Assembly (NCBI GenBank): GCA_040768745.1 | Contig: JAXGMI010000001.1 | Span: forward strand, 160,001 to 224,000 | DNA length: 64,000 bases | Direction of reading: 5' to 3' | Source of the DNA: Desulfomicrobium sp. | GTDB lineage: Bacteria; Desulfobacterota; Desulfovibrionia; Desulfovibrionales; Desulfomicrobiaceae | Shown here: positions 1-64,000 of the stretch, piece after piece | Layout: every line of letters starts with the position of its first letter | How positions within the stretch are numbered: position 1 is the stretch's first letter | Program-made: the position numbers and the translations under genes | Notes under the pieces: generated by a model | Seen by the model: only the letters and a program-made list of their open reading frames with translations | Told to the model about the DNA's origin: nothing | The model's database searches: none

Positions 1-666
1 ATACTGGCATTTGGTGGACAGGCTCTCGGCCAGGGATCTGGTGAAAAGAGGAGGCATGTGCTGCACCACGAAAATCGGCACTCCCAGCCTGGGCAGCTGC
101 GGCAGCACCCTGGCCAGGGCGTTGGGTCCCCCAGTGGAAACCCCAATGGCCACGACCTTGGACTTGCCGGTCCGCTTCGCGGAAGAACCAGTCGTTGGAA
201 CGCGCTGGGCCTGCGCACCCCCTCCAACGCGATACCGCTCCCGCAGCATGGCCCGCATTTCCAGCCGCTTGGCAAAGGCGTTGACGCGCGCCAACAGCGC
301 GTATTTGAGCGTCTGTATGTTTTCCTGCCTGGCCTCTGCATCAGGCTTGGCAATGAAATCAAAGGCTCCCAGTTCAAGCGCTTTCATGGTGATTTCACTG
401 CCGCGCTTGGTCAAGGTGGACAGCATGATCACCCCGACATCCGAAAAATTCGTTACGATTTCCTGCAGTGTTTCAAGTCCACCCATGACGGGCATTTCGA
501 CGTCCAGGGTGATGAGATGGGGTTTGAGGCTTGCAATGCGGGACAGGGCGATCTTGCCGTTACTGGCAGTGCCCACCACCTCAACTCCGGGTATTTCGGC
601 CAGCAGATCGCTCACTACCTTGCGGTACATGATCATATCGTCAACTACCAGGACGCGCAGATGCAT
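1..666 (-). CDS. cheB: Chemotaxis methylesterase CheB (runs off window edge)
   Basis: Hand translation: MHLRVLVVDD...TLDVEMP...FDFIAKP receiver domain, then VVAIGVSTGGP and VVQHMP methylesterase motifs. GGAG upstream; follows cheA/cheW. Confidence 0.93.
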   Translation of the reverse strand, partial: MHLRVLVVDDMIMYRKVVSDLLAEIPGVEVVGTASNGKIALSRIASLKPHLITLDVEMPVMGGLETLQEIVTNFSDVGVIMLSTLTKRGSEITMKALELGAFDFIAKPDAEARQENIQTLKYALLARVNAFAKRLEMRAMLRERYRVGGGAQAQRVPTTGSSAKRTGKSKVVAIGVSTGGPNALARVLPQLPRLGVPIFVVQHMPPLFTRSLAESLSTKCQY

Positions 667-875
667 CGAATCTCCCGATCTTTTTTGCCCGGACAATACC
701 AGAGTAGATACCTAAACTTCTTTTGGAGCCGCTAGTCCTGGTCCATGGGCCTGCTGAACAGTTTTCAGCCCGGCCTTCCTTCCCTGCAGGGTCCCCTCTC
801 GTGGCCAGAGTAGAAAGGACGATGTGCTGGTTCCGGAAAAGGCCGGATTTCCATGCGCTGGCTTGGGCCCCAGAT

Positions 876-1325
876 CTACTCGTCGCCCAGCACTTCCTCG
901 ACGTCCAGAATGGCCACGAGATCACTGGAGGCCTTCAGCACCCCCAGAAAATATGCATCCTTCATCCCTTTGATGTTGGAAGGCGTCGGCCCCACCTCTT
1001 CCCACTTGGCCTTGACCACATCGGTGATCCTGTCGACCAGGAGCCCTATGTTTTCCTCCCGGGAATTGACGATGATGATTCTGCTGCTGTCCGTCTGCTT
1101 CGACGGCGCGAGTCCCAGTTTTCGTCCGAGATCGATGATGGTCACGATCCGGCCGCGCAGATTCATGATGCCGAGCACGTATGCCGGAGCCTGGGGAACC
1201 CTGGTCATTTCCAGCTGCCTGTTCATTTCCTGAATGACATTGATGTCGATTCCGCATAGCGCGGAACCCACGAAGAAACAGGCCAGCTGTACTGGACCGG
1301 TCATCGCCTTGGCTGCATGCTCCAT
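876..1325 (-). CDS. cheW: Chemotaxis adaptor CheW
   Basis: TRVPQAPAYVLGIMNLRGRIVTIIDL and GLLVD motifs. Alternative start at 1304. Confidence 0.93.
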   Translation of the reverse strand: MEHAAKAMTGPVQLACFFVGSALCGIDINVIQEMNRQLEMTRVPQAPAYVLGIMNLRGRIVTIIDLGRKLGLAPSKQTDSSRIIIVNSREENIGLLVDRITDVVKAKWEEVGPTPSNIKGMKDAYFLGVLKASSDLVAILDVEEVLGDE

Positions 1326-1344
1326 GGGCTTTTGCCTCTCTCGT

Positions 1345-4300
1345 TCAGCTCGCGTAGCGCTTCAAACAGTCATAAATGGTTTGCAGAAGCAGCTCCCTGT
1401 CCAGCTTGATCTGATAATCATCGATCCCCAGGGCCTTGCCTCTGGCCATATCCTCATCCCCGGCCAACGAAGTCAGCGCAACGATGGGCACCATGGAAAA
1501 ACGGGTGTCCTGACGGATGCGCCGGGCCAGTTCAAAACCGTCCATGTTGGGCATTTCGATGTCTGTGACGACCAGGTCGAATTTTTCAGGCTCGCCTTCC
1601 AGCATTGTCCACGCAACGAGGCCGTCCGGGGCCACCTCCACGGTGTACCCGTCATCCTCTATGAATTTTTTGACCTGATTGCGGAAAAAATCCGAATCCT
1701 CCACCAGAAGAAGGTGCGGGACACCCACCTGGCCCGCGTCGTCCGGGATTTCAACGGTTCCCCGCACGGCGAACCAGTCCGGCTGCACAGTTTGAATCAG
1801 CTCGAAAATGTCCACGAGCAACGTCGTGTTGCCCCCAATGACAGCCGAGCCGCTGATGCCGGGCTGCTTGAGGGTGAAGGTATCCACCCTCAGGCTCACC
1901 TCCATGGCGTCCACGGGCTGCTTGGCCAGGAGTCCGATCTCATGCCCAGCCATGAGAAAAACGATGACCACCAGTTCCCCCGAAAGCTCCATCATGCCCA
2001 CGTTGGCGGCTTGATCCATGGAGAATACCGGGAGGGTCCCTCCCCGATACTTGATCACCCTTCGGCCGCCCAATTCCTCGATCTCCTCTGCATTGACCAG
2101 CTCCACGCGGGCCACAAGGTCAAGCGGCACAGCGCAATGCTCCTGCGGGGTGTTGCGGAAGAGGAAAAGGGAAAGACGTTCCTCATTCTCGTCGGACGCG
2201 CTGCCTCTGGCCACCTGCACTGTCCGCTCACGGGCGCTTCCCAGGCCCAACTCGCCCAGGCGGCCGAGGCCAACCACATCCAGGATCAGGGCCACATGGC
2301 CGTCTCCCATGATCGTCGCGCCGGCATATCCCTGGCAGGACTTGAAATGGCGGCCCAAAGGCTTGACCACGATCTCCACGGAATCATGCAGCCGGTCCAC
2401 CACCAACCCATAACGAAACTGGCCGGCAGAAACGACCACCACATGGATGTCATCCCGGTCACATTTTTCATCTCCCCATTGGGATGCAGACGCATCCCCC
2501 CGGAGTATTCCGGCAACCATGCGTGAGGCCTGACACGCCCCGGCATCGAGACCAAGCACGTTGGACAGATACAAAAGCGGAATCAGCTCACCTCGCAGCA
2601 CAAGCACTTCCGCATCACCGACCAATTCCACCCGTTCCCGGATCTGGTCCACAGAAAGTCTGAGCAGCTCGTCCACATTGACCTGCGGGATGGCGTAGCG
2701 TTCCTGACCAATGGATACAAGCAGACTCGGGATGATGGCCAGCGTCAAAGGGAGCTTGATGCGGATGGTCGTTCCGTGCCCTTGGGATGTTTCGATGTCC
2801 ACCTGCCCGCCCAGCTGATCCAGGTTTGACTTCACCACATCCATGCCCACACCCCGGCCTGAGACATCTGTCACCTTCTCAGCCGTGGACAACCCGGGCA
2901 GAAAAATCAAGTGGGCCTTTTCCTTGCCGGACATGTTTTTGGCCTGATCCAGCGTAATGAGCCCGCGGGCCAGGGCTTTTTCCACAATCTTGTCGGTGTT
3001 GAGCCCCCGGCCGTCATCGACGATCTCAATGATAACCTGTCCGGCTTCATGATAGGCCTTCAGAATGATTGTGCCTGTGGAAGGCTTCCCCGCCCTCACC
3101 CGTTCATCCGGAGTCTCTATCCCGTGATCAGCAGAGTTGCGGACCAGATGGGTCAGCGGATCACCCAGTCCCTCGATGATGGTCTTGTCCAGTTCCACAT
3201 CATTGCCTTCGAGCTGCAGGTCGATCTCTTTACCCAGGTTACGGGCGAGATCGCGGACAACGCGCGGAAACTTGTTGAAGATGTTGCCCACGGTCTGCAT
3301 ACGCGTAAGCATGATCGTTTCCTGCAGCTCCGAGGTGACCAGGTCCAGACGCTGACCCGCCACCTCGATCTGGTGGAAGGTATTGGTGGAAATGGCCTGC
3401 ATGAGCTGATTGCGGCTCAGGACCAGCTCCCCGGCCAGATTCATGAGATTTTCCAGAAGGCTCACGTGCACCCGCAGGGTATCCGATTGGGATGCGGCCG
3501 ACCTGGAAGTCCTTGATTCAACCTTTGGTCCGTCTTGGGACCAGGACTTTGGCAGCCCTGCCTTCGTGGGCTGCTCCATGGGCTGATCGACCTGATTCGA
3601 GAGGGGCTGGCCGGGTGCCGCAGCGGGCATTGGGGGAACGGCAACGTCGCCATCCAGGGACTGCTGCTTCTGGATGTCGGCGTGCCCCTCGTGCAGGGAG
3701 CCAGGGCGAGGGGTCTCAGGATCACTGAGCCTGTCCGCAGAGGCGGCGGACGAGGCCGAAGAGGTGCCAAAACGCAGAGGCATGATGCATTCCTGCTTCA
3801 GTTCAAGCAGTGCAGGGATGATATCGTCCTCGATGATGGAGCCAAAAAGAGCGAACAGGGGGATCCGCTGGGAGAAATGCCCGTCTTCCAGGTCCCCCAC
3901 CGCCTCGACATCCACCTTCAGATCCAGGATCGTTCCGGTCGAATCCATGGTCTGGACGAGGTCGAGGGGATTTTTGTTCTTATCCTGAACGTCATGAATG
4001 AGATCAAATTCGAGGAGATAGAGATTTTTGCCGCCTTTGCAGTGCTGCAGAAGAACGGTCTCGGGCAGAGAAAAAATGATGCGACCAGAACGGTCCGCAA
4101 TATCGACGGCACGGTCCGCCGCCTTGTTTTCCAAGGTCTGAGATCGATGGGAAGCAACGCTTGTCAAAGCCGCAATATGGTCCTCGATATCCTCGTCATT
4201 GCTTCGGGCCACGTTGCCGATCAGGTCCCGCAATTTGTCAAAGGCCAACAGGACAATGTTGACCACGTCCGGTTCCGGGGTCAATTCGCGGTTGCGGATC

Positions 4301-4527
4301 ATGTCCAGCACGCCTTCGATCTTGTGTCCAAGATCCTTGATTTTAGTCAGACCCAGAAAGCCCGCGCCACCTTTGATGGAATGGGCCGCGCGGAAGACCT
4401 TGTTGACCAGTTCTTCGTCGATTTGGGCTCCGGCCTGCTCGATGGCCAGCAGATCATTCTCGATATCGCCAAGGTGTTCGGCCGATTCTTCCACGTACAT
4501 CTGCAGCGTCTCGTCATCCATCATCAT
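1345..4527 (-). CDS. cheA: Hybrid chemotaxis histidine kinase CheA (Hpt, HATPase, two CheW-like domains, C-terminal receiver)
   Basis: FRAAHSIKG Hpt; HLVRNSADHGIE; SGRGVGMDVV; C-terminal LLVEDS...TDIEMP receiver. Confidence 0.95.
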   Translation of the reverse strand: MMMDDETLQMYVEESAEHLGDIENDLLAIEQAGAQIDEELVNKVFRAAHSIKGGAGFLGLTKIKDLGHKIEGVLDMIRNRELTPEPDVVNIVLLAFDKLRDLIGNVARSNDEDIEDHIAALTSVASHRSQTLENKAADRAVDIADRSGRIIFSLPETVLLQHCKGGKNLYLLEFDLIHDVQDKNKNPLDLVQTMDSTGTILDLKVDVEAVGDLEDGHFSQRIPLFALFGSIIEDDIIPALLELKQECIMPLRFGTSSASSAASADRLSDPETPRPGSLHEGHADIQKQQSLDGDVAVPPMPAAAPGQPLSNQVDQPMEQPTKAGLPKSWSQDGPKVESRTSRSAASQSDTLRVHVSLLENLMNLAGELVLSRNQLMQAISTNTFHQIEVAGQRLDLVTSELQETIMLTRMQTVGNIFNKFPRVVRDLARNLGKEIDLQLEGNDVELDKTIIEGLGDPLTHLVRNSADHGIETPDERVRAGKPSTGTIILKAYHEAGQVIIEIVDDGRGLNTDKIVEKALARGLITLDQAKNMSGKEKAHLIFLPGLSTAEKVTDVSGRGVGMDVVKSNLDQLGGQVDIETSQGHGTTIRIKLPLTLAIIPSLLVSIGQERYAIPQVNVDELLRLSVDQIRERVELVGDAEVLVLRGELIPLLYLSNVLGLDAGACQASRMVAGILRGDASASQWGDEKCDRDDIHVVVVSAGQFRYGLVVDRLHDSVEIVVKPLGRHFKSCQGYAGATIMGDGHVALILDVVGLGRLGELGLGSARERTVQVARGSASDENEERLSLFLFRNTPQEHCAVPLDLVARVELVNAEEIEELGGRRVIKYRGGTLPVFSMDQAANVGMMELSGELVVIVFLMAGHEIGLLAKQPVDAMEVSLRVDTFTLKQPGISGSAVIGGNTTLLVDIFELIQTVQPDWFAVRGTVEIPDDAGQVGVPHLLLVEDSDFFRNQVKKFIEDDGYTVEVAPDGLVAWTMLEGEPEKFDLVVTDIEMPNMDGFELARRIRQDTRFSMVPIVALTSLAGDEDMARGKALGIDDYQIKLDRELLLQTIYDCLKRYAS

Positions 4528-4693
4528 GGCGTGAACTCCGTGAAATTTTCAACCAGCGGGCATGACCAACCCTGCCCCAGATCTCCGTAAAAGAGCAGGC
4601 CACCCGGTGAACCCTCGTGTTCCACCAGCCTACGTGGCTGTCAGCAAAGGTCGTCTTCTTTTCCACCCTTGACCCGGAGCTGGAGACCACCTC

Positions 4694-4996
4694 CTAGGCG
4701 CGCATGTTCAAATGCTGGTCAAGACGCATGGATCGAAACATTTTCATGATATTTTCCGGAATATTGACGAGCGAGAAATGTCCACCGATCTTCTGCATGG
4801 AATTGTGCATGGCAATGACCATGCCCATTCCCACAATGTCCATCTTCTTGGTGCCGTCGAGATCGAGCCGCAATTCCAACGGACCTTCATGCAGGAGGTT
4901 GACCACCTCGTGTTTGAAACCCGGAACCGTCGCTGCCACAAGATCGTGTTCTGGGCTGATCGTGACGAGGACACCTTCTCGGACAACGGTCGACAT
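4694..4996 (-). CDS. STAS-domain (anti-anti-sigma-like) protein
   Basis: LRLDLDGTKKMDIVGMGMVI STAS-like pattern. Start chosen at MSTVVREG after AAGGAG. Confidence 0.75.
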   Translation of the reverse strand: MSTVVREGVLVTISPEHDLVAATVPGFKHEVVNLLHEGPLELRLDLDGTKKMDIVGMGMVIAMHNSMQKIGGHFSLVNIPENIMKMFRSMRLDQHLNMRA

Positions 4997-5159
4997 GCCA
5001 GACTCCTTGTGGGCTGGATCTTGATCAGGGCCTGCGTTCTTCTCATCCGGGCCCACATGCACAAAGACCCTACAGCAGCCTCAATTTATTGCAACAACAA
5101 CTGAACATTCCGGGCAATCGCGGTCAGGAGAACAGTCTCTGCATGACGGACTGATACCG

Positions 5160-6593
5160 TCATTCCGGGTCAGCCTGCATGCCCTGGATCTTTGACTCCC
5201 TGCTTCTGGCCACAATGCTCTTGGCCGGGATGAGCCCCGTGGCTGCGGCCGAGACGATGTTCCCGGCCACGCCCGGCCCGTCGCCAGCCACGTAGAGCCC
5301 GGCAATGGCCGTTTCCAGATTTTCGTTGCACTCCACCTGGGTGGCGAAGAACTTGATCTCCGGCGCGTAGAGGAGCGTTTCATCGTTGGCCACGCCGGGC
5401 ACCACGAGATTGAGCTTCTCCAGGCCCTCCACCAGGTTGGTCAGGATGCGCTCGGGCAGGGCCATGGCGATGTCGCCGCAGACGACCTTCTTCAGCGTCG
5501 GTTCGATGTAGCTGTTGCGGATGCGGTTCCAGGTGGAGCGCCGCCCGCGCTTCAGGTCCCCGAAGCGCTGCAGGATGGGCTTGCCACCGCCGATGAGGGT
5601 GGCCAGGCGGCCGATGGACTCGCCGTAGGCCTGGTTGTCCGTGACCGGCTCATTCAGGACAACCTTGGACAGGAAGGCGAAGTTGGTGTTTTCGCTCTTC
5701 TTGTCCATGTAGGCATGGCCGTTGACGCAGACGAAATCCTGGTAGTTCTCCTGGGCGATGAACCCGCCGTAATTGGTACAGAAGGTGCGGGTCAGATCGT
5801 CGTACTTGGAGGTGCGGATGAAGAAGGTCGGGTCGTAGATGATGGAGCATAGGTCCTGCATGATCTCGTTGTGGACCTCCACGCGCACCCCGACCTCGAT
5901 GCCCCGCTGGGTCACGGCCAGGCCGTGGCGCTGCACGAGCTGGCCGACCCACTCGGCGCCGACCCGGCCCGGGGCCAGGATGACGTTTTCGGCGCGGTGC
6001 TCGCCCTTGTCCGTGATCACTCCGCGCACGCGGCCGCCTTGGACCAGGATGTCGCGGACCTCCTCCCTGGTGCGCACGGTCACGCCCCTGGACTGGATGT
6101 ACTCGACCATGCCCGTGATGTGGCCGGGCAGGTTGTCGCTGCCCAGATGCTTCTGCTTGATGACCAGCAGGTCGATACCGAACTTGCGGGCCTCCTTGCG
6201 GATGGACTTGGCCTCCTCGATGTTGGTCGGGTAGACCTTGCCGTCCATACCGAAACGGTTGAAAATGGTTTCGGTCTCGTCAATCAATCGCATGGCCTGG
6301 CCCGCGCTCATGAACTGGGTCAGGTCGGTCTTGCCCAGCTTGTGGATGAAGTTGAGCTTGCCATCGGAAAAGAGCCCGGCCCCGCCCATGCCGGAAAGAA
6401 TGTTGCACGGTTTGCAGTGAACGCAGTCCTGCTCTCCCACCAAAGGACAGTTTCTGGACTTGGAGGCCCGGCCCTTCTCAATCAGCAGCACCTCCAGGCT
6501 GGAGTGCTCCGCCAGATGAAAGGCGGCAAAGAGCCCGGCCGGACCACCTCCAACGATGATGACGTCGAATTTCTTCCTTTCCACGGATTTCAC
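5160..6593 (-). CDS. NAD(P)/FAD-dependent oxidoreductase
   Basis: GGGPAG dinucleotide motif, GGAGLFSDGKL, GLYVAGDG. GTG start overlaps the typA stop. Confidence 0.85.
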   Translation of the reverse strand: MKSVERKKFDVIIVGGGPAGLFAAFHLAEHSSLEVLLIEKGRASKSRNCPLVGEQDCVHCKPCNILSGMGGAGLFSDGKLNFIHKLGKTDLTQFMSAGQAMRLIDETETIFNRFGMDGKVYPTNIEEAKSIRKEARKFGIDLLVIKQKHLGSDNLPGHITGMVEYIQSRGVTVRTREEVRDILVQGGRVRGVITDKGEHRAENVILAPGRVGAEWVGQLVQRHGLAVTQRGIEVGVRVEVHNEIMQDLCSIIYDPTFFIRTSKYDDLTRTFCTNYGGFIAQENYQDFVCVNGHAYMDKKSENTNFAFLSKVVLNEPVTDNQAYGESIGRLATLIGGGKPILQRFGDLKRGRRSTWNRIRNSYIEPTLKKVVCGDIAMALPERILTNLVEGLEKLNLVVPGVANDETLLYAPEIKFFATQVECNENLETAIAGLYVAGDGPGVAGNIVSAAATGLIPAKSIVARSRESKIQGMQADPE

Positions 6594-8425
6594 TTGCCCT
6601 CGGTCTTCTTTTTCCTGGCCGTCATGGTATGGCGCTTTTGGGCCGAAAGCTCGACCTTGCGCAGGCGGATACTCTGGGGCGTCACTTCCACCATCTCGTC
6701 ATCCCGAATGAAATTCAGCGCCTTTTCGAGGGTCATGGGCAGCACCGGCGTAAGAATGATGGCCTCATCCTTTCCTGAAGCCCGCAGGTTCGTGAGCTTC
6801 TTTTCCTTGGTGGGGTTGACGTCGATGTCGTTTTCACGGTTGTGCTCGCCGATGATCATGCCTTCGTAAACGGGATCTCCCGGCTGAACGAACATGCGCC
6901 CACGGGGCTCCAGATTGAAAATGGCATAGGGTATGGCCTGGCCTTGGCGGTCGCTGACCAGGGAACCTGAAAAGCGGGTTGGAAAATCCCCCCGGTATTC
7001 GCCGTACCCGTCAAAAAGGGAGTTCATGATCCCAGTGCCCTTGGTATCGGTCAGGAACTCGTCCCGGTAGCCGATCAGGGCCCGGGACGGTACGGAGAAT
7101 TCCATGCGCACGCGGCCGCTGCCGTTGTTGACCAGGTTCAGAAGCTTTCCACGACGGATGGACAGTTTTTCCGTGACCACACCCATGAATGCCTCGTCGC
7201 AATCCACGTACACATGTTCCAGGGGCTCCATGCGCTTGCCGTTCTTCGTCTTGTAGATAACCTCGGGACGGCCCACGCCCAGTTCGAATCCCTCCCGGCG
7301 CATGGTCTCGATGATGATGGCCAGTTGGAACTCGCCCCGGCCCTTGACCATCATGGAATCCTTGTCCTCGCTTTCATCCACCTGGATGGCCACGTTGATC
7401 AACGCCTCCTTTTCCAGACGGTCCTTGATCTTGCGGGACTGCACGATCTTGCCTTCCCGGCCGGCAAAAGGCGATGTGTTGATGGTGAAACGCATGGATA
7501 CCGTGGGCTCGTCCACGTCGATGCGCTTCAGTCTGACCGGGCTCTCCTTCAGGCAAATGGTGTCGCCGATGTTGACCTTATCCAGGCCCGCCAGAACCAT
7601 GATGTCGCCCATCTCGACCTGCTCCTGATCCTTGAGCTGCAGGCCCTCGTATGCCTGAACTTTGGTCGGACGGAAGAGAGTTTGGGCATCGTTTTCGCCC
7701 ATGCACAGGAGGTCCGTCTTCTCGCGCAGGGTGCCGGCCTTGATCTTGCCGATGACCAGCCGGCCCAGGTAGTCTGAATACCCCAGATCCGAGACAAGCA
7801 TATGAAAGGGCGCGGACGGATCAAAGCGCGGACCCGGGATACGCTCCACAATAAGATCGAAAAGAGCATGCAGGTTCCCCTCCCGCTGGTCCAGTGTGGG
7901 AGAAGCTATGCCTTCCCGCCCGATGGCATACAGCACAGGGAATTCCAACTGCTCCTCATCCGCCCCGAGATCGATAAACAGGTCGTAGACTTCGTCCAGC
8001 ACCTCCTGGGGCCGGGCATCGGCGCGGTCGATCTTGTTCACGACGACGAGGATGGGCAGGCTGGCGTCCAGGGCCTTCTTCAACACGAAACGGGTCTGAG
8101 GCAGAGGGCCTTCGGAAGAGTCCACCAGCAGGACAGCGCCATCGACCATGGACAGGGCGCGCTCCACCTCCCCGCCGAAATCAGCATGCCCGGGAGTATC
8201 CACGATGTTGATCTTCACGTCCCTCCATCGCACGGAACAATTCTTGGCGGCAATGGTGATTCCGCGTTCACGTTCCAGGTCCATGGAATCCATGACCCGT
8301 TCATCCACGGATTGGTTCTCCCGGAACACGCCGGACTGTCGGAACATGGCATCCACCAGGGTGGTTTTTCCGTGATCGACGTGGGCAATGATGGCAATAT
8401 TTCTGATGCGCTCATTTTTCTGCAT
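6590..8425 (-). CDS. typA: Translational GTPase TypA/BipA
   Basis: IRNIAIIAHVDHGKTT, DTPGHADFGGEVE, NKID and C-terminal VEVTPQSIRLRK. AAGGAG upstream of MQKNE. Confidence 0.97.
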   Translation of the reverse strand: MQKNERIRNIAIIAHVDHGKTTLVDAMFRQSGVFRENQSVDERVMDSMDLERERGITIAAKNCSVRWRDVKINIVDTPGHADFGGEVERALSMVDGAVLLVDSSEGPLPQTRFVLKKALDASLPILVVVNKIDRADARPQEVLDEVYDLFIDLGADEEQLEFPVLYAIGREGIASPTLDQREGNLHALFDLIVERIPGPRFDPSAPFHMLVSDLGYSDYLGRLVIGKIKAGTLREKTDLLCMGENDAQTLFRPTKVQAYEGLQLKDQEQVEMGDIMVLAGLDKVNIGDTICLKESPVRLKRIDVDEPTVSMRFTINTSPFAGREGKIVQSRKIKDRLEKEALINVAIQVDESEDKDSMMVKGRGEFQLAIIIETMRREGFELGVGRPEVIYKTKNGKRMEPLEHVYVDCDEAFMGVVTEKLSIRRGKLLNLVNNGSGRVRMEFSVPSRALIGYRDEFLTDTKGTGIMNSLFDGYGEYRGDFPTRFSGSLVSDRQGQAIPYAIFNLEPRGRMFVQPGDPVYEGMIIGEHNRENDIDVNPTKEKKLTNLRASGKDEAIILTPVLPMTLEKALNFIRDDEMVEVTPQSIRLRKVELSAQKRHTMTARKKKTEGK

Positions 8426-8450
8426 GTGACAATCGTTCTCCTTCAGGCAT

Positions 8451-8512
8451 AAAAAAACGGCCTCTGTTCCGAAGCCGGTTCGGCATGTCGTGCGCACCCC
8501 GCACGAAACCGG
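8451..8512 (-). promoter_or_regulatory. Terminator/antiterminator-like structure in the typA leader
   Basis: Minus strand CGGCTTC-GGAACA-GAGGCCG-T7 ends ~25 nt before the typA ATG. Upstream are a hairpin TCGTGCG/CGCACGA and a CCGGTT that can pair with AACCGG. Confidence 0.5.
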
Positions 8513-8685
8513 TTTTCCGCTACGCCCAACCTGAAATGGACGTCAAGGAGCAATTGACCAACCAAGGCCGCTTTGCCAAGGCTCCCCTTGGCTTTCCGGC
8601 CTGGCAGGCTGCTTCTCAACGGGGGGCTCCTGTGACCAGGCATCAGCGCATGGGCAAACAGAATGCGCGGACCTGCATCCCAGAT

Positions 8686-9123
8686 CTACTTCCTGGGGGC
8701 GCAACGCAGGTTTTTCAGCCCGTCCCGGAACAGCACCTCCACCGTATTGAAACTGACGAACTTCTGCACAGCCCCCAAACCAAAGACCGGATGGTCCATG
8801 ACGTCGCCTGCCCTGAAGGAGGCGGCCATGGAGTAGGGCACGAGACTGCCGGCATCAGCTACAGATTTTTCCCACTGGGCCTCCACCGATGCGCTTTGTT
8901 TGCGGGAAGGGGAGGTCGTCCTCGGCGCCTTGGGCGCAGCAGGCTGTTTGATCTTCACCTCGGCCGAGGGCGACTGGTAGGCGTGCCGGGCCAGGCAGAT
9001 CTTGCATTCCACCTTGGCAATCCTGCCTTTATCCATAACCACCACATGGTGGTCTGTTACGGTCTTGCATCGTTTGCACAGGGACTCCACGGAACTGCCG
9101 GCCTGTATCTGATTCTGGGACAT
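8686..9123 (-). CDS. Hypothetical protein: CxxC...CxxC Zn-ribbon plus C-terminal Tudor-like motif
   Basis: CKRC...CKIC; C-terminal FRAGDVMDHPVFGLGAV. Confidence 0.7.
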   Translation of the reverse strand: MSQNQIQAGSSVESLCKRCKTVTDHHVVVMDKGRIAKVECKICLARHAYQSPSAEVKIKQPAAPKAPRTTSPSRKQSASVEAQWEKSVADAGSLVPYSMAASFRAGDVMDHPVFGLGAVQKFVSFNTVEVLFRDGLKNLRCAPRK

Positions 9124-9525
9124 CACGCTTCCTAAATTGTAACGGGTGGAAAAAAAAGCCACAAAGAAAACTCCTTGTGGCAACCGGAATGATTGTTCTC
9201 TTTCCTACGCCGTGGGCCCGATTAACGCAATGCCCGGAGAAGGGGTTCAGCCGCAGGGCCAGCAGTGCGAAATTCTCTGCCCGCCTGAAACATAAACCTC
9301 TACTTTACCTTTTTGATTCATTGTCCCCTGCTTGCCCCGGACTGACACCTTTTGTGTCCCTGGGGTGAGAACTTTCCTTTCGAAACCATGCGCCGGGTAC
9401 TGCCCATGCTTCCCGACTTGCAGGACCGGTGCGCTGGCCAGCACCGCCCTCATCCAGGCTGGACCTTGACCCGTGTCGAGAATATGCAGACAAATCAGGA
9501 ACCGTTTCGCATGCCTGGAGGCCGT

Positions 9526-10230
9526 ATGTCCATGTATTCCAAATTCGCTGCCTGGTACGATCGCATCTTTCCTTTCAGCCCGGGGGTCTATGCCTTTCTG
9601 AGCCACCACCTTGGGGACAGGGGTGGCCCCGTCCTGGACCTGGGATGTGGCACTGGGGACTACTGTGCGGCTTTTACCCGGGAAGGTATTCAGGCCGTGG
9701 GTCTGGATCTGGACCTGGAGATGATCGCCCAGGCCATGGCCCGCTCGCCCAGGACCGAGTTCCATGTTCTGGATATGGCCCTTTTTTCACAGTTGCCAGG
9801 ACCTTGGAGCATGATCTTCTCCATCGGCAACACGGCAGCCCATCTGCCCCAAAACCGCTTCTGGGCCTGCGTCGAGGACATCGCCGAGAACCTCCTCCAG
9901 CATGGCGTGTGGATCGTGCAGGTCATGAACTGGGACTATGTCCTTGGTCTGCCCGCCTTTTCATTCCCTCCCAAGATCATGGACGGGGCGACATTCCATC
10001 GCGCATATGAAGATATCACTCCGGAGGGACTTACCTTCCGCACCGGGCTGGACATCGACGGTCAGCGTGTTTTTGACGATTGCGTTCGCCTGCATCCCAT
10101 GACCTCGACCGCTATCATCGACGGGCATGCCGAGCGGGGATTCCGTCTGGTGGAGCATGTGTCCGACTATGCGGGCAGCGGGTTCGACCCGGAGGTCTTT
10201 TCCGCAAATATTTTTGTGTTCACCCGCTAG
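9526..10230 (+). CDS. Class I SAM-dependent methyltransferase
   Basis: VLDLGCGTG motif I; GGAGG before the ATG. Confidence 0.88.
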   Translation: MSMYSKFAAWYDRIFPFSPGVYAFLSHHLGDRGGPVLDLGCGTGDYCAAFTREGIQAVGLDLDLEMIAQAMARSPRTEFHVLDMALFSQLPGPWSMIFSIGNTAAHLPQNRFWACVEDIAENLLQHGVWIVQVMNWDYVLGLPAFSFPPKIMDGATFHRAYEDITPEGLTFRTGLDIDGQRVFDDCVRLHPMTSTAIIDGHAERGFRLVEHVSDYAGSGFDPEVFSANIFVFTR

Positions 10231-10238
10231 GGACGGAT

Positions 10239-10922
10239 ATGGACTTCATTGCCTCCATGGCCCAAAGCAAGCTGTTCAAGGGCTTGACCGAAACGGAATT
10301 GCGCCAGTTGCAGCGCATCAGCGAGCGACGCACATGCGACAAGGGCGATACCCTTTTTCAGGAGGGTGCCGAGGGTGTCGGATTTTTCGTGGTGGTCGAG
10401 GGCCAGATCAAAATCTTCAAGATGTCCTTGGATGGCCGCGAGCAGATCCTGCATATTCTCGGGCCAGGAGATCCCCTGGGAGAAGTCCCGGTCTTTGCTG
10501 GGCAGACCTTCCCCGCCAATGCCCAGGCCCTGACAAAATCGCACCTCTATTTCTTTCCCCGCCGGAAACTCATCGATCTGTACAGAGAAAGCCCGTCACT
10601 GGCCATGAATATGCTGGCAGTGCTGTCCCGCCGGTTGCGGGAGTTCACGGTCCTCATCGAAAACCTGGCCCTGAAGGAAATCCCGCAACGCCTGGCCACC
10701 TACCTCCTGCATCAACAGGCCCAGAAACCCATCTCGTCCCGGGTCAAACTCAACGTGACCAAGGGTGTGCTTTCGAACATCCTGGGCACATCCCAGGAGA
10801 CATTGTCCCGGGTGCTGGGGAAGTTGTCCCAGGAGGGCCTGATCGAAGTCCAAGGCAAGGAGATCTCCATCCTGAACGTGCAGCGTCTTCAGGAATTGGC
10901 GGATGGGGAAATCAGGCTGTGA
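10239..10922 (+). CDS. Crp/Fnr-family transcriptional regulator (HcpR-like)
   Basis: cNMP-type domain (GQIKIFKMSLDGREQIL...GE) and HTH GTSQETLSR. Confidence 0.9.
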   Translation: MDFIASMAQSKLFKGLTETELRQLQRISERRTCDKGDTLFQEGAEGVGFFVVVEGQIKIFKMSLDGREQILHILGPGDPLGEVPVFAGQTFPANAQALTKSHLYFFPRRKLIDLYRESPSLAMNMLAVLSRRLREFTVLIENLALKEIPQRLATYLLHQQAQKPISSRVKLNVTKGVLSNILGTSQETLSRVLGKLSQEGLIEVQGKEISILNVQRLQELADGEIRL

Positions 10923-11011
10923 ATTGAGGGAATGGTCGAGGGCGACGCAACGGCAACAGGACACCACGACCACCCGCCGCTTCCGACATCCTCGGCATTG
11001 AGGTCTTCGTC

Positions 11012-12817
11012 CTAGCGGTCCAGCCGGTGCATCAGTTCCAGAGCCATGGCATGACGGTTGAAGGGCGGAATGATATACACCCCGGCAAAATGGGGCCAGG
11101 CGTATTCCAGCAGCTCCCAGGCGATCTCGATGCCTTCCTGCTGCCCCTGATCCCCGGCCCGGGCCATGCGCTCCCTGGCCTCCAGCGGAATCTCGATGCC
11201 GGGAAACTCGTTGTGCAGGAATTCGGCGTTACGGCTGCTGGCCAGGGGCATGACCCCCAGCACAATGGGTGCGGCGATGTGGCTGGTGGCGGACAGAATC
11301 TCGTCCACCCGGGTCTTGGAATAGACGGGCTGGGTCAGAAAATACGCGGCCCCGGCCGCGATTTTCTTTTCCATGCGCCCTACCTGCAGCGCCATGTTGC
11401 GGGTGTTGGGATTGAAGGCCCCGCCGATGCAGAAATTGACCGGCAACCGCATGGGATCGCCGTAGTGATTGCGGCCCTGATTGAAACCGGCCAAGAGGCC
11501 CATAAGCTCCAGGGAGCGCACGTCGTACACGCCCGTTACCCGCTCCGCACTTCCGGCGGATGGCGGATCGCCGGTCACGGCCAGCACGTTGTACAGTCCT
11601 GACGCGGCCAGGCCCATGATGGTGGACTGCATGCCCACCAGGTTGCGGTCCCTGCCGGTCAGATGCACGATCACCTCTGCCCCGGTGCGCTGACGTACCA
11701 TCCCGGCCAGGACGATATTGGAAAGCCTGGGCACGGCCAGAGGATTCTCGGCAATGGTGATGCCGTCCGCACCAGCCGCCTGCAGGGCCTCGGCCGCAGC
11801 CAGAACCGGACCCACATCCAGATGCTTCGGAGGGTCCAACTCCACCAGGACGACCCTGCCTTCGGACAGGCGGCGAGCCAGCGGCGTCGGTTCTGCCGAG
11901 ATCGGTTGTGCGTCTTGTGCTTCTGCAGGTTTCACCGAGATCAGACGGGCACCCCTTCCTTCTCCCAGAACCCGAACCAGGGCCGCGATGTGTTCAGGCC
12001 CGGTGCCGCAGCACCCCCCGACTATGCTGGCACCTTGGTCCACACAGGCCGCAGTCTGTCTGGCGAAATATTCCGGCGAGGAGGCGTACAGCAACCGGTC
12101 TCCCTGCGCTTCGGGAAAACCCGCGTTGGGCAGCACCGAAAAAGGCACGGCCAGAGGGGTCAGTTCGCGGACCACGTCCAGGGCGTTTTTGGGGCCGATC
12201 CCGCAATTGAAGCCCACCATATCGGCACCGGCCAGGATCAGTGCATCGAAGCACTCCTGGGCCGTGCGACCGGAATGGGTCCTGCCCCGCTGGGTAAAAA
12301 CCATCTGGGCCACTACGGGCACCTTCACGCAGGACTTGACCCCGCGGAGTGCGACCAAGAGCATGGACAAGCTGGCAAAGGTCTCCAGCATGATGACATC
12401 CACGCCTCCATCGGCCAGGGCCAGGGCCTGCTCTGCGAAAATCCTCTCCAGTTCCGCCGGGTCGGACATGTCTTCAGCCAGACGACCCAGAGGGCCCATG
12501 GCTCCGGCCACCCAGCGGTCTGCTCCGGCGCTCTTGCGGGCCAATTCTGCCCCCCGGGCGTTGATCTCGCGCACCCTGCCACCCAGTTCGAAGCGAGCGA
12601 GCTTGATCCGGTTGGCCCCGAACGTGTTGGTCTCGATGAGTTCCGCCCCGGCCTGCACATATTCGAGATGGATAGAGGAAATCAGGGCGGGATCCATCAG
12701 GTTGAGTGCATCGTAGCAGGCCCCGCTTTCCAGCCCGCGTTCGAACAGCAGCGAGCCCATGGCCCCGTCAGCCACGACCACACCCCTGCCTATCCGGCTC
12801 AGAATATTTTCAATCAC
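11012..12817 (-). CDS. yitJ: Bifunctional homocysteine S-methyltransferase / methylenetetrahydrofolate reductase
   Basis: DGAMGS, ETNTFGAN, GFNC, GGCCGT, then an MTHFR domain (VELDPPK, LAVTGDPP, YFLTQP). Confidence 0.9.
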   Translation of the reverse strand: MIENILSRIGRGVVVADGAMGSLLFERGLESGACYDALNLMDPALISSIHLEYVQAGAELIETNTFGANRIKLARFELGGRVREINARGAELARKSAGADRWVAGAMGPLGRLAEDMSDPAELERIFAEQALALADGGVDVIMLETFASLSMLLVALRGVKSCVKVPVVAQMVFTQRGRTHSGRTAQECFDALILAGADMVGFNCGIGPKNALDVVRELTPLAVPFSVLPNAGFPEAQGDRLLYASSPEYFARQTAACVDQGASIVGGCCGTGPEHIAALVRVLGEGRGARLISVKPAEAQDAQPISAEPTPLARRLSEGRVVLVELDPPKHLDVGPVLAAAEALQAAGADGITIAENPLAVPRLSNIVLAGMVRQRTGAEVIVHLTGRDRNLVGMQSTIMGLAASGLYNVLAVTGDPPSAGSAERVTGVYDVRSLELMGLLAGFNQGRNHYGDPMRLPVNFCIGGAFNPNTRNMALQVGRMEKKIAAGAAYFLTQPVYSKTRVDEILSATSHIAAPIVLGVMPLASSRNAEFLHNEFPGIEIPLEARERMARAGDQGQQEGIEIAWELLEYAWPHFAGVYIIPPFNRHAMALELMHRLDR

Positions 12818-13653
12818 TGTCCACCCTCAAGATCGCCAAGGAGAACCCGGTGCACATCCTGGACGTCGCGCTGCACGGTTCGGGCGTAGCGCACTGCCGG
12901 ATACCCGAACATCATGACATACATGGATCTGTGCTCCCTGGGGACGCCCAGCTTGCGCCCCAGCTCCGGGACCACCGACTGCAGGGCCCAGCGGGCGAAT
13001 CCGCACCAGACCGTGCCCAAGCCAAGGCTGTGGGCCATGAGTTCAAAATAAGACAGGGCGATGAACGGGTCCGCCTCGGCAGACGTCGCGTCCGAGGGGG
13101 AGGATGCGATGAGCATATGCGGGGCCCAGCGATAGATGATGTCCCGCCCCCGCTCAAAGGGCTCCACGAACTTGGCGAAAAAGGCCATGCTTTCGGGCAG
13201 GGCATCCTCTGCCGCTGCCATGCGGATACCCTCGATGGTCTGCAGGCGGATCAGATCCATGACCGCTGGATCGTCAACCAAAGTGAAACGGACCTTGCGC
13301 TCGTTCTTGCCCGTGGGCGCGTGGGCGATCACATGCATGAGCCGCTGGATCGTCTCCGGTGCGACGGCATCCTTGCGATAGCGACGCACGGATCTGCGGC
13401 TTTTGATCAGATTCTCCATGGCGTCCGGTGCGAAGGGCATTATTTCCTGGCTCGCATCCGGATCCTTGTCCAGGATGGACAGCGCACCCGTGGGGCAGAC
13501 CGCCAGACAGTGCTGACAACCGATGCAGAGGGATTCCCTGTGGACCGGAACAGCCGGCAGCCCCTGATCCATGACGATGACGGATACGGGACAGTCGGCA
13601 ACGCATTCGCCGCATTGGATGCAGCGTGTCTCATCAATATGAAACGCAAGCAT
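12814..13653 (-). CDS. Nitroreductase family protein with N-terminal 2x[4Fe-4S] ferredoxin
   Basis: CIQCGECVADCP and CIGCQHCLAVCP, then RRSVRRY, APTGKN and GLGTVWCG. GGAGG RBS. Confidence 0.9.
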   Translation of the reverse strand: MLAFHIDETRCIQCGECVADCPVSVIVMDQGLPAVPVHRESLCIGCQHCLAVCPTGALSILDKDPDASQEIMPFAPDAMENLIKSRRSVRRYRKDAVAPETIQRLMHVIAHAPTGKNERKVRFTLVDDPAVMDLIRLQTIEGIRMAAAEDALPESMAFFAKFVEPFERGRDIIYRWAPHMLIASSPSDATSAEADPFIALSYFELMAHSLGLGTVWCGFARWALQSVVPELGRKLGVPREHRSMYVMMFGYPAVRYARTVQRDVQDVHRVLLGDLEGGQ

Positions 13654-13739
13654 GTACGCCTCCTCCACCAATTCAGCCCAAAAAATTCGGGCAAAGAACA
13701 TTCCTACGATGTAAGGCTGAGTTTCTCAAGTAAGCCTCC

Positions 13740-13786
13740 AGGCAACACAGTTGCGCCACGCTTGACTTCATGCAATCGTGTTGCAT
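13740..13786. promoter_or_regulatory. Two tandem Zur-like boxes upstream of znuA
   Basis: aGGCAACacaGTTGCgc (13740-13756) and ATGCAAtcgtGTTGCAT (13770-13786) flank TTGACT (13762-13767). Both resemble the ATGCAAC-N3-GTTGCAT motif I recall for Desulfovibrio Zur. Confidence 0.75.
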
Positions 13787-13816
13787 AGATATTTTTGCAG
13801 AATCATGGAGAAAGTC

Positions 13817-14716
13817 ATGAAAAATATGCTGGTTGTTCTCATCCTGATAATTTCCACCCCCATGCTGTCCTGGGCGGAGAGCTCCGTATTTGTGACCATC
13901 GCTCCGCAAAAATTCTTCGTCGACAAAATCAGCGGCGGCCAAATCCCGGTCTCGGTCATGATCACACCCGGCGCCAACCCACATGCCTACGAACCCAAAC
14001 CAAGCCAGATGGCCATGCTGGCCAGGGCGGAGGTCTATTTCGCCATTGGCGACAGCTTTGACCGGGTCTGGCTGGAAAGACTGAAGAAGGTCAACCCCAG
14101 CATGGCCGTCGTGCACACGGACGCGGGCGCGACCAAGATCCCCATCCATGACGCAAGCCAGGGTCATGGCAAGGCCCCGCCCCGCACGGAGGAGGACGGC
14201 CCGCATTCCCATGGAGGATGGGAAGGATCTGACCCGCATATCTGGCTCGATCCGAAATTGGTCGAGATCCAGGCCGCCCATATCCGCGACGGCCTGACAG
14301 CGGCAGACCCGGCCCATGCCGCCGCCTATGCCGCCAACTACGCGGCCTTTGTCCGGGAACTGGACGAGATGGATCGGGAAATCAGGGTTCTCCTCGCCCC
14401 CATACCGAAAGCCAGGCGCACATTCCTCGTGTTCCATCCATCCTGGGGCTATTTTGCCCGAGCCTATGGCCTGAACCAGGCCTGCATCGAAGTCGAGGGC
14501 AAGGAACCAAGCCCCCGTGAACTGGCTCGCATCATCGACATGGGTCAGAAGCAGGGTATCAAGGCGGTCTTTGTCCAACCGCAGTTCTCGGAAAAAAGCG
14601 CTGCCGTCATCTCCGAACAGATCGGCGCCCGGGTGGTCCGGCTTGATCCCCTGGCTGAAAACTGGGCCGAGAACTTGCGCCACGCCGCCCGCGTCCTGGC
14701 CGAGAATCTGCAATAG
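13817..14716 (+). CDS. znuA: Zinc ABC transporter substrate-binding protein
   Basis: Signal peptide, PHAYEPKP, His-containing loop, DPHIWLDP, HPSWGYF. Confidence 0.9.
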   Translation: MKNMLVVLILIISTPMLSWAESSVFVTIAPQKFFVDKISGGQIPVSVMITPGANPHAYEPKPSQMAMLARAEVYFAIGDSFDRVWLERLKKVNPSMAVVHTDAGATKIPIHDASQGHGKAPPRTEEDGPHSHGGWEGSDPHIWLDPKLVEIQAAHIRDGLTAADPAHAAAYAANYAAFVRELDEMDREIRVLLAPIPKARRTFLVFHPSWGYFARAYGLNQACIEVEGKEPSPRELARIIDMGQKQGIKAVFVQPQFSEKSAAVISEQIGARVVRLDPLAENWAENLRHAARVLAENLQ

Positions 14717-14776
14717 GCATCCTGCTGCAGTGCGGAATCTCCGCACCGATCACCTGTAACAAGCCTAGGGAAAGCC

Positions 14777-15658
14777 ATGCCTTCCGACCATCTTTGCTCG
14801 ACCTGCTCCGGCCATGGACTCAGCCCTCTCCCAGAGCCCAAACTCCGGCTCTCCACCCCTCCCGGACAGCCGGTCATCGAACTCGATGGCGTGTCGTTCT
14901 CCTATGACAACCGGGAAGTGCTCTTCGATGTCAACCTGACTGTCAGGGCAGGGGAGTTCATGGCTGTGGTTGGACCCAATGGCGGGGGCAAGACCACCCT
15001 GGTCAAACTCGCCCTCGGACTGCTCAAGCCAGGAAGAGGCACGGTCCGCGTTCTCGGCGCCGACCCCCTGGTTTCCAGGCCTGCCGTGGGCTACGTGCCT
15101 CAACATGCCCACGTGCAGCCCAGCTTTCCCATAACCGTACTGGATGCCGTGCTCTTGGGTCTGCGCCGCAAGGGCGGACTCTTGTCCTGGGGGCACTGGC
15201 CAGGGTACCGGTCCGCGGACAGACAGAAGGCCATGGACTCCCTGCGCATGGTTGACATGGCCGACCTGTCCGGACGCAGGTTCGATGTCCTGTCCGGAGG
15301 ACAAAAACAACGCGTGCTGGTGGCCCGGGCCCTGGTTTCTGAACCAGCCCTGCTCCTTTTTGACGAACCCACTTCCAATATCGATCCCCAGGGCAAAATC
15401 TGTCTTTTCGACCTGCTCTCGATCCTGAGTGAGTCCATCACCATCGTCATGGTCAGCCACGACCTCATCACCACGTCCACCCGCATCACCAGCGTGGCGG
15501 CAGTCAATCGCCGACTGATCCAACATCACGGCCGGGAACTGACCCCTGACATGCTCGCCCTCATCTACGGCACCCACGACGCCACCTGCCCCATGGACGA
15601 GTACATCAAGGGCCTTTCCTCCGTCTTCGGGGAAAGCAGGCAACGGAGGCAGCCATGA
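14777..15658 (+). CDS. znuC: Zinc ABC transporter ATPase
   Basis: [23 protein letters not shown]. Confidence 0.9.
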
Positions 15659-16464
15659 CCGAAATTTTGGGTCTTGCGTTCATGCACAACGCCATTCTGG
15701 CCGGGGTATTGGCCAGCCTGGCCTGCGGGCTCATCGGCTCCCTGGTGGTGGTCAACCGGCAGGTCTTCATGGCCGGTGGGGTCGCCCACACGGCGTACGG
15801 GGGGGTTGGATTGGCTTTTTTCCTAGGCCTGCCGGTACTGCCCTGTGCCGTGGGTTTCACCGTTCTTGCGGCCCTGGCCATGGCTCACGCGTCCTTTGGC
15901 CGGACCGAACGGGCTGATGCCCTGGTCGGCATCATGTGGGCTGCCGGCATGGCCTTTGGCATCATCCTCATGGACCTCACGCCCGGATACAATGTGGACC
16001 TGATGAGCTACCTCTTCGGCAGCCTCCTGGCCGTGCCCACCAGCGACATACTGATCATGGCAGTCCTGGATCTCGCCATCCTTGCCGTGGTCCTGTTCTG
16101 GTACAAGGATTTTCTGTCCCTGTCCTTTGACGCCGAGTTCGCCCTTTCCACCGGAGTGCCTGTCCGCCTGCTCTACACCCTCATGCAGGTCATGACCGCA
16201 GTGACCGTGGTCATGGTCATTCAGGTGGCCGGATTGATTCTGGTCATTGCGCTTCTGACCATCCCACCCATGCTGGCTGAACTCTTCACCAGTTCCCTGT
16301 GGAAAATGATGGCCCTGGCCACCCTGGCCAGCCTGGTCTTCTGCCTGGCCGGCCTGGCCCTGTCCTGGCACCTGGACCTGACATCAGGGGCAAGCATCAT
16401 CGCCTTTGCAACGGCTGCCTATCTTGGGGGATGGTGGATGCAATCCTGGCGGAGACGGGCATGA
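15655..16464 (+). CDS. znuB: Zinc ABC transporter permease
   Basis: Hydrophobic; AHTAYGG and YLFGSLL; operon context. Confidence 0.9.
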   Translation: MTEILGLAFMHNAILAGVLASLACGLIGSLVVVNRQVFMAGGVAHTAYGGVGLAFFLGLPVLPCAVGFTVLAALAMAHASFGRTERADALVGIMWAAGMAFGIILMDLTPGYNVDLMSYLFGSLLAVPTSDILIMAVLDLAILAVVLFWYKDFLSLSFDAEFALSTGVPVRLLYTLMQVMTAVTVVMVIQVAGLILVIALLTIPPMLAELFTSSLWKMMALATLASLVFCLAGLALSWHLDLTSGASIIAFATAAYLGGWWMQSWRRRA

Positions 16465-16931
16465 ACTCCAGGATGACCGTGAAGATGGCCAAGGATCGCC
16501 TGGCCAAATCAGGGCTGGAAGCCACTGACCATCGGGTCCGGGTGCTCATGGCTGTGGGCAACACCACGCACCCCACCACGGTCCCGGAAATCCTGGAACT
16601 GGTCCGGGTCAGCAGGGATATCAACCGCGTCACGGTGTACCGGATTCTGGATTTGCTGGTGGAACACGCGGTCTTGAACCGGCTCGGACTCGGAGAGAAG
16701 TCCCAGCGCTTCTGTCTGCGAGAGATGGACAGCCCTGGAGAGCACCCCCACTTCCACTGCACCCGTTGCGACCGTTACCTGTGTCTGGATGCACCGAGCC
16801 TGCCCATCGACCGGGGCGCCCTGGCCAGACTGGCTCTGGACATCGACCACGTGGAAATCCACCTGGAAGGAATCTGTCCAGCCTGCCAAGGAAAAGAGTC
16901 TCTGTCCGATTCCGGGAAGGAGTCCGATTGA
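16461..16931 (+). CDS. zur: Fur-family regulator, probably Zur
   Basis: TVYRIL, HFHCTRC and GICPAC; ends the znu operon. Confidence 0.8.
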   Translation: MNSRMTVKMAKDRLAKSGLEATDHRVRVLMAVGNTTHPTTVPEILELVRVSRDINRVTVYRILDLLVEHAVLNRLGLGEKSQRFCLREMDSPGEHPHFHCTRCDRYLCLDAPSLPIDRGALARLALDIDHVEIHLEGICPACQGKESLSDSGKESD

Positions 16932-17064
16932 TCCCCTGGCGCAGAGTTGCCTGCACCGCCATGCACGCAGCGGGCGGAGTCAAGACGCCCTAGTTCCCAT
17001 CCTTGCCAGATTCGTCCCGGGCATTTACAAACGGCCCTGGTCTTCACCATTCAAGGAGCCGGAT

Positions 17065-17790
17065 ATGAAATTCCCTTCTTTCACCCTTCAGACCCTCGGC
17101 ATTCTTGCCCTGGCCGCGGGCTTAGGTCTGGCCTTCAACGCCAACCGGCCGGACAGTCTGCCGTTAGTCCGTGTCCACGAAGTCGCGGTCCAGGCTTCCC
17201 CGCAGGACAATGAAATAACCCTGCACGACGCGGCCCAGCTTTCTGCGTCCGGACAGGCTGTCTTCGTCGATGCGCGCGATGCATCGGACTATGCCCAGGG
17301 ACATATCGCCGGGGCCTTGTCCCTCCCGGCCTTTTCCTTTACCCAGGACTTCCCCTTGGTGCGGGACAGCCTCCACAACTCGACGGTCATCACCTATTGC
17401 GACGGCGAACACTGTGAGCTGAGCCGTGACCTGGCCGAACAGCTGAAGGCTCATGGCCTGCGCAATGTCCGCGTGCTCAAAAATGGCTGGACTCTGTGGC
17501 GGGACAAAGGGCTGCCCACCGCCACGGGCCAGGAACCCCTGCTCCGGGAACCCCAGGAACTGGAACATCCGGCGCAGGAATCCCTTTCGCAGGAGACCCC
17601 GCGGCTGGAGCATGCGCCGCAACAGACCATGCCGGACGGGCCTGCGCCAGAGCAGTCAACGCCAGAGGGGATCGCCCACCCGCAGGAGCCGGCGCAAGAA
17701 AAGTCCGCGCCGCAGGAAGCCACGCCGCAGGAACCGTTGCTCCAAAAGACTCCGCCCCAAGAATCAAAGCCCACGGGAGACCAATCATGA
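17065..17790 (+). CDS. Exported rhodanese-like protein with Pro/Gln/Glu-rich tail
   Basis: N-terminal hydrophobic helix, VDAR..GHIAGA, TYCDGEHC, LKNGW. AAGGAG RBS. Confidence 0.8.
   Translation: MKFPSFTLQTLGILALAAGLGLAFNANRPDSLPLVRVHEVAVQASPQDNEITLHDAAQLSASGQAVFVDARDASDYAQGHIAGALSLPAFSFTQDFPLVRDSLHNSTVITYCDGEHCELSRDLAEQLKAHGLRNVRVLKNGWTLWRDKGLPTATGQEPLLREPQELEHPAQESLSQETPRLEHAPQQTMPDGPAPEQSTPEGIAHPQEPAQEKSAPQEATPQEPLLQKTPPQESKPTGDQS
17529..17765 (+). repeat. Degenerate ~15-bp coding repeats encoding xxPQE units
   Basis: Recurring CCGCAGGA/GCAGGAA/CAAGAA units giving EPQE, PAQE, LSQE, HPQE, APQE, TPQE and PPQE. Confidence 0.6.
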
Positions 17791-18227
17791 CTGCAACAGG
17801 CTTGGCCCAGGCTTCGCGCATGGCTTTGGCATGTGTTTTTCTCGCTGCGGCCCCACATAAAATCCTGGTTCCGGCGGAGTTCGCCCAAAGCCTGTCCAGC
17901 TACCAGATTCTTCCGGACATGCTGATCAATTTCATCGCGCTCACCTTGCCTTGGCTGGAAATGCTCGTGGCCTTCCTGCTCCTCTGCCAGGTCTGGACAG
18001 GGCCGTCCCTGCTCCTGGCCAACGCGATGCTCACGGTTTTTCTCGGGGCCCTCGTCCTAGCGTACGTCAGGGGGATCGACATAGCCTGTGGGTGTTTCAG
18101 CTCCTTACGCACCCCTTCTGACGCCATGACCCTGTACATCGCGCGGGACGCTGCGTTCCTGGTTCTGGGTCTGATCGCGGCCTGGTTGCACGCAAACGGC
18201 CTGAAAAGAAAGACACTGGATGGATGA
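17787..18227 (+). CDS. MauE/DoxX-family membrane protein
   Basis: LPWLE and RGIDIACGCF motifs with about four hydrophobic segments; overlaps the rhodanese stop. Confidence 0.85.
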   Translation: MTATGLAQASRMALACVFLAAAPHKILVPAEFAQSLSSYQILPDMLINFIALTLPWLEMLVAFLLLCQVWTGPSLLLANAMLTVFLGALVLAYVRGIDIACGCFSSLRTPSDAMTLYIARDAAFLVLGLIAAWLHANGLKRKTLDG

Positions 18228-18436
18228 CCTGCAGCGTCAGATCTCAGCCAGCTTGATGGCCAGCGTACCTGGCCGCCTGAAAAGGGTGGGGCGTGATGGC
18301 TGGGGTTCGGGGCGCTGATTTTCACCCAGCCAAGGTTATGCCTGCACTGCTGCGGTGTCTGCGGCTCGGGTTTGCCTTCCTTGGGCGGCCTGCATGCGGG
18401 CCGCAGGGCCCGCAAAAAGTGTCAGGCCAGCGCAAA

Positions 18437-19105
18437 TTATCTCCCGCCTGAATCAGAAGCCCCGCCATCAAGTGGCAGAATGGCCACCTGAACCACCCCC
18501 TGAAGAAGGCGGGCAAACTCCCTGGCATCGCTGTCGCTGCCAACCAGCGATCCGTAATGCATGGGCACAGTCAGACCAGGCATGATGTCTTTGGCCGCAG
18601 CCGCAGCTTCGGCCGCTGTCATGACGTAGGTGCCTGAAACGGGCAGCATGGCCACATCGACCCGGATACCCGTCATTTCAGGGATACGATCTGTGTCTCC
18701 GGCGTGGTAAAAGCGAAGTCCGTCCATCAGGAGCACAAAACCAAGCCAGCCGTTTTTTTGGGGATGAAATTTCTTGCCCACGTTGTAGGCGGGCATCACC
18801 TCCACCCTCACCCCGGCCACGTCGAGTGTGTCTCCCGGAACCACGATGCGCACATCACCCGTGAGTTTCTTCAACCCTGTTTTTTCAGTCACAATGATCG
18901 TGTCCGGCCTCGCGATTTTGGCCACATCCTCCGACGAGCAGTGATCGTAATGACTGTGTGTGATGAGGATGAGGTCGGCCTTGGGGCCTGCCTGGATCTG
19001 ATACGGATCGATGTACACAATCCTGGAGCCACGGATCAGGAAAGACGAATGGCCAAACCAGGTCAACATGTCTTGAGGAATGGTCATGGATGCCTCCGTA
19101 CTCAT
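18437..19105 (-). CDS. MBL-fold metallo-hydrolase
   Basis: WFGHSSF, THSHYDH, HAGDT, PMHYG. Confidence 0.9.
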   Translation of the reverse strand: MSTEASMTIPQDMLTWFGHSSFLIRGSRIVYIDPYQIQAGPKADLILITHSHYDHCSSEDVAKIARPDTIIVTEKTGLKKLTGDVRIVVPGDTLDVAGVRVEVMPAYNVGKKFHPQKNGWLGFVLLMDGLRFYHAGDTDRIPEMTGIRVDVAMLPVSGTYVMTAAEAAAAAKDIMPGLTVPMHYGSLVGSDSDAREFARLLQGVVQVAILPLDGGASDSGGR

Positions 19106-19938
19106 TAGGCCATCGTTTCATCGAGAAGCTGACCCAGACGCTCCAGATGGGCCTTCTCCTCGCCCGCGATCTGCTCCAGAATCTGCCGGTTCTCGTCGCT
19201 TTTGGTCCAGGCTGCCGCTCGCGAATAAAGGTCCAGGGCCTGGGCTTCGATGGACATGGCCATGGACACGACATCCACCACACTGTCGAAGTCTGGTTTG
19301 AACCGGTCCATGTAGTCCTCGGTAGTCAGCCCCCCCTCCATGAACGGCGAGACCAGGGAACACTCAAAAGCCCCCCGGTCGTCTTGCCCTGTCAGGCGGG
19401 TATACTCGGCAAAAAGCCGGTCCTTGTGCTTGATCTCGATCTCAGCCAGCAGGCGGAAGACGCTTTTGACCCTCTCGTCCTGAACCCGGTCCAGCATCTT
19501 CAGATAGAAGTCCCGCAGCCCGTCTTCGAGAGAATAGGCCATGGCCAGAATCTTTTCAGCGCTGTTCAGTTCGGCAAACAGGTCCACCCCTTCATCTTCC
19601 CCCCCGAACGCGCTCTGCCCGTTCCAGGCCTTATAGCCACCACTCAGATTGATGACATGATCGTATCCCTTGCCCGACAGGGTCTGGGAGGCCACCCGGC
19701 TGCGACCGCCGATGGCGCAATAGACAACCACAGGCTTGGAAGGATCGATCTCCTCCAGCCTGTCGGTCAGCTCGGGCAATGGAACCAGCTTGGCCCCAGG
19801 GATATGTCCGGCTTCGTATTCGCCCGGTTGACGGACATCGAGGATGGTCACCTCCTGCAGGGTCTTGTCGGACAGGTATTCCCTGACATCTGCAGCACTC
19901 ATGGATTGGACCGGTGTAAAGAACTGTTTCCAACGCAT
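19105..19938 (-). CDS. Rhodanese / ferritin-like (rubrerythrin) fusion protein
   Basis: LDVRQPGEYEAGHIPGA and YCAIGGRS, followed by ExxH di-iron-type motifs (EIKH, EKAH). Confidence 0.8.
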   Translation of the reverse strand: MRWKQFFTPVQSMSAADVREYLSDKTLQEVTILDVRQPGEYEAGHIPGAKLVPLPELTDRLEEIDPSKPVVVYCAIGGRSRVASQTLSGKGYDHVINLSGGYKAWNGQSAFGGEDEGVDLFAELNSAEKILAMAYSLEDGLRDFYLKMLDRVQDERVKSVFRLLAEIEIKHKDRLFAEYTRLTGQDDRGAFECSLVSPFMEGGLTTEDYMDRFKPDFDSVVDVVSMAMSIEAQALDLYSRAAAWTKSDENRQILEQIAGEEKAHLERLGQLLDETMA

Positions 19939-20010
19939 AGGGCACTTCCTCCCACGATATGTGATTGATCATGCCTCTGGATGGATGAAAATTCAACATG
20001 TCTTGGTGTG

Positions 20011-20045
20011 TTGACATGAAGCCACGCTTATCGTTAATTTACGAT
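20011..20045 (+). promoter_or_regulatory. Sigma70 promoter with overlapping palindromic operator for arsR-hgcAB
   Basis: TTGACA (20011-20016), 17 nt, TTAATT. The near-palindrome ATCGTTAATTTACGAT (20030-20045) covers the -10. Confidence 0.65.
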
Positions 20046-20065
20046 CATACTGTCATGGAACACGC

Positions 20066-20335
20066 ATGAACAAAGATCACAATCTGGCCGTGCTCTGCAA
20101 GGCCCTGGGGCACCCAGCCCGGGTGGCCATCCTCCGGCATCTGCTGCAGGTGGACCGCTGCATCTGCGGCGACATCGTGAACATCCTGCCCCTGGCCCAG
20201 TCCACGGTCAGCCAGCACCTCAAGCAGCTGAAGGAGGCCGGTCTGATCCGCGGTGAGATTGAAGGACCGTGCATCTGCTACTGCGCGGACAAAAATCGCC
20301 TGGCCGAACTCAAAAACCTCATCACCGCACTGTAG
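20066..20335 (+). CDS. arsR: ArsR/SmtB-family repressor
   Basis: [31 protein letters not shown] and Cys-rich CICYC. Confidence 0.9.
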
Positions 20336-20341
20336 GCCCTT

Positions 20342-21526
20342 ATGAAACCGCTGCAGCCCTTTCCCATGGCGCCTTCCGGATCCTGCGAGGCTCCTTGCTC
20401 AGGGACCGAAATCTCCAAGCCGACCCCCTCGGCTCCGGGAGCGTGCTGAGGACCTCCGCCGGCCCCTGGTGCAGGGGTGGACGACCTTCCTGGCTATCGC
20501 ATCGAACCTTATGTGGATACGTTCATGCCCACCGCCGCAGGGCGCATTCCTCGCGTCCGGACCAGTCCCACGGCCTGGGACCGGCTCGGGACCTGCCGGG
20601 CCCGGCTGGGCCTGGACCGCAATCAATATATCGTCAACCCTGGCCTTTTTGCCGTAGGCCTGCCCGACGCCGGTTCGCCCGTGGTCGTCACCGCCAACTA
20701 CAAGCTGACCTTCGACACGGTCCGCTTCGCCCTGGCCGGGCGGGACGTCTGGCTGCTGGTGGTGGACACGCGCGGCATCAACGTCTGGTGCGCGGGCGGC
20801 AAGGGCACCTTCAACGCAGCCGGCGTCAGCGAGCAGGTCAGAAAGACCGGGCTCGAGCGCGTCGTGTCCCACCGTCAGCTGATCCTGCCCCAGCTCGGGG
20901 CCAACGGAGTGCGGGCCCTCGACCTGCGCAGGACCTGCGGGTTCGAGGCCGTGTTCGGACCCGTCCGGGCCGAGGACCTGCCCCGCTACCTGGACCAAGG
21001 CATCGACGAGGCCATGCGCGAGGTGACCTTCACCCTGCGGGAGCGGGCCACCGTCATCCCCGTGGAGCTGGTCCTGGGCTGGAAGCCCATCCTGGGCGCC
21101 TTGGCCGTGGCGGCGGTCCTGAGCCTTTTCGGGTACGGATTCTCCCTCGGGGCCGTCTGGAGCCGCTGGCTGGTGGCGGCAGGAGGCACCATCATGGGCC
21201 TCTTCTGCGGCGCGGTCCTCTTCCCTCTGCTCCTGCCGTGGCTGCCGCGCGCCTTTTCCCTGGGGGGGGCCGGACTCGGGCTGGCCGGCGCCCAGGTGCT
21301 GCCCCTTTTCTTCCCGCACGCCCCCTGGCCGGCACTGGCCGGGGCGGGGATGTGGACCGCCGTCCTCTCGTCCTGGCTGGGCCTCAATTTCACGGGTTCC
21401 ACGCCCTACACCTCGCCGTCGGGCGTGGAGAGGGAGATGCGCCGGGCCATCCCGGTTCTGGCGGCCTGCACCCTGCTGGCGTTGGTCCTGTTCGTGGCCG
21501 GAGGCTTCGCCGGTGGATCGGCATGA
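20342..21526 (+). CDS. hgcA: Mercury methylation corrinoid protein HgcA with probable selenocysteine-containing N-terminal extension (TGA 20447-20449)
   Basis: TANYKLTFD and cap-helix NVWCAGGKGTF, C-terminal TM helices, FTGSTPYTSPSGV; followed by hgcB. ATG 20342 is in frame through TGC-TGA. If the TGA is a real stop, the start is 20477. Confidence 0.95.
20450..20481 (+). promoter_or_regulatory. Candidate bacterial SECIS hairpin
   Basis: GCCCCTG-GTG-CAGGGGT stem-loop with a G-containing loop about 20 nt after the in-frame TGA. Confidence 0.6.
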
Positions 21527-21798
21527 AACGCTACCGCCACCTCGAAAACGTGACCACCTTGACCTATGACAAAGCCAAGTGCGTGGGCTGCGGCCTGTGC
21601 GCCACGGTCTGCCCGCACCGCATCTTCGCCCTGCAAGGCGGCAAGGCCGAAGTCCTGGACCGCGAGGCTTGCATGGAGTGCGGGGCCTGCGCCCTGAACT
21701 GCCCCACCGCGGCCATCACGGTCACACCCGGTGTGGGCTGCGCCCAGTACATCATCCAGACCTGGTTGCCGGGCAAGCGCAGGACGTCCTGCTGCTGA
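21523..21798 (+). CDS. hgcB: Mercury methylation ferredoxin HgcB
   Basis: CVGCGLCATVCP, CMECGACALNCP, GVGCA and C-terminal CC; ATGA overlap with the hgcA stop. Confidence 0.95.
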   Translation: MKRYRHLENVTTLTYDKAKCVGCGLCATVCPHRIFALQGGKAEVLDREACMECGACALNCPTAAITVTPGVGCAQYIIQTWLPGKRRTSCC

Positions 21799-21857
21799 AT
21801 CCTTGACCACGGCCCCGAAATGGCTGATCTTTTCGCTTCCAAATCACGGAGGACACC

Positions 21858-22412
21858 ATGCTCGACCGCGCTGAAGCGCTGGCCTTGCTCAAGGCCAGCG
21901 CCCCCGACCAACTCTATGTCCACGCCCTGGAAACCGAAGCCGTCATGCGCGCCCTGGCCGAACGCCTCGGCCACAATCAGGAGGTCTGGGGCCTGGCCGG
22001 TCTGCTGCACGACCTCGACTACCCGGAAACCAAGGACACGCCCGGAAAGCACGGCCTGCTGACCGCGGAAACCCTGACCGGCAAGCTGCCGGACGACGCC
22101 GTGCAGGCCATCGCCCGCCACAACGAGATGAACGGCAACCTGCCCCAGACCCCCTTCGACTTCGCCCTGCGCTGCGGCGAGACCGTCACCGGGCTGATCC
22201 ACACCGCCGCCCTGGTCCGCCCCACCCGCATGCAGGGCATGGAGGCCAAGAGCCTGAAGAAAAAGATGAAGGACAAGGCCTTCGCCGCCTCGGTCTGCCG
22301 CGAAACCATCAAGGAATGCGAGAAGATCGGCCTGGAGCTGGCCGACTTCCTGACCCTGGCCATAGGAGCCATCACGGGCATCGAGGCCGAGGTGGGACTG
22401 GCGGCGTCCTGA
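21858..22412 (+). CDS. HD-domain metal-dependent phosphohydrolase
   Basis: HALETEAVMRALA, GLLHDLD, HG; GGAGG RBS. Confidence 0.85.
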   Translation: MLDRAEALALLKASAPDQLYVHALETEAVMRALAERLGHNQEVWGLAGLLHDLDYPETKDTPGKHGLLTAETLTGKLPDDAVQAIARHNEMNGNLPQTPFDFALRCGETVTGLIHTAALVRPTRMQGMEAKSLKKKMKDKAFAASVCRETIKECEKIGLELADFLTLAIGAITGIEAEVGLAAS

Positions 22413-22416
22413 CTCC

Positions 22417-25400
22417 ATGGAAGGCTTCATCCTCCACGCATCCAACCGTCTGGAAAACCTGGCCGAACTGCTGGCTGAGGTGCTGAAATCACCGCCGGAC
22501 CCCATGCAACAGGAAACCATCCTGGTCCAGTCCGGCGGCATGCAGCGCTGGGTCTCCATGCAGCTGGCCCGCCGACACGGCGTCTGCGCGGGTGCGCGCT
22601 TCCCCTTCCCCGTGGCCTTCGCCTACGAACTCTGCCGGGAGCTGCTGGCCGACCTGCCCCCCGAATACCCCTTGAGCCAGGAGCGCATGCTCTGGCGCAT
22701 CGTGCACCTGCTGCGCGGCCTGCTGCACGAGCCGGAGTTTGCGCCCCTGGCGCGCTACGTGCGCGAGGACTCGGAGCTCAAGTCCGTGCAGCTGGCCGAG
22801 CGCATCGCCTATCATTTCGACCAGTACCTCATCTTCCGACCCCAGTGGGCCGCACGCTGGGAACGCCATGAACCGAGCGGGAACTTCGTCCTGCCCGGCC
22901 ACGTCACCAGCGAAGCCTGGCAGGCCAGGCTGTGGCGGGAACTGGTCAGGGACATGGGCGGGGAACACCGTGCAGCCCTGCTGCAGCGGGCCATCGCCAG
23001 ACTGGAAAAGGGCGTTTCCCTGCCGCGGCTGCCCGCCCGCGTCTGCGTCTTCGGCATCCCGACCCTGCCGCCGGTCTACTTGGACCTGCTGCAAGCACTA
23101 TCCCGGCACAGGCCGGTACATGTCTTTCTACTCAGCCCCTGCCGACAGTACTGGGGCGATCTCCTGACACACAGGGAGCAACGGCGGGCCTACCGGAGCC
23201 AGTTTCTATCCCTGGAAGAGCGTTTTGAGGACGCTACGCCACTAGCCGGACTCGGCGCAGTTGGCCGGGACTTTCTAGAATTGCTACTTGATAGAGACAT
23301 TCAGGAATCGGAGGAGGACCGCTACGAGGAGCCCGACACAACCACCATGCTCGGACAACTCCAGGCCGACCTTCTTGATCTGGACGTTCGCGAGGAAAAG
23401 ACGGACTTCTCCGACACCTCCATCCAGATCCACTGCTGCCACAGCCCCCTGCGCGAAATGGAGGTCCTCAAGGACCTGATCCTCGATCTCCTGTCCAAAG
23501 ACCCGTCCCTCTCCCCCCAGGACATCCTGGTCATGAATCCGGACATCGAGAGCTACGCGCCGGTCATCCAGGCCGTGTTCGGGACCGCCGGGGAGGGCCT
23601 CCCCTTCTCCATTTCCGACCGCAAGCCCACCAGGGCCGCCGAAACCGTCCGCCTCTTTCTCGACCTGCTGGAGTTCGGGCAGCACCGCTTCGAGGCTTCG
23701 CGCGTCTGCGCCCTGCTCGAAGCCCCGCCCGTGCGGCAACGCCTCGGCCTTTCCGCGGCCGAAACGCAGCGGGTTCTGGAATGGGTCCGCGCATCGGGCG
23801 TGCGCTGGGGGCTGGACCTGGATTTCCGCAGGCGGACGGGACTGGGGGATTTCGGACAGAACACATGGCAGAGCGGCCTGGCCCGCCTGTACCTCGGGTA
23901 CATGACCGGCGCGGCAAGCCCGCTCCACGGCATCGCCCCTCTCCCGCTGCGCGGCTCGGCCGAACAGGAGCTGCTGGGCCGCATGACCGACTGGATCGAC
24001 GAACTGGGGACCCTGTGGTCCCGGCTGCGCGACGCGCGCGCACCGGCCGACTGGCGGGACTGCCTGCTGTGGATCCTGGACGCCTTCTTTCCCCAGGACC
24101 GCGCCCAGGCCGAGCACCTGCTGGCCATCCGCAGGACCGTGACTGACCTCATCGACGAAATGGGTGACTTCGAGGCCGACGCCCGGACCATGCTCTACAT
24201 CGTCCGCAAGCGCCTGGACGAAAGCGGCGGCGAGTCGGGCTTCCTGGCCTCGGGCCTGACCTTCTGCGGCCTGCGCCCCATGCGCTCCATCCCTTTCCGG
24301 GTGGTTTGTCTGACGGGCCTGACCAGCACGGCCTTCCCGCGCCAGGACACCCCCCCGGGCTTCGATCTCATGGCCGCACGGCCCCGGCCCGGCGACCGCA
24401 GCCTCCGCGAGGACGACCGCTACCTGTTTCTGGAGAGCATCATCTCGGCCCGGGACAACCTCATCCTGACCTACCCCGGCCTGTCCCAGTCCGACAACGC
24501 CGAGGCCCCGCCCTCGGTCCTGGTCTCGGAACTGCTCGATTTCCTGGACAGGGGCTGCACCGTGGACGGAGGGAAACCATCGGAGACCCTTGTTTTCAGG
24601 CACAGACTGCAGGCCTTCCATCCGGACTATTTCAGCGCGGGGTCGGGCCTCTTCTCCTACTCGGCCCAAAACCGCCACGCGGCGCAGGCGCTGTTCGCCG
24701 AGCACCAGTCCAGGCAATTCTTCCCCGATCCCGCTATTCCCGGAGAGGCGCATGCAGAGCAGGAGATCGAGGTCGACATCGAGGAGCTGACCCGCTTCCT
24801 GACCCACCCCTGCCGCCACCTGCTGCGCGCCCTGCGTATCGACCCGGACTGCGGGGAGGACGAGCTTCTGGACGAGGAACCCCTGGCCGCACCCACGGGC
24901 CTCGACGCCTACGGCCCGCTGCAGGAGCTGCTGCGCACGGCCCTGGACGAGCCTGCCGCCGACCTCGAGGGACTCCTTCTGACCTGGCAGATCCTGCCTC
25001 CCGGACAGGCCGGTACGGACGCCGGACGGGAACTCTGCTCCCAGATCCGCTCCCTGGCCGACCAGGCACGGGCCGTCATCGGCGACGAAAAGGCCGCGCA
25101 CCTCGAACTGAAGCTGCTACTGGGCAGGGTCACGCTCACAGGGCGCCTCGACATCCACGGCGACCGCATCGTGACCTGCCGCCCGGCCAAGACCAAAAGC
25201 TCGGACATGCTCCGCCTGTGGGTCCGCCATCTGGCCGCCTCGGCCTCGGGCCTTGCGCCCCGGTCCACGCACATCGGCACCGATGACTGCTTCCCCGCAC
25301 CCGAAGCCCCGGACGCCCGGAATCTCCTCGAACGGTTGATGCGGCTCTACACGCAGGGCATGCGCGCCCCGCTGCCCTTCTTCCCCCGCACCTCCCTGGC

Positions 25401-25614
25401 CTTCGCCCAGGCCCGCTTCAAAGGCCGCAAGCCCAAGGAGCGACGAGAGGCATTGATGCAGGCCATGCGCCATTGGGTAGGCGGCTACATGGTCAGCCCC
25501 GAACGTGACGACCCGCACCTGGCCTTTCTCTTCCGCGACGTCGAGCCGGACTGGGAGGAATTCGCGGACGTGGCCGAGGAAATCTACGCCCCCCTCCTGG
25601 GAGGTGCCGATTGA
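22417..25614 (+). CDS. recC: Exodeoxyribonuclease V gamma subunit
   Basis: SNRLE, ILVQSGGMQRW, SPCRQYWGD, CHSPLREMEVL, PMRSIPFRVV, DDRYLFLE. Confidence 0.93.
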   Translation: MEGFILHASNRLENLAELLAEVLKSPPDPMQQETILVQSGGMQRWVSMQLARRHGVCAGARFPFPVAFAYELCRELLADLPPEYPLSQERMLWRIVHLLRGLLHEPEFAPLARYVREDSELKSVQLAERIAYHFDQYLIFRPQWAARWERHEPSGNFVLPGHVTSEAWQARLWRELVRDMGGEHRAALLQRAIARLEKGVSLPRLPARVCVFGIPTLPPVYLDLLQALSRHRPVHVFLLSPCRQYWGDLLTHREQRRAYRSQFLSLEERFEDATPLAGLGAVGRDFLELLLDRDIQESEEDRYEEPDTTTMLGQLQADLLDLDVREEKTDFSDTSIQIHCCHSPLREMEVLKDLILDLLSKDPSLSPQDILVMNPDIESYAPVIQAVFGTAGEGLPFSISDRKPTRAAETVRLFLDLLEFGQHRFEASRVCALLEAPPVRQRLGLSAAETQRVLEWVRASGVRWGLDLDFRRRTGLGDFGQNTWQSGLARLYLGYMTGAASPLHGIAPLPLRGSAEQELLGRMTDWIDELGTLWSRLRDARAPADWRDCLLWILDAFFPQDRAQAEHLLAIRRTVTDLIDEMGDFEADARTMLYIVRKRLDESGGESGFLASGLTFCGLRPMRSIPFRVVCLTGLTSTAFPRQDTPPGFDLMAARPRPGDRSLREDDRYLFLESIISARDNLILTYPGLSQSDNAEAPPSVLVSELLDFLDRGCTVDGGKPSETLVFRHRLQAFHPDYFSAGSGLFSYSAQNRHAAQALFAEHQSRQFFPDPAIPGEAHAEQEIEVDIEELTRFLTHPCRHLLRALRIDPDCGEDELLDEEPLAAPTGLDAYGPLQELLRTALDEPAADLEGLLLTWQILPPGQAGTDAGRELCSQIRSLADQARAVIGDEKAAHLELKLLLGRVTLTGRLDIHGDRIVTCRPAKTKSSDMLRLWVRHLAASASGLAPRSTHIGTDDCFPAPEAPDARNLLERLMRLYTQGMRAPLPFFPRTSLAFAQARFKGRKPKERREALMQAMRHWVGGYMVSPERDDPHLAFLFRDVEPDWEEFADVAEEIYAPLLGGAD

Positions 25615-28600
25615 TGGAGCCCATGGACCTCTGCACCGCCCCCCTGGACGGCACCACCCTCATCGAGGCCAGCGCCGGCACCGGCAAGACCTACACCCTG
25701 ACCGGCCTTTTCGTGCGTCTGCTGCTGGAGAAGGGTCTGACCGTGGACCAGATCCTCGTCGTGACCTTCACCGACGCGGCCACCGAGGAGCTGCGCGGGC
25801 GAATTCACGAACGTCTGACGGAAATTCTGCAATTGCTGGAGAGAACGCGCGCACCCAAAAACAAAGACGACCTGGAATCCTTCGTGTCACAGATGAACGA
25901 TCCGGACGCCGTCCGCCGCCTGGAGCTCGCCCTGCGCAACTTCGACCTGGCCCAGATCTTCACCATCCACGGCTTCTGCCAGCGCATGCTCGGGCGCAAC
26001 GGCTTCGAATGCGCAGCCCTGTTCGACACCCAACTCGAACCGGACCTCTCGGACCTGCGCCGGCAGGTCTGCCTGGATTTTTGGCGCAGTCGCATCATGC
26101 CCCTGGACGGCCTGACTGGCACGGAAGTGCGCCAGCACCTGACCCCGGACCATCTCACGGAACTGTCCGGCCTGCCCTTCCTGGCCCAGCGCATCCGCAT
26201 CGTGCCGGACACCACCGCCCCGGACCCCACGCCCCTGGACCGGACAGTGCGGGAGGCATGCGAAAGGCTCAAGGCCTCCTGGTCAGTTACGGAACCTGAA
26301 GTCCGAGCGCTCCTGCTGGCCCGAACAGACAGTTTCAATGCCCGCCAGTTCTCGCCACAGAAGCTGGATCAGCGCTTGAAGGCAACGCGTGATTTCCTGA
26401 ACGACCCGAGGCTAGACGCCAAAGAGCAACTCAAGGCCATGGATGAGCTGGCTCCGGACTATGTACGCGGCATGACCAAAATGGCCTTCGCCGCCCCGGA
26501 GCACCCGCTCTTCAAGGAAATCGGGAGCCTCCTCGAACTGATCGAGGCCTTGCGCCAGGCCGTGGCCCCCTTCGTGGTCCACTTGCGTCATGCCTTCCTG
26601 TCCGGGTTCACGACCCGCCTGGACGAGCTCAAACGGCTCCGCAACGTCATGGGCTTCGACGACCTGCTGCGCGGAATGCACGCCGCCCTGGCCAGCCCCG
26701 AGCTGGTGACCGCGGTGAGAAACCAGTATCGCGCTGCCCTCATCGACGAGTTCCAGGACACCGATGGCCTGCAGTACGACATCTTCCGCACCCTGTTCGC
26801 TGCCGCGGACGCCGAAAACTGCCTGTTCCTCATCGGCGACCCCAAGCAGGCCATCTACTCCTTCCGCGGCGCGGACCTGCACACCTATCTGCAGGCGGCC
26901 GACAGCTGCACACGTAGCCGCACCCTGGTGGTCAACCATCGCTCCACGCCCGAGCTGGTCGAGGCCGTGAACCGCCTGTTTTTCCGGCAATCGAACCCCT
27001 TTCTGCACCGCAAGATCGCCTTCCGGCCGGTCTGTGCGCCGGGTGGGAATCACGAGCGATTCAACGAGGACGGTCGCGCGCCCGCTCCCCTGGTTCTCTG
27101 GCACACCGCGAGTGACGACAAGCCCCTGGCCAAGGGGGCGCTTGCGCCGCGCATCTGCCGGGCCGTGGCCGCCGAGATCAGCCGCCTGCTGCGGGGTGCG
27201 GCCGAAGGGCGCATCCGCATCGGCGACACGCCGCTCCTGCCAGGGAACATCGCCGTCCTGGTCGAAACCCACGCCCAGGGCGAGGCCATCCACCAAGCCC
27301 TTGGCACGCTTCGCATCCCAAGCGTCGTGACCCATACCTCGTCGGTCTTTGCCAGCCCCGAGGCGGCGGAACTCCTGTCCGTGCTGCGCGGCACGGCCGA
27401 ATGCCAGCGACCGGCGGCCCTGCGCACGGCCCTGGCCGCGCCCATGATCGGCCTGACGGCAACGGAACTCGCCGCTCTCGACGAGGACAGCGTAAAACTC
27501 GAGGCATGGTTCGAACGATTCCTCGCCTACCGGGATGTGTGGGAGCGGAGCGGGGCCATGGCCGCGCTGCAGCGTCTCTTCGCCGACCTGGGCGTGCGGG
27601 AGCGCCTCGTGTCCCTGCCGGGCGGCGAGCGGCGCATGACCAACGTCCTGCACTGCATGGAATTGCTCCACAGCCGGGAGCGCGAGACGGGTGTGTCCAT
27701 GCACGCCCTGCTGACTTGGTTCTCACGCAAGCTCGGCGCCGACGCAACCGAGGACACCCAGCTCCGACTGGACACGGACCGCGACGCGGTCCAGATCGTG
27801 ACCATCCACAAGAGCAAGGGCCTGCAGTACCCGGTGGTCTTCTGCCCCTTCATCTACGGCAAGGCCAGATGCCCCGAGGACCGCGCCCTGGTCCACGACG
27901 GGGGGCTGCTCCTGGACCTGGGCTCGCCGGATCTGCCCGCCAGGATGCGCGCGGCCTTGGAGGAGGCCCAGGCCGAGCGCGTGCGTCTGCTCTACGTGGC
28001 CCTGACCCGCGCCAAATGCCGCTGCTACGCGGTCTGGGGGCGCATCAACGAGGCCGAGACCTCGGGTGCGGCCTGGCTCTTCCACGGACACCGCGTCGAG
28101 GCCCCGGGGGCCCTGGGCTGGGAGGCCGTCACCAAGGAGATGGTCCGGGAGGATCTCGAAGCCCTGCGCTGCCAGTGCGTCGATGTCGGGGAGTTGCCTG
28201 ACTCCACGCCGGAACCCGGCCCCCCGCAGTTCACGGATGCCCCGGAACTGAACTGCCGGACCTGGGAGCGCACCCTTGGACCGGGCTATGGCCTGGCCAG
28301 CTTCACGGGCCTGACCCGCGGATCGGAGCACGGCGCCAGGCCCGGCCTGGATGAGGACGACGCGGCAGGGCAGGCAGAAGACGACGAATGGTCCATGGCC
28401 AGATTTCCGCGCGGGGCCGCCGCCGGGTCCTGCCTGCACCGCATCTTCGAGCGCATAGACTTCACTGCCAGCGCCACTGTCCCCGGCGAGGTCGCGGACG
28501 CGCTGGCCGCATACGGATTTGACGAGGCATGGGAAAAGACGGTTCGCGACATGGTCGAACAGACCCTGCGCGCCGACCTGGACGGATTCAGGCTGGAACA

Positions 28601-29117
28601 AATCGGAATGAAGGACCGGCTTGTGGAACTGGAGTTTCTCATCCCGTTGCGCCCCGTGACCCGCGAGAGCCTGGCCGCCGTGTACCGGGAAGCGGCCGGG
28701 CTCCTGCCGCCTGAGCTTCCCGATCGCATGGAGGGTCTGCGCTTCGACCCGCGCCGGGGCTTCATGACCGGGTTCATGGACCTGGTAGTGCGCAGCGGCC
28801 GGAAGTTCTATCTCCTCGACTGGAAATCCAACTGGCTCGGCCCCACGCCCGGCCACTACACCAAGGAGGCCCTGCACGAGGCCATGACCGGCAGCCACTA
28901 CTTCCTGCAGTACCACCTCTACTGTCTGGCCCTGAAGCGCCACCTGGCCCTGCGCATGCCGGGATTCGACTTTGCGGAGCACTTCGGCGGCGTGCGCTAC
29001 GTCTTCCTGCGCGGCGTGGACCCGCAGCGACCGGGCCAGGGCGTGCACGCGGACTGCCCTGACCTGCGCTTCCTCGATGCATTGGACAAGGCCCTCATCG
29101 GCACGGAGAACCGCTGA
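25614..29117 (+). CDS. recB: Exodeoxyribonuclease V beta subunit
   Basis: EASAGTGKT, DEFQDTD, IGDPKQAIYSFRGAD, TIHKSKGL, YVALTRA, nuclease GFMDL...DWKSN. Confidence 0.95.
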   Translation: MEPMDLCTAPLDGTTLIEASAGTGKTYTLTGLFVRLLLEKGLTVDQILVVTFTDAATEELRGRIHERLTEILQLLERTRAPKNKDDLESFVSQMNDPDAVRRLELALRNFDLAQIFTIHGFCQRMLGRNGFECAALFDTQLEPDLSDLRRQVCLDFWRSRIMPLDGLTGTEVRQHLTPDHLTELSGLPFLAQRIRIVPDTTAPDPTPLDRTVREACERLKASWSVTEPEVRALLLARTDSFNARQFSPQKLDQRLKATRDFLNDPRLDAKEQLKAMDELAPDYVRGMTKMAFAAPEHPLFKEIGSLLELIEALRQAVAPFVVHLRHAFLSGFTTRLDELKRLRNVMGFDDLLRGMHAALASPELVTAVRNQYRAALIDEFQDTDGLQYDIFRTLFAAADAENCLFLIGDPKQAIYSFRGADLHTYLQAADSCTRSRTLVVNHRSTPELVEAVNRLFFRQSNPFLHRKIAFRPVCAPGGNHERFNEDGRAPAPLVLWHTASDDKPLAKGALAPRICRAVAAEISRLLRGAAEGRIRIGDTPLLPGNIAVLVETHAQGEAIHQALGTLRIPSVVTHTSSVFASPEAAELLSVLRGTAECQRPAALRTALAAPMIGLTATELAALDEDSVKLEAWFERFLAYRDVWERSGAMAALQRLFADLGVRERLVSLPGGERRMTNVLHCMELLHSRERETGVSMHALLTWFSRKLGADATEDTQLRLDTDRDAVQIVTIHKSKGLQYPVVFCPFIYGKARCPEDRALVHDGGLLLDLGSPDLPARMRAALEEAQAERVRLLYVALTRAKCRCYAVWGRINEAETSGAAWLFHGHRVEAPGALGWEAVTKEMVREDLEALRCQCVDVGELPDSTPEPGPPQFTDAPELNCRTWERTLGPGYGLASFTGLTRGSEHGARPGLDEDDAAGQAEDDEWSMARFPRGAAAGSCLHRIFERIDFTASATVPGEVADALAAYGFDEAWEKTVRDMVEQTLRADLDGFRLEQIGMKDRLVELEFLIPLRPVTRESLAAVYREAAGLLPPELPDRMEGLRFDPRRGFMTGFMDLVVRSGRKFYLLDWKSNWLGPTPGHYTKEALHEAMTGSHYFLQYHLYCLALKRHLALRMPGFDFAEHFGGVRYVFLRGVDPQRPGQGVHADCPDLRFLDALDKALIGTENR

Positions 29118-30880
29118 TGTTCGCCAGTCCCGCCATCCTGCCGCGCCTGCGGTCCAGCGACCTCTTCACCGAGGCAGACCTCTACCAGGCCCGCTTTGCC
29201 GCCTCCCTGGCCCGGCCGGGACACGCCGATCTCGCGGCCGGCCTGACGGCCCTCGTGTCTCTGGCCGTGCGCGAGGGGCACGTCTGCCTGCATCTCGGCG
29301 ATAAGGGCGTGCGCGAGCGGCTGGCCGCATTGGGCCTGGACGGATCGGACGACTGCCTCCAGACTGGCGTTGTCGGCGCACCGGATTCCGGGCTATCGCT
29401 CATCCTCGACGGGGAGCGCCTCTATTTTCCCCGTTTCTTCGGCGACGAGCAGTCCCTGGCCCGCGCATTCCTGCGCCTGGCCGGGACGCCGCCCCGGGAC
29501 ATACCTGCCAAGCTGCTGCCCGACATTTTCAAGGCCCGAGGCGGGCAAACCGACTGGCAGGACGTGGCCTGCTTCGCTGCCCTGCGCAGCCGCTTCTGCG
29601 TCATCTCCGGCGGCCCCGGTACGGGCAAGACCACGACCGTGGCCCGCATCCTGGCCCTGGCTGTTCGCCTGCACGCCGGAAAGGATTTCCGCATCCGCCT
29701 GGCCGCGCCCACGGGCAAGGCGGCCTCGCGCATGTCCGAGGCACTGGCCTCGGCCTTTCCGGGTGAAAGCCTGCCGCCGGAACTGAAAACGAACCTCTCG
29801 CAGGACGCCCAGACCGTGCACCGCCTGCTGGGCTGGAGCGCTCGGGGCTTCATCCACGGCCCGGACAACCCGTTGCCCCTGGACATGCTGGTGGTGGACG
29901 AGGCGTCCATGCTGGACCTGGAGCTGGCCGCGCGCCTCATGGACGCCCTGCCCGACCATGCCGGGCTGGTGCTCCTGGGCGACCGCAACCAGCTGGCCTC
30001 GGTGGAGGCCGGGGCAGTGCTGGCCAGCCTCTGCCGCGAGGACGTGGTCAACGCCTTCTCGCCGGATTTCGCGGCCGACGCCGCCAAGGCCTGTGCCCAT
30101 GGGCTGCCCGTAACGGGGAGTCCGGCCCTGCTGACGGACCATGTGGTGGAGCTGAAGAAGAACTGGCGTTTCGGTGCGGACAGCGGCATCGCGGCCCTGG
30201 CCGAGTACATCCGCAAGGGGGAGGCGGAGAGGGCGGCAGCGCTCCTGGCAACGCCACGTGGGGGTGTGATGATGAAGACATGTTCCGGACAGGCGGAACT
30301 GGTTGCGGAACTCGCCCCACTCCTGCGCAAGGCGTTCAGGTCCTTGGGCAGCGAAACGGACCCGGCCCGGGCCTTCGAAATTTTCGGGGCCCTGCGTCTG
30401 CTCTCGCCAGTCCGCAGAGGACCGCGCGGGACCGAAACCCTAAACCGCTTGGCCCGCGAGGCCCTGGGTATGCCGGCAGGGGACGGCTGGTATCCGGGTC
30501 GGCCGGTCATGATCCTGGAAAACGACTACAACCTCGGCCTCTTCAACGGCGACACAGGCATCGCCCTGCCCGCCGGCGACACCCTGCGGGTCTACTTCCC
30601 CGCTCCCGAAGGCTTCGTCTCCTTCGTCCCGGCCCGCCTGCCCCGACACGAAACCTGCTACGCCATAACCGTCCACAAGAGCCAGGGCTCGGAATTCCGC
30701 CACACCGTCCTGATCCTGCCCGAGGAACCCTGCCCGGTCTTGAGCCGGGAACTCCTCTATACGGCCCTGACTCGGTCGCGCGAACGCTTCAGTCTGGTCG
30801 GTACAGCGGAACAGGCCATGGAGGCCATCCTCCGCCCGGCGCGGCGGGATTCGGGCCTGTGGGCCATGCTGAACCGCTGA
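29117..30880 (+). CDS. recD: Exodeoxyribonuclease V alpha subunit
   Basis: GGPGTGKTT, APTGKAA, DEASM, GDRNQL, TVHKSQGSEF, YTALTR. Confidence 0.95.
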   Translation: MFASPAILPRLRSSDLFTEADLYQARFAASLARPGHADLAAGLTALVSLAVREGHVCLHLGDKGVRERLAALGLDGSDDCLQTGVVGAPDSGLSLILDGERLYFPRFFGDEQSLARAFLRLAGTPPRDIPAKLLPDIFKARGGQTDWQDVACFAALRSRFCVISGGPGTGKTTTVARILALAVRLHAGKDFRIRLAAPTGKAASRMSEALASAFPGESLPPELKTNLSQDAQTVHRLLGWSARGFIHGPDNPLPLDMLVVDEASMLDLELAARLMDALPDHAGLVLLGDRNQLASVEAGAVLASLCREDVVNAFSPDFAADAAKACAHGLPVTGSPALLTDHVVELKKNWRFGADSGIAALAEYIRKGEAERAAALLATPRGGVMMKTCSGQAELVAELAPLLRKAFRSLGSETDPARAFEIFGALRLLSPVRRGPRGTETLNRLAREALGMPAGDGWYPGRPVMILENDYNLGLFNGDTGIALPAGDTLRVYFPAPEGFVSFVPARLPRHETCYAITVHKSQGSEFRHTVLILPEEPCPVLSRELLYTALTRSRERFSLVGTAEQAMEAILRPARRDSGLWAMLNR

Positions 30881-30992
30881 CAGAGGTGGAATCCCGATCG
30901 TACATGAATAATTTCCGATGGTTCCTTGCCAAACAGGGACCGGAAGCTGTATTCTTGTTTGATTCTGATCCACAACACAGGGGACTTTCGAC

Positions 30993-33900
30993 ATGACATT
31001 TATCGGAAATTCTTGGAAAAATCTGAACCTGTGGCAAAAGGCCGCGGCCGTGACGGTGTGCTGCGTGGCGCTCTACGCCGCCTTCGGATTCCTGCTCCTG
31101 CCCCTGATCACCCGCCATGTGCTGATCGAAAAGGTCGGCCCGGCCATGAACCGGCAGGTCAGCGTCGGGGACATCCGCTTCAACCCCTTCGCCCTGACCG
31201 CCGACATCACAGGGCTGACCATCAGCGAGCGCAACTCGACCGGGGAGTTCGTGGCCTTCGACGCCCTGCACACCAACCTCGAACTCAGCTCCCTGCTGCG
31301 CCTGGCCATCGTCATGCGCGACCTGCGCCTGGACGGACCGCGCATCAACATCCGCCTCGACCGGGATGGCCGCACCAACTTCGCGGACCTCGCCGGCGGC
31401 AAGCAGGAGCCCGCCCCCGAAAAGTCCGAGCCGCTCATCGTGCCCGTGATCATCGAGCCGGTCAGCGTCGGCAACGGCACCATCGTCTTCGAGGACCAAG
31501 CCCACGGCGTGACGCACGTGGTCGATGAGATCAACTTTCTGGTGCCCCAGTTCTCGTCACGCAAGAAGGACTGGACGACCTTCATGACCCCGACCCTGTC
31601 CTTCCGCGCCAACGGGGCGCCCTTCAACCTCCAAGGAAAGACCATCCCCTTCGACAACTCCCTGAAAACCGAGTTCGCCCTCAACGTCATGGACCTCGGC
31701 CTGCCCCAGTACTGGGCCTACGCCCTGGCCAGCGACAACCTCAAGCTGGCCAAGGGGACCCTGAACCTCGAAAACAAGCTTGTCTTCGAGCGGCACGAGG
31801 ACAGTCTGCCGACCTTCTCCCTGCAGGGCACGATCACGGGGCGCGACATCGAACTGACGGACGACGGGGAGCCCGTGCTCTCGGCCGCCAGCACGGAAAT
31901 CGTTCTGGACGACATCTCCATCCTCAACCTGCAGCTCGGCCTGCGCTCCGTGAGCCTGGAGAGCCCGTTCATCAAGGTCGTGCGCAAAAAGGACGGCAGC
32001 CTGAACTGGATGGGCTACTTCACCCGCGGGCCGGCCCCCGCAAACGCAACGACGGAAGCGCAAACCGCATCGGCGGAGCCGGAAAACGCCACGACGGGAG
32101 TCCCCGTCGCCGCGGCCGGGGCCGACAACTCGACGCAAACTCCGGCCAACGCAACCGCACAGGCCGGCAACGCCACGGCAGGCGGACCCGCCGAGGCAGC
32201 GGAGCAGCCCGCGCGGACGCTGCTTCTGCAAATCCCTGAAATCCGCCTCACGGAAGGCCGCGTCCTGTTCAGGGACGAGACCCTGCCAACCCCCTTCACC
32301 AAGGAGGTGCGGGGTTTGAACCTGACCATCACGGACCTGAGCACGGCAGCCAACGCCACGACCCAGGCCGCCCTCCGGGCCATGACCGCCGATGGAGAGG
32401 AACTTGGGATGGACGCGTCCTTCTCGGTTTTCTCGGTCCAGGCCAAGGCCCGCGTCAGTGGCCGCAGCCTTGATATCCCGTCCTACGCGGCCTATTTCAA
32501 GGACGCCCTGCCCATGACCCTGACTTCGGCCAAGGTCGACGCCAGCCTCGGCCTGGCCATGGACGGCGCAGACAAGGCACCCCGCCTGGAGAATTCCACC
32601 CTCGAAATGCGCGACCTGACCCTGACGGCAGCCGGCGAGGCCGGGGCTGTCCAGATCAAACGCTTGGCCCTGGACGGAATCGGCGTTGACATGGCCGCCC
32701 GCGTGATCCGTACCGGTATGTTGAGCTTGGACGGCGCTTCCGTGAGCACGGGGGTGGACACGAACGGCCGGGCGACCATCCTGGATGCTCTGAACACAGC
32801 TCCGGCAACAGCCCCTGCGTCCCCGAGCGCAGCCAAACCGACCTCCGTTCCCGATGCCGCAGCCCCGGCTTGGCGCGTCGCCGCGCAAGGGGCAACCCTG
32901 AACGGGATCGACCTGCGCGTGACGGGCCAAGCCGCCACAACGCCCGTCCGCCTGGGCTCCCTCAAAGTCGGGCCGGTATCCGTGGACACGGCCCAGACCA
33001 CCGTCGCCGTCGGCCCGGTGGACATGAATCTGGCCGTGGACGTGACCCGGCTCAAGACCGGCGACATCGACCTGGCCGCGCTCTTCGCCCCGGCAACCGA
33101 CGCGCAGAAGACTCCGGCGCCCGCCCCGGCCAAGGCCTCGCAGCCCACCTGGAAGGCCGAAATTGAACAATTCACTCTGTCCGGTGGCCAGGTGGCCTTC
33201 ACCGACCAGACCCTGGACAAACCCGTGCGCCTGGACATCGACCAGATCACCTTCAAGGCCTCGAAGCTCTCCAACGATCTGAACAGGGCCATCCCTCTCG
33301 ACCTGTCCTGCCGGATCGAAGAGACGGGCACGGTCAAGGCCACGGGCGACCTCGTTCCGTCAACGCTGGTGACCAAGGGGGTGCTGAGCCTGGTCAAAAT
33401 CCCCCTGTCCCTGGCCTCGGCTTACGTGGCCGAGGCGGCCGCCGTGGACATCCCGGCCGGACAACTTGGCGGCAAGCTGGAGTGGCGCATGGACGGGAAG
33501 GGCAAAGACCGCATTTCCGGCTCCCTGTTGATCGACGGATTCCGGGTCACGGAAGGCCGCAGCAAGGCCGAGATCTTCGGCTTCAGGAGCCTCGGCGTGC
33601 AGAACCTGGCCCTGAATCTCGCCCCCCTGACCCTGAACATCAGGCAGGTGGACCTGGTCGAGCCCAGGGGCAGCTTCGTCATCGACCCCCAGGGCAAGAC
33701 CACCCTGGACCGCGTCAAGCCTGCGGCCGGCAAGCCGGCCAAGCCGCAGCCCAAGGCCGCGGCCAAAACCGACGACAAGTCCGAGGGGCTCAAGTCCCTG
33801 GAGGTCGACGTCGTGAACCTCAAGCAGGGGCGCTTCTCCTTCGCCGACAAGACCCTCTCGCCCCAGTTCGAGTCCGTGGTGTCACCCGTAAACCTGACCG

Positions 33901-34979
33901 TGACGGGTTTTTCCCTCGATCCAGCCCGGAAAACAAATCTGGAACTGAGCGCCATCATTGATGGCTCCGCCCCGATCACGGCCAAGGGCTGGGTCTCGCC
34001 GCTGAAGGACCCGGTGGAGGCCAACAGCACCGTGACCCTTAAGAACCTGGACCTGGTCGCCCTGTCCCCCTACTCCGCAAAGTTCATCGCCTATCCTGTC
34101 ACCCGCGGACAGCTGGACTGGGACATGAATCTGAGCACCGAGGCCAACAACCTGGCCATGGGCAACGCCATCAAGGCCAGGCAACTGGAGCTGGGCGACA
34201 AGGTCGAGTCCCCGGGCGCAGCGGATGTACCGGTGAAGCTTGGACTGTCCCTGCTGCGGGACATGTCCGGCAACATCTCCCTCAATCTGCCGGTCCAGGG
34301 GGACTTGACCGATCCGAAATTCAGCATTGGCGGCATTGTCGTGCAGGCATTCCTGGGTCTCATCGTCAAGGCCATCGCTTCGCCATTCTCCCTCCTGGCC
34401 AGCCTGGTACCGGACGGAGGCGGCCAGGACATGAGCCGGTTGCCTTTCTCACCCGGACTGGCCACTCCTGCCCCCGAGTCCTTCACAGCCATGAAGGGGC
34501 TGGCCGATGTGCTGGGGCAACGCCCGGGGCTGAGCATAGCCGTCATTGGACACGCCGCGCCTGAAGCGGACCGAAAGGCCCTGGAGGACAGGGCCTTCCG
34601 GCGCAAGCTGCAGGTCATCAAGTTCGACGATCTGCCCCGCAAGATTCGGGAAAAGACAGCCATGGAGGAACTGGAAATCACGGACCAGGAATACCCCGAC
34701 CTGCTCTGGGAGGCCTACAAGGACGAACCAGTGCAAAAGGAAAAAAACGCCATCGGCATGCACAAGGAGGTCCCGCGCGAAGTGCAGGAAACCAAGCTGC
34801 GGGAACTGATCAACGTGACCGACGAAGACCTGATCCGCTTGGCTTCCAGCCGGGCCGAGTTTGTCAAGACGCACCTCGTGCAGGAGCTGAAGGTCGATCC
34901 CGGACGGGTCTTCCTGGGCCAAACCGGTCCGGCGTCCTTGTCGGGCACAAGCGAAGTGACCCTGGAGGTCCGGAACTAG
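30993..34979 (+). CDS. Large DUF748/AsmA-like membrane-anchored periplasmic protein
   Basis: 1328 aa; N-terminal TM helix, FNPF, repeated beta-rich units, GDLTDPKFS and SPFSLL. Confidence 0.75.
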   Translation: MTFIGNSWKNLNLWQKAAAVTVCCVALYAAFGFLLLPLITRHVLIEKVGPAMNRQVSVGDIRFNPFALTADITGLTISERNSTGEFVAFDALHTNLELSSLLRLAIVMRDLRLDGPRINIRLDRDGRTNFADLAGGKQEPAPEKSEPLIVPVIIEPVSVGNGTIVFEDQAHGVTHVVDEINFLVPQFSSRKKDWTTFMTPTLSFRANGAPFNLQGKTIPFDNSLKTEFALNVMDLGLPQYWAYALASDNLKLAKGTLNLENKLVFERHEDSLPTFSLQGTITGRDIELTDDGEPVLSAASTEIVLDDISILNLQLGLRSVSLESPFIKVVRKKDGSLNWMGYFTRGPAPANATTEAQTASAEPENATTGVPVAAAGADNSTQTPANATAQAGNATAGGPAEAAEQPARTLLLQIPEIRLTEGRVLFRDETLPTPFTKEVRGLNLTITDLSTAANATTQAALRAMTADGEELGMDASFSVFSVQAKARVSGRSLDIPSYAAYFKDALPMTLTSAKVDASLGLAMDGADKAPRLENSTLEMRDLTLTAAGEAGAVQIKRLALDGIGVDMAARVIRTGMLSLDGASVSTGVDTNGRATILDALNTAPATAPASPSAAKPTSVPDAAAPAWRVAAQGATLNGIDLRVTGQAATTPVRLGSLKVGPVSVDTAQTTVAVGPVDMNLAVDVTRLKTGDIDLAALFAPATDAQKTPAPAPAKASQPTWKAEIEQFTLSGGQVAFTDQTLDKPVRLDIDQITFKASKLSNDLNRAIPLDLSCRIEETGTVKATGDLVPSTLVTKGVLSLVKIPLSLASAYVAEAAAVDIPAGQLGGKLEWRMDGKGKDRISGSLLIDGFRVTEGRSKAEIFGFRSLGVQNLALNLAPLTLNIRQVDLVEPRGSFVIDPQGKTTLDRVKPAAGKPAKPQPKAAAKTDDKSEGLKSLEVDVVNLKQGRFSFADKTLSPQFESVVSPVNLTVTGFSLDPARKTNLELSAIIDGSAPITAKGWVSPLKDPVEANSTVTLKNLDLVALSPYSAKFIAYPVTRGQLDWDMNLSTEANNLAMGNAIKARQLELGDKVESPGAADVPVKLGLSLLRDMSGNISLNLPVQGDLTDPKFSIGGIVVQAFLGLIVKAIASPFSLLASLVPDGGGQDMSRLPFSPGLATPAPESFTAMKGLADVLGQRPGLSIAVIGHAAPEADRKALEDRAFRRKLQVIKFDDLPRKIREKTAMEELEITDQEYPDLLWEAYKDEPVQKEKNAIGMHKEVPREVQETKLRELINVTDEDLIRLASSRAEFVKTHLVQELKVDPGRVFLGQTGPASLSGTSEVTLEVRN

Positions 34980-35144
34980 GGGAATGCCCCGGACTTCCTA
35001 ACCGTTAAAAATTACACATGCCCGGACTGTTCATCAGCAGTGAGGTACGAGGACGAAGAAAATCCAGGGCCGCAGCATATCCGGACAATCACTGGTCTGG
35101 CTTTTCTGCACTAGTGAGACAGATCGCCGTTTTGGGGCGGCCTG

Positions 35145-35516
35145 CTAGGCTTCGAGAATGACCACGGCCACGACGTTTTCGCGGCTGTGGGAGAGGGAGA
35201 GGTGGGCCCGTCGGACGTTCAGTGCCCGGCACCGCTCATGCGCCTTATTGTGGAAGAGGATCGAGGGCTTGCCGAGCTCGTCCGCACGGACCTCGATGTC
35301 CTGGAAGGAGATGCCGCCGCTGAATCCCGTGCCCAGGGCCTTGACCGCGGCCTCCTTGGCCGCGAAGCGCGCGGCCAGGAAGGGCACGGCGTTGCGCGGC
35401 ATGGCCGCGAATTCGGCCGGAACCAGGATGCGGGAACAGAACTTCTCGCCGAACCGTTCAAAGGAACGCGCGATCCTGTCCAGCTCCGTAATGTCGATGC
35501 CCAACCCAACGATCAT
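35145..35516 (-). CDS. acpS: Holo-ACP synthase
   Basis: [27 protein letters not shown]. Confidence 0.95.
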
Positions 35517-35564
35517 GCCTCAAGCCGCCGATGCCTGCCCCGGAGTTCCCGGGGGCGTTCCCTG

Positions 35565-35599
35565 AAAAAAAGCCAGACGGGCCGAACCCGTCTGGCTTT
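35565..35599 (-). terminator. Rho-independent terminator after ssb
   Basis: GCCAGACGGG-N5-CCCGTCTGGC 10-bp stem followed by T7 on the minus strand. Confidence 0.85.
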
Positions 35600-35626
35600 G
35601 TCATGCCAAGGTTTCGAACCTGCGCC

Positions 35627-36097
35627 CTAGAACGGCGCGTCGTCCATCCCGCTGGCTTCGGACGGGAAGGCCGGACCGAGGTCTTCCTCGTAGCCCCCGC
35701 CACCCTGCTGGGCGGACTGTTGCTTCTGATACTGCGGTGCCGGGGCGAAGCCGCCTTCGGACTGACGGGAATCCAGGCCCACCACACGGTCTGCCTTGAT
35801 CTCGGTCGTGTATTTCTCCACGCCGTCCTTGTCGGTCCACTTTCGGGTTTCAATCTTGCCCTCGATATACACAAGCCGTCCCTTGGCCAGATAGTTGCCA
35901 CAGAATTCCGCCTGCTTGCCCCAGACAACGATGCGGTGCCATTCGGTCTTTTCCACCTTCTGCCCATCCTTGCCCGTGTACGTCTCATCAGTGGCGATGG
36001 AAAAATTGGCCACCGGCTGCCCGGAAGGCGTGTAGCGCATCTCCGGATCACGGCCCAATCGGCCGATCAGAATCGCCTTGTTCAGACTTCCTGCCAT
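35627..36097 (-). CDS. ssb: Single-stranded DNA-binding protein
   Basis: LNKAILIGRLGRDPE, TEWHRIV, C-terminal DDAPF. Confidence 0.97.
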   Translation of the reverse strand: MAGSLNKAILIGRLGRDPEMRYTPSGQPVANFSIATDETYTGKDGQKVEKTEWHRIVVWGKQAEFCGNYLAKGRLVYIEGKIETRKWTDKDGVEKYTTEIKADRVVGLDSRQSEGGFAPAPQYQKQQSAQQGGGGYEEDLGPAFPSEASGMDDAPF

Positions 36098-36126
36098 GTC
36101 ATCTCCTCATGTCTCCGCCAGCCCGG

Positions 36127-36477
36127 TCATGGCTTGGGCAGATTGGTGTTCATTTCGGTCAATACATCCTCGATGGCGTCAGTCAGCTCGTTGGCCCGCT
36201 TGGGATTCCAGTCGGCCAGGCTCTGACCCAGATCCGCAACTGCCTCCTTCAGGGCCGGAAGCCGTCCAGACAAAAAGTCCCTCAGATGCTCCCCGACGTT
36301 TCCGAACTGATACAGGTCATCCAGAGCCCTGACAAGTTCGTGCACGCCCTTCATGTCATGGGGAAAACCAGGCGTGTTGTCCTCGAAAGCCAAGGTCCAC
36401 AAACGGGGCCAAGCCTCGCGCACATCATTCTCGGAAAAGGTGTAGGCATACACCCGCACCTGCAGCACCTTGCCCAT
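36127..36477 (-). CDS. Hypothetical protein
   Basis: ORF MGKVLQVRV... coupled to the upstream stop, with GGAG RBS. Confidence 0.7.
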   Translation of the reverse strand: MGKVLQVRVYAYTFSENDVREAWPRLWTLAFEDNTPGFPHDMKGVHELVRALDDLYQFGNVGEHLRDFLSGRLPALKEAVADLGQSLADWNPKRANELTDAIEDVLTEMNTNLPKP

Positions 36478-37127
36478 CAGTCCCTCTCCTCCCAGTCGCT
36501 CTGCACGCGGCTGATGACTTCCTGGATCTTGCCCAGCTCGCTCTCCGGACACACGCCGATGAGCGGGCTGTTCCTGTCCACGGAATCGTTGGTTTCGAAA
36601 TAGACCGCATAGATGATTCCGGCCGGACCACTGTAGCGGACCGACGTTTCGCGCTTCATACGCGAAAGGATGAACAGTTCCATGCCGTCCTCGACATGCA
36701 CTGTCTGGCTGCCCTTGGTCTTGATCTTGATATCCACGTCCGGAAAGAAATAGTATTTGCCCTTTTCCGGAGCCGGAAAAAGAGACAGGGACCGGCGCAG
36801 GATGCGGTCAATGACCTCTTCCCGGGTCAGAAAATGCCGGATGGTCATCAACTCCTGTCCAGCCTGCACGAACTGACCGCTCTGAATCCCTGCGAAGGAC
36901 ATGATCTCCCCCTTTTGCGGGGCGAAAAGAGGCTTCTTGTTCTGTTCACGCTCCAGCCGGGCCAAAAGGGTGCCCGACGTCTCTTTCCACGTGCCGCTGG
37001 CCCCGGCGACCTTGGTTCCAGGCTCCTGGACCACGAATTCCACCCTGCCGCTGTGTGGAGCCCGGATGACGATCTTCTCGTAGGGCTCCTCGCGCAGCTC
37101 ACGCAGCAATTCCTTCACGTCTATCAC
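36477..37127 (-). CDS. Biotinyl/lipoyl-attachment-like protein (atypical BCCP candidate)
   Basis: APHSG, APQKG and GQFVQAGQEL hairpin-like motifs; SRMKRE; lies in the ACC cluster. Confidence 0.6.
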   Translation of the reverse strand: MIDVKELLRELREEPYEKIVIRAPHSGRVEFVVQEPGTKVAGASGTWKETSGTLLARLEREQNKKPLFAPQKGEIMSFAGIQSGQFVQAGQELMTIRHFLTREEVIDRILRRSLSLFPAPEKGKYYFFPDVDIKIKTKGSQTVHVEDGMELFILSRMKRETSVRYSGPAGIIYAVYFETNDSVDRNSPLIGVCPESELGKIQEVISRVQSDWEERD

Positions 37128-37136
37128 ATGCGACTC

Positions 37137-39377
37137 CTATCGGTAGTAAAGGTTGCGGCCGCCCATGGTCTGCAGGGATTGCACAAGATTGCTTCGGATC
37201 TCGCGGCGGTCCCAGATGCCCTGGATGTGCCCGCGGGACAGGGCCTGGAAGGCATTGTGGTAGTTGGGAGGGATGTCCATGCCCGTGGTCTCCTTGATGA
37301 CGCCGGGACCGGCGAATCCGATATTGGCCGAGCGCACCGCAAACTGGTAGGGGGAACAACCCAGGAAACTGGCCACAGGACCCGCATAGGAGTTCGTGTC
37401 GTAGAGGACCAGATACAGACCCCCGGCCTCTGTGTAGCGCCGCACGGCCATGGTGCATCGGGGCATTTGGATGACGCCGTTCACTCCTTCCTGGATGCGG
37501 ATGCCGGCCGTGCCGTGCACGTAGGACAGGAAAGGCAGCTGCTTCTTGCGCGCCCGCTCCATGGCCCGGATGAATTTCTCGCCCTCGGCAGCGCCGACGC
37601 TGCCTCCCCGGAAAGCCCCCATGAACATGGCCACCATGACCGAGGTGCCTTCGATGCGGGCCTCGAAGGTCATGCACCCGCACTTGTGTCCGGTTTTGCG
37701 CTTGGCCTCGTCCAGCTTCAAATCAAAGCCATCGAACTTCAGAGGATTGACGGACTCAATCTCGGAAAAGACTTCATAGATGGAGCCCGGATCAAAAATA
37801 TTGTGCAGATACCACTGATATTCCATCGGGAAATGATGTCCACAAAAGCTGCAGACCCCTGCCCACTCGCCAAAAAGATCCGGCGCCCATTGATCCAGAC
37901 ATCCATGCACGGGCGCATTGGGACAGGTCACGGACCGGTCCTTTTTGGCCTGGGGACTCACATACTGCCACTTGCCGTTGTTCTGGGCGGCCTCGTCCCA
38001 GGCCGAGAGCGAGGTCAGTCCCGCAGTGTCCACTTCCTTTTTGCCCTTGCCAAAGGAAAGCTTGGACATGAGCCCCTTCCAATACCGGGTGGACCGGCCA
38101 ACTACGACCTGCATTTCGGCGTGCATGTCCTCGGCCAGCTCCGTGACCTTCTTGTGCTGTTTCCCGAAGAGGTCGTACCGGAAGTAGGAATAGAGGGACG
38201 TGACGAACTCGCCGATGGATTCGCTCCCCCGGCTGAACCAGTGCCGTTTGTCCAGGTAGGCGCTTTGGGCCATGCGACGATACTTCATGTACCGCGTCCA
38301 CAGGAGCCGCTCCTTGGCTCGTGCGTTCAGGCTCCAGCGCACATAGACGTCCGCGCCCTTGTGGCGTTTCAAGGCCAGGGAGCGGAACAGGCGCATGCCG
38401 CTGACACCAAGCACGATCTCGTCGGTTGAGGCGATGACGGATTTGCGCAGCTTGCGGAAGAAGTCGTAATGCTCGGGCCTGGCGCCCAACGGGGGCTCGT
38501 TGATCTTCCAGTCCACAAAACCCATGGCCCGATTGTCGTCGGCCGTGATCTTCAGCTGCTCGGCACAGCGCTCGATGAGCCTGGGCTCGGCCCGCTGTCC
38601 GCCGCGCAGACGTCCTTCGATGGCCGCAGCCCCCTCGGGGGATATGACCGAATAGTAGCCGTGGGACATCATGATCCGGGTATCGGCCAATCCGATGGCC
38701 TCTGCCCCTCCGGATCCCCCCTCGGAAATGACGGCCACAATGGGCACCTTCAGTCCGGCCATTTCGTAGAGGTTCTTGGCTATCTGCTGAGCCGCGCCAG
38801 GATAGTCCTCTATCGGGTACGAACCCGGTGTGAAGATATAGGTGTGAATGGGGATGTTCTCTGTTTCAGCGACCTTCATGTAGTGCAGGGCCTTGGCATT
38901 GCCCCATGGTTTGACTGAGCCTCCATTGCGGAATTCCTGCCCATGCCCCTTTTCCTGGCCGATAACCATGACCGCTTGGTGGTGGATCTTCTTCCCCCTC
39001 CGACGGGTGATGTAGGCCCGGGCAATAAGCATGCTCGGATCGATGCTGTAGTCGTCCTGCCCCCCGATCTCGGTGTAGTTGTCATACACATTCTCGAGGA
39101 TGTCCTTCAGACAGATGCGCTGCGGATGGCGAACGATGCGCACCCTGTTCATGGGCGTCAACTCCCGCTCCAGCTTCTTCTCCAGAAAGCGGAACAGCTC
39201 TTCCAGAGTTTCCAGCTGCCGGACTGCCTCCTGCTCGGTCAGGCCCGGCTCCCGGAGGAGGTACTCCCCGAGTTTGGCATCCAGCATGGTCACGTTGGTA
39301 TTTTCATCCGCGCCGAAAATATCCTGAATGTATTTCAGGCGGTCACGGAGTTCTTGTATGCGTTTTTCAATATCCAT
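37137..39377 (-). CDS. Fused acetyl-CoA carboxylase carboxyltransferase alpha/beta (AccA-AccD)
   Basis: AccA-like VIGQEKG, EGGSGGA and YSVISPEGAAAI, then a Cys-rich Zn-finger-like segment and AccD-like GGSVG, GIRIQEG and IGFAGPGVI. Confidence 0.85.
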   Translation of the reverse strand: MDIEKRIQELRDRLKYIQDIFGADENTNVTMLDAKLGEYLLREPGLTEQEAVRQLETLEELFRFLEKKLERELTPMNRVRIVRHPQRICLKDILENVYDNYTEIGGQDDYSIDPSMLIARAYITRRRGKKIHHQAVMVIGQEKGHGQEFRNGGSVKPWGNAKALHYMKVAETENIPIHTYIFTPGSYPIEDYPGAAQQIAKNLYEMAGLKVPIVAVISEGGSGGAEAIGLADTRIMMSHGYYSVISPEGAAAIEGRLRGGQRAEPRLIERCAEQLKITADDNRAMGFVDWKINEPPLGARPEHYDFFRKLRKSVIASTDEIVLGVSGMRLFRSLALKRHKGADVYVRWSLNARAKERLLWTRYMKYRRMAQSAYLDKRHWFSRGSESIGEFVTSLYSYFRYDLFGKQHKKVTELAEDMHAEMQVVVGRSTRYWKGLMSKLSFGKGKKEVDTAGLTSLSAWDEAAQNNGKWQYVSPQAKKDRSVTCPNAPVHGCLDQWAPDLFGEWAGVCSFCGHHFPMEYQWYLHNIFDPGSIYEVFSEIESVNPLKFDGFDLKLDEAKRKTGHKCGCMTFEARIEGTSVMVAMFMGAFRGGSVGAAEGEKFIRAMERARKKQLPFLSYVHGTAGIRIQEGVNGVIQMPRCTMAVRRYTEAGGLYLVLYDTNSYAGPVASFLGCSPYQFAVRSANIGFAGPGVIKETTGMDIPPNYHNAFQALSRGHIQGIWDRREIRSNLVQSLQTMGGRNLYYR

Positions 39378-39473
39378 GATGTAGGAAATGCCTCGCGGCT
39401 TTGGTTCGTGTTTATTTCAGGGTCGGTCTGAATGTCTGCTCAGTTTTGGATGCCGCCTTTTGATGGCAACAAT

Positions 39474-40904
39474 CTAGAACACCAGGACGGTCTCGGTTTT
39501 GCGCTTCAGGAATTCGATGTTGGACTTGAGGGCTTCCCCGGATGCATTCTCTCCGGCCAGGCTCAACGTGTTCAGGAACTCCACTCCACGGGCCTTGACC
39601 TCGGCCAAGTCCTTCCCCCAGATGATGGCCAGTGCCAGATTTGGATCGAAATCCGTCGGAATCTCGTATTCCCGGTCCGTGGGAACCTGGGTATGCATGG
39701 TCAGCCAGGGCAACTCCGGCCAGCTGAACGAGGTGATGCGGCCCACCCACGGAGCAAATTTGTTGTCCGGATCCTCGGCGATGATACGGTATTCGAGCCC
39801 CACGCCGTTCAGGACAATCTCATTTTGGGAATAACCCAGTGGAGCGCCCAGACCGACTCTGATCTGCTCGGCAATGAGATCCACGCCGCCCTTCCCCTTG
39901 ATGGAGGCAATACGGGCCGAAACCCCGTTCTCGACCTGGATGCGGGTGTTCACCTCCATCAGAAAAGGGTGCCCCGTTGGACTGACGATCCATTCCCAGG
40001 TCCCGACGTTGTCGTAGCCAGCCTCCCTGGCCATACGCAGTGAATATTCCGTGATGTCTTCGAGCACCTTGCGCGCGTCAAAGGCGTAGCGCAGGGAAGT
40101 CGGGTCGAAGCCCGGGGCCACTTCGATGCGTTTCTGCCGCCCCAGAGATTGGACCGAGCAGTTGCGTGTGCCGAAGTGAACCGGATTCTGACCCGTCCGA
40201 TCGGCCAGGATCTGCACTTCCAGATGGTTGAAGTCGAAAATGCGCTGTTCGATCAACACTCCTTCGTCCCTGAACTGGCGTTTGGCGTAATTCTTGATCC
40301 GACGCAGGACCGCGCGAAATTTGTCCATGTCGGACACTTCCTCGATGCCCATACCCCCGCCCCCGGCAGAGGCCTTGACCAGGATGACAGGGTCGTTGAC
40401 GCCCTGCTCCTGCTGGAAATCGAACAAGGATTTGGCGATGGCTTCGGCCTCCAGATCGTCTGTCACCGGTTTGTCCGAACCGGGCACCGTAGGAACGCCG
40501 AGCTTGCGGGCCAGGCGTTTCGTGTTGATCTTGTCGCCCAATTCGCGAATGACCTGCCACGACGGACCAATGAACACGAGCTTGCGTTCGCGCTGGGTCA
40601 CGCGCTTGGCAAAGCGGTAGTCTTCAGCGAAAAAACCGTATCCCGGATGAATGGCCGTGGCTCCGGACTCGTCGGCCACGGCGAATATTTCATTGGCGTC
40701 CAGATAGGAACTGACCCGGAACAGGGACTTTTCTCCGCCCAGCCTGCGGGCCAATACACAGTGCTCACTGTGCTTGTCGGGTTCGGTAAAAAGGGCCACA
40801 AAGGCCAGACCCAGCTTTTGGCAGGCCTGCATGATGCGAATGGCTATCTCACCCCGGTTGGCGATGAGGATCGTGTGCCTATGAACTTCACTCGATTTCT
40901 TCAT
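39474..40904 (-). CDS. accC: Biotin carboxylase
   Basis: LIANRGEIA, HPGYGF, KASAGGGGMG, EVNTRIQVE. Confidence 0.9.
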   Translation of the reverse strand: MKKSSEVHRHTILIANRGEIAIRIMQACQKLGLAFVALFTEPDKHSEHCVLARRLGGEKSLFRVSSYLDANEIFAVADESGATAIHPGYGFFAEDYRFAKRVTQRERKLVFIGPSWQVIRELGDKINTKRLARKLGVPTVPGSDKPVTDDLEAEAIAKSLFDFQQEQGVNDPVILVKASAGGGGMGIEEVSDMDKFRAVLRRIKNYAKRQFRDEGVLIEQRIFDFNHLEVQILADRTGQNPVHFGTRNCSVQSLGRQKRIEVAPGFDPTSLRYAFDARKVLEDITEYSLRMAREAGYDNVGTWEWIVSPTGHPFLMEVNTRIQVENGVSARIASIKGKGGVDLIAEQIRVGLGAPLGYSQNEIVLNGVGLEYRIIAEDPDNKFAPWVGRITSFSWPELPWLTMHTQVPTDREYEIPTDFDPNLALAIIWGKDLAEVKARGVEFLNTLSLAGENASGEALKSNIEFLKRKTETVLVF

Positions 40905-41249
40905 GTTTGGTAGAGTTTCCTCTGGGTAGGTAGGTTGCGTTGGAACAAAAAAACTCATTCGCCCAGGGGCGCCAGGACGCATAAGCTTCATGGCAGGGGG
41001 ACAGGGCTTGCCGCGTGCCGTTTATTCTGTCCGGGCCCCGGAACGGTGCAGGCGAACTTGTCGCAATTACACCTAAAAGTTGCATTACCAAATCGATCTC
41101 ATTTAAGAAGGTGTCCACGGACAGACGGAAGAATCGCCTGCACCCTCCCTTGGCAAGGGCCAGAAGTACACCAGCGGTCTTTCCACTGTCCAGGTTCAAA
41201 GCCCATGTATCCATTCCGGGGTATGCCGCCGCAAACCTCAAGGATCACC

Positions 41250-42086
41250 ATGACTGACATACGCAAACGCATTGAAACAGCGGCCGAGTGGATCGGCGCG
41301 GCCTGCCCTGTCCTGCCCCGCATCGGACTCGTCCTCGGCAGCGGACTGGGCAGCTGGATCACGGACCAGGCCGTTCGGATGCGCATCCCCTATGCAGACA
41401 TACCCGGATTTCCCTTGTCAACGGTCCCGGGCCACTCTGGGACACTCCTTGTGGCTGATATCCGGGATACACCGGTATTGGTTTTTTCCGGCCGTTTTCA
41501 CCTCTATGAAGGCTACGGGGCACAGGAGGTGACTCTCCCCATCCGCTGCCTGGGTCTCCTTGGCACTTCGTGTGTGGTCCTGACCAACGCGGCCGGGGCG
41601 CTGAACCCCCTTTTCGCCACGGGTGGACTCATGGTCATCACAGACCACATCAACATGACCGGGCACAACCCTCTGACCGGCCTCAATGAGGACGCCTGGG
41701 GTCCCAGATTCCCTGACATGTCGCAGGTCTATTGCCCGATCCTGAGGGATATGGCCTTGCATGCGGCGCTGAAGACGGGACAGCGCATGGAGCAGGGCGT
41801 GTACGTGGCCGTGGCCGGTCCAAGCCTGGAGACCCCGGCCGAAACCCGCATGTACAGGATCGCGGGCGCAGACGCCATCGGCATGTCCACAGTACCCGAA
41901 GCCATCGTGGCCCACCACATGGGCATGAAAGTGCTGGGCCTCTCCTGCCTGACAAACAAGAACCTGCCGGACTGCATGGCCCGCACCTCCCAGGACGAGA
42001 TCCTCTCCCAGGCCAGCCAGTCGGCCACGGCCCTGGCCGCCCTTCTCCAGGCCCTCGTTCCTGAAATCCAAGACCATCATGTCTGA
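41250..42086 (+). CDS. punA: Purine-nucleoside phosphorylase (trimeric type)
   Basis: LGSGLG, GRFHLYEG, TNAAG, GPSLETPAE, GMSTVPE. Confidence 0.9.
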   Translation: MTDIRKRIETAAEWIGAACPVLPRIGLVLGSGLGSWITDQAVRMRIPYADIPGFPLSTVPGHSGTLLVADIRDTPVLVFSGRFHLYEGYGAQEVTLPIRCLGLLGTSCVVLTNAAGALNPLFATGGLMVITDHINMTGHNPLTGLNEDAWGPRFPDMSQVYCPILRDMALHAALKTGQRMEQGVYVAVAGPSLETPAETRMYRIAGADAIGMSTVPEAIVAHHMGMKVLGLSCLTNKNLPDCMARTSQDEILSQASQSATALAALLQALVPEIQDHHV

Positions 42087-43716
42087 ACGTGACCATCTTC
42101 TCGCCGAGATCACGGACAACATCTCCAGAAAGGACGTTATCAAGGCCCGTCTGGTGTTGACCCACCTGCAGCACGTGGACGGCACCGCCCGCGAACAGGT
42201 GCTGGGGGCCTTCAGCACTGCGGACCCGGACTTCGCAGTGCCCGTTCTGGCATGGTTCCTGACCGAACACAGCGACATGGCCCTGAGCCATCCCCGGGTC
42301 CGTGAAATCCTGGCTGCGAAAATCCTGGCCATGCCCGAGCTGGCCTCCCGGGCGATCCGGGATCCCTCGACCCCTCACCGCCGGATCTGCGTCTCCATGG
42401 CCGGAGAACTGCGGCTCACATCGACGGTCCCCGATCTTCTGGAGGCCCTGCGCAAATCCACAGATACGGAAGAAATGCAGCAGATTATCGATGTCCTGGG
42501 AGACTTGGGAGACGACCGAGGCACCGATGCCCTCGGTGACGTACTCTGCTCCCACCACCGAGGCCTGGTCATCAGCGCCATCAGTGCTCTCGGCAAGATC
42601 GGCACGTCCACGGCCATGCTCCGCCTCGGCGAACGTATGGGCTCCGACAGCCAACTGGACCTGCTGGCCCTGAACGTTTTCGCCAAGGTCCAGGACTCCA
42701 TCTCCCTGGAAAACCTCAACGCAAGCATGCGTTCGCAGTTTGTCCACGTGCGCACCTGCGCCAAAAAAAACCTGCTCCACATCGGGTCAAAGGCTGTGCC
42801 CATGCTGGCCGAGAACCTCTGCTCCGGGGATCCGGACGTGCAGATCCACAGCCTGAACGTCCTCGGAGACATCGGGGATCCGGCCGCCATAGCCCCTATC
42901 CGCAAGCTCCTGCACAGCCACCCTGAGAATCCCAACGTCCGCTTTGCCGCCTATGAGGCGCTGGGCCTTTTACCCCTGAACAGGGAAGCATTTGTCCTGA
43001 CCCGGGGCCTGAGCGACCCTGTGGAGCACGTCTGCATCGCAGCGGCCAGGGCCATCGACCGCAACCTCAACGGGATCATGCACGCAGGGATCAAAAACCT
43101 GGCCCTGGACCGCAAGGAGGATGCACACAGAATCCTGCGGGCGGTCATCCAGGCCCAGGCCGCGAACCTTTTCCTGAGCCTTGTGTCCGAGAAGAAACTC
43201 CAGGAGACAGCCCGCGATCTGCTGTCCAGGGCCCATCCGGATATTCGAGTTTTTTTTCACGGTATCCTGCGCACCCATGGCCATGCTGAACTGCTCACGC
43301 AGCTCCTGACCCCAGTCCCGGAATGCCGAGCCCGGAAACGGGTCTGCGCTGTGGACGATTCGCGGATGATCCTGAACATCTACAAGTCTACCCTGCATGA
43401 ACTGGGCTACGATTCCTTGCTGTTCGAGTTTCCGGCCAGGGCACTGGAATGGATGGGCGCGGAAAAACCTGATATTGTCCTTACGGATCTGAACATGCCC
43501 GACATCAGCGGCATCGAGCTTTGCCGACAGATCCGCGCCCGATACGGCAAGACCGAGCTGCCGGTTATCATGGTCACCACCCAGAACGGGTTCAACGACA
43601 ACGAGGCCGCGTTCGCGGCCGGCGTGAATGAAATTCTCCAGAAGCCCTTCACTCGCCGGGCCCTGCATGAAGCCATCAAAAGACACCTCGATCAGCCCGC
43701 CGAAAAGGACCGGTGA
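42079..43716 (+). CDS. HEAT-repeat protein with C-terminal receiver domain
   Basis: Repeated ALGKIG/LGDIGD/EALG units, then VDDS...TDLNMP...KP. Confidence 0.85.
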   Translation: MSERDHLLAEITDNISRKDVIKARLVLTHLQHVDGTAREQVLGAFSTADPDFAVPVLAWFLTEHSDMALSHPRVREILAAKILAMPELASRAIRDPSTPHRRICVSMAGELRLTSTVPDLLEALRKSTDTEEMQQIIDVLGDLGDDRGTDALGDVLCSHHRGLVISAISALGKIGTSTAMLRLGERMGSDSQLDLLALNVFAKVQDSISLENLNASMRSQFVHVRTCAKKNLLHIGSKAVPMLAENLCSGDPDVQIHSLNVLGDIGDPAAIAPIRKLLHSHPENPNVRFAAYEALGLLPLNREAFVLTRGLSDPVEHVCIAAARAIDRNLNGIMHAGIKNLALDRKEDAHRILRAVIQAQAANLFLSLVSEKKLQETARDLLSRAHPDIRVFFHGILRTHGHAELLTQLLTPVPECRARKRVCAVDDSRMILNIYKSTLHELGYDSLLFEFPARALEWMGAEKPDIVLTDLNMPDISGIELCRQIRARYGKTELPVIMVTTQNGFNDNEAAFAAGVNEILQKPFTRRALHEAIKRHLDQPAEKDR

Positions 43717-43785
43717 TCGGTTCCGCCACCTCGTTTGCTCTGGCTTGCCGACCCGGCCCTGAACCTTTTTTCCCCGGGATTCAAC

Positions 43786-43815
43786 AAAAAAACGCCCCGT
43801 CGAGCAGGGCGTTTT
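43786..43815. terminator. Probable bidirectional terminator between convergent genes
   Basis: A7-CGCCC...GGGCG-T4. Confidence 0.75.
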
Positions 43816-43838
43816 GCGGGTCCTTCGCAGGAATGAAA

Positions 43839-45092
43839 CTAGAACTTGTATCCCACGGACAAACCGACCATGTGCGCGTCGGCACTGTCGATCTCCCCTT
43901 CATAAACCCCGTCCTGTGGACGGGCGTCGATATCGCGGTCCATGATCATCAGGTACGTATAACTCAGGTCCACCACCCAATTATCCCAGTGGAAGCCCAG
44001 GCCGCCGTTCACAAGGTGGCGGTCGTTGGCCGGAACCATGTAGTCGATGGTGTCGTCCTGCAGAGGCGACTGGTCGAACACGTACCCCACGCGCAGGTCC
44101 AGCCAGTCCAGGGCGGCATATTCAACACCGATGTTGAAACGCCACACGTCATCCCAGTTTTTGGGCTGGGTGGTCTGATCCAGTAGCCCCACTCCTGGCT
44201 TGTAAATGACCGGATCGCCGAAGTTTATTTCCAACTCGTCGTACTTGCTCCATAAGGTGTACACTGCGCCGATCTCGACACTCAATTTTTCCATGGGATA
44301 CATGGCCACGCCGAATGCAAAGGAGTCGGGCAAGGTCACTGTCCCGCTGGCAGTGGTGTCACGGAACGCGCCCATGCCTTGAAGTCGGGCAGGAATGTCA
44401 GAGAAGTCAGCGTCGCCGGTGACTTTCATGGTCACGGGGCTGCGATACGACAGGCCGAGTTTGGCATACTGGCACGGCTGGTAGTGCAGGGCCATGTTGA
44501 AGCCGTAGCCCATCCCGTCAGCGTCAAGGTGCAGGTCGCCTTCAGGGAACGGATTCAAAGGAAGCTTCTGTTTTTTTGAAAAGTTCAGGTACATGGCATC
44601 CACGCCAAAGGCCGCGGACAGGCTGTCCGTAACCTTGACCGCCACGTTGGGATTGATGGACATGGATTCGATAATGGCTTCGTAGGAGTTGAATCTTCCC
44701 GGCCAATCATCGTCGAAGACGGAACCCAGACCGAAGCGTGAAAAGGTGCCCAGGCCGATGCTGTAGCGGTCGTTGATCTTCCACGTGGCATAGAAATGCG
44801 GTGGGAGCCAGAGGGAGTCTTCGTCCGACGTGGTCCATTCATCGCCCGTCCTGACGTCCAAAACAGGATGGATGGCCGTGAATCCGCCCAGGACCTGCAC
44901 GCCGTCCAACTGGGTGATGCCGGCCGGATTGGATGCCAGGGCGGAAGGATCGTCAGCCCGGCCCACGGTGGCTCCGCCCAGGGCATTGCCGCGAGCGCTC
45001 CACTCGTAAATTGCAAACCCGGCCGCCGAGCACAATTGTGCCGAGACAAGCACCACGCACACCGCGAGAGCCCATGTTTTGAAAGTTCGCAT
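43839..45092 (-). CDS. fadL: OmpP1/FadL-family outer-membrane transporter
   Basis: Signal peptide then AGF, NPAG motif, terminal GYKF. Confidence 0.85.
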   Translation of the reverse strand: MRTFKTWALAVCVVLVSAQLCSAAGFAIYEWSARGNALGGATVGRADDPSALASNPAGITQLDGVQVLGGFTAIHPVLDVRTGDEWTTSDEDSLWLPPHFYATWKINDRYSIGLGTFSRFGLGSVFDDDWPGRFNSYEAIIESMSINPNVAVKVTDSLSAAFGVDAMYLNFSKKQKLPLNPFPEGDLHLDADGMGYGFNMALHYQPCQYAKLGLSYRSPVTMKVTGDADFSDIPARLQGMGAFRDTTASGTVTLPDSFAFGVAMYPMEKLSVEIGAVYTLWSKYDELEINFGDPVIYKPGVGLLDQTTQPKNWDDVWRFNIGVEYAALDWLDLRVGYVFDQSPLQDDTIDYMVPANDRHLVNGGLGFHWDNWVVDLSYTYLMIMDRDIDARPQDGVYEGEIDSADAHMVGLSVGYKF

Positions 45093-45135
45093 TCAACCCC
45101 CCTTTTTCTGCGAATGAAGTCCTCGGATCATTTCC

Positions 45136-45274
45136 TGAGCAGACACTCAACTTCTCTTCCCGAGCTGAGCTAAATGAAGAAAGCAAAAGCGTCAAGACCG
45201 GAATAATAGATCATGAGGTCAAGATATTATGAGTCTTCTATCAAGCGGAAACGAAAAATTGAGCGGAGACACAA
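45136..45274. promoter_or_regulatory. Three related TGAG-N6-CTCAA-like imperfect palindromes between fadL and tetR
   Basis: TGAGcagacaCTCAA (45136), TGAGtcttctATCAA (45230), TTGAGcggagaCACAA (45259). Confidence 0.4.
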
Positions 45275-45351
45275 AGAGCAAGAAAATGGTGGACGCAGGA
45301 GATCCCGATGGATAAGAGAGCCGAAAAACGTTCGGAGGTTCGGCCAGGGTC

Positions 45352-45960
45352 ATGGGAAACAAAGAACGTATCCTGGAAACAGCCAAAAAACTCTTCGGCG
45401 AACTGGGGTATGCTGAAACAACCTACAAACGCATTGCCCAGGAAGCGGGCATTGCCGACGGACTCATCGCCCACCACTACGGGAGCAAGGAAAACCTGTT
45501 CCAGTTGGTGGAGATCGGCATTCTTGGGGATCTGCTGCGGAAAATTGACGAAAGCCTGTACTATTCCTCCAATGGCCTTACCAGCACTCTCAATTTCGCC
45601 AAATGCATCCTCAGGGAGTCTGTCAACCCGTCCTCTGACTTTCTGACCTTGCTGCGCTGCTCCCCCTTTCTGGCCAACACGATCAATGCAGACAACTCAG
45701 AAATCCTGAATGTCTGCGCGCAGGTTGTGGACAAGATGCTTGCCTGCCTCGAGCAGGGCATCAACGACGGCTCCATCCGCTCTGATCTTGAGCCTAACCT
45801 GGCGGCCAGTGTCATCTTCTCCACGGTCTTCGGCTCCACCAGGGCACGGCTGCTGGCCAGTGAAAACATCCTGGGCCTGCGCTTTTCCGAGGATTTTTAC
45901 CCCGAAATTCTCAGCATCCTGACCAGATATCTGGAGCCCAGCTCAAAATCCCAAGCCTAA
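45352..45960 (+). CDS. TetR/AcrR-family regulator
   Basis: ILETAKKLF..GY..TT...IAQEAG....HYGSKENL HTH. Confidence 0.9.
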   Translation: MGNKERILETAKKLFGELGYAETTYKRIAQEAGIADGLIAHHYGSKENLFQLVEIGILGDLLRKIDESLYYSSNGLTSTLNFAKCILRESVNPSSDFLTLLRCSPFLANTINADNSEILNVCAQVVDKMLACLEQGINDGSIRSDLEPNLAASVIFSTVFGSTRARLLASENILGLRFSEDFYPEILSILTRYLEPSSKSQA

Positions 45961-46070
45961 ACGTCCTTGTCCTTGTCGGAACCCCCGGCAATCATGGCGT
46001 ATGCCACCAGACATCCCAGCACGAATCCCCCCAGAGTGACCCACCAGATCATCGAATCTCCTGCAGCATG

Positions 46071-47153
46071 CTAATTGAGATGAGCGGAGCGCCCGAGAAC
46101 CACGCGGCTCCCTGACAGCAACGCGAAGAAAATGTTGGCCGCCCAGGCGGCCAATACCGGAGGGATGAGGCCCTTCTCCCCTGCGGATACACAGAGCACG
46201 AAAACGCCATGGTAACAGAATGTGATCAGCAGACCCAGTGGGACGACCGCATAGAGGGACCCAAAGAGGGTGACCAGGGCCAGCCCAACCAGGGCCATGA
46301 TCAGGACCGCGAAGGCATAGGCTATTTTCATGTGCCATGCAGTCAAAAGCCGTTCGATGTTGGAACCGGATTCTTGCAAGCGATCTATTTCCCGACCGAG
46401 CTGCCAGAAGGGCAGGGATTCGAGCTTGGCCTTGGGATCAATGACCAGGAAGCTTTGCACATCCGTGCGCAGATCCAGAAGCATGGCCTCGACCTCCACC
46501 GACGAAAACGCCTTTGGATCGATTTTCGTCACGGCCTGCAAAGCCCAACCTTTCTCCGTGGCGTTGAAATTCCTGGCCCGGATGACTTCCTGCACGACCC
46601 CGCCATTTTGCGGATCAAAGACATACACCGTCAGGTTGGTCCCTGTTTTCTCGGCCGGAGTGACTCCGGCCATATGCACGATCTGATTGCCTTCCCGGAA
46701 CCAGATATCCGTAAGACGACGGGAGGACGCCTGTCTGTTCCGCACCTCCTCGGTCCAGATCCGTTCCGCCGCCTTGTGCCCCCCTGCACCCAATCCTTCG
46801 GAAAACAGGAACTGCACCGCGCAGAGGATCAGTGCATAGCCCAGGATGGTGTTGCACACCCTGCCCAGGGATACGGAGCACGCCTCCAAGGCCAGGAGCT
46901 CACGATTGCGGAGCATGAGGCCCAGCTGGACCAAAAGGGCCAGCAAAAAGACGGCCGGAAAGATCTGGGCCAGGATGAACGGAAGGCGATAGGCATAATA
47001 GGCGGCAATGACTCCAAGCCCCACGCCGGCTTCGAGAAAATCATCCAGGCGATCGAACAGGTCGATGAACACGTAGACCCCGAGGCCCACCCCACACAGG
47101 AGAAAGAGCAGAAACAGATTCTGGCGCAGGATGTAGCGTGACAGGAGGGTCAT
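46071..47153 (-). CDS. lptG: LPS export permease LptG
   Basis: LSRYILRQ and RELLAL; YjgP/Q architecture; follows lptF. Confidence 0.8.
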   Translation of the reverse strand: MTLLSRYILRQNLFLLFLLCGVGLGVYVFIDLFDRLDDFLEAGVGLGVIAAYYAYRLPFILAQIFPAVFLLALLVQLGLMLRNRELLALEACSVSLGRVCNTILGYALILCAVQFLFSEGLGAGGHKAAERIWTEEVRNRQASSRRLTDIWFREGNQIVHMAGVTPAEKTGTNLTVYVFDPQNGGVVQEVIRARNFNATEKGWALQAVTKIDPKAFSSVEVEAMLLDLRTDVQSFLVIDPKAKLESLPFWQLGREIDRLQESGSNIERLLTAWHMKIAYAFAVLIMALVGLALVTLFGSLYAVVPLGLLITFCYHGVFVLCVSAGEKGLIPPVLAAWAANIFFALLSGSRVVLGRSAHLN

Positions 47154-48322
47154 GACCGGGGTCTCCCTGATGGACGGAAAAGGCCTCCGAGCATGGACCA
47201 CACGTCTGATTCCCGCTCACGAATCACCCCCCACAACCCGGCTCCTCCCACCGCCAAAAAAAGGGCATTGGGCATCCACAACGCCACCGCCGGGCTGATC
47301 ACACCGCTTTCAGCCAGAGACATGCCTGCGGACAGCATGACGTAGTAGGCGAAAAAAGCGCCGAGGCAGAACAGAAGCCCGTACTGTCGCTTCATGCCCT
47401 GAAAAAACAGCGCCAGGGGCAGGGCAAAAACTCCCAGAACCATGCAGGCGGCAGGCAGAGCGAATCGCTTGTGCACTTCGATCTGAACCCGGCGCTGGAA
47501 ATTGAGTTTTTCCTGATCCAGGGATTTAGAAATCAAAGAACGTAAATCCCTCCAGGACATTTCCTTGGGTGCCTTGTCCCCGATTTTGAACCCTCCGAGC
47601 AAACGGCTCATGTCCAGAGAAAGGATGTAGCGATCGAAACCAACCACCGAGAGTTCCCCTTCTTCCTCCCTGTACACGTGTCCGTTTTCAAGAAGCACCA
47701 AGACCTGTCCTGCGTTGGGATCGGAATCGATGCGGCCTCTGGGCGCGACGATGGTGGCCTGCGCATTGGGCCTCGAACTGTCCAGGACGAACACGTCCTG
47801 GAGATCCCCGCTGACCGGGTCCGACTGGCGGGCAAAAAACGTCAGGCCCGGAAAGGACGTGTTGAAAACGCCAGGCTGGACATTGACTGCAGTCTTGTGC
47901 CGGGCCAATTCGACCACGGTCTGGCGGAAGTTGTCCATGCCCCAGGAAATGCCGGCCAGGGAAGTCCACAAGGTCAGTCCAGTGCCCAACAGGCAAAGGA
48001 CCAAAGGCGCTGGCAGCAGCGCGCCGGCCCCAATCCCTCCGGCCCGCAGGGAGAGGAGCTCCCGGTCCGCGCCCATGCGCAGAAAGGTCAGAAAAAGACC
48101 CAGCATGCACGAAACCGGGATGAGCAGGATGAGAAAAAAAGGGGTCAGAAAAACGAACAGCTTGCCCATGTCCAGCAGGGTCACTCCCTGGGTCAGAAAG
48201 AGCTCCCGCAGCTGCAGCAGGCGGCCCAGCAGGATGAGGCAGAGAAAACCGCACAGACAGATGCCCGCGATCTGTGTCATCTCGCGGAACAGCTCCCGTT
48301 GCAGGAGGGGGATGCGGATCAC
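47150..48322 (-). CDS. lptF: LPS export permease LptF
   Basis: DRELLSLRAGG, QPGVFN, HKRFALP, WMPN. Confidence 0.82.
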   Translation of the reverse strand: MIRIPLLQRELFREMTQIAGICLCGFLCLILLGRLLQLRELFLTQGVTLLDMGKLFVFLTPFFLILLIPVSCMLGLFLTFLRMGADRELLSLRAGGIGAGALLPAPLVLCLLGTGLTLWTSLAGISWGMDNFRQTVVELARHKTAVNVQPGVFNTSFPGLTFFARQSDPVSGDLQDVFVLDSSRPNAQATIVAPRGRIDSDPNAGQVLVLLENGHVYREEEGELSVVGFDRYILSLDMSRLLGGFKIGDKAPKEMSWRDLRSLISKSLDQEKLNFQRRVQIEVHKRFALPAACMVLGVFALPLALFFQGMKRQYGLLFCLGAFFAYYVMLSAGMSLAESGVISPAVALWMPNALFLAVGGAGLWGVIRERESDVWSMLGGLFRPSGRPRS

Positions 48323-48501
48323 CTGCGGCTGGCCTCGTCACTGTAGAACTTGGCCAGGGCCAATTCCTCTACGGGGGTCATATTGAACCTGGATCCGGCC
48401 TCGGCCATGAGATCCTTCAGGGCCTTCCCGTCGCGTCGATGTTCCTCGATCCAGGCAATGGCGTTCCGCAGATTCCTGTCTGTGGGCATTATGGTGGTCA
48501 T
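48319..48501 (-). CDS. Small hypothetical protein (60 aa)
   Basis: GAGGAG RBS; MTTIMP...AIAWIEE...RFNMTP; stop overlaps the lptF start. Confidence 0.7.
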   Translation of the reverse strand: MTTIMPTDRNLRNAIAWIEEHRRDGKALKDLMAEAGSRFNMTPVEELALAKFYSDEASRR

Positions 48502-48573
48502 GATGTACTCCTCGGGTTGGTTTGCGCCGAGAAGGCCATACCGGAAAGGTCGTCGGGACACAATGTCGCCAAT

Positions 48574-50933
48574 TCAGTGCATCCTGGTCCTGGCCGTTTC
48601 GATCCGCATCTCCTGGGGCTCGCGCCATACAAAACGGATCGCGCCGTGTTCGGCTGTGGTCATGACCGTGGCCCCCGATGCGACACATTCCCGGACCACC
48701 TCGGGATGCGGAAACCCGAACCGGTTTCCCGGGCCGCAGGCCGCTACGGCCCATGACGCCCCAACCCGCCGGTACAGGCCGGGATGCAGGCTGGATCTGG
48801 ATCCATGGTGCGGCAAAACAAGAACCGAACAATCCAGATCCTGTCCGCCTCGCAGAACACTCTCGATGGCCTGCTGCTCCGCATCCCCAGGCAAGAGGGC
48901 CAACCCCACGCCCCTCCACACCAGACGCAGCACCAGGGACGTCTCGTTCCCAGAAATACCGCTGCTCCGGGCTCCCGGGTACAGGACGTCAAACCAGAGG
49001 TCCGGCTCCACCGTCACCCGGTCTCCTGTGCGCAGGACCCTTGCCGGCCACGCGGCTGAAGCCAGTTTCTGCTGCAGCCTCCGGCTATCCGCAGAATGAT
49101 CCGCAAGACCGCTCCAGCCGAACCAACCAAGGTCAAATGCCTCCAGGATGTAAAAAAGGCCACGCGCATGGTCCGCATCCACATGGGAGAGAATGGCTCC
49201 ATCCACCTCCGGCGCATGGTTCCAGGCCAATGCGGGTCCGACCAGTGCACGGCCAGGATCGTACTCCGTGCTCCAGGCCCCACCGCCATCGACCAGGACA
49301 GTGCGGCCAGAAGCAGTGCGGACAAACACGGCTTGGCTCATGCCTGTATCCAGGACGGTCATCTCCACCCCTGCGCGTAAACCATCCAGGACCTGCCCCA
49401 GGGCGGGCAGGACCAGAAGGCCGAGGCCAAGACACAAAAAGGTCATGCCCTTGCGCCATGGCCGCCCTCGGGTCAGCAGAACGCCGCCCGCAACCAGCAC
49501 AGTCCAGTATCCGGCAACCTGGAGTCCTTGCGGTCTGAGTACTGCCGTGGCCTGCAGTCCTCCGTGCAGGTCCAAAAAAGTCAGCCCGCGGTCCAGGATT
49601 TCCACCAAACTTCCGGCCAGCATAAAACACCAGCTGGCGAGTCGTTCAGAAAGGGGCAGGCCGGTCAGGCCCAGAAACGAAAGGGGAAGGACAGCCAGGC
49701 TCAGCATGGGCAACCAGAGAAGATTCAACCACAAATGGGGAGTCACTTCCCCGAAATTATGAACCAGCAGCGGCAGTATGAAGAGATTCGCACAGAGGCT
49801 GGCCAGTCCCAGCATGAGCCAGGCGTGCAGCACGTTCCAAGGTAGGCTCTTTTGCCCAAGGGGGCCAACCGCGCAGCACAGGTGGGAAGAAAACAAATGA
49901 TCCCGGCCACGGCCAGTACAGAGAGCTGCAGGGACAGGTCATGCACGGACACAGGGTCGGTCATCACCAGGGCTCCAACGGCCAGGAACAGGGAATCCTG
50001 GGCCTGTGGCCTCGTTCCAACTGCCTGATGGAGGAGCAAGACAAAAAGCATCAGGGCTGCGCGCATGAGCGAGGGACTTCCGCCGCCCAGCCACAGGTAG
50101 GCCAGAATCATGGGCAGGGCCAGTAGGTTGCCCAGTTTCTGCCGAGGAACGCGCAGCAGAAGCGCCGGTGCAAGGGCTCCGGCCACCCAGGCCGCCCCAT
50201 GGCCAAAGCCTGCTACCAGGCTCAAATGCAGCCCGGACAGGGCCAGACTGTGCGACAGGCCAGCCCTGCGGATACGGTCCATGAATGTCGTATCCAACAG
50301 GTATCTGTCCCCGAAAAGCAGAGCCCGGATCACCGCACCGCCAGCACCTGCCGGAGCCAAAGTCGACACCCTGGACATCAAACTGCTCCGCAGGGAAGGC
50401 TGCACAGCGCTCCAGCGTATGTCAGCAGCCCCGCGCGAGAAGGTCCGGTATCCCACCCCCAGGCGCTTCCAGCGCTCTTCACTGGAAGGCAGGCCGAAAT
50501 TGAACCGGCTGTGCAGTTTTCGGATCCGCAGGTTCGCCTCGAATTGCTGCCCTGCTTCCGGGGTGCATTCAGAACCCTCCAAGGTCCAGAGCAGCCGGCG
50601 CGGCAGGGTTTCACCGGATTCGACATTCCTGACGGCGCTGGCCACAATGGTCACTCTCCGCCCTGGCGAGGGGCGCACTTCGTCCACTCTGCCCTGCACC
50701 CGCACATCCTGTTCCCAATCCGGCAACTCCGGATGGGATTCGGAACCTATGCCCACAGCCACGCCCAGGCCCAGGCACAGGGACATGGCAAGCAGTTCCC
50801 TGGCCCGGACAAAAGCCAGCAGGCAGAGGGCAAAGATGAGAACAGGCAACCAGGGATTGCCCGCGGCAAAAAGTCCGCAGATGTATGCGGCAAGTCCTTT
50901 CTGCCACTGCGTCAAGGGGATGGGTCCGGCCAT
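48574..50933 (-). CDS. comEC: ComEC/Rec2 competence protein (one frameshift near 49850-49870, probably sequencing error)
   Basis: SHSLALSGLH, SLMRA and LQLS in one frame; DTGMSQA, SHVDADH, GDAE, HHGS and NRFGFPH in another. Confidence 0.88.
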
Positions 50934-51138
50934 GAATGGCCATGTGCTGGGTCTGTTCGGGATATCAGCCTCCTCGTGCACCCCTAGCACATCCACCCTG
51001 TTGTGTCATGCCTGGACCCAATGTCCTACAGCCAATGAATGACGAAGAAGAACATTGCCTCCCCGGCCTATCTCGGGCTATGCAGGTGAGCAGGTCCCTG
51101 ATTCGAGAAATGCCCGCAATTTGATTTCAAGGAGTGTC

Positions 51139-51558
51139 ATGGAAGAGTTGTCCGTGCTGCTGGTAGACGATGAGGAGGATTTCCTGCGCACCATCATCAA
51201 ACGTTTGTCCAAACGCGGCGTCAAGGCCCAGGGCGCTTCCCGGGGTGAGCAGGCTCTGGCCATGCTGGCCGAGGAACCGCGTGACGTGGTTGTCCTGGAT
51301 GTGAAAATGCCCGGGATGGACGGCATCGAAGTGCTGAAACGCATCAAGGCGGAGTGGCCGACCACCGAAGTCATCATGCTGACCGGTCACGCCAGTATCG
51401 ATGCGGCCATGGAGGGCATGGACTGCGGCGCTTTCGATTACCTGATGAAGCCGGCAGACCTGGAAGATCTGCTCTATAAACTCGAAGACGCCTTCCGCAA
51501 GAAAACCCTCAACGAACGGCGTCAGGGGCAATCCAACACCAGCGGCGACCACAGCTAG
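51139..51558 (+). CDS. Single-domain response regulator
   Basis: LLVDDE, LDVKMPGMDG, LTGH, KP; AAGGAG RBS. Confidence 0.92.
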   Translation: MEELSVLLVDDEEDFLRTIIKRLSKRGVKAQGASRGEQALAMLAEEPRDVVVLDVKMPGMDGIEVLKRIKAEWPTTEVIMLTGHASIDAAMEGMDCGAFDYLMKPADLEDLLYKLEDAFRKKTLNERRQGQSNTSGDHS

Positions 51559-51575
51559 AGTTTGCACAAGGGTAT

Positions 51576-54500
51576 TTGCTGGTGCACCCGCGTTCATACC
51601 TTTTCTTCGATCCCAACGATTACACACTGCTGCGCATCGTCAACGATGTCCTGTGCCGGTCTCCGCAGTCTCAGAGTATCCGCAGCCTGCTCTCTCCCTA
51701 CATGCACCCCCGCGGCATCAAGGAGATGGCCGCTACCCAGGTCCTGCGCATCGCCTATGCCATAGCCAGCCTGCTGGGCACACTGGAAGCCGGAAAGGCC
51801 CTTGACCGCCTCAGTGCCCTGCGTTCCCTCAGGGACGAAGTCCTGATTTCCGCCTCCACCTATTTCCAGAAAAACACGGCCCGGGTCCTCATCCAGATCA
51901 TGAAGGATCTTATCCGGCACAAGGATGACGAGGAGACCCAACTCCGTCTTGCCCACACCTTCCGCATGGCTTCTTCCGGACGGCCACAGACGGTCCGGGC
52001 CGAGCTGACCAAATATCACCTCCTGGAAATGCCTGAGGACTGGAACCAGCTGGCCTTTGACGACCATGTCCACGATGCCAATACCAAAGGCCGGAAATCC
52101 CCCACCCACCTGGTCATGGATGCCTGGATCAAGGGCATCCGATTCCTCACCGTGGTCTACTACAATTACGTGGAACCGGAGGTTGCGGCCGAACTTCTGG
52201 AAGCTGCCAGCATCCTGGACGTACATATCCGCATAGGCATTGAGGTTTCGTGCAGATTTCGGGGTAAGTACGTGCGCATGCTCTGGGAACCCAGAAGCTA
52301 CACGGATGGCAAATCCTTCGGCGCCTTTTTGGAGGAGCAGCCGGTCCGCGCCTTCATGAAGGAGGGCCGTCAGGTTTCCGCCTACCAGCAGAAATACGTC
52401 TTCGAAGCCTTGCAAGCCTTCAACGCCAAGCACCGCTCATCCATCAATGCAGAATTCGGGCTTGATCTGGAGGACCTGAACGAAGAGGAATTCAGTCGTT
52501 TTGTGGGCACTGGGCAACCCTCCCTGCTTCACCTGGCCAAATACATCCAAAGCTGCATGGAGCCGAAACTCCAGCGGGCCGCCCTGAACATGGCCCAGGA
52601 ATACGCTGCGGCAGACCAAAACAGGCGCAAGGAGCTGGAAACACTGGTCGAAGACCTGAACGCCATCGATTCGGAGATGCTCATTACCCGTTACCTGCAG
52701 CCATGCCGCAATCCCGAGCTGCACGACCCGAGCATCCCCCAGGACGGGCCCGAAGTGCCCCGCTCTTGCGCCTGGGACCAGGGGAGCTCCTGCCGAGACT
52801 GGCGAAATTTCACTCCGGTTCCAGTTTCACCCTCAACCTCAGCAATCTCTCCATTCCTGACACCCTGGAAATTCTGTACGACTGCCAGGGGCACATCACC
52901 AACATTGAACTCTACAACCTCAAAGACGTGTCCCGTGGCAAGTGGTCCATGCCGGCGTCTGTCCACCAAGTCTGCCCGGGAGATGCCGTCGACCTGACCA
53001 ACCCCGAGCGGACCTGCGCCCAGATTTCGGAACTGCGCAAGGCCCTGAACGAGGACAACGTCATCGCCCTCAAACGGGCCATCCGCGCCATCATCTGGTC
53101 CTTTGAGGAGGACAGGCTGGCCCTCTCCAACACCTTGGTCCAGGTTAAGACGCGTCCCGATCTGTCCCGAACTGCGGCCTTGGAGCAGGAACTGGCGGCC
53201 ATGGACGAACGCAAGACAAAGTTCCTGGACATCCTCTTCCATATCGAGACATTCCACAGGTACTACAAAAACCGGCCCCTGGGTTCCCGCATCGGCAGCG
53301 GGTCCACAGGACAATCCAGGCACCAGTACGGCATGGGCGTCATCGTGCTGGACACGCTGACCAACCGGGCCAAAAAAATCGCCCTTTCGGGCGGGAGCGG
53401 ACAGCGCAAGATTTTGCCGGTCACGGCCAAAATGACCGCCCACAGCCGCGTCCGCTGCCATGGCGCCGAGGAGGAGTCCCCCCTGTTGCGCATGGTGCGC
53501 AAGATCCCTGGACTGGAGCAGGCGGGGTGCCCTGTTCAGAGGGAATGGTTTCTCGACGGGATCGATATCCATCCACAACGTCCTGGAAATATTGTCACTT
53601 TGGGCGGAGTACAGCTTCATCATGACAACGGGTTGCGCATTACCGCTCCTCCACCCAACGCCATGTCGTCTGGCAGACCCTTGAAGTATCTGAACACCGC
53701 CCTGACCAACTGCCTCAAAATCCTGATCGGGTTCATCCCCGCCTTTCTGACTTTTGCCCTGACCAAGGACTGGTGGGTGCTGGCCTACCTGGGCGGGCCG
53801 ATCTGGTTCGCGATCACGGGCGTGCGCAACATCATCCAGGCAGTGGTTGGCGGGGGAGGGCTGAAGCGCTCTCCCCTGGTGCAATGGAATTCGCTCATCA
53901 GCTGGAGCCGTATCGCCGACTCCCTGCTCTACACTGGATTCTCCGTCCCCCTGCTGGATCTGGTGGTCAAACCGTCATTCTCGACCAGGGCCTGGGCATC
54001 ACCACCAGTACAAACCCTGTCCTTCTCTTCGCCGTCATGGCCCTGGCCAACGGCATCTATATCTCCAGCCACAACATCTATCGAGGCCTTCCGCGCCGCG
54101 CCATAGTCGGCAACTTTTTCCGGAGCATCCTTTCCATTCCCCTGGCCGTGTTCTTCAACGCCACCCTGGCCAGCGGAATGCACATGGCCATGCTTCCCGG
54201 GGTGGAGGAGACCCTGCAGAAGTGGGCGGCCATCGTGTCCAAACTGGCTTCAGACTGTGTGGCCGCAGTCATTGAAGGATTTGCGGACCGGCACAACAAC
54301 GTACGCCTTCGCCTGGCCGACTATCGTGCCAAGCTTACGGCAGTCTTCGACGTCTTTGCCCGACTGGACGTCATCTTCCCGGAAGAGGATGTGCTGGACA
54401 TGCTCCAGTCCCCTAAAACCTTCATGGAAACCATCAACTACGAAGCCCGCGACCTGGAAAAGGTCCTCATCGTCAACGCCTTGGACCTCATGTATATCTG

Positions 54501-54741
54501 GATGTACCAGCCCCGGGCGAACAAGGCCTTGTCCAGCATTGTTGAGGGCATGACCAAGGAGGAGTGGCTTATTTTTCTGCGTTCCCAGTACGTCCTCAAA
54601 CGCTACCGGGAAATCAGCCAGATGTTCGTGGACGGATTGGTGGGAAAGAATTTTTCCAAGGCCTTGGCCTTTTACCTGGATCGATCGGACGCCTATCTGC
54701 AGGATTTGGAACGGCTGGGAGCAGCGCACACATCCCGCTGA
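51576..54741 (+). CDS. Large (~1050 aa) hypothetical protein with degenerate PHP-like domain and membrane C-terminus (frameshifts ~52760 and ~53970)
   Basis: Three consecutive ORFs join if one C (GTGCCCCG) and one A (GTCAAACC) are restored; DDHVHD and GIEVS motifs. Confidence 0.7.
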
Positions 54742-54745
54742 GACC

Positions 54746-55194
54746 CTACCACTTGCGATCCAGGACCAGGTGCGACCCATAACCCAGCACTGCCGCAGCA
54801 TAGTACGGGGCCAGTGACTGCGGGGTTGCTCCGTAAAGCCAGACTGGCAGCAGAACCAGGGGCAGGGGCATGAGCAGCATGGCCCACCAGGTATGGGTCC
54901 AGCCCCGGTGGGAGCCCATGGCCGGGAACATGGCCGCAAAGCCGAGAATGGCCGCCCATTGGTAGTATCCCTGCAGGATGAAGGCAAAATCGAGGACGGC
55001 CAGGGTCAGATAGAAGATGTGCTGCCCCTGGAATCGGTGTCCACGTCGGGAAAAAGGGCGCCCAGGAGAACGAGGCTCCCCAGCACTGCCAGCTGCGGCC
55101 ATTCCGGCGCGTAGACGCCAAGCCAGAGAAGCCCCCCCAGGGCCAACCCGCCGGCCATGGACGCGCCAGCCAGATGTCCTTTGTAACCGGGCAT
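54746..55194 (-). CDS. Membrane-bound metal-dependent hydrolase, YdjM/YbcI-like (frameshift ~55027)
   Basis: GH, FPDVD, HRGWTHT and SHLVLD spread over two frames; GGAGG RBS. Confidence 0.8.
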
Positions 55195-55339
55195 GTTCCT
55201 CCCTCCAAGACGTTTTATGCTAGGTTTTGGGTCCTCTGCATGGACAGGGCACGGCCCGTGCGGGGCGGGCCGGGATCCACATGCCCAAGTTTCCGAGGGT
55301 GCCCGCAGGGCTCAAATCCAGCACTGCCCTTCGGAGAAC

Positions 55340-56732
55340 TCAGCGCTGGCGGCCATCCTCGGCATTGATCCCATACATTCTCAGCTTGCGGTACAGATAT
55401 GTCCTCTCCAGACCTATGGCCTCGGCCAAGCGGGCGATATTGCCGTCGTGGCGGGCCAGATTGCGTCGCAGAAAATTTTCCTCGAAATGGGCCCGGGCCA
55501 TCTTGAAGTCAGCGATCTCCTCCACGGCCACGGCTGGTCGGCTGGGAGCCCCCGCTCCGCCGCTGTAAAACTCCGGAGGCAGCATGGAGGGGGTGACTTC
55601 CTGTCCGGGGTAGAGGATGGAAAGCCGCTCCACGAAGTTCTTCAGTTCCCGGATGTTTCCGGGCCAGGAATAGCCCTTGAGCGCCTCGGCGGCCTGAGGG
55701 TCAAGCCGCACGGGCCGCATGTTCTGGCTGCGGGCCATGCGCATGGAAAAATGCTCGAACATCTCGGGCACGTCTCCGGCCCGCTCGCGCAGGGGGGACG
55801 GTCAGGGGAAACACGTTGAGCCGGTAGAACAGATCCGGCCTGAAACGCCCTTCCAGCATTTCCCGATTAAGGTCCTTGTTGGAGGCGGCGATGACGCGCA
55901 CATCCACCCGGAAGGTCTTGGACCCGCCCACACGCTCAAATTTCTGCTCCTGCAGGATGCGCAGGACCTTGGCCTGGGTCCTGAGGCTCATGTCCCCGAT
56001 CTCGTCCAGGAAAAGAGTGCTCCTGTCAGCCAGCTCGAATTTGCCTTTGCGGGTCTTGTCCGCGCCCGTAAAGGCCCCCTTCTCGTGTCCAAAGAGTTCC
56101 GACTCAATAAGCTCTTCCGGAATGGCCGCGCAGTTCACGCAGATCATGTCCCGCTGCGCCCTTCTGCTGGCCTGATGGATGCCGCGGGCCGCAAGCTCCT
56201 TCCCGGTCCCGTTTTCGCCGCTGATGAGCACCCAGGCGTCGGAAGGCCCGACCTGGGCGATGAGCTCACGCAGGCGAACGACCTGCGGAGAAGTCCCCAC
56301 AATATGCGTGTCGCTCTCGGGCTGGACCCTGGACCGCAGCTCCCTGTTCTCGCGTTTGAGCTGGGACAGTTCCAAGGCTTTTTCGGCCGTCACCAGAATG
56401 TTTTCCAGGGACAGGGGCTTCTCGATGAAGTCGAAGGCCCCGTCCTTGAGCGCCGTCACCGCCGTTTCCACGTTGCCATGCCCGGAGATCATGACCACCG
56501 GGATGTCCACGCCCTTTTCGCGCAAAGTCCGGAGCACGCTCAAACCGTCCATGCCAGGCATCCAGATGTCCAGAAAAACGAGGTCAAAATCCCCGTCCAA
56601 GGCGGCACTCAGCCCCTCTGATCCATCCCGGGCCTCGGCCACCTGACAGCCTTCGTCCTCAAAGATGCCGCGCAGGGAAAGACGGATGTCTTCCTCGTCG
56701 TCGATGACAAGAATGGACGCGTTACTCAGCAT
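55340..56732 (-). CDS. ntrX: Sigma54-dependent response regulator, NtrX-like (frameshift ~55795)
   Basis: REC (DIWMPG), [28 protein letters not shown] and Fis-type HTH. Confidence 0.85.
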
Positions 56733-58941
56733 GAATCAGACCTCTCTCCGCAGCCGGCAGCTCGATGACGAAGGTCGTGCCCCCGGGGAGTGGGGTTTGA
56801 CCCGGACATGCCCGTGGTGATCCGTTACCACGGATTTGACAATGGTCAGCCCCAGCCCTGTGCCCCCGCGCTTGGTGGAATAATAGGGTTCAAACATTCG
56901 GGCCTGCTCTTCGGGCTTGATGCCCGGACCATTGTCGCTGATCTCGATATAAATCCGACCCTTGCGCTTGCGGGCATAGAGCACCGTGTCCACCCTCGCC
57001 TCCTCCTGCCCGGCCAGCACTTCGGCTGCGTTGAGCAGTATGTTATAGAAAACCCGCTTCATGGCCTCACGATCAAGCATGATCGGCGGTACCGGTTCGG
57101 TGCGCACGGTCCAGCGAATGGAGGTGTGGGTTTCGGAAAAAACGGCAATGGCCTCCGCAGCAGCGGCTCGACAGGCTGCGGCGTGAGGATGACCTCGGGC
57201 AGTTTGGCGAAGGCCGAAAATTCCTGGACCATGGCTTGCAGATGCTCGACCTGTTTGACGATAAGCCCCGTGCACTGGCTGAAAATGGGGTCCTGCAGGG
57301 TTGTGCCGAACTTTCGCTCCAGGCGTTCGGCTGAAAGCTTGATGGGCGTGAGGGGGTTCTTGATCTCATGGGCGATGCGCCGGGCCACTTCCTTCCATGC
57401 ATCCAGGCGTTGCATCTTTTCAAGTTCCGTGATGTTTTCGAATACAGCGACAATACCGCTTTCGCTCCCCTCGGTATCCATCAGCGCGACGACATTGACC
57501 AGGAGCTTGACGGTCTCCCCGTTCACCTGCAGTTCCAGCCGTCGCTGCCACTGGGATCCTGGACTTCCTTGCAGCAGAGTACGCACGTCCTCGACCAGCC
57601 CTCGGTGATCCGGACCCAGGAGATCCAGGGCGGAACGGCCGATCAGGGCCCCGGATTCGACCCCGAGAATACCCTCCGCGGCCCGGTTCATGGTCGTGAT
57701 CAGCCCGGCCCGGTCCAGGGAGACAACCCCGGCGGTGATATTTTCCAGAATGGCCTGCACATAGTGATTTTTGGCAATAATGGCCTGATACTGCTCCTCC
57801 ATCTGCCGGTTGGCCAGGGTCAGCCTGCTGCGGCTTTCCTCCAGGTCCTCGGCCATGCTGTTGAAGGACTGGACCAGAAGCCCCAGTTCATCCTTGGATT
57901 CATCCATGAGCCGCACTGAGAGATCGCCCTTGGCTATGCGCTGAGTCCCGGCAGCCAGGGCCTGCACCGGCTCGCTGATCTCCTTGGCCAGCCGGAACCC
58001 GATCCAGGTGGCCCCGAGAAAGATGACCATGGTCATGAGTCCCAGGACCATGTACAAGGTCATCTTCAGGGGATACTTGAGGGTTCGCAGCTGCTTGTAC
58101 TCGCCAACGCCCTGGGCGATCTGTTCCAGCCGGTCAAGAAAACCTGGCCCTACCTCCGAGCCGAGAACCAGAAAGGCGGTTCCCTCCCTGTCCACTGGCA
58201 TCACCCCGACAACCAGATCCGAAGGCTGGTGCGGCCACAGAGTGGCCCAGTACTTGGGGGATCTGACCAGTTCTGCCCAGGGCACCTTGTCCCTGATCTG
58301 TGGCCAGACCTCCATCCAGGGAGGTTCGGCCCGCCAGTTCCGCTCCTGCAGGAGGCGGTGACCAGTCCGGTCAGGGACAGCCCGTATTCCTTCCCTTTGG
58401 CCGCAAAGACATCGTCCACCCCCTTGCCGGCCCATCCCAGGCGAAGATCCCGCACCTGATTCAAAACACCCCTGGCTTTCCGCTCAAGAGTGGATTCCGC
58501 CGAGGCGTAGAAGTCCTGCCCCACGGTAAGGGCCTGATTCATGGTCGTTTCAATCTGGGACTGGAACCAGTAATCCACAGAGGTCTGCACCAGCCACAGG
58601 GAAAGGACGAACATGATCAGGGTGGGCACCAGGGACAAGGTCGTGAAAACGAGCACCAGACGGGCCCGCAGGCCAGATCCAAGGACCCGTCTGCGCCGGT
58701 CCAGCAACAGTTTGACCAGATTGCGCAGGACCAGGAACAGAACCAGGATGAGCAGGATCAGATTGACGTTGAAAAGGGCAAAGAACAGATACGAGTTGAG
58801 CCCAAGGAGGCGCAGTTCGATCCAGGTCAGGATGATGATGAGTCCGATACCGACCAGGGCCAGCAGAATTTCCCTCCGGCGCTTTCTGCGTTCCAGGATA
58901 GTGCGCTGCTGAGCAGGGATGAAGCGGGAGGAGTTATCCAT
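56722..58941 (-). CDS. ntrY: HAMP/PAS sensor histidine kinase, NtrY-like (frameshifts ~58351, ~57155, ~56785)
   Basis: TM helices, [49 protein letters not shown]; restored end GTTFVIELP. Confidence 0.85.
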
Positions 58942-58961
58942 TGGACCAAGCCTGGCTGGGA

Positions 58962-59561
58962 TCAAAAGTCAAAATTCAGCTCATAGGCGACTTCCGGGAC
59001 AAAATCCCAGCTGACAAAAAACAGGGGTTTTCTGATCCACTGTGAAATGTTGGTCCGGGTTATCTTGAACGACAAAACGACCTTGTAGGCGCGATTGCGT
59101 TGGATCTGCTCCCAGCTTCCCATGGGCAGAGACAAATGGGACCAGAATTGGTTCAGGTCTTTGCGCAGGGTGGAGAAATCGACGGTATGTGATCCACGGT
59201 GATCTTGCAAAAGGCATTCCCGTGCAATGGGCTTCCCCGTCATGAGGCAGACGTAGGACGCCTCGGACAGGAATTCATCCCAGAATCCGGCCCGCCGGTG
59301 ATAGAGCTTTCCGGTGCAGCGCACCTCGTAATCTCCGCCGTCCTGGAGAATTTCAAGAAGGGGCGCTTCGTCATGAACAACAATGCTGAATCCCACTGAA
59401 ACTGCGCCCTTGGAGTTGTCCACGCCCAGGTCCGTCACAGCGATGGGTTCTGCGTGAGCTGAATACGCCAAGAGAATACAAAACAGAATAAATGAAAATG
59501 AAACGAATAATATTCGATAAAATCGTAAAAAAACGACATTAACAGAGAAAAAACGTGGCAT
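58962..59561 (-). CDS. Exported hypothetical protein (DUF4390-like), start uncertain
   Basis: Signal-like N-terminus; lies directly upstream of ntrY. Confidence 0.6.
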   Translation of the reverse strand: MPRFFSVNVVFLRFYRILFVSFSFILFCILLAYSAHAEPIAVTDLGVDNSKGAVSVGFSIVVHDEAPLLEILQDGGDYEVRCTGKLYHRRAGFWDEFLSEASYVCLMTGKPIARECLLQDHRGSHTVDFSTLRKDLNQFWSHLSLPMGSWEQIQRNRAYKVVLSFKITRTNISQWIRKPLFFVSWDFVPEVAYELNFDF

Positions 59562-59719
59562 CAGTGTAATTCTTCTTGATTTTCAACTTCAGGCAGGTAT
59601 GCAGATAGCGGAACCCTCGAAAAGAGAGTCCGGTCCAGCCGGTATCCCCCTTGTGCCCTTGCGCGGTGATAGTCCAAGGGTATGGTATTTGACAACCACA
59701 GACATGCGGAAAGCCGATC

Positions 59720-61790
59720 ATGAAGCTCAACGAACACAACAGCAAACAGGTTTTTCGGGATGCGGGACTGCCCGTTCCCCAAGGCATTCTCGTCAGACCT
59801 GGCCAGGAACCTGTGGCCGATTTTCCCCTGCCCTGGATGCTGAAGGCGCAAGTGTTGGCAGGGGGACGCGGCAAGGCCGGAGGGATACTCATGGCAAAGA
59901 CTGCGGACCAGGCTCGGATCGGCCTGCAAAGTCTTTTCGACCTTTCCATCAAGGGTGAGGCTGTCCGTCTGGTGCGCATCGAGCCCAACATCGCCGTCAC
60001 CCGGGAAATGTATCTTTCCGTCAGCCTGCATCGCCAGCACAGATGCCTGTGTGTCACCGCCGGCCGGAGGGGCGGCGTGGACATTGAATCCTGTCCGCCC
60101 GACTCCTTGCTGATTGAGCAGGTCCTGCCCGACACGGACCTGCAGCCTTTTCAGATCAGAAACCTTTTCTTTCATCTGCAGTTGCCCTGGAATCTGATGA
60201 AGCCCTTCGCGACCATGCTTGATCGCCTTTTCACCTGCTGCCTCAGGCATCGGCTCCTTCTGGCCGAGATCAATCCCCTGGTCGTGCTGGAAGGTGGGCA
60301 GCTCATGGCCCTGGATGGCAAGGTTGAAATCGACGACCACTGGATGAGCATGCACCCTGAATTGGAACGCTTCCTGGAACCCGCTCACCTCAGCGCAGAG
60401 GAGATCAGGACCCGGGACGCAGGTCTGAGCTACCACAGCCTGGATGGATTCGTCGGACTCATGGTCAACGGGGCGGGATTGGCCATGGCCAGCATGGATA
60501 TCCTGAGTGCCAGCGGCCTGGCCGCGGCCAATTTCCTTGATCTGGGGGTGGGGCCGATGAAAATGCCATGCGCACGGCTCTGGACATCCTTTTTGACGAT
60601 CCGCGCGTGAGCATGCTGTTCGTCAACATCTTTGGCGGGATCCTCTCCTGCCACACGGTGGCCGAGTCCATGCTCAAGGCCCTGGACGCCCGGCCTCCCC
60701 GCAAACCCATCGTGGTCCGGTCGCGGGCAACAGTGCCCACCAGGGTCTGGGACTGCTTCGCCAAGCGGGTCTGCCCGGACTGCACCTCTGCCCGGATCTG
60801 GCCTCGGCCACGAAAGCCCTCCACTCCCTCAAAGCAGGGCAGATGGCTGGGATGGCTAAGACAATGGAGCCTGTTCCTCCCAGCCGCAGGTTTCATCACC
60901 CAAACCCCCGCAGGACCGACACCCCATTTCCTCTGCCCGATGACTGCCGCATCCTGGTCCAGGGACTGACCGGCAAACAGGGACAGCTGCACTGCCGGCT
61001 CATGCAGGAATATGGGTCCCGCGTCGTGGCCGGCGTGACGCCCGGCAAAGGGGGTGCCGAAGTTCTCGGCCTGCCAGTCTTCGACACCGTGCGGGAGGCA
61101 AGTTCGTCCATGCCCATCGACGCCTCCATCATCTTTGTCCCCGCAGCCCAGTCCCCGGACGCTGTCCTGGAGGCAGCGGCGGCGGGCATCGGCTGGGTCG
61201 TCTGCATCACCGATGGCATCCCCCAGCTCGACATGCTCCGAACCCTGCTGCGCCTGCAAGACAGCCCTACCCGGGTCATCGGGCCCAACTGCCCCGGACT
61301 CATCGTGCCCGGCAAAACCAAGATCGGCATCATGCCCGGCTCCATCTTCACCCCCGGACCGGTGGCGGTCTTTTCCCGCAGCGGAACCCTGACCTACGAA
61401 TGCGTGGACCGCCTGACCCGGGCCGGCATCGGTCAGTCCGTGTGCGTGGGTATTGGCGGGGATCCTTTTGTCGGAACCTCGTTCACGGACCTGTGCAGAC
61501 TGATCCGGCACGATCCCAGCACCAAGGCCGTGGTCATCCTGGGAGAAATCGGGGGACAGGCCGAGGAAGACCTGGGAGAGTACATGGTCAGGACCGGATT
61601 CGAACTGCCTGTCTTCGGATTCATTGCCGGTCGCACCGCGCCTCCGGGCAAACGGCTCGGACATGCTGGGGCGATCCTTGCAAAAGGGGAAGGCGGAATC
61701 GAGGCCAAATTGAAGGCCATGGCTGACGCAGGCTTCCAGCTCCTGGACAACCTGGATCAGGTCGCGGAAGCAGTGGCAAGGGTATTGTAG
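59720..61790 (+). CDS. sucCD: Succinyl-CoA synthetase beta-alpha fusion SucCD (frameshifts ~60546 and ~60721)
   Basis: KAQVLAGGRGKAGG, EINPL, NGAGLAM and NIFGGI, then without a stop QGLTGKQG, GPNCPG, SRSGTL and GHAGA. Confidence 0.85.
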
Positions 61791-61867
61791 CGAACAGGGA
61801 ATCCTGACGACTGGACTTCCCTTTGTCATCCGGATGGGAGGGTGGTTACGGACCCTCTGCAGCAGGC

Positions 61868-63569
61868 TCATGCATGCAGGGTGGTGAATTCGAAACGGAG
61901 CACGTCCACCAGTCCCTTGTCCGTAAGCCGCAGCTTGGGAATGACCGGCAAGGGAAAGAAACGAAAGCTGCATGAAGGGATTGATGTCGCCGGGACAACC
62001 CAGACTGCGCGCCGCCTCATTCAGGCGGTCCAGACCCGCAGCCACTGTCTCGGGATCCTCAGGACTCATCAGTCCGGCCAGAGGTAGTGGCAGGAGTTCC
62101 AGCACAGCACCATTCCGCACGCACACAAAACCTCCGCCGCATTGGGCGAGGCTCTGGACGGCGAAGAGCATGTCCGCATCCGAGACGCCAGCCACAATCA
62201 GGTTGTGCGAGTCATGGGCCACGGTGCTGGCCAGGGCCCCTGACCGCAATCCCAGGCCCCGCACCAGGCCCAGGCCGATGTTCCCGCTGGCGTGATGACG
62301 CTCAAACACGGCCAGCTTTGCCACATCGGCCTCTGGCATGGCCTGGATCAGGCCACTGACTTTCCTGGGTTCAATCAGATCCACTTCCGTCACGATCTGG
62401 CCGGGCACTGTGCGGATAACCTTGACCCTCCCGCTCGTTGGGGCAGGCATATCCAGACACGTGCCCTTCATTCCGGCCAGGTGCACGGACGTGGTCACTG
62501 CCTGGGCGGTGAGCCCGGCGGTCCATACCGTCGAACGCACAGGCTGGCCGGCCAGGAAAACCTCGTCAATGGCAAAGTGCTCAATGCTGTCCAGGAGCAG
62601 AAAATCCGCACGGTATCCCGGGGCCACGGCCCCTCGTCCGCGCAGGCCGAAGTAACGGGCGGTGTTGATGGACGCCATCTGGATGGCCCGCACCGGGGGC
62701 TGCCCCCTGGAGATGGCCAACCGGATTGTGTGGTCCAAATGCCCCTCGCGCACAAGATCATCGCAATGGCGGTCATCCGTGACCAGGGAACAGTTCTGGC
62801 TGTTGAACTCGGTGATCAGGGGCATGAGGCTGGCCAGATTCTTCTCTGAACTGCCTTCCCTGATCATGATGTGCATGCCCTTGCGCAGCTTTTCCCGCGC
62901 CTCCTCCACGTCGCAGGCCTCGTGGTCGCTGCCCGGTCCGGCCAGGATGTAGGCATTGAGATCGAACCCCGAAAGACCCGGGGCATGGCCATCCATGGGC
63001 CGCCCGGCCGCCGAGGCGATCTTGGAGAGGACGGCCGGATCCTGAAAGAGCACCCCGGGGTAATTCATCATTTCCGCCAGCCCCAGCATGCGCCCCGGAT
63101 GCCTGGCCAGCATGACCCGGATGTCTTCCGCGGAGATGGAGGCTCCGGCCGTTTCCAGGTGCGTGGCCGGCACGCAGGATGGCATCATGCAGTAGATCTC
63201 CAAAGGCAGGTCCCGGGTTACATCCAACAGCCATTCAATGCCGGGCAAGCCAAGCACATTGGCCAATTCGTGGGGATCGCAGACCACCACGGCCGTACCG
63301 TGGGACGCCGCCAATCGGGCAAAGCGGACCGGATCGAGCAGGGTGGACTCGATATGGATGTGCCCCTCGACGAGACCGGGACAGACAAACCGCCCCTGGG
63401 CTTCAACAACCGCCCGCGCCGTGTATTCCCCGAAACCGACGACCATCCCGTCGGTGACCCCGATGCTTGCGGCGTGGACCTCTCCGGAAAGAACATTGAT
63501 CAGGCGACAATCCCGGACAAGTAGATCCACCGGTACGAGTCCTCTGGCGGCTTGCAGCAGGTGATTCAT
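61868..63569 (-). CDS. ade: Adenine deaminase (extra base ~61953; the 1036-aa ORF is an artefact)
   Basis: EGHIHIES, DPHE, EMMNYPG, DGHAP, SDHE, AHDSHN; restored end LPVIPKLRLTDKGLVDV. Confidence 0.92.
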
Positions 63570-63605
63570 GGGCATGGCTTCACCTCGGATACGGTTGGAT
63601 GCGAT

Positions 63606-64000
63606 TCAGGGGCGGGTTTTCCAGCGCCGGTGCATCCAGAACCACTGCTCCGGATACCGCTGAACCATGGATTCGACTGCCTGGGTATAAAAACGGCAAA
63701 TCCTTCTGATCCGTTCCCCCTGTCCCCGGAAAGGCTGCGGGTGTCCAGGGGAGGGAGGGTCACCATGCGGAAACGGCCGTGGGGCAGCCGGAGCAGGAAA
63801 ACCGGCCAGACTTCCGCCTTGGCCCGCAGGGCTAGGATGGCCGGCCCCTTATTCACGGCTGCGATCTTGCCCAAAAAGGGAGGAACTCCGCCTCGGCCCT
63901 GTTGCAGTTGTGATCCACCAGAAAGGCACCTGCTCCACCGGCCCGCAGATGGTTGAGGGTCTGCGTAGCCGCGTCCCGATGGGGCAGGATGCGGATCCTG
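63606..64000 (-). CDS. Lipid A lauroyl/myristoyl acyltransferase, LpxL/HtrB-like (5' end outside window; frameshifts ~63875 and ~63718)
   Basis: Hand translation: FLVDH...PFLGKIAAVNKGPAILA...RYPEQWFWMHRRWK. Confidence 0.85.

What the first reader, a model, noticed from the sequence alone, without database searches (positions are those of the whole stretch)
20342..20481. HgcA carries a hidden Cys-Sec N-terminal extension with a SECIS-like hairpin
Seen: ATG 20342, 6 nt after the arsR stop, reads MKPLQPFPMAPSGSCEAPCSGTEISKPTPSAPGAC-TGA-GPPPAPGAGV. This continues in frame into the ORF-track start at 20477, with a single TGA at 20447-20449 directly after a Cys. A hairpin CCCCTG-GTG-CAGGGG lies about 14-28 nt downstream. 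Established: bacterial Sec insertion uses UGA plus an adjacent downstream SECIS, and from memory CU-containing HgcA extensions have been reported. Inference: HgcA here is a selenoprotein with a C-x3-C...CU arm that could capture Hg or release MeHg, which would tie methylation to selenium supply. Standard gene callers truncate it.
Basis: partly seen in the sequence, partly recalled or inferred. Interest (0 to 1): 0.85.

Follow-up and report, generated by a model that had tools for sequence, protein, structure and literature searches.

The report
Selenocysteine arm of HgcA, already published
The mercury-methylation gene hgcA here has an open stretch of 45 extra codons with one in-frame UGA right after a cysteine codon, which is very likely read as selenocysteine to give a predicted flexible arm that would handle mercury; this trait of the HgcA family was published in 2022-2023, so this is an ordinary new member whose arm function is still untested.

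Summary
Real, and already known for the family. ATG 20342 opens a frame with one TGA (20447) after Cys35 that runs into hgcA (NF040863, 373 bits, cut-off 275). The genome has selA, selB, selC and selD. C-TGA-G-P stands in 28 of 29 evaluable hgcA loci from the order (one C-TGC). An MKPLQP-like start is in frame in 24 of 29, across nine arm lengths. The GTG at 20477 is not a start codon in 10 of those 24. The hairpin alone folds no better than shuffles. It does show compensatory changes at three pairs, A/T-fixed synonymous sites, and the geometry of this genome's selD, fdh and hysA hairpins. Haft and Gwadz (2022/2023) described CU-extended HgcA in 20 of 20 proteins examined, and this scan found it in at least 7 other genomes. 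Corrections: the C-x3-C pair is not conserved (8 of 24), and the motif here is ACUGP, not the published PCUGP. AlphaFold gives residues 1-52 low confidence. Selenocysteine incorporation and a mercury-handling role are inferred, not shown. A probably arm-less HgcA methylates Hg in E. coli lysate, so the arm is likely an accessory.

The parts
20066..20335 (+). ArsR/SmtB-family regulator upstream of hgcA, likely co-transcribed
   Evidence: NF033788 71.1 bits, cut-off 55; same arrangement reported for P. mercurii ND132
20342..20344 (+). Likely true start codon of hgcA
   Evidence: MKPLQP-like start in frame in 24 of 29 loci; overlaps the upstream stop as ATGA in 5 of 22 rows shown; Met9 (ATG 20366) is an alternative, ATG in 20 of 24
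20342..20371 (+). Conserved N-terminal tip MKPLQPFPMA
   Evidence: Pro3, Leu4 and Pro6 invariant in 23 of 23 with synonymous codon variation
20372..20443 (+). Variable Pro/Ser/Ala-rich linker, including non-conserved Cys15 and Cys19
   Evidence: Start-to-Sec length 21-53 codons, nine lengths, frame always kept; CxxxC in 8 of 24; pLDDT <50
20444..20455 (+). Cys35-Sec36-Gly-Pro motif (TGC TGA GGA CCT); TGA at 20447-20449
   Evidence: C-TGA-G-P in 28 of 29, C-TGC-G-P in 1 of 29
20460..20480 (+). Predicted bacterial SECIS hairpin (core 20462-20478, GUG loop 20469-20471); it contains the GTG 20477 that the ORF list uses as start
   Evidence: 94.7% of cells paired, 3 pairs with changes on both sides; A/T-fixed fourfold sites; similar geometry at selD, two fdh genes and hysA
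20342..21526 (+). hgcA, 394 aa with Sec36; cap motif NVWCAGGKG with Cys150; C-terminal helices
   Evidence: NF040863 373 bits, cut-off 275; model
21523..21798 (+). hgcB ferredoxin, ATGA overlap with the hgcA stop; Cys form (GVGC) with C-terminal CC
   Evidence: NF040864 124.7 bits, cut-off 99; GVGC in all hgcB sites printed

Best explanation
hgcA likely starts at ATG 20342, and the in-frame UGA at codon 36 is very likely recoded as selenocysteine by SelB on the hairpin 14-28 nt downstream, giving a 394-aa HgcA whose predicted disordered N-terminal arm carries a Cys-Sec pair that would bind Hg(II) and likely speeds, but is not required for, its methylation. Shown: the open frame, the TGA, the hairpin, the sel genes, and conservation of all of these. 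Inferred from established bacterial Sec decoding (my knowledge): SelB-GTP-Sec-tRNA binds the apical loop, and under selenium shortage translation would stop after 35 residues. Inferred mechanism: selenolate plus thiolate out-compete solution thiols for Hg(SR)2 and hand Hg to the methyl-cobalamin site at Cys150 or to the HgcB C-terminal CC. The linker only supplies reach, since its length and its extra cysteines vary freely.
For: selA 628 bits, selB 366 bits, selD 324 bits with its own in-frame TGA, tRNA-Sec 83 bits. C-TGA-G-P in 28 of 29 loci, never TAA or TAG, once TGC. Nine arm lengths all keep frame. Hairpin covariation score 0.199 against 0.106 shuffled (0/500) and at most 0.076 when slid. 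Loop codon GGT in 22 of 22, CCT and GCA in 20 of 24 each, with all four CCC matched by GCG; none of 129 background fourfold columns is 80% or more A/T. In 30 phylum-wide loci a stem of 6 bp or more follows 9 of 11 CU sites and 0 of 9 CC sites. Published precedent, 20 of 20. Residues 1-52 have pLDDT <50.
Against: No protein-level evidence here or in the papers seen. Fold energy is no better than shuffles. Two of the five covariation measures were not above shuffles (52/500, 338/500); the sequences are kin and the structure was derived from them. selA is near universal in this group (48 of 48 near-complete genomes), and the one Cys-Cys locus also lies in a genome with selA, so co-occurrence does not discriminate. 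Three of 30 phylum loci show no CC, CU, UC or lone TGA at this site, and 3 were not parsed. A 37-kDa HgcA numbered as the short form methylated Hg in E. coli lysate; that it lacked the arm is my inference. The Hg-binding role has no direct test, and the model gives no contacts.
Confidence: 0.8

Rival explanations
1. Sec is inserted, but the Cys-Sec pair is a redox device: a selenenyl-sulfide cycle that protects or re-reduces the Co(I)/Cys150 centre or HgcB clusters, or binds another metalloid such as arsenic, rather than shuttling Hg.
For: Vicinal Cys-Sec pairs are redox centres in other selenoproteins (recalled, e.g. thioredoxin reductase tails). CC and UC variants exist (9 and 2 of 30). The upstream ArsR-like regulator of ND132 responds to arsenic and SAH, and the native role of HgcAB is debated (listing).
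Against: HgcB already supplies low-potential electrons (established model). Haft and Gwadz find CU/CC motifs clustered in MerB-like, MerT-like and HgcAB proteins, pointing to metal ligation.
Confidence: 0.25
2. The extension is a regulatory leader. A 35-aa peptide ends at UGA, or UGA read-through acts as a selenium-sensing switch, and working HgcA is made mostly from a downstream start.
For: A short form appears active in E. coli lysate. In-frame GTG and ATG codons lie at 46, 58 and 62. The arm is predicted disordered. A pyrimidine run CCCTTTCCC in the tip is conserved at DNA level.
Against: GTG 20477 is GTC, GCC or GTA in 10 of 24 loci and sits inside the hairpin stem. Cys before and Gly-Pro after the TGA are invariant in 29 of 29. 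TGC replaces TGA in homologues while TAA and TAG never do.
Confidence: 0.08
3. Chance: a GC-rich open frame upstream of the true GTG start, with an ordinary TGA and an ordinary hairpin.
For: Fold z about 0; 3.9% of genome TGA triplets have such a stem.
Against: Conservation of TGA down to about 41% protein identity, frame-keeping indels, covariation and synonymous-site constraint.
Confidence: 0.01

Closest known systems
Selenoprotein form of HgcA with N-terminal CU extension (Haft and Gwadz, bioRxiv 10.1101/2022.07.06.499078; J Bacteriol 2023 per the reference list of PMC11588087; listed as NF040863, CU, in PMC13188914)
   Same: Single in-frame UGA after Cys, followed by Gly-Pro; extended length 394 aa within the published 363-400; host encodes the Sec machinery; followed by hgcB with C-terminal CC.
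   Different: ACUGP instead of the PCUGP that was invariant in their 20 proteins (A in 9, P in 20 of 29 loci here). A conserved MKPLQPFPM tip, not mentioned in the sections I read. The paper's SECIS check was manual and its server search failed; here covariation was counted.
arsR2-hgcA-hgcB locus of Pseudodesulfovibrio mercurii ND132 (bioRxiv 10.1101/2022.10.17.512643)
   Same: ArsR-family gene directly upstream of hgcAB.
   Different: That paper does not mention selenium (0 hits for 'seleno'). Here arsR ends 6 nt before the extended start. Orthology to ArsR2 was not tested.
Corrinoid iron-sulfur protein large subunit (PDB 2h9a, 4c1n, 4djd, 9fzy)
   Same: Homologous cobalamin-binding domain, residues about 64-218, E about 1e-9.
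   Different: No match to the arm or the membrane part. These 4 were the only hits; no solved HgcA was found by sequence.

Membership tests
HgcA (NF040863) | Score above curated cut-off | tested here: met
   373 bits, cut-off 275
HgcA (NF040863) | Cap-helix Cys motif (N[V/I]WCA[A/G]GK, recalled) and C-terminal membrane helices | tested here: met
   NVWCAGGKG at 147-155, W149 and C150 invariant in 26 of 26; long helices 247-390 in the model
HgcA (NF040863) | Adjacent hgcB with two 4Fe-4S motifs and C-terminal CC | tested here: met
   NF040864 124.7 bits, cut-off 99; ends SCC
HgcA (NF040863) | Methylates Hg | not testable with these tools
   Needs an assay
Sec-containing HgcA (Haft and Gwadz) | Frame extends upstream through a single UGA to 363-400 aa | tested here: met
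   394 aa, one TGA
Sec-containing HgcA (Haft and Gwadz) | CU dipeptide followed by GP | tested here: met
   CUGP
Sec-containing HgcA (Haft and Gwadz) | Exact pentapeptide PCUGP (invariant in their sample of 20; I treat it as a sample trait, not a definition) | tested here: not met
   ACUGP here; P and A interchange among kin, 20 versus 9 of 29
Bacterial selenoprotein gene | selA, selB, selC, selD in the genome | tested here: met
   All above cut-off
Bacterial selenoprotein gene | Conserved SECIS-type hairpin just after the UGA | tested here: met
   Covariation and synonymous constraint; geometry like four other in-frame-TGA genes of the genome. My own rule, not a published SECIS predictor
Bacterial selenoprotein gene | Homologues with Cys at the UGA position | tested here: met
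   L032 CCGP; CC in 9 of 30 phylum loci, some at other offsets
Bacterial selenoprotein gene | Selenium found in the protein | not testable with these tools
   Needs MS or 75Se

The most novel reading that the evidence does not exclude
The Cys-Sec arm is the mercury-capture arm of HgcAB and sets the rate at trace Hg, so MeHg output of most sulfate-reducing methylators is wired to cellular selenium through a UGA checkpoint, and the published enzymology used a crippled, arm-less enzyme. In this lineage the conserved MKPLQPFPM tip is a docking or translational-control element that couples arsR to that checkpoint.
Probability: 0.3. Interest if true: 0.65.

Novelty: new member of a known kind. Interest (0 to 1): 0.2.

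Why it matters
Methylmercury is a food-web neurotoxin made by HgcAB. If the enzyme needs selenocysteine for full activity, selenium supply would act on methylation directly through translation, and constructs and databases built on the short form would miss a metal-binding arm. That idea is already in print and still untested in the papers found. This locus adds comparative support (covarying hairpin, frame-keeping indels, the short start not conserved) and shows that the extra C-x3-C cysteines are dispensable. It adds no new kind of system.

Tried and rejected
(1) Folding energy as SECIS evidence: not above shuffles. (2) C-x3-C as part of a metal site: 8 of 24 (the notebook entry's 7 of 24 was a miscount). 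(3) selA co-occurrence as a test: found in 27 of 28 TGA-bearing genomes, missing only in 69%-complete G022, but also in the Cys-form genome G057 and in 48 of 48 near-complete genomes, so uninformative. (4) A C-terminal CCU in HgcB: the stop is TGA in 21 of 24 loci but TAG in 2 and TAA in 1, there is no hairpin here (stem 2; 7 or more in 2 of 24), and the downstream frame is not kept. The conserved letters are better read as TTGACC DNA. Rejected. (5) Promoter scan 19900-21900: none found. (6) RNA-library contigs cover arsR, the arm and hgcAB in pieces but cannot show transcription, strand or starts. (7) The structure model gives no placement of the arm; no fold search or complex job was run, since neither would place a low-confidence arm. 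(8) The database record of this protein's called length could not be looked up. Smith et al. 2015 (PMC4393432) was not held, and the supplement of PMC11588087 was unreadable, so the construct boundaries there are unverified. (9) Searches for experimental tests of the Sec arm (hgcA+selenocysteine, hgcA+selenoprotein, hgcA+selenium+methylmercury production from 2022, HgcA+N-terminal extension) showed none in listings; subscription papers are not covered.

Full report
Observation. Every coordinate in the finding is right. The arsR gene ends with TAG at 20333-20335, and ATG 20342 follows 6 nt later. The frame is open to TGA 21524-21526 except for one TGA at 20447-20449, codon 36, right after TGC. 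The mechanical ORF list starts the gene at GTG 20477, 349 aa; read through the TGA it is 394 aa. The hairpin CCCCTG-GTG-CAGGGG lies at 20463-20477.

Identity. The protein scores 373 bits on NF040863 HgcA (cut-off 275), the next ORF 124.7 on NF040864 HgcB (cut-off 99), and the upstream ORF 71.1 on NF033788 ArsR/SmtB. The only PDB sequence matches were 4 corrinoid iron-sulfur protein large subunits.

Machinery. The genome (99.99% complete) holds selA, selB and selD above cut-off and one tRNA-Sec. selD, two of the seven molybdopterin-family matches and one hydrogenase large subunit have single in-frame TGAs. Each is followed by a 6-8 bp stem under the same rule that gives 7 bp for hgcA. The hysA-type and hgcA hairpins both have xGUGC at the apex.

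Conservation of the arm. Of 61 genomes searched (own included), 35 matched, and the best 30 loci were fetched. One (L030) is cut by a contig end. Of the other 29, own included, 28 have C-TGA-G-P and one has C-TGC-G-P; none has TAA or TAG. In 24 of 29 an MKPLQP-like start lies in frame 21-53 codons upstream, in nine different lengths, and no out-of-frame copy was printed. The five others are divergent (41-44% identity) with 62-71 open codons upstream. Pro3, Leu4 and Pro6 are invariant in 23 of 23 (L031 left out) while their codons vary, as expected of coding sequence. In 5 of 22 loci shown (L024 and L031 left out), the start overlaps the upstream stop as ATGA. The GTG 20477 position is GTG in 14 of 24 and GTC, GCC or GTA in 10.

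The hairpin. Taken alone it is unremarkable: z-scores between -0.68 and 0.42, and 3.9% of 92,423 TGA triplets in the genome reach 7 bp. Across the 24 close loci (21 distinct), a 9-pair helix is paired in 94.7% of cells, with 3 pairs changed on both sides (12 cells). The covariation score is 0.199 against 0.106 in shuffles (0/500) and at most 0.076 when slid. The pair-count and pair-type measures were not above shuffles (52/500, 338/500), the rows are kin, and the structure came from these sequences. Synonymous sites give a second line of evidence. GGT is kept in 22 of 22, CCT and GCA in 20 of 24 each, and every CCC is matched by GCG. In the gene body these codons make up 6%, 5% and 3%, and none of 129 fourfold columns is 80% or more A/T. 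Four divergent loci use a different sequence that forms an 8-9 bp stem at a similar place.

Wider sample. Among 201 phylum genomes, 63 pass the HgcA cut-off; I examined the best 30. CU was found in 11, CC in 9, UC in 2 and no dipeptide in 5 (two of these have a lone in-frame TGA there); 3 were not parsed. A stem of 6 bp or more follows 9 of 11 CU sites and 0 of 9 CC sites (Fisher p = 3e-4; my own rule, kin not independent, some CC at other offsets). The arm is common but not universal.

Reads and model. A DNA contig (possibly the source sample) and RNA-library contigs from two studies cover the TGA with no difference; a third RNA run did not cover it. None of this shows transcription. AlphaFold2 on 26 aligned sequences, with U read as C, gives pLDDT <50 for residues 1-52 and a confident core from about 53. 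This fits a flexible arm but may also reflect a shallow alignment.

How it most likely works. Shown: frame, TGA, hairpin, sel genes, conservation. Inferred from established bacterial Sec decoding: SelB delivers Sec at codon 36 (about 0.95). Inferred: a Cys-Sec pair on a variable tether captures Hg(II) and passes it to the methyl-cobalamin/Cys150 site or to the HgcB CC tail (about 0.55); a redox or other-metalloid role is the main rival. Zheng et al. (PMC11588087; passages read, supplement unreadable) report MeHg formation in E. coli lysate with a 37-kDa HgcA numbered C93, which I infer lacks the arm, so the arm is probably not essential. They ascribe the inactivity of the purified complex in the second half-reaction to Sarkosyl; the missing arm is an untested further factor.

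What is known. Haft and Gwadz (10.1101/2022.07.06.499078; abstract, passages, sections 6 and 25 read; supplements closed) extended 20 of 20 HgcA genes through one UGA to 363-400 aa with PCUGP. A 2026 review lists HgcA as a CU selenoprotein (PMC13188914; passages). The arsR-hgcAB layout is described for ND132 (10.1101/2022.10.17.512643; passages). Earlier scan notes report the same trait in at least 7 other genomes (unchecked notes, seen after my reading was formed); the look-up for look-alike windows returned nothing. Four searches (listings only for most hits) showed no experimental test of the Sec arm. The differences here are small: ACUGP, and a conserved tip.

Verdict. Observation confirmed; interpretation supported except for C-x3-C; new member of a known kind; interest 0.2.

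Noticed in passing
window 20357-20365: Codons 6-8 CCC TTT CCC: the Phe codon is TTT in 22 of 22 Phe-bearing close loci, against 25% TTT in the hgcA body and 40% in early codons genome-wide; no conserved fold found. Kin are not independent. Possibly a DNA/RNA-level signal; unexplained.
   Followed up: partly
window 21803-21808: TTGACC just after the hgcB stop is kept in 18 of 24 loci, ahead of the HD-domain gene (21858-22412); likely a -35 box, though the strict promoter scan found none.
   Followed up: partly
L032:1285-2208 (G057) and L036:920-1636 (G038): The only Cys-Cys locus of the close set has an in-frame TAG after 308 codons; L036 keeps the CU arm but hgcA is split, ending at 239 codons. 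Possible pseudogenes or assembly errors.
   Followed up: no
L069, L072, L052, L059: Phylum relatives with reversed U-C (L069, L072) or a lone in-frame TGA without adjacent Cys (L052, L059) at the arm position.
   Followed up: no
window 16789-19938: Neighbours: a rhodanese-domain protein (16789-17790), a metal-dependent hydrolase (18437-19105, minus) and a rhodanese plus ferritin-like fusion (19105-19938, minus) divergent from arsR; all below curated family cut-offs. A Zn/Mn-type ABC transporter cluster lies at 13778-16464, judged from the translations only.
   Followed up: no
G000 C1:18610-25391: Two tandem formate-dehydrogenase-like large-subunit genes, the first with an in-frame TGA and the second without.
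   Followed up: no
one search runs: Runs holding this stretch at half its words or more are digester, sludge, bioreactor, wastewater and manure metagenomes; 12 are flagged as possible sources.
   Followed up: no
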